A stretch of 60,067 nt of DNA, from the IMG/VR virus record IMGVR_UViG_3300012950_000003, positions 1 through 60,067 of that record; one strand, written 5' to 3'. The translations under genes and the position numbers were made by a program. This DNA is from a virus (lineage: Duplodnaviria; Caudoviricetes). Under the pieces are notes generated by a model, which was given only the letters and a program-made list of their open reading frames with translations, searched no databases and had not been told where the DNA came from. This document shows, piece after piece, positions 1 through 60,067 of this stretch (its first letter is position 1; each line of letters starts with the position of its first letter).

Positions 1-2
1 GG

Positions 3-2183
3 GAGATAAAACACTCTCAGGAAAATATTGAAGCCTACCAAAAAACGATTGACGCCTTTGATCCGACCAAGGGGTTCGGCAAGTTGGGCGGCCAAACCTT
101 CAAGAGTTTGCAAGAGAACGAACATGCCAGAGAAAGATTCTTGTATGAGATGAGCCGGGGCGGGTTGGGCCAATTCCAAGAAGATGCCCGGCATATGCTC
201 TCTCGGTTGGGTGACGTTGAAGGGCAAACAGTAGGCGATTTCTTAGGCGGGATGATCGGTGCCGAAGAGGCTAACATCCAAGCGGCCCAAGATAGTATGG
301 CCGGCCTGAGTATGCAGTTGGAGAATTTGGTTCGAGTTAGCGGCGATGCAGACATTAACCGTTTTGAGCAACTGATTTCCACTTTCAACGACCTGCAAAC
401 TTCAACACAAGCCAAGGCTTGGAATCTGCAACTTGAAATTCTAGCCAAGAATCTCGGTTTGAGTAAAGAGGTTCTGACCGATTTTATTCGGTTGGCCAAA
501 GATGCCAGCCAGTTACCAGCAGTCACGCCACCACCTGCACCGGCCAAAGGCGGTCTAAGTGAAGCCGAAAAAGCCTTGAAGGCAAAGAAGGCTATTGAAG
601 CGGCAACCAAGGCCAGGGAAGAAGCTAAAGCCCGTCAGATGCAGGGCGAAGCTGACCTCAGAGCGCAACAAGAGAAGTTGCGGAAGTTACAGGCCAAGTT
701 AGACAAAGAGGTGGAAGCAGAAAGGGTAGCTGAAGCTGAAAAGACGGCCACCGAAATCAAGCGGGTAAGGACGAAGATGATGCAGGATCTTCTCCGCCAA
801 AATAAAGAGCGATCAGAACAGGCCTTCCAAGACGATTTGGTCACCTATAGACAGCAATTAGAACGGGAAGCTGAAGCTAGCCGCCAAGCCAAGGCCAAAG
901 AACTAGAAGAGCGAAAAAAAGCTGAAGATCTATATTGGATCGCTTATGTTAAGGCTTCCAAGTCAAGGTTCAAACAATTAGCGGATGCGCGCAAAAAGGT
1001 TGATGATGAACGCCGCCGCTTGGATGCCATCAGTTCGCCGGGGATGCGGTTTGACCGTATGCCCGGCATAGGGGATGCGGGAGAAACCGCAGGTGATGTC
1101 AAAACGGTGGCTGATAGCTTTCGTGATTGGGCCGATGGTATAGCTCAAGTTTCTGATGCCTTCGCCTATTTGGGGGAGACATTGGGTATGGAAAGCGAGG
1201 TTTATAAAGAAGGGTTTGAATTTGTCACCAATGCGGCTGATGCTATCAGCAAGATGGCTAGCGGCAACATGGTTGGTGGTGTGATCCAATTATCAATGGC
1301 TGTTTTGGAATTGGTGCCAGCCTTCAAAAAGTTAAAGGAGGCGGCACGGCAATCACCTATACTGGAGACACTTCGCAATCGGTTGGAAGATATACCAAAA
1401 GCGTTCCTTGAAGCTACCGATGAGGATTTTGTTAAGTCGAGGTTGGCGAAGATGGAGGGGGCAGACAAGGAGGCTTTTGACCGATTGGCTAAAAGCATAA
1501 ATTATAAGCTGAACGAAATGGAAGATCATGTCCGAAGGCTCCGCAACAAAAGCCAAGAAATCAGCGGTGCCATTTTGGAGGGGTTACGTGAGGGGTTCGT
1601 CAAAAACGACCTTAGTACCACCTTAGACACTATTTCTGGCTCCATTGACAAGATGCTATATGAAGCGGTATTGCAGGCCAGTATGAGCAAGGCTTGGATG
1701 TCAGGCTCGGTTGGCCGCTTGGCTGTGGAATTGGACAAAGCCTTGGCGGATGCGGTCATTGATGAGGCCGAGAAAAAGACTTTGGCTGGCGTTCGGGCTG
1801 GGGTGGAGGCATTTACTAGGGACGCCCGGTTAAAGGCTTCCGATGCGCTACAAGCCTTGGGCCTCAATCCGCAAGCTATGTTCCCCCAAGCCGAAAAAGA
1901 AGACCGAAAAACACCCGGCCTATCAGTGGCTATTCGCAATATTACCACCCGACAAGCCGATACCTTGACCCGTGTCCTCCGTGGCCAAATGTCGTTACTA
2001 TCTCAAGTAGCGGGTAACACCTTACGTTCAGCAATGGCTCTCGAAACATACTTACCGTCCGTGTCGAATACTTTGGAACAGAACCAAGGCCGACCAGCGG
2101 CCGAACAGGTTACCAGCTTTAATAGGCAATCAAATTTGATAGATTCATATTTCCAACAACAGGCGGCAATGGGCGGAGCCTGA
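3..2183 (+). CDS. Tape measure protein, C-terminal part (5'-truncated)
   Basis: Frame is open from position 3 (EIKHSQENIEAY...). Long Ala/Glu/Lys-rich helical/coiled-coil protein directly upstream of the Dit-like gene. The N-terminal part is at 58977-60067. Confidence 0.85.
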   Translation, partial: EIKHSQENIEAYQKTIDAFDPTKGFGKLGGQTFKSLQENEHARERFLYEMSRGGLGQFQEDARHMLSRLGDVEGQTVGDFLGGMIGAEEANIQAAQDSMAGLSMQLENLVRVSGDADINRFEQLISTFNDLQTSTQAKAWNLQLEILAKNLGLSKEVLTDFIRLAKDASQLPAVTPPPAPAKGGLSEAEKALKAKKAIEAATKAREEAKARQMQGEADLRAQQEKLRKLQAKLDKEVEAERVAEAEKTATEIKRVRTKMMQDLLRQNKERSEQAFQDDLVTYRQQLEREAEASRQAKAKELEERKKAEDLYWIAYVKASKSRFKQLADARKKVDDERRRLDAISSPGMRFDRMPGIGDAGETAGDVKTVADSFRDWADGIAQVSDAFAYLGETLGMESEVYKEGFEFVTNAADAISKMASGNMVGGVIQLSMAVLELVPAFKKLKEAARQSPILETLRNRLEDIPKAFLEATDEDFVKSRLAKMEGADKEAFDRLAKSINYKLNEMEDHVRRLRNKSQEISGAILEGLREGFVKNDLSTTLDTISGSIDKMLYEAVLQASMSKAWMSGSVGRLAVELDKALADAVIDEAEKKTLAGVRAGVEAFTRDARLKASDALQALGLNPQAMFPQAEKEDRKTPGLSVAIRNITTRQADTLTRVLRGQMSLLSQVAGNTLRSAMALETYLPSVSNTLEQNQGRPAAEQVTSFNRQSNLIDSYFQQQAAMGGA

Positions 2184-2202
2184 TCATTGATAGGAGTTCA
2201 TA

Positions 2203-5200
2203 ATGGCTAATCAGCTAGTAAAGATTAACGGCAGAAATTTATATGACGGGCTAGTGACTGAGGTTGGCGGCGTGACCCACAACTGCAACTTCGAGACCTT
2301 GACGGTATCGGGCCGGGGTTTGGCACCAACCAGAGATCGCCAACTGCAGTTCCCGGGTGATGTTGGAGCTAGGGATTACGGCAGTTTGCCGGACGTGCGA
2401 AGGATTACCGTTAATGGGATTTTGCACGCTGACACCATCCAAGCCTTTGAATATGGCATGGATCAGTTAAAACAGCTTGGCCGCAACCGTTTGAAGGTAG
2501 ACGAGATATTGTATGGTGAGGTGGAAGCTCAGACCTTATGGTTCGCGGATGAAAGTATCGTGGCTGGGCCGTTCGTATATTCCCATGAGGGGACGGATGG
2601 GAGTGGGGATTATTATATTGTCAATTCTGCATCTCCAATCGCCTCTTATGATCAGTGGGGTCCGAAATGGACGGCACTTGGATCAACGGCGGCCGACATC
2701 TCGACATATGATTATAAGATAGAGTTCACCAATAGTGCTAACGATTATTATAATGGGTTTCTGTTTGATTTCTGGAAAATAGGCAGTAATTCTAACCAGA
2801 GACAGCTTTACATTAAGCCGACGGCTAATTTCACCTCAGCCCCAACAGCAGGCGATATTTTTTGGGTCCGTGATGACCGCTATTACCTAGTTAATTATAG
2901 TGGCACCATGAACGAGGAACGGTTGACCCGTCAGTGGTTCGCTCACGGATTTGCCAACATCACTTTACCCTTCAAAGCGGTGTACCCTTTCGCGGTTAGT
3001 GAGGTCAAAACTACCGAGTTCACACCTAACGCCACCAACGGCTATTTCAAGAGCATCAATACCGGTACAGCCCCAACTTTCCCGGTTTACCGTATTAAAG
3101 GCGCGGCTAATACTCCCACCATCGTGGAAGCCACCCATTCGCTAGTATGGAACGCCAACGACAATAACGCCACCAACATTCTGGGCGATACAGTAGGGGC
3201 CACCGTTTCAGCGGCCGGGTTCTACGGTCAGACCGGCAAGTTGAACCAAGCTATCGCTTTTGATAGCAATCAGGACAAAACCAAAGGGGATGCCCTCACT
3301 GTCACGAATCCCGAGACTCGGAATGGTATGGGGATCGGGGCGGCTCTTAATGCCAACCAAGCCACCATCTCTTTTTGGGCTAAAAAGGCGGGGGACTGGA
3401 GCTTAGACCTTGGGGGGGTAACAAACGAGTATCTTTTTGCCAATGGGAATCTATATATCACTATAGATCACCCTACAGACAGGCTCTATTTCCAACGAGG
3501 CGGAGTCAACAATTATGTGTCGACAACTACATTAACGGGGGGCAATTGGTATCTGGTTGTAGGGCGGTGGGATTCCAGGCGTGCCGGGTGGTCAACAGCC
3601 TACGCCTCTGCATATATATCTTTCGAGATCTACGACACTTCGGGTAGCCTTATTTTGAATAGCAACGCCTCCTCCAACCCCAACGACCCGGACACTGCCT
3701 ATGATATCACCCTTGGCAGCTCCTTGGGCAGTATTCAGTATTGGGACGGCCTGATCGACGATCTGGCCATTTGGGACCGCCCCTTATCAGACACCGAAGT
3801 CTCCACCCTAGTCAACTCCGGCACAGGTGTCCGAGCCGATACCGTAGCCTCCAGCGAGTTGGTGTATTATTCGGACTTCGATCAAACCGTCGGGACGGTA
3901 TTTGATGACGAGCAAATCGCCTCCTCCAACATGGACACGGCGCAGGTTTCGGCCACTACTACCACCACGGCTACTATTGCCGGATACGGTGACAAGATCT
4001 TTCCGGGTACTGATCGGTTTGTTCTCTACGACGAAACCGGCTACAAGGTACAAAGCACAGTAGCAACCTCGGCTGATACGAGCATCACCTATGCCACCCT
4101 AACAGACGCCGATAAAGTCGGGGTTTATGCCACGCTGAACGGGAGCCAAGGGTTCAGCCAGGGGGATATACTAAATGCCGGCACCTCTGATTTGGCGACA
4201 AGCTGTTGGTTCAATATCCCGGAAGGTACTGCTGATGGGAATTATTTTGTGATCTACAAACGCGACGGCGGGATGTTATATAATTGTGCCATCACGATAC
4301 TCGCTGGTGGGACACAAGCCCTCCTGAACAGCTCTTATTATACCGATTGGTCAAATTATCTGTACCGGTATTCAACTAATATGATAAGTGCAATAGATGG
4401 CAAATGGCATCACGCCTTTTTTGTTTGGGATAATTCAACCCAGACGGTCCAATTTTATTTGGATGGTACGGATATTAGTGGTAGCGGTAGCTCCGTTGCT
4501 GGCACGGTCACTACTGTTTCGCCGTCCGCGAATATATATGTGGGCATCGACTACACAGGGTCGGCCAACTTTTGGGCCGCTAACGGCAAAATTAAAGATT
4601 TGCGGGTATGGGCCGGTAATGATTTGGGAGCCGCCTCATTACATGCCGCCGCCGCCCTGACCCTTGCCAGCAACCCAAATGGGGCTTCTGTTTCTATCAA
4701 CTCTCATGCCGAAGATGCCTGGTGGTTGATGTCCGATGCCGCCACGGACACAACTTTGGCCGACAGCTCGGCCAGTTCAAACACGCTAGCTTTAGTCGGC
4801 GGCGTAGATACCAACTACGGCACCCACTCCCGCACCCAACTGGCATACATCAGCAGAAACCTGATCGCCGATGGGGGCATGGAAAATGGCGGGATTGGGG
4901 GGAGGTTGCAAGGAGACGCGGCGTCTTCCTATTCCACAATCACCAGCCAAGTCAAAAAAGATGCCCAATCAATCCAGATTACCAACGGAGACGCAACACC
5001 AGCGGCATTCCGTAACGTTTTTACCACGGCCAGCGGCGAAGATTATGTCATCCGGGCATGGCATCGAGGGGCGGCGACTATCGCCTTCGTGAATATGATG
5101 ACAGTGGGGGCGACGGCAATTATTAACACCACCCAAGCCGGAGTCACGGCCAATACTTGGGGTTTCGTTGAGTCTTGTTATGAGGCGGCGGGAGCCTCTA

Positions 5201-6525
5201 CTGATTTAAGTATTATTTCGAGCAGTACCACTGACACTGAGACTTGCCAATACGACGACCTAAAAATCCTGCCCAACTTGGTGGATAACGGCGGCATGGA
5301 GGGGGGAGCTGGTCCGCCCACGGGGTGGACGCAAGAGGCCGGCGCCACAGTAACCTCAGACACTGATGAGCATAGCGGAACAAATTCACTGCTGATTACA
5401 GCGACCGGGGGCGATCAGGGGGCTAATCAATCCTTATCTGGTGCTTTTGTGGCAGGAAACTGGTATGAATTAAGCCTATGGTATAAAAAGGGGACGGCTA
5501 CAGGGAAAGTGATGATAAATGATGGGGCGGCCAATGTCGTGTCGGCCACTGACTTGACAGAGACCTCATACACGCGGCGGAGCTGGATATTTAAGGCCGG
5601 AGGAACAGGTGCAGGCATCTATATTAGAGCGGTTAGTGCCGGTACTGTTTATTTTGACGACATAGCCATAGTCCACCGCCCCGACCTGTCCGCCTCCTTC
5701 AACAACATGACCAACGGCTATCGCTTCGAGCCGACGAGATTGACGCGGGGGTATAAAACGGGCTACAACGAGAAATATGATTTTTCGGGCCAAACGATTA
5801 ACCTTGATGATTACTCCATACGGACTGTGTTTAGGCCACAATACCCGTCGGCGGTAGCCGAGGACAGCTACATTATCAATGTGTATAGTGATGGGAATGA
5901 TTATATAGCTGTCAAATACGATAACGCATCCGATAAGTTTGTGTTCCACCGAAAGGCTGGTGGGGTGCATTATTACGCATATTCGCCTGTGATGAACTTC
6001 TCACAGGACGATGAAATCGAAATAGGGTGCAGTTTTGATACCACCAACGGGATGAAGATTTATGTAAACGGTTCAAATGCAGGGGCGACTAATCAGGCGT
6101 CGACAACTACCGCAAGCTACATCCCAGCGGCGGCCTCTGTCTTAATTGGAACGTATTCTACAACATCTGGAAATTATCCGCCGGTTCTGATCGACGACCT
6201 CGAAATCCTGGCCAAATCGCAACCCGATGAATGGTTCGCCGAACAACACGCCAAACGGAACGCGGCCAAGTTTGAGAACCTGAAAGCGGTTTATGCTTCC
6301 ACCTTGGATGCGGGAGACATCTTGACCTTAGACTCCAACACCACCAAGGTAATCGCTAGGGCCAAACTGTGGGACGCTTCGGCCAGCACTGATACTGATG
6401 CCCTGACCAATATGACCATCAACCAGAGCAAGATGCCGATCTTGTCACCTACCAAGTCGATGTTGTATTTTCCTAATTCGATACCCTCTGGTGTTGAGAT
6501 TTATTACCGCAATAACTTCCAATAG
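2203..6525 (+). CDS. Distal tail (Dit-like) protein with inserted LamG-like and CBM-like domains
   Basis: Follows the TMP. Dit-like N-terminus (FPGDVGARDYG...RRITVNG...LPFKAVYPFA; NTGTAPTFPVYRIKG). LamG-like segments (TISFWAK...WDGLIDDLAIWDRPLS; DGKWHHAFFVWD). Two carbohydrate-binding-like repeats (NLIADGGME / NLVDNGGME...YFDDI). Confidence 0.75.
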   Translation: MANQLVKINGRNLYDGLVTEVGGVTHNCNFETLTVSGRGLAPTRDRQLQFPGDVGARDYGSLPDVRRITVNGILHADTIQAFEYGMDQLKQLGRNRLKVDEILYGEVEAQTLWFADESIVAGPFVYSHEGTDGSGDYYIVNSASPIASYDQWGPKWTALGSTAADISTYDYKIEFTNSANDYYNGFLFDFWKIGSNSNQRQLYIKPTANFTSAPTAGDIFWVRDDRYYLVNYSGTMNEERLTRQWFAHGFANITLPFKAVYPFAVSEVKTTEFTPNATNGYFKSINTGTAPTFPVYRIKGAANTPTIVEATHSLVWNANDNNATNILGDTVGATVSAAGFYGQTGKLNQAIAFDSNQDKTKGDALTVTNPETRNGMGIGAALNANQATISFWAKKAGDWSLDLGGVTNEYLFANGNLYITIDHPTDRLYFQRGGVNNYVSTTTLTGGNWYLVVGRWDSRRAGWSTAYASAYISFEIYDTSGSLILNSNASSNPNDPDTAYDITLGSSLGSIQYWDGLIDDLAIWDRPLSDTEVSTLVNSGTGVRADTVASSELVYYSDFDQTVGTVFDDEQIASSNMDTAQVSATTTTTATIAGYGDKIFPGTDRFVLYDETGYKVQSTVATSADTSITYATLTDADKVGVYATLNGSQGFSQGDILNAGTSDLATSCWFNIPEGTADGNYFVIYKRDGGMLYNCAITILAGGTQALLNSSYYTDWSNYLYRYSTNMISAIDGKWHHAFFVWDNSTQTVQFYLDGTDISGSGSSVAGTVTTVSPSANIYVGIDYTGSANFWAANGKIKDLRVWAGNDLGAASLHAAAALTLASNPNGASVSINSHAEDAWWLMSDAATDTTLADSSASSNTLALVGGVDTNYGTHSRTQLAYISRNLIADGGMENGGIGGRLQGDAASSYSTITSQVKKDAQSIQITNGDATPAAFRNVFTTASGEDYVIRAWHRGAATIAFVNMMTVGATAIINTTQAGVTANTWGFVESCYEAAGASTDLSIISSSTTDTETCQYDDLKILPNLVDNGGMEGGAGPPTGWTQEAGATVTSDTDEHSGTNSLLITATGGDQGANQSLSGAFVAGNWYELSLWYKKGTATGKVMINDGAANVVSATDLTETSYTRRSWIFKAGGTGAGIYIRAVSAGTVYFDDIAIVHRPDLSASFNNMTNGYRFEPTRLTRGYKTGYNEKYDFSGQTINLDDYSIRTVFRPQYPSAVAEDSYIINVYSDGNDYIAVKYDNASDKFVFHRKAGGVHYYAYSPVMNFSQDDEIEIGCSFDTTNGMKIYVNGSNAGATNQASTTTASYIPAAASVLIGTYSTTSGNYPPVLIDDLEILAKSQPDEWFAEQHAKRNAAKFENLKAVYASTLDAGDILTLDSNTTKVIARAKLWDASASTDTDALTNMTINQSKMPILSPTKSMLYFPNSIPSGVEIYYRNNFQ

Positions 6526-6533
6526 GCCGATCA

Positions 6534-9500
6534 ATGCTTGAGAGTTACCGCCTAGAAGTTTGGAACGGCAAAACTGAAACCGTTGGGGGGACGGAATACC
6601 CTCCTAACGGCCTCAGAATGGCTTTTCTGGACAGTATTGACTTTAATAGTGTTCAAGTGTCGGAGGACTTGGTCGGAGGCCACAGGATCGAATTTCGGGC
6701 GGCTTACGACGATCCGGCCTTGGAGCATGTGACCGCCTTCAATTATTTGCGGTTGGTGGATTTACGGACCGATGTTTTGGAGACCACCATCACGGCCATA
6801 AATTCCTCTACTGGCGTAGTGCTGGATGCTACCACCGGCCCGGCTTTCTTGACCAATTTAGCTATAGATGATGTGGTGACTGTTAATTTAGCTGACACGG
6901 TATACCGTAGCACGGTCAACAGCATTGATGCCGCTAGTGTCAGTATCCGTCAATGGTCACGGGGTGAGGTTGGCACTACCCAAGTCAAGACAGCGGCCGA
7001 CCATGCTGGCCGTACCATCCAGAGAACCGATTATCGGCTCTACCGGATCAAGCAGGTCGAGTATCAACGTGACCAGCAAGGCATTTTATCGGCCCGGATC
7101 CAAGCTGACCATTTCAGTTACGATATGGCCAACCTGCCTTTTATTGTTAGCGGTCGAGCGGATATAGCCTATTCTCAAAACCAGTTAGGAGCTTCACGCC
7201 CGTCTTGGGAACAAGACCCCACCAGTTTATTAGGGGAGGTTTTAAGCCCTTTCAGCAATAGTTTCGCCGCCGGCCGGGTCGATTTTTCTGACACTAGCAA
7301 CAAGGAGGCCGTTTTTAGGTCGGATTCGTGTCTACGAGCCGCCCGTAGTTTGGCCCCCATTTGGGAAGGTGACCTGTCTATCAATGAAGATGGGCTAGCC
7401 GATCTCCTCTATTTCAAAGGCAGGCACTCCGGCATGAGTGTGATCTATGGCCGGAATCTGGAATCTTTGAGCAAGCACCAAGACGCTTCAGAATTAGCCA
7501 CCGAGATTTATCCGGTTGGCGCATCTTCCGCCTGGGAAGATACCTATACCGGCCTCGTCCAAGATTTCCATACCGCCACTTACAGCACGGGCCGTCAAAC
7601 CTCGCGCCAGATGTTACGGATCGCCAATAATTGGGCCGGCGGTGATAGGAAGTTTCGGGTCGGTGATGTGATAGCTGTTTACAATGATGTCTGGGCTACT
7701 GGTGTGGTTTCCCAAAGTTCGGACAGGTTGACCTTGACCTTGGATGCTACCAAGGGGCCGGGGTTAGCTACCGTCACCACTTATGCCGGCCTGAAAGCCA
7801 GTGCCTATCGGGGTGGGATCGCCTTTATTTATTCAGGTACTGAAGCTGGCCAGATCAGGAATATTGTTGATAATGGCGGCTTGACGGTGACTTTAGACCA
7901 AGCCTTCGGTGGAGATCCGACTGGCGGCGAAATTTGGCTGATCCGTAACCCAGAGATAACCGAGGTCTTGGGGTTCAATTACCTGACCGGCACCGCCACC
8001 TCTGGCACGTCCAACACCTTGACCGATAGTGGAGCCTCATTCGGTGATTATACCAGCACTGGTTGGATCGAGATTGCTAGCGGGACCGGATTGGGCCAAG
8101 TTCGGGCCGTCTATAATAATACCTCCACCGTGATCACGGTGGCTTCGGATTGGGATACCACCCCTGACAGTTCGAGTGTCTATATGCTCTGGAACAACCA
8201 TCTAGCGACTGGAACTGGCAGTTATTTTATGCAGGTCGGAAAGTTGAAGCGACAACCTTCTAGCGCCTCCTACGAGACGGGCGGTAGTACCGTCGGCCAA
8301 TATGGGGCCGGAGGGGTCAGCATGATGGTTAAGGTCGATACTGAGGAGCCGTTGACGGTCGGCAAATCGTTCAACTACCGGTCATCATTACGGTATTATC
8401 ATCGGGGCGGAACCAATGCCCATACTGTCAGCTTGGTGGATGCGTCAGAGAGTAGCAAATTCACCCATGTCGGCCGGGTCAGGATCAATGAGTATCTACC
8501 GACCCTGACGGCAGGAGACCCAGCCATCGGCATCCCGGTTAAACAGGTTCTGGAGACCCGGATCACCTCTATCAGCAATAATTATTTGATCCTTCCGCCT
8601 TCTCCTATCAGTGAGCCAACTACTGGTGATCCGACCACCTTTGCCAGTGTGGAGGCGGTGACGTTCAAAGACCAAACGGCTAGCGACAATTATGGGCAAG
8701 TCAGCCGGTTCGTGTCGGACGAACAGATCCATCGGCCTGACGACCTAGCCAATAAAGCCCTGAAGACTTTAGCCAAATCGTCGATTCCCAAGACCCGCTA
8801 TTCGGTCAAGTTTGGCGAGTTATACGAGATCGACCCCATCCTTTATGATACCGAGAAAGCTAATGTCGGTGATCTATTCGATGTCTATGACGAGTCGGCC
8901 ACCGCCGCCACTTACCAAGACAACCTGATCGACCCTAATGAGTTTCAAATCGTTATCCCGGCCACGGCCAGATTAGCTCATGCAACTGATTTCACCGTAA
9001 TCTACTATATCGCCGGCGGTACCATTTCCTTGATTGAGAACCAATATCGAGGGGCCAAGCTCGGCTTCGGGCGTAGCACCATCACCTTGATAGATGAATT
9101 TATGAAATTCTATGCGGTTGTAGCTAACACTGATTCCCAAATCGTAATTGAAAGGATGGACGAAACGGTCGATGCTTGGGCATTTGAGCCAGCCAACATG
9201 AGTTCAACGCCGTACGGAGGCGGGATTCGCAACAGCTTGCGAATTATCGAGAAAAGTTGGAACCCGTTCGATCCGCGCCAAATGACAGTCGAGGTTTCTA
9301 ATGCCGAGGATATGATGGCCTCATTGCCTCAACTGCAACTGAAGCAAGATCTGGCCGGCAAGAAAACCCAAACTGGAACCAATAACGCTAATATCCAAGC
9401 CAACATTCCGGTCTGTATGCACTGGTCAAGTGAAAAACGGAGGTGCGTTCGGTCGGCCCCGCCCAACTGGTTCTGCAATTCCATCTACGCCAATAAAGAC

Positions 9501-9965
9501 GGCAAGTTGACCGATGAATTGAAACCGATCACCAAAGCCATGTGCAAGGGATTCCAGACACCGGTTGATCGTGACCTCCCTACCGTTACCAAGACCATGA
9601 TTACCACTATTTCAAGTCTGGCTTATGATGCCTCTGCTACCAACCCGTCATCGTTTACTACCATTTCAGTTGATTTGCCGGTAATTGTGAGAGATGCTAG
9701 TCAGGTCAAAGTGACCCCAATAGGCATGACCAAAGATGCGGATACTGGGAGCGAGGTACAGAAACCGCCCCGCAAATTAAAATACAAAATCAAACTTGAC
9801 GGACTTAACGACCTGAAACCTTACGACCCGGTAAAAGGTACAGGTATCGTTTTGGATGGTTGGCAAATGGATGGAAACGATCCAGACCATGAAGGCACCT
9901 ATGAGATCAGCCTGACCGGATCTGATGCTTCCTATTATTACGATCAATTTATGGCTTCGCAATAA
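6534..9965 (+). CDS. Tail-associated baseplate hub/spike (Tal-like) protein
   Basis: Position after Dit. Prophage-tail-like motifs (YGRNLESLSKHQDASELATEIYPVG; PKTRYSVKFGEL). Internal repeat (SGTEAGQIRNI / SGTGLGQVRAV). Confidence 0.7.
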   Translation: MLESYRLEVWNGKTETVGGTEYPPNGLRMAFLDSIDFNSVQVSEDLVGGHRIEFRAAYDDPALEHVTAFNYLRLVDLRTDVLETTITAINSSTGVVLDATTGPAFLTNLAIDDVVTVNLADTVYRSTVNSIDAASVSIRQWSRGEVGTTQVKTAADHAGRTIQRTDYRLYRIKQVEYQRDQQGILSARIQADHFSYDMANLPFIVSGRADIAYSQNQLGASRPSWEQDPTSLLGEVLSPFSNSFAAGRVDFSDTSNKEAVFRSDSCLRAARSLAPIWEGDLSINEDGLADLLYFKGRHSGMSVIYGRNLESLSKHQDASELATEIYPVGASSAWEDTYTGLVQDFHTATYSTGRQTSRQMLRIANNWAGGDRKFRVGDVIAVYNDVWATGVVSQSSDRLTLTLDATKGPGLATVTTYAGLKASAYRGGIAFIYSGTEAGQIRNIVDNGGLTVTLDQAFGGDPTGGEIWLIRNPEITEVLGFNYLTGTATSGTSNTLTDSGASFGDYTSTGWIEIASGTGLGQVRAVYNNTSTVITVASDWDTTPDSSSVYMLWNNHLATGTGSYFMQVGKLKRQPSSASYETGGSTVGQYGAGGVSMMVKVDTEEPLTVGKSFNYRSSLRYYHRGGTNAHTVSLVDASESSKFTHVGRVRINEYLPTLTAGDPAIGIPVKQVLETRITSISNNYLILPPSPISEPTTGDPTTFASVEAVTFKDQTASDNYGQVSRFVSDEQIHRPDDLANKALKTLAKSSIPKTRYSVKFGELYEIDPILYDTEKANVGDLFDVYDESATAATYQDNLIDPNEFQIVIPATARLAHATDFTVIYYIAGGTISLIENQYRGAKLGFGRSTITLIDEFMKFYAVVANTDSQIVIERMDETVDAWAFEPANMSSTPYGGGIRNSLRIIEKSWNPFDPRQMTVEVSNAEDMMASLPQLQLKQDLAGKKTQTGTNNANIQANIPVCMHWSSEKRRCVRSAPPNWFCNSIYANKDGKLTDELKPITKAMCKGFQTPVDRDLPTVTKTMITTISSLAYDASATNPSSFTTISVDLPVIVRDASQVKVTPIGMTKDADTGSEVQKPPRKLKYKIKLDGLNDLKPYDPVKGTGIVLDGWQMDGNDPDHEGTYEISLTGSDASYYYDQFMASQ

Positions 9966-10336
9966 TGGCTAATAACGTCCCAAAAACCGAACTGGATTAT
10001 GCCAACTCGGTCAACCACGAACTGCTGGAGTTGATCCTATATCGCCAGAAAAGGAAATATGCTTTGAGTGCATCCTTGTTGGCGGTTCTGTTGGCCTTGA
10101 TCATGGGCTTGCTGGTGATGGCGGCTGGGAAATATGAGATCGACGCTGGGGTGGAGACCCTATTGACTATCACCGTCACCGCCGTGGCAACAAGCATGTC
10201 CAAGCTGACCGATTTCTGGTTTAACAACCAAAGTGATGACGCCCAATTGGTGAAAGAAGCCACTAGCTTCAGCTTGGGGCTAAACGGCCCCAGCAAGGGG
10301 GAAGGGAACGAAGGAGATGAGACTGAAACTGGTTAG
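9965..10336 (+). CDS. Two-TM membrane protein (holin-like candidate)
   Basis: Two hydrophobic segments; TAATG coupling to the upstream gene. Confidence 0.5.
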   Translation: MANNVPKTELDYANSVNHELLELILYRQKRKYALSASLLAVLLALIMGLLVMAAGKYEIDAGVETLLTITVTAVATSMSKLTDFWFNNQSDDAQLVKEATSFSLGLNGPSKGEGNEGDETETG

Positions 10337-10526
10337 AAATTCGGACCATGTGTTCGGGGAGCTTGACCGATATTGGCATGCCAAGGTGGAAGTGGCTGGC
10401 GAGGTTATGCAAGATATTTTGCTGACTGAATCACAAATCAAGGATGCCATCAAGAGAGCCAAACGGAAAGACGAACTGCTCAACGGCACCAAATCGTGGG
10501 GTGAGAAGCTGTTCGGGTGGTGGTAA
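10317..10526 (+). CDS. Hypothetical protein
   Basis: GAAGGAG RBS upstream; packed tightly in the operon. Confidence 0.6.
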   Translation: MRLKLVRNSDHVFGELDRYWHAKVEVAGEVMQDILLTESQIKDAIKRAKRKDELLNGTKSWGEKLFGWW

Positions 10527-10946
10527 ATGATAGGCTTCACTTGCGGATCGTTCGACCTGTTACATGCCGGCCATATTCTAATGCTAACTGAATGTAAGGA
10601 TTATTGCGACTATTTGATCGTGGGCTTGCAGGTAGATCCCTCGGTTGATCGGTCAGAAAAGAATAAGCCGGTCCAATCGTTGTTTGAACGCCAGATCCAA
10701 TTAGAGAGTGTCAGGTACGTGGATCAGGTAGTAGTTTATGAAACCGAGGCCGATTTGGTACAAGTATTGTTGTCCTTCTGCCCTGATCGACGGTTCGTTT
10801 CAGAGGAGTATCGAAACAAGGATTTCACCGGATCTGAGATCTCTGGCATCGAGGTCATTTATAACAACCGTCGTCACCATTTCAGTTCGAGCCGATTACG
10901 GGAACGATGCCAAGATGGATCCGGCTGGGTAATGGATCGTGAATGA
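10527..10946 (+). CDS. Cytidylyltransferase (TagD/glycerol-3-phosphate CT-like)
   Basis: GSFDLLHAGH (HxGH) motif, LIVGL, ERxxxLxxVRYVD and C-terminal SSSRLR. Confidence 0.9.
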   Translation: MIGFTCGSFDLLHAGHILMLTECKDYCDYLIVGLQVDPSVDRSEKNKPVQSLFERQIQLESVRYVDQVVVYETEADLVQVLLSFCPDRRFVSEEYRNKDFTGSEISGIEVIYNNRRHHFSSSRLRERCQDGSGWVMDRE

Positions 10947-11172
10947 ATCAACTTTAGCTTATGGGCGGCACGGTGATATGTCCTATTATTTGGCCCCGGC
11001 CTTGGAAGGTGAACGCAAGCGGAAATTCTATTGTTTGATCAAGCAAATGAGGCAAGCGGTAGATGAAATCTATGAGGCAGGGGATGAGTGTCCGCCTTTG
11101 CTACTGACAACTAACTTTCAAACGGTCATCGACTTGAAGGCTCAAGCCCTGCTAATTTTGCGGGGAGGTTAG
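10939..11172 (+). CDS. Hypothetical protein
   Basis: Fills the gap in the co-oriented operon. Confidence 0.5.
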   Translation: MNESTLAYGRHGDMSYYLAPALEGERKRKFYCLIKQMRQAVDEIYEAGDECPPLLLTTNFQTVIDLKAQALLILRGG

Positions 11173-11185
11173 CGGCAAAAAGCAA

Positions 11186-11548
11186 ATGGTTGGGAATGGG
11201 CCAACTGGCCTTGGTGAATATGACGGGAAGACTGACCATGAAGTGATCTTGATTTTGGAAACCCAAGTCCAAGATCTGATGAAGAACTTGGACAAAACTG
11301 AGCAGAAAAACGAAAGGTTGACCAAGACCCAAGGCCAAATCTCAGTGGTGCGGTTAGTCTTTACTGGTGTCCTAATCTTGGTGGGTTGCATGGTGGCGAT
11401 GAGCATTGTGTCGTGGTGGTCTCCTAAAGGAACCATTGGGATCGAGAAAGAATTGGCCTTTTTTGAAAGGTTATTGCTGGTAATGTTGGGCATCTTATCC
11501 AGTGCGGTGGTAGCCTTATACGATCAACGGAACGGAGACGATGGGTGA
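11186..11548 (+). CDS. Coiled-coil plus two-TM membrane protein
   Basis: GGGGAGG RBS; short coiled coil followed by two hydrophobic helices. Confidence 0.6.
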   Translation: MVGNGPTGLGEYDGKTDHEVILILETQVQDLMKNLDKTEQKNERLTKTQGQISVVRLVFTGVLILVGCMVAMSIVSWWSPKGTIGIEKELAFFERLLLVMLGILSSAVVALYDQRNGDDG

Positions 11549-11555
11549 TTAAAAC

Positions 11556-11645
11556 ATGGAAACCAATTGGGCGGAGATATTATGCTTTTTGTTAGCGATG
11601 GGATGCTGGCAGGCTTTGTTCTTTCTGGCTATCGTTTGGAGTTGA
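11556..11645 (+). CDS. 29-aa hydrophobic peptide (not in ORF track)
   Basis: Translated by hand: METNWAEILCFLLAMGCWQALFFLAIVWS*. Fills the gap just before the kinase RBS. Confidence 0.45.
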   Translation: METNWAEILCFLLAMGCWQALFFLAIVWS

Positions 11646-11658
11646 TTGAGGGGAGCCG

Positions 11659-13137
11659 GTGCCAATAGCTTTGTGGCATTTGATTGTATTGGGCCTCATA
11701 TGGGGTTGTGGCACCGCCTTTTTGTGTGCCTTGGCTTTGTTGCGGGCGCAAAGGGCTGTTACGGCTGAAGTCAAAGGCTATTTGGCCGCAATTTTGGAAG
11801 ACCACCGCAACAAGGCGGCAGAGATGGTAGGGCAAGGAGTACAAGCCCAATTGCTAGCGGTGAAGGAAGAATTGAAGCAGGCTTTGGAGGATGTTATCAC
11901 CGCGGAGAGAGCGCAAGTGGTGGCGGAAGATGCCCAAGTGGTAGCCGAAGCCCAAACCAAGGCTAAAGGCGATTTCTTGTCACGGATGAGCCACGAAATC
12001 CGCACTCCCATTAATGGCATTATTGGCTCGTTGGCTTTGATTGAACCGCGGGACTTGACTCCGCAACAAGGTGAGGATTTGCAACGAGCCGTGATTTCAT
12101 CAGACAGATTGTTGGCCGTGGTTGATGAAATCTTGGATTTGGCCCAAGTGGAATCGGATCAAACCGTATACCAACATGACCAATTTAGCCTATTAGAGAT
12201 CTGCCAAGAAACAATCAACGGGTTACAACCGCTGGCTGATAAAAAGGGGTTGAATCTGGTCTGTGATGTTTCCGACCAAATGGATCAGACCCGTTACGGA
12301 GACCAGCAAAAAATTCATCAAGTATTGGCTAACCTAATCAGCAATGCCATCAAGTTTACGGAGGAGGGGCAGGTCTGGTTGAAGGTGATGCCAGCCGTTG
12401 ATGATGATGTCCGTTTCGAGGTTTCCGATACCGGGCCGGGTATAGAAAAGGATTTGCAAACCAAACTGTTTCAACCCTTTAACCAAGCTAGCCAGAAAAG
12501 TGGCGCCACCGGTTTGGGCTTATCTATCAGCCAAGGATATGTGCAAGGCATGGGCGGCAGGATGGGGGTGGTAAGTCAAGCCGGGGCCGGTGCTATGTTT
12601 TGGTTCCAACTGGAATTGGCTACCAATGGTCGGGCCAAGGTAAAAGACAATCAAGCACAAGCACAAGCACAAGCACAAGCACAAGCACAAGCACAAGCAC
12701 AAGCACAAGCACAAGCACAAGCACAAGCACAAGCACAAGCACCATTACGGGTTTTGTCAGTGGATGATGATCCGGTCAATCGGGCGGTAGTGCAACGCCA
12801 TCTGGAGAATCTGGGTTGCCAAGTGGTGACGGTCAATGATGGGTTGGAGGCGGTAGAGGAATTCTGTTTCTCCAGTTACGACTTGATATTGATGGATTTA
12901 TTAATGCCGAACATGGACGGATTTGAGGCTAGTTTGAAGATGCGGCAAATAGAAAAAGACAAAGGTTTGAGAGCTAACCGTATTATAGCCTTAACCGCTT
13001 CAGTAGTGGGTGATATTGCCCGTCAATGCCAAGCGGCAGGGATGGATGGGTACTTGAGTAAACCTTTCAACAAAAAGGATCTGGCGGCTATTATAGCCGA
13101 GGCAAATGGAAATCGAGATGCAAGAACAAGCGGGTAG
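11659..13137 (+). CDS. Hybrid histidine kinase (TM-HisKA-HATPase-REC)
   Basis: H-box FLSRMSHEIRTPINGI, N-box NLISNAIKFT, G1 DTGPGI, G2 GLGLSI; receiver VDDD...LMDLLMP...SKPF; GAGGGGAG RBS. Confidence 0.95.
   Translation: MPIALWHLIVLGLIWGCGTAFLCALALLRAQRAVTAEVKGYLAAILEDHRNKAAEMVGQGVQAQLLAVKEELKQALEDVITAERAQVVAEDAQVVAEAQTKAKGDFLSRMSHEIRTPINGIIGSLALIEPRDLTPQQGEDLQRAVISSDRLLAVVDEILDLAQVESDQTVYQHDQFSLLEICQETINGLQPLADKKGLNLVCDVSDQMDQTRYGDQQKIHQVLANLISNAIKFTEEGQVWLKVMPAVDDDVRFEVSDTGPGIEKDLQTKLFQPFNQASQKSGATGLGLSISQGYVQGMGGRMGVVSQAGAGAMFWFQLELATNGRAKVKDNQAQAQAQAQAQAQAQAQAQAQAQAQAQAQAPLRVLSVDDDPVNRAVVQRHLENLGCQVVTVNDGLEAVEEFCFSSYDLILMDLLMPNMDGFEASLKMRQIEKDKGLRANRIIALTASVVGDIARQCQAAGMDGYLSKPFNKKDLAAIIAEANGNRDARTSG
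12652..12741 (+). repeat. Perfect hexamer tandem repeat (CAAGCA)15 encoding (QA)15 linker
   Basis: 90 bp counted directly; lies between the HATPase and receiver domains. Confidence 0.97.
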
Positions 13138-13330
13138 CAATTCACAAAAAGGGCAACTCAAGGATCTGACTATCCGGATGGCTAAAATTGAGCAAACCTT
13201 GACCGATTTGCAAGTGGCTATTGCTAGGCTGGAAACTTCGCAAAGCCAAAGCTACAAAACCTTGACCGTGATTGGTTCCGTAGCCTTGACCGCCGTGGCA
13301 GGTATTTTAGCCAAGTTATTGATGACCTGA
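13106..13330 (+). CDS. Coiled-coil protein with C-terminal TM helix
   Basis: Heptad-rich segment followed by a hydrophobic tail, a layout common in phage lysis blocks. Confidence 0.6.
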   Translation: MEIEMQEQAGSNSQKGQLKDLTIRMAKIEQTLTDLQVAIARLETSQSQSYKTLTVIGSVALTAVAGILAKLLMT

Positions 13331-13335
13331 AATGA

Positions 13336-13767
13336 ATGAATCCACTGTTTATCTTCCGCTCGGTTGTCGGCTTAATCCAAACGCTGAAGTCGACGCAAGA
13401 AACGATCAAGGACGAGTCAAAGGAGTTTGATGAGGAGGCGGGGGTGAAAGCCTCGCCAGCGGTCAAAACGGTAGCCCATGCCACCATTTGGGGGAAGGTG
13501 ATATTGTTGGCGATGCTGGCTGGAGACTTGCCGTTACTGGATTGGTTTGATATAGGTGGCTCGGAAATATTTGAGTGGGCGGCGGTGATTTTGATTTGCG
13601 GGTGTGGTATTTTGGGCTTAGTGTCGCATTGGGACTATTCTGACAAGGACGATCAGCGGCAAGATTACCACCGACGGCGGGAAGAAGAAAGCCGCCAACA
13701 ACGGGCTTTGAAGCAACGGCAGGAACGGCAACGGCGAAAAGATTCTAATTTCTTGCCAGACATTTAA
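13336..13767 (+). CDS. Membrane protein with charged C-terminal tail
   Basis: Two hydrophobic segments, R/Q-rich tail; last gene of the rightward operon. Confidence 0.6.
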   Translation: MNPLFIFRSVVGLIQTLKSTQETIKDESKEFDEEAGVKASPAVKTVAHATIWGKVILLAMLAGDLPLLDWFDIGGSEIFEWAAVILICGCGILGLVSHWDYSDKDDQRQDYHRRREEESRQQRALKQRQERQRRKDSNFLPDI

Positions 13768-13857
13768 GGAACTCAAACGGGAGGCGGGGAGTAGCAGGCA
13801 GTAACTGTTAAGCCCCACACCAACAACCAAAACTTTGATTCTGATCCTCCCGTAGAG

Positions 13858-13895
13858 AAAAGCTCGGTCTGATAGCGAGGCCGAGCTTTTTATTT
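13858..13895 (+). terminator. Intrinsic terminator, possibly bidirectional
   Basis: AAAAGCTCGGTCT-loop-AGGCCGAGCTTTTT. Confidence 0.85.
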
Positions 13896-13900
13896 AGACA

Positions 13901-13946
13901 TAAAAAAGGGCCGATCCAAGTGTGTTCAGTCACCTGAATCGGCCTT
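13901..13946 (-). terminator. Intrinsic terminator of leftward transcription
   Basis: Minus strand AAGGCCGATTC...GATCGGCCC followed by TTTTTT. Confidence 0.75.
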
Positions 13947-14072
13947 GATTAGTTTAGATGTTCAAATCAGTTTCAGCTTACCGGCAATAACTGATCGAAT
14001 CTAACTGCGGGGCTTTTTATGGGCTATTTTGGCGGATCCCATTTTGTCCCACTGTTTAATTATAACGCCTCA

Positions 14073-14102
14073 ATTATACCATCAACCCCACCCGTAGGTG
14101 AA
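14073..14102 (-). promoter_or_regulatory. Leftward sigma70-type promoter with extended -10
   Basis: Minus strand TTCACC-18 nt-TATAAT, with TG extension (TGgTATAAT). Confidence 0.5.
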
Positions 14103-14103
14103 A

Positions 14104-14418
14104 TCATTGGGGCCGATTAGAACTTCCATTGAGGTGTTGCCAGAAATGTTCCTTGTCTCGCCAATCCTGTTCCATTTCCTCCACCACGGCTGAAATGTAG
14201 AGGTGAATCAAGGTGGATAAGCTATCGTTCAAGTAGCCATCCGATTCCATGCCCTTCAGCAATGACCTTCGATACCATTTTTTGATGTCTTCAATCGGTT
14301 CCTTCAAGTCAATATCAGCCACTTGGTGGGCCATCTTGTCCCGTAGCTCGATTACTTGGTGGTAAGGCAAATTTTGGAAATCGGCTTCTACTTGGTGGGA
14401 TAATTCAAAGTGATCCAT
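14104..14418 (-). CDS. Hypothetical protein
   Basis: GGAG-type RBS upstream; early operon orientation. Confidence 0.6.
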   Translation of the reverse strand: MDHFELSHQVEADFQNLPYHQVIELRDKMAHQVADIDLKEPIEDIKKWYRRSLLKGMESDGYLNDSLSTLIHLYISAVVEEMEQDWRDKEHFWQHLNGSSNRPQ

Positions 14419-14524
14419 CTGTTTTCTCCATCTCCTCCAATAATGCCCCTAACACCCGACAGGCTGTGTCGGATGCTAGGGTTTAGTGTAAGGCCATACA
14501 ATTGCGGAATAAAACGCACTACGG

Positions 14525-14791
14525 CTAATAGTAGCCTTGATCTCGGTGCAGGTCTCGATAAAGCATTCTGGCCTCATCGTCTCGCACCTCATTAAAGATC
14601 AAACCCTCCAACTTATCCGCCCGCTCTAGGTAGTCGAGAATCCGTTCAGTATCGAGGTAGTTGATAATATGGTTGATCAACTCCTCCTTTGATTCTCGTC
14701 CCAACTCTTGGCGGAAAATCTGTTCCGCCTCAGCGGGATAGTTGACCCCCCGTATTCTGGCCCGTTGGATTTCGGCGGGATGCAATGGCAT
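14525..14791 (-). CDS. Hypothetical protein
   Basis: TAATG coupling with the upstream gene. Confidence 0.65.
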   Translation of the reverse strand: MPLHPAEIQRARIRGVNYPAEAEQIFRQELGRESKEELINHIINYLDTERILDYLERADKLEGLIFNEVRDDEARMLYRDLHRDQGYY

Positions 14792-15669
14792 TATTTCACC
14801 CCCTTGATTTCGCCGATCAGTTGATCGGCTTGTTCATCGGTCAATAACCGGGGATTCGTCACCTTATATTGGCTGGTCAGTTGTGCTTTTAACACCTCTG
14901 GCTTCATAACTGGTTTCGATTGGTAGGTTTGGAAGATCTGAGCCAACTTCGGGATTGAGATCTTCTGGTTGGTTGTGGGAATCGTGGGGAATGTGTCTTC
15001 TGGAATCTTGGCCGCATCCAACCAAGATTTCCATAATTGAGGGGTTAATTCGGCCCCATTCTCAGGTATCGTAATGGCGGTTTCAGCTTCGAGTTCGGCC
15101 TTGGCCTTTTCGACCTTTTCCCCCAACTTTTCGGCTTGGCCTTGCCGACGATCTAACTCCTTCCTGGCTTTATCTTCGACTACCTTTAGAGTGGGTGTCG
15201 GTTCCATCGTGGTGGTCGAGGTGGCTGTTTCCCTCCCTGCGTCTTGTTCGAACCTTTCTTTGTTTTTTGCCTCTTGCCGTTCTCTGGCTTCAACCACGTC
15301 AAAGCTCATTTTGCCTTGACCGTCAGCACCTACATATCCGGCACTGGCTAAGGCGCGGCCAATGGCCGAAGTTTCAGCGATCTCGTATAGGCTTTCCGCA
15401 TTGTGTAAAGGTTTCAGGAACCCACCATCGCCGTTAGGCAACGCCAACTGCTCGATAGCATGGCCATCGTATTTCAGCTTGTCTGGCAATAATGGATCGG
15501 TCGGGTAGATGGTAATCCGAGCCGAACATTCAATTACAGCCCCCAAAACGGGGTGCGACTCAAAGGTTGGTTTGGTAGTTTCAACTGAAACCATGTCCAA
15601 ATAATCTTGGTGGAGGCCAGCCAATCGACTGGCAACGTTGTTATATTGATCGTAGTTTTTTCTGGCCAT
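14791..15669 (-). CDS. Rad52/Sak-like ssDNA annealing protein
   Basis: YNNVASRL and AETSAIGRALASAGY motifs typical of phage Rad52-like recombinases; start moved to MARKNY at 15669. Confidence 0.65.
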   Translation of the reverse strand: MARKNYDQYNNVASRLAGLHQDYLDMVSVETTKPTFESHPVLGAVIECSARITIYPTDPLLPDKLKYDGHAIEQLALPNGDGGFLKPLHNAESLYEIAETSAIGRALASAGYVGADGQGKMSFDVVEARERQEAKNKERFEQDAGRETATSTTTMEPTPTLKVVEDKARKELDRRQGQAEKLGEKVEKAKAELEAETAITIPENGAELTPQLWKSWLDAAKIPEDTFPTIPTTNQKISIPKLAQIFQTYQSKPVMKPEVLKAQLTSQYKVTNPRLLTDEQADQLIGEIKGVK

Positions 15670-15674
15670 TACAA

Positions 15675-16022
15675 TTACCTTATGGTTGAGAAGGTTAAAA
15701 TGTGCTTGCATTGATGCCCTTGAAACTCAAACTCAAAGTCAGGACAACTGCAAACCCAAGTTTTCTTGAAGATCTGATAAGATACGATGTATCCCTGACC
15801 TCCAAGTGATTGTGAAAATACGCAGTAGACCTCGTACCCATCCCGCACAAAAGGCATTTCCACGTATTGATGGTTGAAGCGAATCGAATTCGCATTTTCG
15901 ATCCGTTTTAGGTTCGACGGCGTGGGGTTAATGTCCATCCCTTTTGCTACCGCCAAACATTCATTGTAACTCAATTGAGGCTTGATCCCAAACTGGTTTT
16001 GCCTCTGCTGATATGCTATCAT
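15675..16022 (-). CDS. SWIM zinc-finger protein
   Basis: CSCPDF...CKH motif; AAGGAG RBS supports the ATG at 16022. Confidence 0.75.
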   Translation of the reverse strand: MIAYQQRQNQFGIKPQLSYNECLAVAKGMDINPTPSNLKRIENANSIRFNHQYVEMPFVRDGYEVYCVFSQSLGGQGYIVSYQIFKKTWVCSCPDFEFEFQGHQCKHILTFSTIR

Positions 16023-16070
16023 ACTTGTCTTCTCCTTGAGCACCTTTATGGCTTCAGGTGTTAAATTAGT

Positions 16071-16102
16071 TGGGGTTGTGCTTTAGACACAGCCCCATTT
16101 TT
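16071..16102 (+). terminator. Terminator-like hairpin oriented antisense to the early genes
   Basis: TGGGGTTGTG-CTTTAGA-CACAGCCCCA-TTTTT on the + strand. Confidence 0.6.
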
Positions 16103-16222
16103 CTATCCGCTACAAAACACCAAGACCAGCCAGATAAACATGGCCCCGGCCAATATTATCGTCTCCAGAAAATCTCTAATCATTTCCGGCCCATTATCTC
16201 CCCAAAAACTATCTTTCATCAT
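16103..16222 (-). CDS. 39-aa hydrophobic peptide (not in ORF track)
   Basis: MMKDSFWGDNGPEMIRDFLETIILAGAMFIWLVLVFCSG*; ATGA overlap with the upstream stop. Confidence 0.5.
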   Translation of the reverse strand: MMKDSFWGDNGPEMIRDFLETIILAGAMFIWLVLVFCSG

Positions 16223-16533
16223 ATTCTCCAATAGTGGCCGTTATCTTCCGAATAGTCCGTCATTACCGCCCTTGCTGTTATCTCCCAATCAATAGCAATA
16301 AAGTGGGGGAGCAACTGCTCCAGGTCGTAAAGGTCATAAAGCAAGTCCATGACAAAATCCTTGTCACTCTGCCAGAAGCCTTGATAACTGTCCTCAATAC
16401 TGTCGGCTTGGATGCTCAATTCGCAAGCGGCTACCAACATCTCGATGCTGTGCTGTTTGATCAGGGAATCGACTTTGTTTCGCCCCAAGTTGGCGATTAG
16501 TCCTTTGGCTTGGGTATAGGTTAAATCTGACAT
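16219..16533 (-). CDS. ArdA-like antirestriction protein (short)
   Basis: Acidic; YQGFWQSDKDFV...IDWEITARAV...NGHYW resembles the ArdA C-terminal signature. Confidence 0.65.
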   Translation of the reverse strand: MSDLTYTQAKGLIANLGRNKVDSLIKQHSIEMLVAACELSIQADSIEDSYQGFWQSDKDFVMDLLYDLYDLEQLLPHFIAIDWEITARAVMTDYSEDNGHYWRI

Positions 16534-16817
16534 TATTTCTGCTCCTCTATTAAGAGGCTTTTATATCCTCGATCCTCAATCGCTTTCTCGATGACTTTGA
16601 TGGAATTCATTAACCCATCAATCTCCGGCTCCAGCTTTACTTTTCTCACTAAGAGGGTGTCGTAATCGGTGGTAAAGGGGCAGTTGTCTCGAGCCGCCGG
16701 GTTAAGCCGAAAGAGCTTGGAATCAATTGCCTTATAATCATCTTGCATAAATGAGAGCAACCCTTTCAGTTGTTCTCGGCTTTCGATCAAACCTGATACT
16801 GTCAATGATATTGCCAT
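16533..16817 (-). CDS. Hypothetical protein
   Basis: AGGAGAC RBS and TAATG coupling. Confidence 0.7.
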   Translation of the reverse strand: MAISLTVSGLIESREQLKGLLSFMQDDYKAIDSKLFRLNPAARDNCPFTTDYDTLLVRKVKLEPEIDGLMNSIKVIEKAIEDRGYKSLLIEEQK

Positions 16818-17188
16818 TATGCTGTCTCCTTATTCTTGAGTTCTTCAAATGCTTCGGTCAATTCTGGTGACTTGTAATCTTCACCGTTGTAATCTTTGTC
16901 TAGCCCGTCATTGTGGCCAACCCGATTAATCTCGTTGCCCAATCCCTCCATCAGGAATCTGGCGTGATATTTCAAGACATGGCTGGCTCCTTCCAAAATG
17001 GCCTCCTCTATCAAACGGCCAATAATGTCATCAGTGACATCCACATCACTGTTAGACAACCTTATGGCTATACTGTGCCATGTTCGGTCTCGATTGCGTT
17101 GAATCTCCTCAACGCAATCCTCAATGGTCTGGCCGAATTTGCCTCTGGTTTGTTCGCTAATCTTGCTCAGTTGGCTTTTCAATTCCAT
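16817..17188 (-). CDS. Hypothetical protein
   Basis: AGGAGAC RBS. Confidence 0.7.
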   Translation of the reverse strand: MELKSQLSKISEQTRGKFGQTIEDCVEEIQRNRDRTWHSIAIRLSNSDVDVTDDIIGRLIEEAILEGASHVLKYHARFLMEGLGNEINRVGHNDGLDKDYNGEDYKSPELTEAFEELKNKETA

Positions 17189-17200
17189 TTCTCTGTCTCC

Positions 17201-17818
17201 TTATTTGACTTCTTTAATAGTGACCCCATCTTGGGCCGCATCTTCAATGGTAGGGTATCCGGTTATAAACAGGACTTCTTCGTGGCTAAACTGCTCGTCA
17301 TCAGTGTCGATGGTGTAAAGCGGCCCAACCGGTTCATCTTCATCAGCATCCAAGATGGTGTGTCGGTTGGCTCCAACTTGCTCGGCATGAGTGCTTAATT
17401 CTGGATTTAGTAATTGCTCTCGCTCCTCCTCAGTGGCTTGGAACCAAGCATCGAATTCTTGCTTGGTCTTGTTTACCCAATTAGTGATCTCCTGCTCCGA
17501 ATAATTGTGGTCGTCCTTGTCAAAGAAGTAACCTTGATCTCGGGCCGAATCGCTTGTTTTACTCTCTACCCATTCGGTGGGGCGGTCTTGTAATTCCCAA
17601 CAATGACGGTGGTAGCAATTAGCGGAATAGTTGATAATGTGGTCAGATTCACCACCAAGGCAAACACTGTTGTAACCAGTGAATTCACCAACCACTAGCC
17701 CTTTCCTCTCGATGATAGCTACTTGCGTCATCCATTTGTTGATGCCACCCTCAAAGATGGCGTATTGTGACAATAGTGGGTGACCGCATGTGTTGCAATT
17801 TTTGCTTGAGAATCCCAT
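17201..17818 (-). CDS. Hypothetical protein with CxxC/HxxC putative zinc site
   Basis: CNTCGH and CYHRHC; AGGAGAC RBS. Confidence 0.7.
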   Translation of the reverse strand: MGFSSKNCNTCGHPLLSQYAIFEGGINKWMTQVAIIERKGLVVGEFTGYNSVCLGGESDHIINYSANCYHRHCWELQDRPTEWVESKTSDSARDQGYFFDKDDHNYSEQEITNWVNKTKQEFDAWFQATEEEREQLLNPELSTHAEQVGANRHTILDADEDEPVGPLYTIDTDDEQFSHEEVLFITGYPTIEDAAQDGVTIKEVK

Positions 17819-18000
17819 TATTTTGTCTCCTTGCGGTTTTCAATTTCATCTATAGCCATGTTGACCAGAACCAGCATTTTCCTCATGGTATCAAGGCCCA
17901 ACGGCGTGACGTCCTTCTCAATCGAAAATCTTCGTTCTTCCTTATCCAAGGCCTGAATGGTGGCCTTGGTGGTTTGTAACTCTTGCAAGTTAATCATCAT
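17818..18000 (-). CDS. Hypothetical protein
   Basis: AGGAGAC RBS. Confidence 0.65.
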   Translation of the reverse strand: MMINLQELQTTKATIQALDKEERRFSIEKDVTPLGLDTMRKMLVLVNMAIDEIENRKETK

Positions 18001-18009
18001 TTTGTCTCC

Positions 18010-18279
18010 TTATGCGTTCGCGTTCTGGATAATATACTTGTCTACGTTGCTTACATGGTCACCGTCGTTATTGAAGGCGATATAAACTTTGTTTGGAACT
18101 CGGATACTGTTTTGTTCCAAGTCTGCTGTAACCGTCGGGCTACCGTCGGCCATCTGTGCTAAGTCGTAAATGCCAACCGGACACCTTTCGTGGGCTTGAA
18201 TCTCGCTGTCTGTAATGCCAACCTGGGCGGTTTTGTCCTTAACCTGTTCCAACTTGTTAATCAACTCTTGTACTGTCAT
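18010..18279 (-). CDS. Hypothetical protein (MTVxELIxxL N-terminus)
   Basis: GAGGAG RBS; first gene after the leftward promoter. Confidence 0.7.
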   Translation of the reverse strand: MTVQELINKLEQVKDKTAQVGITDSEIQAHERCPVGIYDLAQMADGSPTVTADLEQNSIRVPNKVYIAFNNDGDHVSNVDKYIIQNANA

Positions 18280-18314
18280 CGCCTTGTTCTCCTCTAACTG
18301 TTTTATATGTTTGT

Positions 18315-18343
18315 ATTATAACTGATTATAACAGGAGAAACAA
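18315..18343 (-). promoter_or_regulatory. Leftward sigma70-type promoter (copy 2)
   Basis: Minus strand TTGTTT-17 nt-TATAAT; near-duplicate of 24714-24742. Confidence 0.8.
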
Positions 18344-18352
18344 GGGAAAACC

Positions 18353-18394
18353 GTGTTTTTATTATGTTTTTCTGTGTTTTTATTATGTTTTTCT
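18353..18394 (+). repeat. 21-bp tandem direct repeat GTGTTTTTATTATGTTTTTCT x2 (operator candidate)
   Basis: Exact duplication; its core recurs inverted at 24744-24759. Confidence 0.85.
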
Positions 18395-18416
18395 CACCCT
18401 TGTTATGGGCTGATCT

Positions 18417-18445
18417 TTGCCTTCTGCATCATTTTAGGGTATCAT
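18417..18445 (+). promoter_or_regulatory. Rightward promoter for candidate sRNA
   Basis: TTGCCT-17 nt-TATCAT. Confidence 0.6.
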
Positions 18446-18450
18446 AAAGA

Positions 18451-18525
18451 TCGAGGATATTTTAGGGCTGGGGCTCGATATCTTTGTTGGCGGTGGGGTT
18501 CTGGCAGAACCCCACCGCCTTTTTG
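18451..18525 (+). ncRNA. Candidate ~75-nt sRNA
   Basis: Promoter upstream, ATCGAG/CTCGAT hairpin, then the perfect inverted repeat GGCGGTGGGGTTCT/AGAACCCCACCGCC plus TTTTT. Confidence 0.55.
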
Positions 18526-18540
18526 TGTTTGCCCCTCGAG

Positions 18541-18774
18541 TTAGAATAAGTCACCTTGGGCCGGTGGGGTTTTGATGAAAGTGTATTGTTGAATCAAGGC
18601 TTCGTCTCTGATCTTGATTCGTTGCTGGTAATCACCTTCAACCCGTCCGTCTTCCAAAGCTCGATAGAATTGGCCTCGGGTGGGATACTGGCCGAAGGTA
18701 AAAGCACCCCGACTAGCCATTTCTTTGATAGCTTGAAACTTCCCCTCTTTGTTTCTTGGGCCGATATTCTTCAT
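18541..18774 (-). CDS. Hypothetical protein
   Basis: ATGA overlap with the upstream gene. Confidence 0.6.
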   Translation of the reverse strand: MKNIGPRNKEGKFQAIKEMASRGAFTFGQYPTRGQFYRALEDGRVEGDYQQRIKIRDEALIQQYTFIKTPPAQGDLF

Positions 18775-19016
18775 GGCTTTGGCAGGCAGGTCATATAAAT
18801 GCTACCTCTGGCCTCGTTTTGAGCTAAGTATTCCAGCATATCTTCTAAGCTGATACTATCAGCCAGCCACTCGATTAATTCTTGGGCCGATTCTTGTTGG
18901 GCAACATGCTGAAAGTTGTCTCGCACTTCTGTTTCCTGTTTTCTGAGGAACTCTAATTGCTGTTGGTACTGAGTTGACTGCTGGCTAAAGTGTTCGTCAG
19001 AAGGGTCATTAATCAT
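18771..19016 (-). CDS. Hypothetical protein
   Basis: TAATG coupling. Confidence 0.6.
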   Translation of the reverse strand: MINDPSDEHFSQQSTQYQQQLEFLRKQETEVRDNFQHVAQQESAQELIEWLADSISLEDMLEYLAQNEARGSIYMTCLPKP

Positions 19017-19360
19017 TAGAATAGCTCCATTTGCTGTGATGGGGGTTGGATTGGTGGCACTGGTAAAGGTTCGATTGGTGGTGACATTCCCAACTCTCGC
19101 TGGGCTTCTTCCTCACCGGTCAGTCGGACCAGATGTTGCCAGTTGATATTATTGTTCTTGATATGCTCAGGCGGCAAAGCACGAAGGTCACGGATAATCT
19201 GCTTGGCCGTGGACAAGCCGGCGTCCCATTGACGCCAGCCCTCCATTTTGACCATGTATTTTCTCAACGACTCTTGGCTAGGTTGCCAATAGTCACTGGT
19301 TTTAGGTTCCTGATTGGCCATTAGCCTTGCCCCCGGATATTGCCACCAAACTTCCGCCAA
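19016..19360 (-). CDS. Hypothetical protein (start probably at 19321, MANQEP)
   Basis: TAATG coupling at both ends. Confidence 0.6.
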   Translation of the reverse strand: MAEVWWQYPGARLMANQEPKTSDYWQPSQESLRKYMVKMEGWRQWDAGLSTAKQIIRDLRALPPEHIKNNNINWQHLVRLTGEEEAQRELGMSPPIEPLPVPPIQPPSQQMELF

Positions 19361-19791
19361 TCGGCTTGTTCAGCGGTACATTGGCCAAAATCCAACAATA
19401 GGATTTTGTTTTCAGCGTCAAAGGTTAAGCCGCTTTTATCCTCAATGAAGGAGAAAACCATACCCCTGTTGGGGGGTGAAATTTTGGCCTTAGCCAAGAA
19501 CTGGGCAATACCCAAGGAGATAGAGGATTTACTGCGTGATTGATAGCGTTTGCCTGCCGCCCCCTTTTCCACTTTGGAGAATTTGACCATCAATTTCTTG
19601 TTGCCGTTCTCCTCTAATAAGTGGACTTTATACCAAGTGAAATCTCGCAAGGCTTGTACCGCTCGGCCTTTGATCCTCAGGAGTCCATGCGATGATCCAT
19701 ATAACCGGGCGCTGACAACCCCACCCGGGTGTCCGGAACGAAGTGGGGTTATCTCCTCGGAGTTTTCAAATTGTTTCAATAAGTCAGTCAT
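19321..19791 (-). CDS. Hypothetical basic protein
   Basis: AAGGA RBS, TAATG coupling. Confidence 0.65.
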   Translation of the reverse strand: MTDLLKQFENSEEITPLRSGHPGGVVSARLYGSSHGLLRIKGRAVQALRDFTWYKVHLLEENGNKKLMVKFSKVEKGAAGKRYQSRSKSSISLGIAQFLAKAKISPPNRGMVFSFIEDKSGLTFDAENKILLLDFGQCTAEQADWRKFGGNIRGQG

Positions 19792-20609
19792 TAGTTAGTC
19801 CTTTCGGCCAAGATTGCCATTTCGTCTATCACTTGCTGAATTTGTGGGGCGAATATACGGTTGAAGATACGTTGCAAATCCAAACTGCTACGGGCCATTC
19901 GTTGATAAGGGTATTTCTTATCTTGGAAATTCTGAGTGAAAGCCTGATGTAGTCGGTGTAGACTATACCCGTCATAGGTGAACTCTTCGTGCTTTGGCAC
20001 CCAATACTGGTGTTCCACGTTGGGAATAGCGGTATTGGCGATCACTTTCGCTCGGCTAGCTTCCATGATGATATGGTCGACCAGAATTTGGTGTTGGCTG
20101 TCAGTGTTTTCACTGTCGAGGGTGACCCGTTTGTAAGCGATGTGCATCTGTTCCTGATGCTTAACATACTGACCAATCTTGGTTACGGCATCACCTAACA
20201 AGTAGGGTAGTCGTGACATGATATGTTTGGTATGTTGGGTTTTATAAACTACCTCGCCGGTGATACAAGAGTTCAAGCAAACGGTTTGGATCTTACCAGC
20301 GGCCATTTTGGTAGCACTGGATTTGTCGTTAGAGTTGAAGAAGGTAACAGCGTTGTTGAAATCATCGTCCAGTTGGCTTTCAAACTGGTAGATGCCGAGC
20401 GCGCGCATATGATTATCAGTCATATGGAATTGGCTGTCTGTGATAGTGTGGCCCAATTCTTCGATTAGGGTTACTGTCTGCTGGTGCATGACTGAATGCG
20501 GTAAGGGCTTGAAATAACCGTCCGGATCGTAAGCCGGCAATTGGGCTTGGAACAGTTGCTCCAGCTCGACCCGTTGCTGGTTGCCGCTGTAAATGTTGAT
20601 TGATTTCAT
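19791..20609 (-). CDS. DUF932-like protein
   Basis: PLPH, NSNDKSS...AG...VCLN...HTK motif pattern. Confidence 0.7.
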   Translation of the reverse strand: MKSINIYSGNQQRVELEQLFQAQLPAYDPDGYFKPLPHSVMHQQTVTLIEELGHTITDSQFHMTDNHMRALGIYQFESQLDDDFNNAVTFFNSNDKSSATKMAAGKIQTVCLNSCITGEVVYKTQHTKHIMSRLPYLLGDAVTKIGQYVKHQEQMHIAYKRVTLDSENTDSQHQILVDHIIMEASRAKVIANTAIPNVEHQYWVPKHEEFTYDGYSLHRLHQAFTQNFQDKKYPYQRMARSSLDLQRIFNRIFAPQIQQVIDEMAILAERTN

Positions 20610-20836
20610 GGGGTCAAATCTCCTTGGCCTTTGGCTTGTTCAAAAGAACTCTGTTTCCAGTTTTCAGTCCAGTCTTTGAATAGTTGATAAGCTAACTTAC
20701 GGCTCAGTCCAAAAGTGTCTTGCAACACCTTTGGCGCACCGTACATATTTATACTCCCACCGGCTTGTAATCGGTAGAGGAACCTGTAGGTGGTCTCTCG
20801 CTCCTTGGGTCGTCCGAATTCTGTTTCAATCTCCAT
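20606..20836 (-). CDS. Small helical phage protein
   Basis: AAGGAGA RBS supports start MEIETE; LxRLxxxGxxNMYGA motif. Confidence 0.65.
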   Translation of the reverse strand: MEIETEFGRPKERETTYRFLYRLQAGGSINMYGAPKVLQDTFGLSRKLAYQLFKDWTENWKQSSFEQAKGQGDLTP

Positions 20837-20865
20837 TTTTATCTCCTTGTTCATAATCTTAAATT

Positions 20866-20928
20866 GTGGTTGCCCACGACCCCGTGAGGGGTTTCGGCCA
20901 GTTACCATCTGGCACTCGTTCAGGCGGG
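20866..20928 (-). ncRNA. Type I hammerhead ribozyme-like RNA (variant core)
   Basis: CCCGC-CUGAACGA-GUGCCAG-AUGGUAA-CUGGCC-GAAA-CCCC-UCAC-GGGG-UC-GUGGG-CAACCA: three stems, GAAA and GUC site, loop II pseudoknot partner. Confidence 0.75.
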
Positions 20929-21222
20929 AGTCAAACTGGTATCAAGAACCAGATCGTCACCATTAAACTCCCAAACCAAATCGGTTCCGGACTTTCTTAC
21001 GAACCAGTCAAAATCTTTCTGCCACAAGATATATGGCAGATTAAACTCTTGGAATGCCTGATTGATCCGCCGCTTAGTGGTGACCGTGAAATAGCCGTTT
21101 GTTCGTAGGGTGATGGTATGCTTGTCCAAATTTAAGTTGAAAATCTCGGTGTCGTACAAACTGACAGCGATGCCGTTGTCAGTGCTATAGACTTTGGTCT
21201 TCTTCTTCTTTCGTAGTTCCAT
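20920..21222 (-). CDS. Hypothetical protein
   Basis: AGGAGAC RBS; stop codon lies in the hammerhead CUGA. Confidence 0.7.
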   Translation of the reverse strand: MELRKKKKTKVYSTDNGIAVSLYDTEIFNLNLDKHTITLRTNGYFTVTTKRRINQAFQEFNLPYILWQKDFDWFVRKSGTDLVWEFNGDDLVLDTSLTPA

Positions 21223-21249
21223 TATCTTGTCTCCTTGTTGACTCTACTC

Positions 21250-21492
21250 TTACGGGTAAAGGTGGTGCTCCCGTCCCAGCTCGTCGGTCAGCTCGACACC
21301 ATCGTCCAAATAGAAATCTTGGCGGACAATCCAGTCGAGCATCATGTTGTCGGCCTCCAGCTCGGATCGCTCCGAGCAATTGGTCACGACACAGCTCCAA
21401 TGTTCCTGACCTGACGGATCGACCAGCACTTGGCGATACCTCTCATGCGGTGCCCATCCTATAGCTGACTTTCGTTTGATTCTCAATTCCAT
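21250..21492 (-). CDS. Hypothetical protein
   Basis: AGGAGACAGAATAATG junction. Confidence 0.7.
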   Translation of the reverse strand: MELRIKRKSAIGWAPHERYRQVLVDPSGQEHWSCVVTNCSERSELEADNMMLDWIVRQDFYLDDGVELTDELGREHHLYP

Positions 21493-21710
21493 TATTCTGT
21501 CTCCTTGATTCTGGCCGCTTTGATGAGAGTGATTTCATTCTCATCTTCTGCGTTGTTTCCTACGTCATTGCACAGTTCAAACCATTGCTCGTCCGTGAAT
21601 TTATAGGCTCGAACTATCTCCATAGCTTCTTTCTGGTTATTGGCTACAATGTCGAAGTCCGCATACCAGTGTTTCGTGAATTTGAATTTAACATTGTAGG
21701 CGCGTCCCAT
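21492..21710 (-). CDS. Hypothetical protein
   Basis: AGGAGACAGAATAATG junction. Confidence 0.7.
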   Translation of the reverse strand: MGRAYNVKFKFTKHWYADFDIVANNQKEAMEIVRAYKFTDEQWFELCNDVGNNAEDENEITLIKAARIKETE

Positions 21711-21883
21711 TATTCTGTCTCCTCTGCATTGGCCGTAATGGCATCAATATCGTTTTGGGTAAGTTTGATCCCGACATAGTCGGTATAATCAAGGACGAAG
21801 CTCAAAGCGACTTCATGGTAGCCGCTCTCTTTGAGGCCACCCTTGTAGATTTGAGTGGCCTTGTTGAATTGTTGATTGGTCAT
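21710..21883 (-). CDS. 57-aa hypothetical protein (not in ORF track)
   Basis: MTNQQFNKATQIYKGG...AEETE*; AGGAGG RBS; coupled at both ends. Confidence 0.65.
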   Translation of the reverse strand: MTNQQFNKATQIYKGGLKESGYHEVALSFVLDYTDYVGIKLTQNDIDAITANAEETE

Positions 21884-22113
21884 CGCCGGCCTCCTTGAAG
21901 TGGTAGCAAGTATTGGTCATCCTCTATATAGAGGTCGGTTTTCCGATCATAATAGCGACCCTCTTTCGGATCGTAATAGAGGGTTCTGCCGTTATCGGCA
22001 AAGTACCACGGCCCTTCCATTCCTTCGATGGGCGGGTATTCCTTCGGGTCGATAAGGTTGGTGCCGATCACTTTCCATGACCGGCTGTTGCTGAACGTTG
22101 CTGTCAATCCCAT
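21880..22113 (-). CDS. Hypothetical protein
   Basis: AGGAGACAGAATAATG junction; EGP...LYYDPKEGRYYD motif. Confidence 0.7.
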   Translation of the reverse strand: MGLTATFSNSRSWKVIGTNLIDPKEYPPIEGMEGPWYFADNGRTLYYDPKEGRYYDRKTDLYIEDDQYLLPLQGGRR

Positions 22114-22126
22114 TATTCTGTCTCCT

Positions 22127-22621
22127 TTATCCTAACCGGCTTTGCTGTTGTTGCTCTTTGACCGAATCGCTTCCGAAAGTGTCTCTGATCTTGTTCATGT
22201 CCCACGACCCTTTGGATCGACTTCGGTACTGTTTTGGTTTCCAGTACCACATCAATTTCTTTGAGTGCCACCTGTAACTGGATTTCTTGAGTGCATCCTT
22301 ACAAGGTTTGGTGTTGCCACTGACCCATATATAAATGCCGCAGACCTCTATATTAAGGTTGAGGTGTACGATCTCGTTAATGGCATCCATGAACATTTGC
22401 TCACCGGCCCATGTAGCGGTTTCAGCCCACTTACGTTCAAACCCGTTATCGCTGGAGGCCGCTTTGGTCTTCCATGCAAACCAGCCCATCTCGTATTGAG
22501 TGTTGACCTCTTGCATTACCTCTTTATTCCCACCTTTGTCCGGGTGGTGGATAATAGCTAAGGTTTTGTAACGCTTCTTGAAATCCTCTAAACTTTCGCA
22601 TCCTTGGAAATAGTTGTTCAT
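22127..22621 (-). CDS. J-domain (DnaJ-like) protein
   Basis: KKRYKTLAIIHHPDKGG...MQEVNTQY with HPD motif. Confidence 0.85.
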   Translation of the reverse strand: MNNYFQGCESLEDFKKRYKTLAIIHHPDKGGNKEVMQEVNTQYEMGWFAWKTKAASSDNGFERKWAETATWAGEQMFMDAINEIVHLNLNIEVCGIYIWVSGNTKPCKDALKKSSYRWHSKKLMWYWKPKQYRSRSKGSWDMNKIRDTFGSDSVKEQQQQSRLG

Positions 22622-22630
22622 AATAGCCCC

Positions 22631-22990
22631 CTAGTAGTCAGTGCCTTCGACGGTGAGGTTATCCAAGCCGGAAGAAGTCTCGCAGTAATCTATTTCGCCC
22701 TGATCCTCGGCTAGCTCCTCTACCATCCCTATCCAGAGGTCATCGCTTTCTGGATAATGTTTCTCAATCAGTTCGCCTAACCCTTCAACATCCTCGTCGA
22801 GCAATTCTGGGAACTGATCTCGGTCGATATCTTCAGTGTCAAAAGCGTCGGGGTTGGCTTTGGCTAATTTCCAAAGTTGGGTCAAGAACTTATCGTAATC
22901 GGTACGCTGCTCGATTTCGTCTAACAAGTCGTAGAAGTCGTACTCCTTCGTGCAGTTGAATTCCTTGACTACGGTGAATTCTAAATACAT
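22631..22990 (-). CDS. Highly acidic protein
   Basis: About 36 D/E versus about 8 K/R in 119 aa (hand count); GAGGAG RBS. Confidence 0.7.
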   Translation of the reverse strand: MYLEFTVVKEFNCTKEYDFYDLLDEIEQRTDYDKFLTQLWKLAKANPDAFDTEDIDRDQFPELLDEDVEGLGELIEKHYPESDDLWIGMVEELAEDQGEIDYCETSSGLDNLTVEGTDY

Positions 22991-23008
22991 CTTATCTCCT
23001 CGCTAAAT

Positions 23009-23917
23009 TTATAGTGCCAACTCGTTTAATTGGTCGGCCATCTCTATCATTAAGTGGCAATCAACTAACCTATCCAACCATCTTTGGGGGATACCCGACA
23101 TACCGTAATGGGCACCGGCTATCTGTCCGTAAACGGCTCCCACCGTATCGCTGTCATCGCCTAAATTGGCTACTTTCAATGCACCTTCCTCGAAACTGTC
23201 GGTGCTGAAAAATCCCCACAAGGCGGCTCTGAGTGTGTCGACTACATACCCACTTGACTCTATATCAAGTTCGTTGGTTTCGGCTAACCAGTAATGCCAA
23301 TCCGGGTCGTCTCCTAACCCATAATCTCTCAACTCGTTAGTCGGATAATCTTCCCCGTTAATGGCTTTGTATAAACATCGTCCTAACTGCTGACTGGCTG
23401 TCAAACAAGTTGGGTGGGCGTGGGTTAGTTTGGATTGCATCTGACTTAATGCTGAGGCTTGGTCTAAAGTCTTGGCCGCAATAGCCGCTGGTGCTAACCT
23501 CATTATTGAACCGTTGGCTTGGGTGAACTCGCCGTTATTCTCTTTGACCTCACCTGTCATCTTAAAATGGTGTAGGCTATCAGCGGTGGTCGTGCCGATG
23601 TCGAAACAGTAGCCTTTGACGCTGAACTTGCCGTTATCCGACCAGTCGATCCATCTCTGCATAACGTCCTGTTGGTCGAACCCTTGTTTCAGTATCAATG
23701 ATTCGGCTAAACAAAGTGCCATGCTGGTGTCGTCTGTCCATTCACCCGCTTTCAACTTAAAAGGGCCACCGCCAACCATATCGACAATCTCCTCGAAATG
23801 ACCTCTAACTTTGAATTCGTTAGTAGTGCCAACGGCATCACCAACGGCTAATCCAACTAATGCGCCTCGGGCGCGATCTCTCTTTTCTTTATTGGCTTGT
23901 AGTCTCATTACCTTCAT
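23009..23917 (-). CDS. ADP-ribosylglycohydrolase (DraG/ARH family)
   Basis: GLAVGDAVG, WTDDTSM, DIGTTT, NGSIMR, GDDSDTVGAVYGQIAGA motifs. Confidence 0.95.
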   Translation of the reverse strand: MKVMRLQANKEKRDRARGALVGLAVGDAVGTTNEFKVRGHFEEIVDMVGGGPFKLKAGEWTDDTSMALCLAESLILKQGFDQQDVMQRWIDWSDNGKFSVKGYCFDIGTTTADSLHHFKMTGEVKENNGEFTQANGSIMRLAPAAIAAKTLDQASALSQMQSKLTHAHPTCLTASQQLGRCLYKAINGEDYPTNELRDYGLGDDPDWHYWLAETNELDIESSGYVVDTLRAALWGFFSTDSFEEGALKVANLGDDSDTVGAVYGQIAGAHYGMSGIPQRWLDRLVDCHLMIEMADQLNELAL

Positions 23918-24056
23918 TACCTTCCTCTATGCGTTGTTCCATGATGGATTGAAAGAGGTCTTTGATCTCTTTTTCCCATTGGCTGTGATCCTCTCGCACT
24001 TGAACCACTTCGGCTAATAAATCATCAAGAGTTGTTGTGGGTTGGTTGTTCATCAT
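23889..24056 (-). CDS. 55-aa hypothetical protein (not in ORF track)
   Basis: MMNNQPTTTLDDLLAE...ETTSQ*; AGGAGAC RBS. Confidence 0.5.
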   Translation of the reverse strand: MMNNQPTTTLDDLLAEVVQVREDHSQWEKEIKDLFQSIMEQRIEEGNEGNETTSQ

Positions 24057-24301
24057 TATTTGGTCTCCTCTATAAAAATCCCATTTTCATAAGCCTCGTC
24101 AATCGAGGCTTGCCCGGTCAACTGAAGGGCTTCGGCTAAAGTGAATCCCTCGATGTCACCGTTGTCATCCCGGACATAATCGTATACCCCATGCCCTTCA
24201 GCTACGGTGTAATACGCTTCTGTCATCATATACATGACTTCTATCTTTCGTTTTCGTTCCTCGAGCCAACTTGGAATTGTGCTTGCGGTTAAGATGATCA
24301 T
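24056..24301 (-). CDS. Hypothetical protein
   Basis: AGGAGG RBS, TAATG coupling. Confidence 0.65.
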   Translation of the reverse strand: MIILTASTIPSWLEERKRKIEVMYMMTEAYYTVAEGHGVYDYVRDDNGDIEGFTLAEALQLTGQASIDEAYENGIFIEETK

Positions 24302-24447
24302 TATTTGGCCTCCTTTTTGGCTTGGGCTTCGGCATAAACTCTAGCCCGGATTTTGCTAATTCGTCTACTGGCTTCGGCGAATGCTTCTCGTACACCGCCC
24401 ACCGATTTGGGGTACCGTTTGACCGTTACTCGTTGGGTTCTATTCAT
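24301..24447 (-). CDS. 48-aa basic protein (not in ORF track)
   Basis: MNRTQRVTVKRYPK...KKEAK*; GGGGAG RBS; ends in the junction motif. Confidence 0.55.
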   Translation of the reverse strand: MNRTQRVTVKRYPKSVGGVREAFAEASRRISKIRARVYAEAQAKKEAK

Positions 24448-24679
24448 TGTTTGATCTCCCCAAAAATTGCTGGTTGTAAACTCTATCTGGCACTGATATG
24501 GTTACCGTTTCCAGTTCCAATATTAGTTGGCCTAACTTGGTGGTTCGGCAATAATCGCCGAGCGTTTCCGTCACTAACTGGCGTGACCTTAAATTTTGGT
24601 AGGCTTGACCGCTGGCTAAAGTGGAAGTCAACTGACCCGTCTCCAAAATTCGTCTTTCTTCTGGGCTTAAACTGTTCAT
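24440..24679 (-). CDS. First early gene, hypothetical (wHTH-like possible)
   Basis: GGAGACAGGA RBS directly after the leftward promoter. Confidence 0.6.
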   Translation of the reverse strand: MNSLSPEERRILETGQLTSTLASGQAYQNLRSRQLVTETLGDYCRTTKLGQLILELETVTISVPDRVYNQQFLGRSNNE

Positions 24680-24713
24680 CTATCCTGTCTCCATCTCTTT
24701 TTATTATGCTTGT

Positions 24714-24742
24714 ATTATAACTGAATATAACATCAAAAACAA
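24714..24742 (-). promoter_or_regulatory. Leftward early promoter (copy 1)
   Basis: Minus strand TTGTTT-17 nt-TATAAT. Confidence 0.8.
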
Positions 24743-24814
24743 GGAAAAACATAATAAAAGTAAGGAAAAACCTAAGAAAAGTGATGTTTTTTGTGAGGAA
24801 AGTGATGTTTTTCT

Positions 24815-24844
24815 TTGACTTTCGGTAGGGTTTGAAAGTACAAT
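24815..24844 (+). promoter_or_regulatory. Rightward promoter
   Basis: TTGACT-18 nt-TACAAT, preceded by AAAGTGATGTTTTT x2 (24778, 24799). Confidence 0.65.
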
Positions 24845-24867
24845 ATAAGCAAAGTTAAAAATGGGGG

Positions 24868-25197
24868 ATGATGATGAAAATGGTGCGTTTTCGATCCGAC
24901 CGTTTACGTGGATATGTTGAACACGGCTGGATGAAAGAATTGTCGGGGAAGATGGGAATTGCTAGGAGTCAGTTGATGCACCGCTTGAGCGGAGAGACTC
25001 GTTGGCAGATTTCTGAACTCAACCCGGTTTTGAAAGGCATTAACGAGTTACGACAGAAATATTTTGGCGATGGCGTTTCTTTGGTAGATATTGATGAGAT
25101 CTTGGAATTTAGAGAGGTGCCGATGGAGGCTGTCCAAATATCGTTGCCGCAGATAGCCGAACCCGTAGGTTCGGATACTAACCCCGGTGAGGCTTAA
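24868..25197 (+). CDS. Cro/XRE-like HTH regulator
   Basis: MKELSGKMGIARSQLMHRLSG HTH pattern; first gene at the divergence point. Confidence 0.7.
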   Translation: MMMKMVRFRSDRLRGYVEHGWMKELSGKMGIARSQLMHRLSGETRWQISELNPVLKGINELRQKYFGDGVSLVDIDEILEFREVPMEAVQISLPQIAEPVGSDTNPGEA

Positions 25198-25234
25198 AGA
25201 GTTGGACCGGGCGGGTTATGTAATTAGAAGCATG

Positions 25235-25263
25235 AAAAAAGCCCGAACAGTATGGGTTCGGGC
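25235..25263 (-). terminator. Hairpin with minus-strand U tract just upstream of the primase RBS
   Basis: AAAAAA-GCCCGAAC-loop-GTTCGGGC. Confidence 0.5.
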
Positions 25264-25277
25264 CAAAAGGATGGATA

Positions 25278-28187
25278 GTGAATTATACCACATTTCCTGA
25301 TTCTGGACAAGCAGTCCAAGCCATCAAAGAGACGGTGGACTTGACAGAACTGGTATCCAGAGATGAAACCCTAACTAATAATTTCGGTGCACATGCCAGC
25401 AAACATGCTTCCAAAAATGGGAAGTGTTTGCATATCACGCCGGAGAAACAGCTTTGGCAATGCTTCTCCTGTGGGAAAGGTGGCGACATCTTTTCATGGG
25501 TGATGGATCGTGACGGTTGTGAATTTCCGCAAGCTGTCGACTGGATCTGCCAAACCTACAATCTAGCCCACCCCACCCTCGACTCGGAACAGTGGGAACA
25601 GCAAAAGATGGCTCGGCAAGAAGCCGACCTGATCCGGCCCATTACCAAGCAGGCTTGCCAGTGGTATCACTCCCAACTGAAACCGATGCCGCATTTGATC
25701 TATTTGCAACAACGGGGTTTGAAACAGGAAACTATTGACGGCTTATTGATCGGTTACGCTCCGGACCGGAGCAATGGTCTCTACAGCCATCTGCAACAGA
25801 AATTTGGTTATACCGATGACCTGTTGCTCAAGACCGGCCTGTTTTACCGCAATGATAACGGCAAGCCGACCGACCGTTATCGGGATCGCTACATCTTCCC
25901 TTATTGGCAAGCCGACCAGATCCTGTTCTCTATCGGGCGTAGCACCCAAGATGATGAGCCGGACAAGAAATACATTAAGCACCTGACTAATAGTGAACGC
26001 TACCCGTTCGTCAGTGCCAGTGCTGTCCAGAACACCATTTATGGTACTGACTCAATCAAAGACGCTAACCAGCTAATTATCACCGAAGGTATCGTCGACG
26101 CTATTTTGGGTATCCAAGCCGGCTATTCGATCCTATCACCGGTTACTGTCCGTTTCAGCCAGAATCAAGTCCAGCAATTGGTTAAGTTGGCCGAAGGCGC
26201 ATCCACCGTCTATATCATCAACGATAACGAGGAATCGGATGTTGGTCTCAAAGGTGCCTTAGCCACGGCCGAAGCTCTGCATCGGCAGGGCAAAGATGTG
26301 CGGTTGGTGACTTTACCTCGCGACAGCCATCAAGAGAAAGTGGATCTAGCCGATTTCCTGCAAAGCGAGAAAAATTTAGAGCCGATACTGAAAACAGCAC
26401 CCGGTTACCTGAACTTCAAGATCCGCCAACTCCACCAGTTCGATGGGGCTGAACGGCAACGGTTATTGAAACAGACAGCCCAACTGATGTCCCGACTACC
26501 CTCTTTTGAACAGGAACCTTATATTCAACAGGTTGTTGATGAAAATCTGATGGCCAAACGGCCTTTCCAAGCCTTGTTGAAACAGGTAGTGGTGGAGGAG
26601 AAACAAGAACAGGCCCAAGAACGGGAACAGGAAGCTCGTCGCAATATGGGCCATGTTGAGTTCTTGCGTTGGCAAGTAAATGAAATCCGCCTTAACGAAG
26701 ACAAGCTGAAAGATTTCATGGTCAAACGTAGCGTTAGCGGCCTGATCCTAGAGGACATGAAACAAGTGGGTCAATTACACCTGACCGAGGAGGGCGGTCA
26801 ATACTGGTTCAATAAGGAGAACAATAAGCTCTACGAAATCCAGCAGGATTCAGTTGAGTTCCGAACTCTCCTCGATAAGCGGTACGACATCAATGCCAGC
26901 GAACGGGAATACGATTTCGTCTTTCAAGCGGTGCAAGCCCAAACTCGAGCCCACGGCCTAAAAACCGAGGTTCACCGTTTGAGCCATTTCCTAGAAGGTA
27001 AAGGACTCTACATTCACAACCAAGACAACCAGATCTACTATTTGGACGGTGAAAAGGTGGAATTGGTGCCTAACGGTACGGATGGGGTCTTGTTCTTGAG
27101 TAAACAAGGTCATCAACCTTTTACTTATCGGCCCAATACACCAACCCAATATATGAAGCCGATGCTGGTCGAGAATATCAATTTCGATGAACACGGCTCC
27201 AACTTGGAAGTCTTCGACCAGCGACTGGTATTCGAGATCTGGCTCAAATCCTTGTTCTTCGGTAACTTGCAGAAAACCAAACCGATCCAATGTTTTATCG
27301 GCGAGAAAGGTAGCGGTAAAAGCTACTGCCAGAAACGGGTCGGCATGTTCCTGTTCGGTGAACATTTTTACGTTGACATCTTGGATAAAAACCGAGAGGA
27401 CGCCTTTATTGCTACTGTCACCAATAACGCTTTCTGCGCCTTCGATAACGCCGACGATCATATCGGTTGGCTACCTACCCGATTGGCCCAGATAGCTACT
27501 GGCGGTCAAATCACCTTGCGTAAATACTATACCGAGAATCAAGAATCCGTTTATCATCCCAAATGTTTTGTCAGCATCAACGCCCGTACGCCTAACTTCA
27601 AACGTGACGATGTGATGGACAGGTTGTTGCCGTTCAAAGTCAAACGGTTCCAGAGCTTTATAGCTGAAAACCGACTCACCCCTCAACTGCTGGAAGCCCG
27701 CGACCTGATCTGGAGCGACCTGATCGACCAGCTGAACCCGATAGTCAATTACCTGCTACACGATGATGAGGCAACCCTTGATACCAATTTCCGACTAGCT
27801 GATTTTGCTCAGTTCGGCTGGAAAGCGATGCGGTCTCAAAAGCAGTCAGCGGATCAACGCCAAGAAATGGGTGACTACTGGCTGGAAATTCTAGACAAAT
27901 TAAGTCAAGCCCAATCGGAAGAACTGCTAGTCGAACATCCCATATTCATGTGCTTGGAACAGTGGATGGAAAATGAAGATAATCACCGTAAACAGGTATA
28001 CTCCAGCCAACTATTCCAAGAATTGGCCGAGATATCCGAAAGCTATAGCCTCGGCCTACCCTACCGAAATGCCGCCACCTTCGGGCGCCAGTTAGTTCAA
28101 ATCCGTAATAATCTAGAACAATATTATTCGATTCGAGTTGCCAAAAACAATAACAAGACCTGTTACTCTTTTTCCGTTTTGCCCTAA
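25278..28187 (+). CDS. DnaG-type primase fused to P-loop helicase/ATPase
   Basis: Zn-binding region (H...WQCFSCGKGGD), YLQQRGL, IGYAP, TOPRIM (ITEGIVDA; DNEESDVG; DLADF), Walker A GEKGSGKS. Confidence 0.9.
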   Translation: MNYTTFPDSGQAVQAIKETVDLTELVSRDETLTNNFGAHASKHASKNGKCLHITPEKQLWQCFSCGKGGDIFSWVMDRDGCEFPQAVDWICQTYNLAHPTLDSEQWEQQKMARQEADLIRPITKQACQWYHSQLKPMPHLIYLQQRGLKQETIDGLLIGYAPDRSNGLYSHLQQKFGYTDDLLLKTGLFYRNDNGKPTDRYRDRYIFPYWQADQILFSIGRSTQDDEPDKKYIKHLTNSERYPFVSASAVQNTIYGTDSIKDANQLIITEGIVDAILGIQAGYSILSPVTVRFSQNQVQQLVKLAEGASTVYIINDNEESDVGLKGALATAEALHRQGKDVRLVTLPRDSHQEKVDLADFLQSEKNLEPILKTAPGYLNFKIRQLHQFDGAERQRLLKQTAQLMSRLPSFEQEPYIQQVVDENLMAKRPFQALLKQVVVEEKQEQAQEREQEARRNMGHVEFLRWQVNEIRLNEDKLKDFMVKRSVSGLILEDMKQVGQLHLTEEGGQYWFNKENNKLYEIQQDSVEFRTLLDKRYDINASEREYDFVFQAVQAQTRAHGLKTEVHRLSHFLEGKGLYIHNQDNQIYYLDGEKVELVPNGTDGVLFLSKQGHQPFTYRPNTPTQYMKPMLVENINFDEHGSNLEVFDQRLVFEIWLKSLFFGNLQKTKPIQCFIGEKGSGKSYCQKRVGMFLFGEHFYVDILDKNREDAFIATVTNNAFCAFDNADDHIGWLPTRLAQIATGGQITLRKYYTENQESVYHPKCFVSINARTPNFKRDDVMDRLLPFKVKRFQSFIAENRLTPQLLEARDLIWSDLIDQLNPIVNYLLHDDEATLDTNFRLADFAQFGWKAMRSQKQSADQRQEMGDYWLEILDKLSQAQSEELLVEHPIFMCLEQWMENEDNHRKQVYSSQLFQELAEISESYSLGLPYRNAATFGRQLVQIRNNLEQYYSIRVAKNNNKTCYSFSVLP

Positions 28188-28495
28188 CCTGCCCTAACCT
28201 GCCCTAACTATGTTAGGGCATCATTCACCCTTAGCCCAAACCCTTGCTACCACTTAATCCGACGGGGCAACAAGATGGGGTTAAGTTAGGGCAAATTAGG
28301 GCAAACAGGGCAAAAACGGAATCTGTAACTTTTACTACAGAAAAAGTTTTATTGAAATGAAATAAAACTTTTATTTTACTGGAGCTGTATGGTACCCTAC
28401 TTACCCTGTTTGCCCTACCCTAGAGCAAGAAAGCCTGTCATATCAAGGGGTCAGCAATTATTTTAGCTTAGGGCAAATTAGGGCATCGTAGGGCA
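28180..28495. repeat. Iteron array, likely replication origin
   Basis: About 13 TGCCCTAA/TTAGGGCA-type motifs in oppositely oriented clusters around an AT-rich core, directly after the primase-helicase gene. Confidence 0.8.
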
Positions 28496-28517
28496 AGTCG
28501 AAAATTCGGCAGTTATT

Positions 28518-28898
28518 TTGTCGATAATGATGAAAAAGGCAAGCAAGAAATCCGCAACCATTAAATTTTGGGCGGCAAAAGGGAGGGTTGAGATGGCTAC
28601 ACCTCGAGATAAGGATGTTCTGGTGGTGAATGCTAAGGATCAATTATTGATACAGGTGAAGTATTCTGCTATCCCAGCCCTTATCGTAGCTTCAGACGGG
28701 TTGAGAATCCACGGCTTCCCGACCAAGAAGTACCCGCAAGGCCGAATCCCTTATTTAGCAGTAACCGATGTTCTGGAGTGGCACCGAAACGAATTGCCGC
28801 ACACTATTAATCCGAAGGAATGTCAGGAACGGGAAGAAGTGATCTTAGCTCTAGAAAAGACTTTAGCTAAACATCAGGCCAATGAAGAAGGAATTTGA
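28518..28898 (+). CDS. Hypothetical protein
   Basis: GGGAGG RBS suggests an internal start at MATPRD. Confidence 0.55.
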   Translation: MSIMMKKASKKSATIKFWAAKGRVEMATPRDKDVLVVNAKDQLLIQVKYSAIPALIVASDGLRIHGFPTKKYPQGRIPYLAVTDVLEWHRNELPHTINPKECQEREEVILALEKTLAKHQANEEGI

Positions 28899-28916
28899 CA
28901 GTTTCTTCATCTGGGT

Positions 28917-29534
28917 TTGGGGTTTCTTAATAGGCACCTTGCTCCTGTTTGTGGCCGGAGTTATCTGGGGGATATATGCTTTTATTCTGTTTTGGATGGC
29001 AACTTGAAGATAGATAAACCCAAGTCTCCAAAGAAGACCAACCAAAAGGTATGGCTGACGGTGGAGCAATCAGCCGAAAAAGTGGAACGGAGTCCGAATA
29101 CTATTCGCAATTGGATTAACCAGTCCAACAAAGGACTGGTTAAGAACCGCTTGCTGTTACGCAAAGCCTGGCGCGACAAAAACCAGACCAATTGCCGAAA
29201 AAAGACATGGCTGATTGAGGAGCAGTCTTTAATAGATCGCAATCAGAATTCGGTTAGGATGCGGAAGTATGTCAAGCCACAAAAGATTCATCGGCAAGAT
29301 TTGGTTCGTAAAGGAATGCCCAAAAGCATTCGCTATGAAAGCGGCGATAGCCCGCAACGAGTAGAGGCTGACAGGCGAAAATGGGTCGATGAATGGGTGG
29401 CAGAAGGTAAGAGTTTAGACCGTATTCTAAGGGTCTTCAACCCGTATCTCCACCCAGAAATCTCGGGGTACTATTCCCAATCCATTAAGCAAAAATTTTA
29501 TCAGGAGAGGGCCAAACATGATTCTCAAGAATAA
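28917..29534 (+). CDS. Excisionase/MerR-like HTH protein (paralog A; start perhaps 29004)
   Basis: WLTVEQSAEKVERSPNTIRNWI; C-terminus shared with 29909-30379. Confidence 0.7.
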   Translation: MGFLNRHLAPVCGRSYLGDICFYSVLDGNLKIDKPKSPKKTNQKVWLTVEQSAEKVERSPNTIRNWINQSNKGLVKNRLLLRKAWRDKNQTNCRKKTWLIEEQSLIDRNQNSVRMRKYVKPQKIHRQDLVRKGMPKSIRYESGDSPQRVEADRRKWVDEWVAEGKSLDRILRVFNPYLHPEISGYYSQSIKQKFYQERAKHDSQE

Positions 29535-29901
29535 GGCCGCTAGCCGGTTACGAGATATTATCATAGAGTTGGATCGGATAAGTTTAGAGCAGGAACGTTT
29601 AGCGGGAGAGATAGGAGCGTTTTTAGCCTCCTACCAAGAACGGACGTGGGACAAGGAGTGTCAAGGTTGTGGGATAGGGTTCAAGACGGATGATCAGAGG
29701 CGGAAGTATTGTCAGCCTCAGTGTGGGCGGGCTTCCCGCGACAAGGTTTATCTTCAGAAAGTTAAGGAAGATCCACAGAAAAATGCCCGACGGAAAAAAC
29801 AGAATGCTATCGCGGCTAGAAAGTATCGAGACTCTAAGAAAAGGAAGGAGGCCGAAGCGGGATCAGCCAAGAATGTCAAGATAGCCTCACCGCTTTTTTA
29901 A
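29518..29901 (+). CDS. Zinc-finger protein
   Basis: CQGC...YCQPQC plus basic tail. Confidence 0.65.
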   Translation: MILKNKAASRLRDIIIELDRISLEQERLAGEIGAFLASYQERTWDKECQGCGIGFKTDDQRRKYCQPQCGRASRDKVYLQKVKEDPQKNARRKKQNAIAARKYRDSKKRKEAEAGSAKNVKIASPLF

Positions 29902-29908
29902 TGCCCTG

Positions 29909-30379
29909 ATGCAGAAGCGTTGGATCACAGTCAAGGAAGCCGCCCTCCGAATACAACGCAGTCATCAGACTGTTTACCGCCTGATCTATAAATCCGAACT
30001 GGGCCAACTTGATCCGCCTTTAGAAACCCTGCGAATCGAGTCTGGGGTGGGGCGCCGCTGGATGGTAGAGGAGTCTTCCCTGGGAGGGCTATCGCCGCCA
30101 TGGTCGAACTATATCAAAGACAACCTGCTAGTCAATGGGGGCCAACGCAAGGACGGTCTAACTGTCAAGAACAAGAAAAGCATCCGCTACGACGGCAACG
30201 ACACGGAGGCCAAAGTGTTGTCTGACAGAAAGAAATGGGTTAAGGGCTGGATCGCTGAAGGAAAAACGCTCCGCCGCGTACTGTCAGTTTTCGATAGCTC
30301 CCTCCACCCTGAAATAGAACAGATCTATTGGCAGTTGGTAGAGGAGTCAGAGGCGGATGATCCAAGAATATCAAGATAA
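29909..30379 (+). CDS. Excisionase/MerR-like HTH protein (paralog B)
   Basis: WITVKEAALRIQRSHQTVYRLI. Confidence 0.7.
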   Translation: MQKRWITVKEAALRIQRSHQTVYRLIYKSELGQLDPPLETLRIESGVGRRWMVEESSLGGLSPPWSNYIKDNLLVNGGQRKDGLTVKNKKSIRYDGNDTEAKVLSDRKKWVKGWIAEGKTLRRVLSVFDSSLHPEIEQIYWQLVEESEADDPRISR

Positions 30380-30599
30380 CCTATTTGTGATAACGACAGT
30401 AAAGGAGGTCTTCCATTTAGAGGGAGCTCGTCACCGGGTACAGATTTTCCGGCAGATGGGAGAGTTCGAGTATTTGTCGCTGGAGCCTCGATTTAGGGCT
30501 AGTCGTTGTGCTACCGTGGTAGTAGGGGAAACCCAAAATGAAGCTATACAGAAAGCCAAAGATTACCTGAATGGACAATTAGGTATACCGGGGTTCTGA
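30357..30599 (+). CDS. Hypothetical protein
   Basis: Overlapping operon gene. Confidence 0.55.
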   Translation: MIQEYQDNLFVITTVKEVFHLEGARHRVQIFRQMGEFEYLSLEPRFRASRCATVVVGETQNEAIQKAKDYLNGQLGIPGF

Positions 30600-30601
30600 G
30601 A

Positions 30602-30916
30602 TTGAAACCCAGAACAAGGAATATGAAGTTCAAATGGCCCAAATTTAACATGGATATAGAAGAAACGGTAACGGCAATATTGCACGCCCAGACCGGCGAT
30701 ATCGTGGCGACGGTTATGAACGAAGTGGCTGGTAGTAACATGGCCCTAGAAATTAAGGAGATGATAACAGAAGAACTAGAACCCCTGATAAAATCAATGG
30801 CCAAGCAAGTTATTAGCGAATATATGGATCAGGTTAAAGACGAATTGATTGAAATGGCTTCCAAACGCTTGATAGAATTATTAGCCGATAGGTTGTTAGG
30901 AAAAGATGAGGCGTAA
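30602..30916 (+). CDS. Hypothetical helical protein
   Basis: AAGGA RBS near MKFKWP. Confidence 0.55.
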   Translation: MKPRTRNMKFKWPKFNMDIEETVTAILHAQTGDIVATVMNEVAGSNMALEIKEMITEELEPLIKSMAKQVISEYMDQVKDELIEMASKRLIELLADRLLGKDEA

Positions 30917-31535
30917 AGTTATGATACCAGAACAGGTAATGGCGATTATCGAGGAAACAGTGCAAACCGAAGGCGGTTTTGTGAATGACCCGCTGGATGC
31001 CGGAGGAGCAACTAATTTCGGCATCACTCAAAAGACCTTTTCCGACTTTATAGGTAGATCAGCCACTACTGCCGAGATAGAGAATATGGCTTTAGAGGCG
31101 GCGGTCGAGATCTATTACGAGAACTTCTGGAAGAAGAACAAGGTGGAGCGTTTGCCAGAACCGTTGCAACATCACCAATTTGATGCCATCGTTCAACATG
31201 GGCCAAGAAACGCCGGTCGAATCGTACAACAGTCAGCCGTCAACCGTCGCCGATTAGAACCGGAGGAGGTGGATGGCATTGTAGGCCGTGGCACTTTGGC
31301 CGCTATTCAGCCCTTGACCTTAACCCATGTCTTAATTGAACGGGTAATGTTTTATGCCAACCTAGTCTTTGACGGCTCTAGCTATTTGAAACGAAATAGT
31401 CAGGTACGCTTCTTGGTAGGCTGGATGACTCGCGCTTTTGATTTTATTCGTCGGGATGAACGGGCTAAGGTTTTAGCCGAGATCGAGGCCGAAGCTAAAG
31501 CCAAGGCCGAGGAAGAAGCGCAACAGGAGGAATAG
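30906..31535 (+). CDS. Endolysin, glycoside hydrolase family 108
   Basis: EGGFVNDPLDAGGATNFGIT; VDGIVGRGTLAA peptidoglycan-binding motif; FLVGWMTR. Confidence 0.9.
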   Translation: MRRKVMIPEQVMAIIEETVQTEGGFVNDPLDAGGATNFGITQKTFSDFIGRSATTAEIENMALEAAVEIYYENFWKKNKVERLPEPLQHHQFDAIVQHGPRNAGRIVQQSAVNRRRLEPEEVDGIVGRGTLAAIQPLTLTHVLIERVMFYANLVFDGSSYLKRNSQVRFLVGWMTRAFDFIRRDERAKVLAEIEAEAKAKAEEEAQQEE

Positions 31536-31940
31536 ATGAAGAAACCAAGGAGGCGTCGCAAGAAGAATCGGTCTGCCCACCGCCATACGATTGATTCCTT
31601 AGGGGATAATGAGGAACGTCAATCACAGCCTGACTTTTCGCCAGGAAAAGGCCCGATGAGTGTGACCTCCGTCATCATCAACGATGACGGAACTACTAGC
31701 GTCTCAGAACAGCCGGATGTAGATCATGATTTGTGGTGGCAGGCCAAGGGTCTAGCCACCCAACACTTTGAAGATTTCTATGTCAATCAGGTAAAACGGG
31801 ATCATGGCGTGATTGTCAACCCGGCATCTAACAAAGACGGGATTTATGTGGACCCTAAACTTAACAAGTGGATGGATCATTGCGAACAGTGGATGGCCGA
31901 AAGATGGATGGCTGAGTACCAGAAGCTGATAAATGCCTAA
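31536..31940 (+). CDS. Hypothetical protein
   Basis: AGGAGG RBS; basic N-terminus. Confidence 0.6.
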   Translation: MKKPRRRRKKNRSAHRHTIDSLGDNEERQSQPDFSPGKGPMSVTSVIINDDGTTSVSEQPDVDHDLWWQAKGLATQHFEDFYVNQVKRDHGVIVNPASNKDGIYVDPKLNKWMDHCEQWMAERWMAEYQKLINA

Positions 31941-32415
31941 GACATTGATGGACTTGTTTGAGGAGGAGTCTCCGGAACGGCAAAGGATGGTGATCTTCCA
32001 ACGCTATTTTGGCCGGTTACCTAAAGGCCGGCTACCTAGCTTGAACGAGATTATTACCATGCACTACCAGACTTATACTAAACTGAAACGGGAAGCCTAT
32101 CGGGTGATGGTGGCTTTAGCCCGTCGGTATCTACGTCCGGTAGAGTTCTTCCCCATCCAGATCCATTTTCATTGGTATGTGGCTAACCGAAAAATAGATC
32201 CTGATAACATCTCAGCCGCTGGCCGAAAACTGATCTTGGACGCCTTGCAACAAGCTGGCATCATCCCTAACGATGGCTGGGACCAATTCATTGAAAAGGA
32301 AGGTGAAGTGATGCCTTTTCGCGACTTCTATTCGGTGGATAAAGACAACCCTAGAATCGAGGTAGAGATCTATCCGGCTGATAATGATTATTGTGTCACC
32401 TTTGATCACACCTAG
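31933..32415 (+). CDS. RusA-like Holliday junction resolvase
   Basis: PSLNE...DPDNI...KLILDALQQAGIIPND...PRIEVEI. Confidence 0.85.
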   Translation: MPKTLMDLFEEESPERQRMVIFQRYFGRLPKGRLPSLNEIITMHYQTYTKLKREAYRVMVALARRYLRPVEFFPIQIHFHWYVANRKIDPDNISAAGRKLILDALQQAGIIPNDGWDQFIEKEGEVMPFRDFYSVDKDNPRIEVEIYPADNDYCVTFDHT

Positions 32416-32432
32416 CTGATCTCCGATTTTGG

Positions 32433-32540
32433 TGTTATAATCATCCTGCCGGTGCGCACGCCGGTACAATCCTCTCCTTTGGACAGGGGTTGTATTGGGC
32501 GCCTCGTCACCTCGTTTCCGGTGGCGGGGCGTTATTTTAA
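32433..32540 (+). promoter_or_regulatory. Extended -10 promoter followed by structured leader/sRNA and terminator
   Basis: TGtTATAAT at 32433-32441, then two G-U-containing hairpins; the second is followed by TATTTT. Confidence 0.6.
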
Positions 32541-32577
32541 TTCTGTGGGACTTTCAAAAGGCATCAGTGTTTAAGAA

Positions 32578-33051
32578 ATGAAAGACGAGCGTAAAATATA
32601 TGACCGGCTGGAAGTAGAGAGTGCTCCAGCCTTTGTTGCCTTCGAGATTTATCGCGACTTGGATCCGGGCCAGCGGTCAATAGATCGAGCCTTTGGGATT
32701 CACCGCGAACGGAAGGGGCAGAAACCTAACGGCAAACAAGCTCACGGCCATTGGACAAGATGGAGTAGTTTGCATAATTGGGTAGCCAGAGCTAAAGCCT
32801 ATGATGCCGACAATCAACGGGAAGCCCGTGAACGGGCGCAGGAAGACCGCCAAGCGGAAATCAAGAAATGGTTGGATGAACAATTCACTATCAGCAAGGC
32901 TTTCCAAGGTTATGTCCGCCGAGAAATCCGGGCCGAGCTAGAAACCCCTGGCACTCGTGAGGTTCACGAAATCCGCCAACTGGCGTTGGTATTTGATATT
33001 AGTGGTTCATGGGTGAAAGAGATTATCGGTGTAGGGGACGATGATGGCTAG
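32578..33051 (+). CDS. Terminase small subunit (putative)
   Basis: ES..AF.AF..YRD...RS...WS...NWV.RA.AYD pattern plus coiled coil; first gene of the late operon. Confidence 0.65.
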   Translation: MKDERKIYDRLEVESAPAFVAFEIYRDLDPGQRSIDRAFGIHRERKGQKPNGKQAHGHWTRWSSLHNWVARAKAYDADNQREARERAQEDRQAEIKKWLDEQFTISKAFQGYVRREIRAELETPGTREVHEIRQLALVFDISGSWVKEIIGVGDDDG

Positions 33052-33610
33052 ACAGCATATCAGCCGGAAAGGGAATTTCGATGCCGGCCATCGGGTGATG
33101 AACGAGGCCATGAAGTGCTTTAATTTGCACGGTCATACCTATCTATTTGAACTGGCTTTCGGCTTCAACAGCGTGGCTCCAATCGGCTATGCCATCGACT
33201 TCAAAGAGATCAAGCGGGTGGGCTGTCAGTGGATAGACGATTTGCTGGATCATGGCATGATCCTCAACCCGACCGATGAAACGGTTATAAAGACGGTCGA
33301 GGGGTTGGGGGGCAAATTATGGTTGATGAGCCTCAACGGTGCGGGCCAGTATTGCAACCCGACAGTCGAAAATATTGCCAGAGAGGTGTTCATGGCCATG
33401 CAGATATTATTCGACCAAGGCCGGTCCGAAGGTGGCTATGGCTTACAGATTGATGAGGTGGTTATCTGGGAGACCCCTAATTGTGCTACCCGGTGCCGTT
33501 CGGATTCTATTTCGAGTGTTGAAAGAAACAATTTTCATAATGCGCGCTTCGACCAGATAGACCAGTACCGGATCAGGAAGGGTGAGCTCGAATACGACGA
33601 CCGATTATGA
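33041..33610 (+). CDS. queD: 6-carboxytetrahydropterin synthase
   Basis: FDAGHR, CxNLHGHTY, DFKEIK, LDH, PTVENIA, WETP. Confidence 0.9.
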   Translation: MMARQHISRKGNFDAGHRVMNEAMKCFNLHGHTYLFELAFGFNSVAPIGYAIDFKEIKRVGCQWIDDLLDHGMILNPTDETVIKTVEGLGGKLWLMSLNGAGQYCNPTVENIAREVFMAMQILFDQGRSEGGYGLQIDEVVIWETPNCATRCRSDSISSVERNNFHNARFDQIDQYRIRKGELEYDDRL

Positions 33611-34281
33611 ACCATAGCGAGATTTTTTATTCCATCCAAGGCGAAGGGATGTATGTGGGGATGCCGTCAGTCTTTTTTCGGTTCAGTGGTTGCCCGTTAC
33701 GCTGTGTTTGGTGTGATACACCTTACACCAGTTGGGAAGCGGAGAAGAAGAAGGTCAGCGTGCAACAGGCTACAGATAGCATAAACGAATATGGTTGTGA
33801 GCATGTAGTGATTACCGGCGGAGAACCTTATGCTCAAACCAAGGCTTTGGAACAGTTATGCCTTCAACTGCACGCCGATCACTATCTAACCATCGAAACA
33901 GCAGGTGTTATCTACCATCCCACCCTGGCCGACCTAATTTCGTTGAGCCCTAAATTGAGTAATTCTGTACCTGTCGGCCAAGCGCAAGCGGAGAAGCATG
34001 ATCATTTCCGCCTGAATTATAAGGTCTTAGCCCGGTTCCAAGAACAGCATGTTTGTCAATGGAAGTTCGTCATCGACAGGTCGGAAGATATAGCCGAGGT
34101 CGAAGACATAGAAACGGATTTACAGATTCCGCGCAACCATATTTTCTTAATGCCCCAAGGTAAAACCCAACCAGAAGTGGCTGGCAAAAGCCAGTGGCTA
34201 GCTGAGTTGTGTAAAGGGCATGGTTGGCGGTTCAGCCCCCGATTGCATGTCGATTTATGGGGTGATACGAGAGGTGTATGA
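33607..34281 (+). CDS. queE: 7-carboxy-7-deazaguanine synthase (radical SAM)
   Basis: EIFYSIQGEG, GCPLRCVWCDT, ITGGEP, IETAG, SPK, RLH. Confidence 0.95.
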   Translation: MNHSEIFYSIQGEGMYVGMPSVFFRFSGCPLRCVWCDTPYTSWEAEKKKVSVQQATDSINEYGCEHVVITGGEPYAQTKALEQLCLQLHADHYLTIETAGVIYHPTLADLISLSPKLSNSVPVGQAQAEKHDHFRLNYKVLARFQEQHVCQWKFVIDRSEDIAEVEDIETDLQIPRNHIFLMPQGKTQPEVAGKSQWLAELCKGHGWRFSPRLHVDLWGDTRGV

Positions 34282-34787
34282 AACAAAAAGAAAGTTCGAC
34301 CGATGAGGTAGTAGGCTTTTCTTGGTCACTGATCGAGCAGTTAGTTAGCCAAATCGTCTTACAGATAAACAATTCCGGCCAAAAATATTCAGCTGTCTAC
34401 GGTCTACCACGAGGAGGGCTAATCCCGGCCGTAATGTTCAGCCACCAATTAGGGTTACCTTATTACGATTGGGCCGATTTGGGATCGAGGACGGAACCTG
34501 CCCGCCACCATAATGTGCTGATAGTGGATGATGTGATCGAGACAGGTAAAACTATAAAGTCGCGATTCGCATGGTCTTCCGACTTGAGGCCTTTCGATAT
34601 AGCCACCCTGATAGACAAGTTACAGGCTGATTGGATAGATTATTATGGGTTACGGGTGGACTTGGATGTTTGGGTCAAGTTCCCTTGGGAGTCCGATCAG
34701 TCAACTACCCTTAATAATGACGGGGATCCCACCTATCCGTCACCCCCAAACCGGTCGTTTCTAAATGATGAATCAGGACGAGTTTGA
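34278..34787 (+). CDS. Purine phosphoribosyltransferase (Gpt-like)
   Basis: PRGGLIPA, VLIVDDVIETGKT PRPP loop, WVKFPWE. Confidence 0.9.
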   Translation: MKQKESSTDEVVGFSWSLIEQLVSQIVLQINNSGQKYSAVYGLPRGGLIPAVMFSHQLGLPYYDWADLGSRTEPARHHNVLIVDDVIETGKTIKSRFAWSSDLRPFDIATLIDKLQADWIDYYGLRVDLDVWVKFPWESDQSTTLNNDGDPTYPSPPNRSFLNDESGRV

Positions 34788-35343
34788 GATGGATCAAGCC
34801 ATGATCGAAGAAGGGGTGCGGACAATGTTGATCGGTTTAGGTGAGGATCCGCAACGGGAAGGGCTCCAAAACACGCCAGCACGTTTCGCTAAAATGATGA
34901 TGGAGATGACAACCCCACCATCATTCACCCCGACCACTTTCAGCAACGAAGACGATTATGACCAGATAGTAATGGTCAGCAACATTCCTTTCTATTCCCA
35001 ATGTGAACATCATTTGGTTCCCTTTTTCGGCCAAGCCCATATCGGCTATCTGCCTCAAGCAGACTATATTGGTCTGAGTAAGTTTCCGCGAGTGGTAGAA
35101 TATTTCGCTCGCCGCTTACAGGTACAGGAACGGTTGACAACACAGATAGCCAATTGGGTGATGGGAACCTTAAACCCGTTAGGAGTGGGCGTAATCATCA
35201 AAGCCCGTCATCTCTGCATGGAGATGCGAGGGGTCAAGAAACCCGGTACTGAAACCACCACTTCGGCTATGTTAGGACAAATGCGAGACAACCCTAACAT
35301 GAAAAACGAATTCCTTAATCTGGTCAGTCAGGCATTGACATGA
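34765..35343 (+). CDS. folE: GTP cyclohydrolase I
   Basis: GEDPQREGLQNTPAR, CEHHLVPF, GLSK, RLQVQERLT, HLCMEMRGV. Confidence 0.97.
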   Translation: MMNQDEFEMDQAMIEEGVRTMLIGLGEDPQREGLQNTPARFAKMMMEMTTPPSFTPTTFSNEDDYDQIVMVSNIPFYSQCEHHLVPFFGQAHIGYLPQADYIGLSKFPRVVEYFARRLQVQERLTTQIANWVMGTLNPLGVGVIIKARHLCMEMRGVKKPGTETTTSAMLGQMRDNPNMKNEFLNLVSQALT

Positions 35344-35621
35344 AACATACGATCTGCGTTGACTTTGACGGCACATTAGAACTGGCTAACGGCCAACCTA
35401 ACCAACCGCTAATCGACTGGATGAACAGTCAGGGCTGTCGGTTCTTTATCTGGTCCTCACGGGACTGGATCTATTATGACTATATCGAGGATTGGCTTAA
35501 TCGTCACGGAGTACCTTGCCATAACATCATCTTGGGCAAACCGTTGGCTGATCTGTATATTGATGATCGAGCTTCCCATTGGCAATCTGTTCTGGATAAG
35601 TTAAGTGCCGAAAGAGATTAG
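35340..35621 (+). CDS. Minimal HAD-superfamily phosphatase
   Basis: VDFDGTL and GKPLADLYIDDRA. Confidence 0.85.
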   Translation: MKHTICVDFDGTLELANGQPNQPLIDWMNSQGCRFFIWSSRDWIYYDYIEDWLNRHGVPCHNIILGKPLADLYIDDRASHWQSVLDKLSAERD

Positions 35622-36219
35622 CAGTGCCCCGCCTCGCGTTGGAGACGAAGCACCTCAAGCAATAATAAGGCTATTCCGCTTCCCGTATCAGTTCTTCGGT
35701 CGTCTGTGTGGCAATCACAGCCATACGTTGATGGATATAGCTTCGGGTGATGCTGGCCAGAAAACCGTCTTAGACGGATTGTTTCGGAGACTTATTTTCT
35801 TTGACAATTCTTGTGACCATGAATTTGTCAAACCGGCCGACATCCGATGTATCCCCATGGCTGATAAGAGTGTCGAAGTTTCATTTTGTTTTGAAACCGT
35901 TGAGCATCTTGATAGCCCCGACCAAAATCAAGCGTTGCGGGAATTGGAACGGGTGACCCAAACCCAGATAGTGATAGGAAGTATAGATGAGCATGGGGAA
36001 GACCACGTGGAAGGCGTACCTATTTTCAAAAAGAAAAACGATTCTAACCCCTATCATTTACGGGAGTTGAACTCGCTTACCTTCCCGCAATTGATTGAGC
36101 AGCATTTTACTGACATCGAATATTACCAGTCATGGCCATCCCCTTCCGGGATAGCCATGCGTCACGGGTTGTGGGCGAGGCCTCTTGCTTATTGTAATTA
36201 TGCGATGATTAACCTTTAA
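35605..36219 (+). CDS. Class I SAM-dependent methyltransferase-like protein
   Basis: LMDIASGDAG, IPMADKSVEV, FETVEHL, ALRELERV, NPYHLREL. Confidence 0.75.
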   Translation: MPKEISSAPPRVGDEAPQAIIRLFRFPYQFFGRLCGNHSHTLMDIASGDAGQKTVLDGLFRRLIFFDNSCDHEFVKPADIRCIPMADKSVEVSFCFETVEHLDSPDQNQALRELERVTQTQIVIGSIDEHGEDHVEGVPIFKKKNDSNPYHLRELNSLTFPQLIEQHFTDIEYYQSWPSPSGIAMRHGLWARPLAYCNYAMINL

Positions 36220-36253
36220 TTTCTACCGACCACACTGCAGAGAGTTTTAAGTT

Positions 36254-37339
36254 ATGAGCAAAATCAAAGTAGCCCTAATTGGGGTAGGCAACTGTGCTTC
36301 GGCTTTATTGCAAGGTGTTGACTACTACAAAGACCAAGATCCACAAGGGGTGATGACAGCCGATATTGGCGGTTATTCTCCGGCTGACATCGAAGTAGTA
36401 ACCGCCTTCGATATTAATGCAAACAAAGTAGGGTTGCCGATAGAAGAAGCGGTTTGGCAAAAACCAAATAATGCTTACACCTTTTCCACAGTTAGCAACA
36501 CGGCTATCGTCCAGCCGGGCATAGTGCTGGACAGTATGGCCGATTACCAGTTCCATAATTTCCCGGTCAAGGAGGAGACCGTTGAGGATCTGAAACGAGG
36601 CGTAGGACCTATCGTCAAAGCCTTAGTGGAAACGGGAGCCGAGATAGCGGTTTGTTATTTGCCGGTCGGTAGTTACGAAGCCAGCCGAGCCTATGCTAAA
36701 GCCTGCCTAAATGCCAAGGTCAGTTTCATTAATGCTATGCCGGAGTTCATTACCACTGACAAAATGTGGCAAGAACAGTTTGAGATTAATGGGCTAGTCT
36801 GTGCTGGTGATGACGTTAAAAGCCAAGTGGGCGCTACGGTAGTTCACCGCACTTTAGCCCACCTGATCGAGATGCGTGGACAGAAGATCAATAATACTTA
36901 TCAATTAAACTTCGGAGGTAACACCGACTTTGAAAATATGCTGGATCGGAGCAGGTTGGTAAATAAAGAGAAAAGTAAGACCCAATCAGTAACCAGTTTG
37001 TTGGACCAGATCCCGCATATGAAAGTAGGGCCTAGCGATTTTGTCTCTTATTTGGATGACAAGAAAATTTGCTATATCAATATCCAAGGAGAGCAATTTG
37101 GCGGCGCGCCTTTCAGCATAGAGTTAAAGTTGGAAGTAGAAGATTCGCCTAACTCAGCTGGCGTCATCTGCGACGCTATCAGAGGAGTTAAGTTGGCCTT
37201 GGATCGGCATCAATACGGGTATTGCGATGCTGTCAGCAGTTGGTGTTTCAAGTCACCGTCAATCCAGATGCCCGACTTAGAAGCTAAACAGCAGTTCGAC
37301 CGATGGATCAAGCCAGCCAATCAGGTGGGGGTGCGATGA
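36254..37339 (+). CDS. ino1: Inositol-3-phosphate (myo-inositol-1-phosphate) synthase
   Basis: GVGNCAS, YLPVGS, GDDVKSQVGAT, YQLNFGGNTDFENM, KSKT, EDSPNSAG, FKSP. Confidence 0.95.
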   Translation: MSKIKVALIGVGNCASALLQGVDYYKDQDPQGVMTADIGGYSPADIEVVTAFDINANKVGLPIEEAVWQKPNNAYTFSTVSNTAIVQPGIVLDSMADYQFHNFPVKEETVEDLKRGVGPIVKALVETGAEIAVCYLPVGSYEASRAYAKACLNAKVSFINAMPEFITTDKMWQEQFEINGLVCAGDDVKSQVGATVVHRTLAHLIEMRGQKINNTYQLNFGGNTDFENMLDRSRLVNKEKSKTQSVTSLLDQIPHMKVGPSDFVSYLDDKKICYINIQGEQFGGAPFSIELKLEVEDSPNSAGVICDAIRGVKLALDRHQYGYCDAVSSWCFKSPSIQMPDLEAKQQFDRWIKPANQVGVR

Positions 37340-38301
37340 AAGAATTGCGTAGCCTCAATAAGTATTTGGACTTGGAAGCGGATTGGATGTCTAAACGGAT
37401 AGTCAACCAGTTAGAGTTTCAAAAAATGGTTACGGCGGCTCTTAATTGCCCTCAAAACGAATTTCGGACTTATCAACAGGTAGGCTTGATTAGCGGCGGC
37501 ATGGATTCGGTTATCATGTGGCATATTATGCAAAATGAACCTGGCTACAAATTAGCTGTCTTCTGCGATTTAGGCCAATCTTACAATTCGGCTGAAAGGG
37601 ATGTCTTGGATCAGCGCCAAATCCCGTATGTAGAAGAAAAGCTGGATTTGAGTTCAAGGCCCAATTGGGATCATATCATCCCCGGTCGCAATATGCTGAT
37701 GATGTTGCGGGCCGTTGATTATGTCACTGATGGCGGTAATCTTTGGCTAGGATGTGTCGACGGTGAATCCGGATACGACGACGGCGATAAAAGCCAACGC
37801 TTCTTTGACCTGTTCCAGACTTACGTCAAAGCAGAATACGATAAACAGGTTAAAATAAAGACCATGCGAACTGGAACTAAAACCTATTGGCTAAGTTGGT
37901 ATTTGGGTAAAACCGCAGATTTCTCCATCTTGGGTACAGTCACCTGTTTCAACCCAATTGAAGGCAAGGCTTGTTGCGCTTGCCAAGCCTGTCTACGTAA
38001 ATACCTGGCTATTCGATATTACAGCATCACCTGCTCGACTATGATCGAGTGCGACCCCACCGGCAACCTTTTGGAGGAACCTTTCGCCACTTGGGCCGAA
38101 CATATGGACCACCCAAGTTATCGCCAAGCTATCGCCGTTGGATGTAAACCTTTCATTGAAAGTTATATCAACAAAATGGAAACGGCTTCAGCCAACAGAA
38201 ATTATAGTCATTACAGTGAGGCTAGAATCGAGGAAGACCTGCCTCTCCTACAGGAATTGAAGTCGGATTTCTATCTAGGGGCCACCGAGGAGGGTAGGTG
38301 A
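37336..38301 (+). CDS. queC: QueC-like PP-loop ATPase (7-cyano-7-deazaguanine synthase family)
   Basis: SGGMDS, LGQ, IPGRN, TCF...CCACQACLRK zinc site; ATGA overlap with ino1. Confidence 0.8.
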   Translation: MKELRSLNKYLDLEADWMSKRIVNQLEFQKMVTAALNCPQNEFRTYQQVGLISGGMDSVIMWHIMQNEPGYKLAVFCDLGQSYNSAERDVLDQRQIPYVEEKLDLSSRPNWDHIIPGRNMLMMLRAVDYVTDGGNLWLGCVDGESGYDDGDKSQRFFDLFQTYVKAEYDKQVKIKTMRTGTKTYWLSWYLGKTADFSILGTVTCFNPIEGKACCACQACLRKYLAIRYYSITCSTMIECDPTGNLLEEPFATWAEHMDHPSYRQAIAVGCKPFIESYINKMETASANRNYSHYSEARIEEDLPLLQELKSDFYLGATEEGR

Positions 38302-39059
38302 GGTTATATTTCGCCGGCGCTGACGGCACCGAAAAGTATAATCAAGCCTTGTTCACAGGCGGGGTCAAATACCGGCTAGTATCAGCTTACACTTTAGGCT
38401 ATGACCGAGAGGTACCGGATTGGCCTTTCAAATCGACCATGATTGATAGTGGCGGTTATTCGGCCCGTACGCGTGGGGTGGAAATAGAGGTTGAAGAATA
38501 TGTCGATTTCCTTAACCGCAACCAACCTGATATGGCTTTGGAACTGGATACCAGCGATGTCTGGCAGACTTTAGCCAACCGCAAGATTTTGCAAGCTAAA
38601 TGCCCTTCAGTTTACATCATCCCTATTTACCATTGGAGCGATTATATCTCCTCCACCTTCCGGTCCATGATCGACGATTTAGTCACAGACTATCCGATGA
38701 TAGCCGTCGGCGGTGTAGCCGGTGTCAGCATTGGACGAGAAGAACAGTTTGAGCTTTACGATTATGTCTTCCAACGCACCCGTGACAAAGTAAAAGTTCA
38801 CGGCTTAGGCCAAACCAGCAAACCGTATCTGGAGAAATATCCTTTTTATTCGGTGGATTCAACTTCGTGGTTAGCGGCAGTTCGTTACGGGTGCAGCATG
38901 GTGGATGGGGCTTGGAAGGAGATGACAAAGTTGCAAGCCAAACTTTATCGTGGTCAGGAAGCGTTACAGAAACGAATCCCACCGGAGATAAGGCATTACT
39001 TGAAACTGGAAGATTATTTCACCCGATTATGGGGCAAGAGAGGAGTGGTTTGGACATGA
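38298..39059 (+). CDS. DpdA/TGT-fold DNA-guanine transglycosylase-like protein
   Basis: IDSGGYS, ELD, IPIYH, AVGG, KVHGLG, SVDSTSW; context of deazaguanine synthesis genes. Confidence 0.8.
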   Translation: MRLYFAGADGTEKYNQALFTGGVKYRLVSAYTLGYDREVPDWPFKSTMIDSGGYSARTRGVEIEVEEYVDFLNRNQPDMALELDTSDVWQTLANRKILQAKCPSVYIIPIYHWSDYISSTFRSMIDDLVTDYPMIAVGGVAGVSIGREEQFELYDYVFQRTRDKVKVHGLGQTSKPYLEKYPFYSVDSTSWLAAVRYGCSMVDGAWKEMTKLQAKLYRGQEALQKRIPPEIRHYLKLEDYFTRLWGKRGVVWT

Positions 39060-39781
39060 ACCAACACGGAACCCAACTAGCGGAACTGAACGTCGCAGAC
39101 CTGATAAAAGCCGACTGGAATTATAAGTCAGACGCTTCAGCAGAGATGCTAGAAAAGTTATGTGCTAGTATCAGCAAAGACCATTCGGCTGGTGTATTAG
39201 CGGTCAGAGAAATGGAGTCCGGGCAATTCGAGGTAATCGACGGCAACCACCGTTTCCAAGCTGTTTGCGAGTTAGGTTGGGAGAAAGTGCCTTGTGAAAA
39301 TTTCGGCGAAATTAGTTTAGCCCATGCGGTAACGGTAGCCCGACGCCGTAACCACCAATGGTTTGAGGACGACCCATTAGCCTTCGCCGAACTCTACCGC
39401 GACGTGGTATTGCCAGAATACAGCGTTGGGGAGTTGGAACAGTTTATGCCGGACAGCCAACAAGAACTGGAAGATTTGGCTAAACTGCTCGATTTTGATT
39501 GGGGCGAGTTCGATCAGGAAGAAACCCGCGAGGGAGCTAGACCTTCGGGCGAAATCGAAATAACCGTTAGCCTGAGTAAAGAACAGGCCGAGCTAGTTAC
39601 AGCTGAGTTGGAACGGGTGGGCGGAGAGACAGCCAACGCACTGGTCAGAATCGCTTGTACCAGCCAAAACTTTGAGCTAGCCCAAATAGAAGAATATTAT
39701 CAACAAACGATTCGTCAATGGTCGCCCGAGACAGCGGAAGAAGAAACAGAAGAACAGGACCTAATCCCTTTCTCCAGCTAA
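39056..39781 (+). CDS. ParB/Srx N-terminal domain protein
   Basis: WNY...LEKLCASI...VIDGNHRFQA; start moved to the ATGA overlap at 39056. Confidence 0.85.
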   Translation: MNQHGTQLAELNVADLIKADWNYKSDASAEMLEKLCASISKDHSAGVLAVREMESGQFEVIDGNHRFQAVCELGWEKVPCENFGEISLAHAVTVARRRNHQWFEDDPLAFAELYRDVVLPEYSVGELEQFMPDSQQELEDLAKLLDFDWGEFDQEETREGARPSGEIEITVSLSKEQAELVTAELERVGGETANALVRIACTSQNFELAQIEEYYQQTIRQWSPETAEEETEEQDLIPFSS

Positions 39782-39803
39782 ATTATTGCCAGCCTAAATT
39801 GCG

Positions 39804-41153
39804 ATGCGGTATAATAGCCCGAAGGTCAACTTGAAACAGATACGGTTCCCCGGCTTGAGGGCGGTGCCGGCTATTTTCAAACCGGCTTTTCAAGCTCTGC
39901 CTAAGCAACAGCAGTTCATAGATTCAGAGGCTTCTGAAAATCTGTATTCCGGGGCGGTTCGGGCTGGCAAGAGCCGGGCTTTGATGGAAAAATGTTATCT
40001 GCAAGGCGTGGCGGCACCCGGTATTCGGTTAGGCGTGTTCCGCAAAGTGCGAAGCACTATGTACGAAACCACCATTCGCACTTTCTTGTGCGACGTTTTG
40101 GGGTGGGATTCGATGGAAGATCCGCAACACCAACTGGTCAAACGGTGGCGAAAATCGGAGTTGAAAGCTACCCTCTATAACGGTTCCGAAATCATATTCT
40201 TGGGTATGGACAAGAATACCAAGATAGGGTCGCTAGAATTGGGCGGAGCTTTCGTCGATGAAGCGCATGAACTGGATGTCGACGATTGGAACATGATCCA
40301 AACCCGGTTGAGCCAGCCGATAGTGGAGAAACAGCAGATGTGGGCCGCTTGCAACCCGGCCAGTCCAATGCACTGGTTATACGAAAAGTTCTTCCGTCAG
40401 GCTGGTGATGACACCTATTGCGTAAGCACCAACAGTTTCGAGAACCCGTATTTGGGTGACGAATATATTGCACGCCTAAAACGGATGACTGGCAACTTCT
40501 ATCGCCGCATGGCTTTAGGCGAATGGGTAGCCTTTTCCGGCTTGGTTTATGACTGTTTTGATCCGGACCAGCACATCGTCGATGAGGTGAAGACTGGTGA
40601 TAGCTTCAATCTCCGCTCCATAGATTTCGGAGGACTTAACCCGCATGTCTGCCAATGGTGGCGAGTTTATCAAGATGGACGCATGGCTTTGTATCGGGAA
40701 CTGTATCACAGTAACATTTCGGTTCGGGCTTTCGCTGATATGATCCACCAACACCAACCCAAACAAGAACAGATTATGTTTACTGTCAGCGACCATGATG
40801 TTAGTGACCGACTCACCTTAGCCGAAAATGGCATCCAAACCCGACCGGCCTTGAAAGAGGTTAGGCAAGGTATCGAACGAACTTATGAAAAGCTGGCTAA
40901 CGGAGAACTGTTATTTTATCGACAGGCCTTGGTGGAACAGGATTGGCAGTTGAAAGATGATACCGGAGCAGTTAATCGGGTTAGGCCCCAATCCACATTA
41001 GAAGAAATCAGCGGCTACGAATGGGCAGTGAGTGCCGGTATCCCTAAAGACCAGCCGACCAAGAAAGACGATCACGGTATGGATGCTATGCGATATGCGG
41101 TGATGAGTTTACATCACCCCCAAGCTAGCTGGCGGCATATAAGGGGAGTTTAG
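39804..41153 (+). CDS. Terminase large subunit
   Basis: GAVRAGKS Walker A, FVDEAHE Walker B, ACNP, SIDFG, DDHGMDAMRY. Confidence 0.95.
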   Translation: MRYNSPKVNLKQIRFPGLRAVPAIFKPAFQALPKQQQFIDSEASENLYSGAVRAGKSRALMEKCYLQGVAAPGIRLGVFRKVRSTMYETTIRTFLCDVLGWDSMEDPQHQLVKRWRKSELKATLYNGSEIIFLGMDKNTKIGSLELGGAFVDEAHELDVDDWNMIQTRLSQPIVEKQQMWAACNPASPMHWLYEKFFRQAGDDTYCVSTNSFENPYLGDEYIARLKRMTGNFYRRMALGEWVAFSGLVYDCFDPDQHIVDEVKTGDSFNLRSIDFGGLNPHVCQWWRVYQDGRMALYRELYHSNISVRAFADMIHQHQPKQEQIMFTVSDHDVSDRLTLAENGIQTRPALKEVRQGIERTYEKLANGELLFYRQALVEQDWQLKDDTGAVNRVRPQSTLEEISGYEWAVSAGIPKDQPTKKDDHGMDAMRYAVMSLHHPQASWRHIRGV

Positions 41154-41453
41154 ATGGCTAGGACACCTCGATCCATGCACTATGACCAATTGAAAGCGCC
41201 GATTATTCTGCACAGTTTCTGGTCAGCCCGTTATGGCACCGTACACAAAATCCAGTGCGATACCGATTTGGAGTGGCGGGACCTAATCCAAGGGGTACCG
41301 GATTACGACAAAATCTTGTATGAAGTGGGTAAACGAAAGTTGGTAGCACCAGATTATTGTCTTTACATTTTGATAGAAAGGCGTAAAATGTTAGAGTTTA
41401 GAGAACGCAAATACGGCGAGAAGGCAGAACGTAAAATCATATCAGTGGGGTAA
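41154..41453 (+). CDS. Hypothetical protein
   Basis: GGGAG RBS; lies between TerL and portal. Confidence 0.6.
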   Translation: MARTPRSMHYDQLKAPIILHSFWSARYGTVHKIQCDTDLEWRDLIQGVPDYDKILYEVGKRKLVAPDYCLYILIERRKMLEFRERKYGEKAERKIISVG

Positions 41454-41456
41454 ACA

Positions 41457-42884
41457 ATGGATTTCATCACCCAATTCCATCCAGACTACACCAACTTTCA
41501 AGCCGATTGGCAGTTCTATCTACAATCCTATATCGGTGGTCGGGCATATGTTACCGACAGCAATCTGTTCCAACATTTACGTGAAAGCGAACAGGATTTC
41601 AACTTACGTCTGAAACGGGCGGTCTACACCAATTACTGTCGGACAGTCATCGACCTCTACACCTCTTTCATTTTTGGGGTGGAAACCCATGTCATGCGTG
41701 ATTTTGAGGATGACCCCTATTACCTTGATTTCAGTCGTGACGTGGATTTACGGGGCAATACCATCGACGATTTCATGCAACAAGTGGCTACCTATACCCA
41801 AGTCTATGGTTTCTGCGGTATCCTGGTCGACTCACCACCATTGGATGATTCCATCCTAACTTTGCGTGACCAACAAGATTCCGGTATCCGACCTTATCTC
41901 TGTATCTACCAGCCAGTGGATATAGTCAATTGGTCCTTGGATAAATTCGGCCAGTTATTATGGGTTCGGCTACGGGAAAAGGTAACAGACAATGACGACC
42001 CGTTTGAAGAAACGGAAGAAGAAGTGGTGTTCCGCACCTTCACCCGTGACGAATGGTTCTTGCACGACGATGAAGGAGAACTGATAGAACAAGATACTCA
42101 CGGGTTGCAACGGGTACCTTTTGTCTTGGCCTATTTCCAACGTCATCCCCAATACCCGTTAATTGGTCTGAGCCAGTTAGTGGATATAGCCCCTATCAAC
42201 CGTCTGCTGACCAATATTAGCAGTTACATTGACGAGTTCGTAGCTAAACAAGCCTTCCCTTTCTTAGCGGCCTCGGACAATCCAATGGCGGCTAGCGATC
42301 AGGAAGAAGAAGCCATCATCTCGGCCAGTAACGTGTTCCAGTATCCGCAAGGCGGTCAACCACCGGCTTATGTCAGCCCACCCACTGACCCGGCTGAGTT
42401 CATGCAGGGTTTTTCTAGCGACTACCTAATCCAACAGATTTTGCGCGCGGCCCATCTGGATCATCGGGCATTGGCTGAACAATCTGGGGTAGCCAAACAA
42501 TACGATTTCCATCAACTGAACCATGTCCTAAGCCGGTTTAGTCGTAACCTTGAAATGGCTGAAGCACAGATAATGACGCTCTACCATAGTTGGACTGGAC
42601 AGGATTTGGATTTAGGCCAAATAGATTATCCAGACACCTTCGAGATCGAATCCATCAGTCAAGCACTGGCTAACAGCAAACTGGTGCGTGACATCTTCGC
42701 CGACAAATCACCCACCTTCACCAGTGAGCATCTCCATCGGATGGCCCGCCGACTAGCGCCCAAATTAGAACAAGACGTAGCCGAGACAATCGCCACCGAA
42801 CTAGGGGGAAGTGCTAAAAACGATTCTCTGGCCTTGGCTTACATGGCCGAGAGAGAAGAATTTGGCGGTAACGGACAAGCCTAA
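41457..42884 (+). CDS. Portal protein
   Basis: 475 aa after TerL; HPDY, RLKRAVYTNY, GILVD, HGLQRVPFV, QSGVAK. Confidence 0.9.
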   Translation: MDFITQFHPDYTNFQADWQFYLQSYIGGRAYVTDSNLFQHLRESEQDFNLRLKRAVYTNYCRTVIDLYTSFIFGVETHVMRDFEDDPYYLDFSRDVDLRGNTIDDFMQQVATYTQVYGFCGILVDSPPLDDSILTLRDQQDSGIRPYLCIYQPVDIVNWSLDKFGQLLWVRLREKVTDNDDPFEETEEEVVFRTFTRDEWFLHDDEGELIEQDTHGLQRVPFVLAYFQRHPQYPLIGLSQLVDIAPINRLLTNISSYIDEFVAKQAFPFLAASDNPMAASDQEEEAIISASNVFQYPQGGQPPAYVSPPTDPAEFMQGFSSDYLIQQILRAAHLDHRALAEQSGVAKQYDFHQLNHVLSRFSRNLEMAEAQIMTLYHSWTGQDLDLGQIDYPDTFEIESISQALANSKLVRDIFADKSPTFTSEHLHRMARRLAPKLEQDVAETIATELGGSAKNDSLALAYMAEREEFGGNGQA

Positions 42885-43077
42885 TCAGCCGATGAAAAAG
42901 TTGGAAGACTATCATCCTGATGAGATGATTCCGGTTGACAGCTATTTGGTCCAATCAATGTGCGCTAAATGGCGGCGGCAGTTGGGGGTAATAATGGTTG
43001 AACGGCGTTTTGACAAACAGATGGAAGAAATTCTGAACCAATATCATCCCCAGACCATGATTGAAAAGAAGAAATGA
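42811..43077 (+). CDS. Hypothetical protein
   Basis: ATGA overlap with the next gene; start uncertain. Confidence 0.45.
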   Translation: MLKTILWPWLTWPREKNLAVTDKPNQPMKKLEDYHPDEMIPVDSYLVQSMCAKWRRQLGVIMVERRFDKQMEEILNQYHPQTMIEKKK

Positions 43078-46000
43078 GTATAGCCGATTACCAAGAATCT
43101 GTTTACCGATCCAGAGCTATCCCGTATAAAGCCACTGAAGCAGTAGAAGCTCGCCAGCTAACCGCTCTCAAAATGGCCTCGGCACAGCTAACGGATATAA
43201 TTCGTCAGATGACAGATTCCGGCGATTTGGAACAGGACGAACAGGTGAGTCGTGGTTTGTACTTAGCCAAAAGAATGGCGATCCAAAGTTTGATGACCCA
43301 ATTGGGGGACGGAATCAGTGGTGATATTTCGGAGACGGTGGCGGCGGTAACAGAAGAAACGGTCAGCATGATGGAAACCATCACTGACAAGTTGGATGAT
43401 GAAGACTTGGATTTGAGCAATTTCGCCTCGATCCCCCAAACGGTGGTTCAAGAATATGCCCACCGATCCGATGTGGAAGGATTGAAAATTAGTCCTAGCA
43501 TTTGGGCTGGACACCAAACAGCCCTGATCGAGAATAAGGTACTGTCGGCTTTAGCCCGAGGCCAAAGTGCCACTAGTTTAGCCGAGGATCTGCAAAAATT
43601 CGTCCTCGGCGGTTCGGAAGGTATGGGTCAAAGTGTGGCCTATAAAGCCTTTAGATTAGCTCGGTCAGAAATCAATAACGCTTATCACGAAAGCCGTCGA
43701 TTAAGTGCCATCGCCAGCCCGGTGGTAGCGGCAATGGAATGGAAGTTAAGTAATCGACACCCCGGCTGGGATATTTGCAACATGCTAGCCCAACAGAATT
43801 TATACGGTTTAGGCGCTGGCGTTTATCCTAGCGAACAGTTACCGCCAAAACCGCACCCCAACTGCATCTGTTATACTCTAGACAAATTGAGATCTCCAGC
43901 GGATTGGCAGAAACCCAAGCCTATACATCGGATGAAAAAAAGCCCTAGTGAGTATCGGCCTAAAGGCCAAGGCACCCAACTCTATATCAAGCGGCAATAC
44001 GAGTTTTTCGACCAGTTAATGGAGACTGTCAACTACGAAGCCGATAAGATTATGCCTATCGTAGCTGACGATTTGGCGATCCAACCAGCGCTAGGTTATG
44101 AGATCCCGACCTTTGACCTAACCGAGGCTCCATTGGAGTTTTTGGCTACTGACTATTTCAGTCAGCTATACCAGATTCCGACTATCAAAGCGGCCTTGTC
44201 AGAAACCGATTTCGAGATCATGTTACAAACCGGCTTGATCGCCACCGAATCAGGGCTAAAAGTCAAAGATGTGAAAATGAAAGGGGCGCAGTACCAGTGG
44301 AAACAGATTGCGCTTGACCATTTTGCCAGCCAAGGCATTAAGCTGTCCGACACCGATCAGAAGCTGGTAGCCGACCAGTTAAAGTTGGCCGGGGCTGAAG
44401 CTGTCCAAAAAGGGTTGACCGCCGAACAAATGATGGGGGCTAAAACCCCACCACCAGCACCCGCACCAACGCTCAAGCCGGGGCAAATCACAGCGGAATT
44501 AGCCAGTGATATGTACAGCCAAAAAACGGTGCTATCACCCGGGCTTGGTGAGTTATCTATGGCTGACTGGATGGTCGAACCGGTTTTTGACAAGTTGCTA
44601 AAATGGGCGGTCAAGCAAGAGTCGGCAGGAATTGGAATAACCACCGCCAACTTGAAAGCTGAGTGGACATCTGAATTGGCTAACGTGGGCAAGATCTGGG
44701 TCGATGTGTTCGGGCCGGGGGATTTAGATAGCATAGTCCAGAAATTCTCGGAATTTGGTGGGCAGATCAGTGGTGGCGCCGCTAAACCAACACCAGCCCC
44801 AACACCAGCCCCACCACCCAAACCAGCCCCAGTGCCAACACCTACAGCACCTAGCACTAGCACCTATCCTATTCCTAGCGGGTACAAGTTTGGCGTAGTC
44901 AGCGCGGAAGATATGATAGCTATGGCCCAAGAAGGTATTGATGCTCTAACGCAAAATATGGACATCAAGGGTAAGCCGATGAAAGGGTTGCAGTACCAAT
45001 GGTCGTATATTGTGGAAGGTTATTACGACCAACTCACCATCAAAGTACCTGGTCCAGAACAAAAGAAACTCGGCCAACAGGTATCTGATCTAGCTAAACA
45101 GGCTATGGATAACAACCTAACGGCTCAACAGGTTGTCAGTCCCGGCCCGGCCCCAATCGACAAAGATTTCCAAGTGCCAACCCTACCATCGCTAACCGAT
45201 GGAGCTTTTGCAGAGATGCTGGATCTTGGCCTTAATTACACTCAGGTGGGCATGGAAATCAAGGGTAAACCGATGACCGGGTTGCAGTACCAATGGAAAC
45301 AGATAGTTGATGATTATTACCTCGCGGCTGGTGCTAAAGCCAACGCTTCAGTACAAAAAACAATCGCCGACCAGTTGATTAAAGCCTCACAACAGGCCCA
45401 AGATCTGGGGTTAAGCGGGGAAGAATTGGTCTCGGCCCCAACAGCCGGTGCCGCCACCGCCGGACCGGCACAGATAGTGCCACCAGCGGCCTCGACGGTA
45501 TCAGCCCAAACTCCGACCACCGCCCAATTCCAGCAGAAAGCTGTAGGGCCGAAGAATCCCATCTTCCCACCGGATCTGCAATCAGTAGAGTTCGTGCAAT
45601 CGTTAGGCGGATCAACCGGGGCTAAATTAGTCAAAGGCATAGATGCTATCGCACGCAAATTCGTGTTAAAAAAGGGTGCTAATGAACCCCATTTGAAAGA
45701 GGAAATGATCGCCGATTCCATCTATAAATCGTTCGAAGAAGATAGGATCGGGGGCAAATTTAACACGATGAAGACGAAAGTGCCAGACTCTGAGAGTTAT
45801 CAGGATGTGGATGGTGCTATGGTTAAATTGAGTAATTTTCACGTTGGCGAGTCATTAGCCGATGTGCTTAACGGTAAGACTTCGCTTGATGTCGACCGAG
45901 TTAAAAAGGGGTTGCAACAAGGGTTTGTGCTAGATGCCCTGATAGGGAATTGGGATGTGGTTGGTTTAGGCTCTGATAATATTTTGGTCGACCAACAGCA

Positions 46001-49000
46001 TGACGTCTATCGCATAGATAATGGCGGGGCGTTACGATTCCGAGCGCAAGGTACTAGCAAAGGTTCAAAATTCCGCGATCAGCCGGAAGAAATCTGGACC
46101 ATGATGGATAAGAATCTTAATGCTCCATCGGCCAAAGCCTTTGACGGTCTAACTTTCAACGATGTTAAGAAACAGGCCGATTTCCTGTACGAGAACCGAG
46201 ACCTGATCTTGAGTAACCCGTTATTAGACCCGGCTTTGAAAGCTAAGTTAAGTAAACGGTTGGATGCTTTAGCTGACGACACGTTTTGGCAGAAAGCTAG
46301 AACCGAGTATATCCGTTTGGGTATCGCTACACCGGCCTTAAAGAAAAAGGTCAGCGCTGAGACAACAGAGAGTTATCGTAACGTGATGACTGGCATTACT
46401 GAAAAGGTGGAGCAGGACGCCACTTTTGGCCGTATCGCTGTCTCGATAGATAAAGAGGTAGTTGAAGACCATAACGCAAGTATTCAAAAAGACATTGATC
46501 CGCGGGGGAATGTTAAGCATATATTAGAGTTCAAGGTCACTGAAACTAACCAAGACGAGTTCAAAAAAGCCATGGAGGATTTAGGGGCTAAGAGAGATGA
46601 ATGGAATTATCTCTCCCGTCAGTACGATCAAGGGGAAGGTGGATGGAAAAATACCAGCCCCAGCTCCGGCTCCAACATTTCTTTTGACAAGGTTTGGCAA
46701 TATCGCCGTTCGGACGATCAGGCTTATGACATCGCTTTCTTTGATAATATCTCTAGTGTGAAAGAAACTTATGGATCATCCTCGACTAAGGCTTTGCGGG
46801 GTACGGTCAAAATAGAGGTTGATGGTTCGTTAGCCCAACTGCAAGAAAGGTTGCCGCAAGTGATTTCTGATTTAGGGTTGTCACCGGACCTAATGGCTAC
46901 ACCGGCCGATGACGATAGGTTGAAACTGAAAACGGCCCAAATGTTTCAACGGATCGCTCCCAATATGATGGTCAAAGAAGGGTACAGCCAACGGTTCACT
47001 GAATCTATGGATCAGGCAGAATGGGACGATTTGTATAAGGATGCGGTCGGGAAGATGGCCAAGGAATCGAAGCAAAGCGAAGATACTATTGTCCAATGGA
47101 TAAACGGGATGCAGTTAGGAGAAGCCTTTTCTGGTACTGATACCTATATCAACCAAGACACCGATTACAACCAATGGGTGACAAAAGGAGTGGATTACCT
47201 GATCCACAGCATTAGCCCACAACGGACGGCGGATGTCTTTGGCACAGCCGGATCTCAAGGTTTAATGTCGTCACGGGAAAGGTTTGGTCGGGGTATTACG
47301 GTAGGAGGCGGTTCAACTGGAGATGATTTTAGAACAGGTGGAGCCGATAGCGCCTTTACCCGGGTGGTCAATTACAAGGTAGCCCCGAAAAGGGGTATCC
47401 AAGATATTGGAGGAGCAGTTTCTTTGATCTTGGACAAATCATTATTGTCTCGAAGTGATTGGTACGCCTACAAATCTGACAATTTTGGTGACACTGATTT
47501 CAAGGCCCATACTTATGATAGGCTAACTGAAGCGGGCAAAGCCTCCGCAAGTGACAATGAAGTTATGTTCCGGGCTGGCATTCCCGCCCAGTTTGTGCGA
47601 GGAATTGTTTGTCGGTCACAGTCGGTCAAGAAAGAGTTGCTAGACACGTTGGCCCAGAAAGGGATTACTCAAATCGGTACCGTACCTATTAACGAGTATA
47701 CAGTACTGGTGGCGGCAAACCAAGACGAGCATGACTATTTCAAAAACCCGGCCTATGTAGAAGATGCCAGTTTGTTAATGCCGTCAGCCGGGCCAGTACC
47801 ACCACCTCCAGTTCGGGCTAAGACCATCGACGATATTTATAAAAACGATAAGATATCTATCACTACGCCATCTGGTGTTCCGTCCATGGTTAATATCAAA
47901 TCTATCTTTATTTACCAAAAAGTCTTCGAAGATATGGTTGATTGGGTAGGAGACAATGCAGGCTTTACCGTAGACCAATTCAAGGCGGAATTGGGTAAAC
48001 ATAATCCAGCGATGGCCAGTGTGTCAGATAACAAGCTGGACGATTTATCCAAAGGGCTGAAAAAGGCGTATCAAGACATTCAAGCACCAACGCCGGCACC
48101 GCCAGTCAGCAAAGATGATTATATCAAAGAGCATTTTGCCGGTATAGATTATAACGATCCCGATTGGGGGATGATGGCGGATTTGGACTTAGGCTCATTC
48201 CAGGATATTGTCAAATGGGTGGATGACAATCCCAATGATGCCACCTATGAGTGGGACAAAAAGTTCCAAGCTAAATGGGCTGAGTATGACTTTTTGATTG
48301 AACACGCAAGCATGACCAGCATCGACAAGTACGGCGCCCAAATAGTGCAACTGATTATTGATGCTGAAAAACCAGCACCAGCCCCACCACCTGCACCTAC
48401 TCCGGCACCTAGCCCAAGCACCACCGAGGCGGATGTTAAAGACGAATATGCCCTACTAAAGAAAAAGCCATATTCTGATGCTGGGAACATTTCGGGCAAG
48501 TGGTATCCGACTGAAGACGAGTTCGGAGAGTTAGTAGAATGGGCCTTGGATAAGGTTAATAATAATCAAGGATCGCCGAATATTTCGTCTGTCCACGCCA
48601 AATGGTATACGCTAAATGGGCCGTCGTCTCCGAACTCGAAGAACTTGAAAAACATTGTCGAGTCTCTGGAATCGGTTCTAAAGAAGGTCTCCGCTCAAGC
48701 CCAAGCCCAAACCCCAACGCCGACGGGAACAGCACCCCCACCCTTCATTTTAGACATGGATAATTTGGATATAGCTCAAATGCCGATAACCGACAGCAAA
48801 AAAGAGGTTATGACTAAAGGGCAGATGATTGCCGGTCCAGAGAATCTGAAAGTCTTGTTTGAAGACATTAAATATTTAACAGTTGACCCTGGGGTTGGTG
48901 ATCCTACAAATATAGACTTGATAACAGAGATTGTGGAAGAGTTTATGGAGGAAGAAGAATTACCCCTTTCAGACAAGATGAAGTCTAATCTAGTCGAAGC

Positions 49001-60067: not shown

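What the first reader, a model, noticed from the sequence alone, without database searches (positions are those of the whole stretch)
20866..20928. Variant type I hammerhead ribozyme between two early genes
Seen on the minus (coding) strand: stem I CCCGC/GUGGG; core CUGAACGA; stem II G(U)GCCAG/CUGGCC; GAAA; stem III ACCCC/GGGGU; GUC cleavage triplet (C at 20878). Loop II UGGU can pair with ACCA just 3' of stem I, forming a pseudoknot. The UGA in the core is the stop codon of gene 20920-21222, and the cut would lie ~30 nt before the next RBS. It deviates from the canonical CUGANGA core by one extra nucleotide and has a bulged U in stem II, so standard models may miss it. Inference: self-processing of the early polycistronic mRNA.
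Basis: partly seen in the sequence, partly recalled or inferred. Interest (0 to 1): 0.75.

Follow-up and report, generated by a model that had tools for sequence, protein, structure and literature searches.

The report
Phage hammerhead ribozyme with extra core adenosine
Between two small genes of an uncultured marine phage lies a genuine member of a large, well-conserved family of self-cutting hammerhead RNAs; it carries one extra A in its catalytic core, a rare variant already noted in print, so it is a solid but largely ordinary finding whose cutting activity is still untested.

Summary
Minus strand 20928-20867 has every part of a type I hammerhead: stem I, 5' core, bulged stem II, GAA, stem III, GUC with C17 at 20878, and a loop II/3'-tail pseudoknot. 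The core UGA is the stop codon of gene 20920-21222.

- **Family membership.** An 80%-identical relative of that gene (L001) carries the same element with a canonical CUGAUGA core. All 50 paired or core positions are identical and 8 of 13 unpaired positions differ.
- **Wider family.** Pattern scans found more than 100 distinct relatives in viral contigs, with covarying stems and pseudoknot.
- **Independent score.** A covariance model built only from canonical members scores the window at 64.7 bits, E 4e-16.
- **Rfam.** Rfam 15 misses the window. At its gathering thresholds it also reported none of the type I copies in 13 family loci searched, L001's canonical copy included.
- **The extra base.** It is an A after A6 (CUGAAYGA). 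It recurs in at least 7 lineages and was the only 5'-core deviation seen.
- **Prior knowledge.** Perreault et al. 2011 already reported an 'A6a' insertion with low in vitro activity.

The likely function is cleavage of the operon mRNA 41 nt before the next start codon. Cleavage was not tested, and no RNA data were available.

The parts
20924..20928 (-). Stem I, 5' strand (CCCGC)
   Evidence: Pairs with 20873-20877. The stem I columns covary across 104 family members (helix 1, 98.7% paired).
20916..20923 (-). 5' catalytic core CUGA-A-C-GA (C3 U4 G5 A6, extra A at 20919, C7 at 20918, G8 A9). UGA 20922-20920 is also the stop codon of the upstream gene.
   Evidence: L001 has CUGAUGA at the same place. 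cmsearch places the extra base as an insert after CUGA.
20896..20915 (-). Stem II with bulged U 20914 and 7-nt loop II (20902-20908). UGGU 20904-20907 is the 5' half of the pseudoknot.
   Evidence: Helix 2 is 97.6% paired, with double changes at 5 of 6 pairs.
20893..20895 (-). Core G12 A13 A14
   Evidence: The two A positions are invariant and the G is at least 90% conserved in alignment A3.
20879..20892 (-). Stem III (A15.1 to U16.1, 5 pairs) with a 4-nt loop
   Evidence: Helix 4 is 97.1% paired, and A15.1-U16.1 is present in 104 of 104.
20878..20878 (-). C17. The predicted cut is between 20878 and 20877.
   Evidence: Its position follows from the hammerhead consensus. Cleavage itself is inferred, not observed.
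20873..20877 (-). Stem I, 3' strand (GUGGG). It would be the 5'-OH end of the downstream RNA.
20867..20870 (-). ACCA, the 3' half of the pseudoknot with loop II
   Evidence: The pseudoknot is 93.7% paired. It has 25 double-change cells against 2.9 +/- 1.4 in shuffles, with 0 of 500 shuffles reaching the observed value. The tail was never part of my selection.
20837..20866 (-). Leader of the downstream gene, with AAGGAG at 20843-20848
   Evidence: The stretch from the tail to the Shine-Dalgarno sequence aligns with L001 although the gene behind it differs.
20920..21222 (-). Upstream gene, 100 aa, Kyano_Gp96 family (PF23790), unknown function
   Evidence: E 1.8e-08; phrog_554.
20606..20836 (-). 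Downstream small ORF, 76 aa from ATG 20836, with no family match

Best explanation
This is a genuine type I hammerhead self-cleaving ribozyme. It belongs to a large phage-borne subfamily with a 5-6 bp stem I, a 6-bp stem II that often has a one-base bulge after G10.1, and a 4-bp pseudoknot between loop II and the tail just 3' of stem I.

The window's copy carries one extra adenosine after A6 (CUGAACGA).

Inferred mechanism: the RNA is transcribed as part of the minus-strand operon and folds into the three-way junction, with the pseudoknot docking stems I and II. It cuts between C20878 and G20877 by internal transesterification.
- The upstream Gp96-like mRNA would end in a 2',3'-cyclic phosphate behind two stable hairpins.
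- The downstream mRNA would start with a 5'-OH, 29 nt before its Shine-Dalgarno sequence and 41 nt before ATG 20836.
- This would uncouple the stability and expression of neighbouring genes.

What is shown: the anatomy, the homology, the covariation and the purifying selection. What is inferred: the cleavage itself, its rate given the extra A, and the effect on expression.
For: 1. All parts are at the stated coordinates, and chance expectation is about 0.

2. The 80%-identical gene relative L001, with 5 identical loci, has the same element with a canonical core. Between window and L001, 50 of 50 paired, core or pseudoknot positions are identical, while 8 of 13 unpaired positions differ (Fisher p 3e-7). 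Third-codon-position identity in the adjoining gene is only 0.695.

3. Scans of viral contigs gave 19 and 105 stretches. My descriptor found 109 distinct type I hammerheads at 145 places.

4. On 104 aligned members, 97.0% of cells are paired and 414 cells have double changes, against 105 +/- 13 in shuffles. The pseudoknot, which was not used for selection, shows 25 double-change cells against 2.9 +/- 1.4, with 0 of 500 shuffles reaching that.

5. Model R2 was built from 97 canonical members, without the window or any extra-A copy. It scores the window at 64.7 bits, E 4.3e-16.

6. The extra A is tolerated.
- Among 131 distinct cmsearch hits in 100 loci, the 5' core was intact in 127, and the other 4 all had an A inserted after A6. 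No other deviation was seen in that core strand.
- In a scan allowing any two bases at N7, the 6 of 14 stretches that are real hammerheads all read CUGAAUGA, and the other 8 lack the stems.
- The nearest neighbours of 5 of 7 type I extra-A copies are canonical.
- A Chloroflexota MAG contig holds an extra-A copy 300 nt from a canonical paralogue.

7. The position is typical of the family. Of 114 members with distinct context, 32 use the core UGA as the stop of an ORF of at least 60 codons. In 106 of them a Shine-Dalgarno sequence plus start codon follows within 150 nt, at a median of 32 nt from the cut.

8. Perreault et al. 2011 (PMC3088659; passages and section 8 read) showed that prophage hammerheads flanking genes cleave in vitro and in E. 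coli, and that such pseudoknots are needed for fast cleavage.
Against: - No cleavage data exist for this RNA.
- Perreault et al. 2011 report low activity for their natural A6a insertion and argue that it should disturb the A6-N7 phosphate contact with U4. This copy may therefore cut slowly or not at all.
- Rfam gives no hammerhead hit, even at E <= 10.
- Folding energy is not better than that of shuffles.
- With flanks included, the minimum-energy fold is not the hammerhead. In the 86-nt fold, upstream coding sequence pairs with the 3' strand of stem II. In the 63-nt fold, the extra A, C7 and G8 pair across the cleavage site.
- Stems I-III of the family alignment were pre-selected for pairing by my descriptor, so their pairing percentage is partly circular.
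- A 79%-identical relative of the gene (L004, L005) has no hammerhead at all, so the element is dispensable for the gene.
Confidence: 0.72

Rival explanations
1. It is a crippled hammerhead. The A insertion has abolished useful self-cleavage, and the element persists only because the change is recent, or because the hairpins serve another role such as a 3' stabiliser of the upstream mRNA or a spacer before the next ribosome-binding site.
For: Low activity was reported for a natural A6a insertion (PMC3088659, section 8). Competing folds involve the inserted bases. Close relatives do without the element.
Against: There are 0 changes in 50 constrained positions against L001, although 8 of 13 free positions and about 30% of third codon positions differ. 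The same insertion appears in at least 7 otherwise intact lineages. No other 5'-core defect occurs among 131 distinct hits, which is not what random decay would give.
Confidence: 0.22
2. It is not a ribozyme at all. Two GC-rich hairpins, such as a terminator or a protein-binding site, resemble a hammerhead by chance.
For: There is no Rfam hit, and the folding z-score is not significant.
Against: 0 of 300 simulated windows match. The window scores 64.7 bits against a model built from other sequences. The relative L001 has a canonical core. No terminator-like site is reported at this place.
Confidence: 0.02
3. It is a tuned or conditional variant. The extra A slows cleavage so that the cut depends on a condition such as Mg2+, or on whether a ribosome terminating at the core UGA keeps the ribozyme unfolded.
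For: The same insertion recurs. The stop codon lies inside the core here, in L001 and in 32 of 114 family members. Salt-dependent core-insertion variants are described in PMC3088659.
Against: There is no direct evidence. Recurrence may only mean that the change is nearly neutral. Canonical members also overlap stop codons, so the overlap is not specific to the variant.
Confidence: 0.2

Closest known systems
Pseudoknot-stabilised hammerhead ribozymes of bacteria, prophages and phages (Perreault et al. 2011, PMC3088659)
   Same: It shares the three-way junction and the conserved core, and its pseudoknot links the stem I side to the stem II side. Like them it sits in phage intergenic spacers flanking single genes, and several copies often occur per contig.
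   Different: The window's copy has an extra A after A6. The specific type I subfamily seen here was not matched to a named set in that paper; it has a bulged stem II, a loop II of the NUGGUAA kind and a tail of the AAACCA kind. The paper's figures and supplements could not be seen.
Natural 'A6a' core-insertion hammerhead variant (Perreault et al. 2011, section 8 and Figure 5)
   Same: One base is inserted after A6 in an otherwise consensus core.
   Different: The paper reports it as a rare variant with low activity. Here it recurs in at least 7 lineages and makes up 4 of 57 distinct members found with the same descriptor. Whether the published example belongs to this subfamily is unknown, because the figure and supplement are not held.
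Rfam Hammerhead_1 (RF00163) and clan CL00010 models, and RAGATH-1 hammerhead (RF03152)
   Same: It has the same catalytic core and the same type I topology. For L001, RF03152 and RF02275 align the core correctly.
   Different: Scores are far below the gathering thresholds: 14.5 against 56.3 bits, and 12.8 against 52 bits. The window itself gives no hammerhead hit.
Engineered ribozyme insulators placed before a ribosome-binding site
   Same: A hammerhead placed just upstream of an RBS cuts away the upstream RNA and leaves a short, defined 5'-OH leader.
   Different: Those are synthetic devices derived from a plant satellite RNA. This one is natural and sits inside an operon.

Membership tests
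Hammerhead ribozyme (type I) | Three helices around a junction, with stem I open and stems II and III closed by loops | tested here: met
   Sequence reading. The minimum-energy fold of the 56-nt element is exactly this junction.
Hammerhead ribozyme (type I) | Conserved core bases C3 U4 G5 A6, G8 A9, G12 A13 A14, the A15.1-U16.1 pair, and H17 | tested here: met
   All are present at 20923-20920, 20917-20916, 20895-20893, 20892/20879 and 20878.
Hammerhead ribozyme (type I) | Exact core spacing CUGANGA, with a single N7 | tested here: not met
   Two bases (A, C) lie between A6 and G8. The same deviation is a published natural variant (PMC3088659) and recurs in the family.
Hammerhead ribozyme (type I) | Score above the curated Rfam gathering threshold | tested here: not met
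   There were 0 hits in the window at gathering thresholds and no hammerhead hit at E <= 10. At the gathering thresholds, 13 family loci with canonical cores gave no type I hit either; L001's canonical copy reached only 12.8-14.5 bits in the E-value search.
Hammerhead ribozyme (type I) | Stems supported by covariation in relatives | tested here: met
   17 of 19 pairs show double changes and 97.0% of cells are paired. Caveat: stems I-III were pre-selected for pairing. The pseudoknot was not, and it covaries.
Hammerhead ribozyme (type I) | Site-specific self-cleavage after position 17, giving a 2',3'-cyclic phosphate and a 5'-OH | not testable with these tools
   No listed holder of this stretch is on record as RNA. 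A bench assay is needed.
Phage type I pseudoknot hammerhead subfamily (defined here by models R1 and R2) | Significant score against a covariance model built without the query | tested here: met
   R2 gives 64.7 bits, E 4.3e-16.
Phage type I pseudoknot hammerhead subfamily (defined here by models R1 and R2) | Loop II pairs with the 4 bases that start 2-3 nt after stem I | tested here: met
   UGGU 20907-20904 pairs with ACCA 20870-20867.

The most novel reading that the evidence does not exclude
CUGAAYGA may be a maintained second core form of phage hammerheads rather than a defect. It arose repeatedly from canonical neighbours, it is the only 5'-core deviation seen, and it may set a slower or conditional cleavage rate. 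One possibility is that cleavage is gated by ribosomes terminating at the stop codon that lies inside the core, which would couple mRNA processing to translation of the upstream gene.
Probability: 0.2. Interest if true: 0.55.

Novelty: new member of a known kind. Interest (0 to 1): 0.33.

Why it matters
It adds a well-supported example to the phage hammerheads whose biological role is still unsettled. It also offers a natural matched pair for measuring what the extra A does: the window's copy with the extra A, and L001 with a canonical core and identical stems.

Two side results are of practical use:
- Rfam 15 reported none of the type I copies of this abundant subfamily in the 13 loci tested at its thresholds.
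- In about a quarter of the members examined (32 of 114), the stop codon of the upstream gene lies inside the ribozyme core.

Neither result changes the picture drawn in 2011 that phage operon transcripts are cut into gene-length pieces.

Tried and rejected
- **Rfam.** Searches of the window and of L001 gave no hammerhead hit for the window and only sub-threshold hits for L001.
- **BLAST against cultured phages.** A 1.2-kb query gave no match. The 73-nt element gave one 26-nt partial match to a Rhizobium phage at E 0.2, which I regard as chance.
- **Relatives of the downstream 76-aa ORF.** None were found in viral contigs.
- **Link to the Gp96-like gene.** This was rejected. In 77 of the 80 loci (L007-L009, duplicates of L006, were left out), only L006 holds this subfamily. 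L025 holds two AU-rich hammerheads of another kind, and L012 and L019 gave only E 0.059.
- **Other hammerheads in the window.** None were found with my descriptors for types I, II and III or with cmsearch with filters off (the next best hit is 12.4 bits, E 0.34).
- **Promoter and terminator scan.** It gave nothing at the element, and site counts were close to those of shuffles.
- **RNA evidence.** No RNA holder was listed.
- **Literature on the variant.** Searches for 'hammerhead' with 'A6a', for the 8-letter variant motif and for inserted-nucleotide wording found nothing beyond PMC3088659.
- **Supplements and figures.** Those of PMC3088659 could not be seen. They may show which organism carries the published A6a variant and how fast it cuts.
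- **Possible type III copies.** L087 and L094 look like type III hammerheads with the same stem II and the extra A, but they have only 3-4 stem III pairs. I read them by eye and they score low with R1 and R2. They count as tentative.
- **Complex prediction, structure prediction and atlas tools.** These were not relevant and were not used.

Full report
**What is there.**
On the minus strand the window reads, in order:
- stem I 5' strand, 20928-20924
- the core run CUGA, two bases, GA, 20923-20916
- stem II with a bulged U and a 7-nt loop, 20915-20896
- GAA, 20895-20893
- stem III with a 4-nt loop, 20892-20879
- C17 at 20878
- stem I 3' strand, 20877-20873

Loop II UGGU (20907-20904) is complementary to ACCA (20870-20867). 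UGA 20922-20920 ends the 100-aa ORF 20920-21222. AAGGAG lies at 20848-20843 and ATG at 20836.

The 83-nt gap that holds the element is the only sizeable spacer in a run of minus-strand ORFs whose stops and starts otherwise touch or overlap. The window is a complete 60-kb virus record.

**Is it more than chance?**
- My descriptor finds exactly one match in the window. In 300 first-order Markov simulations there were none with stems of 5/6/5 pairs, and 0.047 per window at loose 4/3/3 thresholds.
- Folding energy alone is not informative. z is -0.79 for 86 nt, -0.55 for 63 nt and -0.88 for the 56-nt core, although the 56-nt core does fold into the expected junction.
- Rfam gives nothing: 0 hits at gathering thresholds for the whole window, and no hammerhead hit at E <= 10 for 20800-21000.

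**The closest relative.**
The upstream protein belongs to Pfam Kyano_Gp96. One viral contig (L001) encodes an 80%-identical protein. Directly after that gene it has the same element with a canonical CUGAUGA core. Five further loci carry the identical element.

Window and L001 agree at all 50 paired, core and pseudoknot positions. They differ at 8 of 13 unpaired positions (Fisher p 3e-7). The adjoining gene is 69.5% identical at third codon positions. That is the signature of selection on the hammerhead fold.

The leader down to the Shine-Dalgarno sequence also aligns. The gene behind it differs: the window has an extra 76-aa ORF before the DUF932 gene. A 79%-identical relative of the gene (L004, L005) has no hammerhead, and its gene runs into the next one. 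The element is therefore a gained or lost cassette.

**The family.**
- A pattern fixing the core and stem II gave 19 viral stretches. A pattern fixing the core, the loop II motif and CGAAAC gave 105.
- My descriptor then found 109 distinct type I hammerheads at 145 places, often several per contig, for example seven in L118.
- On 104 aligned members (A3), 97.0% of cells are standard pairs. 17 of 19 pairs show changes on both sides, in 414 cells against 105 +/- 13 in shuffles. Sliding the partner by 1-3 columns drops pairing to 26-39%.
- The stems were pre-selected for pairing, so that part is partly circular. The 3' tail was never selected, yet the pseudoknot is 93.7% paired, with 25 double-change cells against 2.9 +/- 1.4 in shuffles; 0 of 500 shuffles reached that.
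- A model built from the 97 canonical members only (A4, R2) scores the window at 64.7 bits, E 4.3e-16. Model R1, which included the window, gave 68.7 bits and no second copy in the window.

**The extra base.**
- cmsearch over 100 loci (865 kb) gave 156 hits, of which 131 are distinct. N7 is U in 70, C in 46, A in 11 and G in none. The only departure from CUGANGA is an A inserted after A6, in 4 of them. Three of those four came from a scan that allowed two bases there.
- A scan allowing any two bases at N7 in the loop-II-defined subfamily gave 14 stretches. Six are full hammerheads (4 distinct), and all read CUGAAUGA. The other eight have other dinucleotides and no stems.
- With one descriptor, the count is 53 distinct canonical members against 4 distinct extra-A members.
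- Five of the seven type I extra-A copies have a canonical nearest neighbour.
- A Chloroflexota MAG contig holds an extra-A copy 300 nt from a near-identical canonical paralogue.

So the insertion arose several times, and it is the only 5'-core defect seen. That argues for tolerance rather than decay.

It is not new. Perreault et al. 2011 (PMC3088659, section 8, read whole) describe a natural insertion after A6, 'A6a', with low activity, and explain why it should hurt. My searches found no later paper on it.

**Context and likely function.**
- Among 114 members with distinct context and enough flank, 32 use the core UGA as the stop of an ORF of at least 60 codons. Another 33 have that stop 8-9 nt upstream.
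- In 106 of the 114, a Shine-Dalgarno sequence plus start codon follows within 150 nt, at a median of 32 nt after the cut. The window's 41 nt fits this.
- Perreault et al. (passages read) showed that prophage hammerheads flanking genes cleave in vitro and in E. coli, and proposed that long phage transcripts are cut into gene-length mRNAs. They also showed that pseudoknot mutations cost one to two orders of magnitude in rate.
- By inference the window's element does the same. The upstream RNA would end behind two stable hairpins with a cyclic phosphate, and the downstream RNA would begin with a 5'-OH just before its ribosome-binding site.
- The effect on stability or translation, and any interplay with ribosomes stopping inside the core, is speculation.

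**What could not be done.**
- No listed holder of this stretch is on record as RNA.
- The figures and supplements of the 2011 paper were not available.

**Rfam.**
At gathering thresholds, 13 family loci gave no type I hit; each of them holds at least one R1 hit or, for L001, the element identical to L006's. Only two type II hits were found, both in L137. The library's models therefore miss this subfamily as a whole, not just the variant.

**Verdict.**
This is a real hammerhead: a new member of a known kind, carrying a known rare core variant that turns out to be recurrent. Its activity is untested.

Noticed in passing
L138, L134, L137, L127, L129, L086, L089, L118, L096, L172, L001, L204, L209: At gathering thresholds, Rfam 15 reports none of the type I pseudoknot hammerheads that models R1 and R2 find in these loci. 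It finds only two type II hammerheads, at L137 2526-2589 and 2939-3003.
   Followed up: partly
L118 2776-7854; L096 3491-7871; L172 6304-10798; L196 2731-7186: These contigs carry four to eight hammerheads of this subfamily within a few kilobases, apparently one per gene junction.
   Followed up: partly
114 family members in loci L001-L214: In 32 of 114 members the UGA of the catalytic core is the stop codon of an upstream ORF of at least 60 codons. In 33 more the stop lies 8-9 nt upstream, so terminating ribosomes would cover the ribozyme.
   Followed up: partly
L219 599-630 and 901-931: A Chloroflexota MAG contig has two near-identical hammerheads 300 nt apart, one with the extra A and one canonical. 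Their pseudoknot covaries to GCC/GGC.
   Followed up: partly
L087 172-234; L094 2101-2190: These two elements have the same stem II and the extra A, but stem I is closed by a loop and stem III is open with only 3-4 pairs. They look like type III versions of the same variant.
   Followed up: partly
L025 553-617 and 1204-1267; L042 around 1300-1370: Two AU-rich type I hammerheads lie next to a distant Gp96-like gene, and a type II candidate lies in another such locus.
   Followed up: no
window 20852-20854: A second ATG lies 18 nt upstream of ATG 20836, in frame and without a Shine-Dalgarno sequence. L001 has an in-frame ATG at the matching place in the conserved leader. This may be coincidence.
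   Followed up: no
window 22127-22621 and 23009-23917: The first is an ORF with an HPD motif like a J-domain (seen by eye; it matches phrog_15863, of unknown function). The second is an ADP-ribosylglycohydrolase (phrog_6572, E 9e-72). Both are upstream in the same minus-strand block.
   Followed up: no
L004 1249-1585: A 79%-identical relative of the Gp96-like gene shares the window's upstream junction sequence. It lacks the hammerhead and has a different downstream gene, which points to cassette-like mosaicism at this junction.
   Followed up: partly
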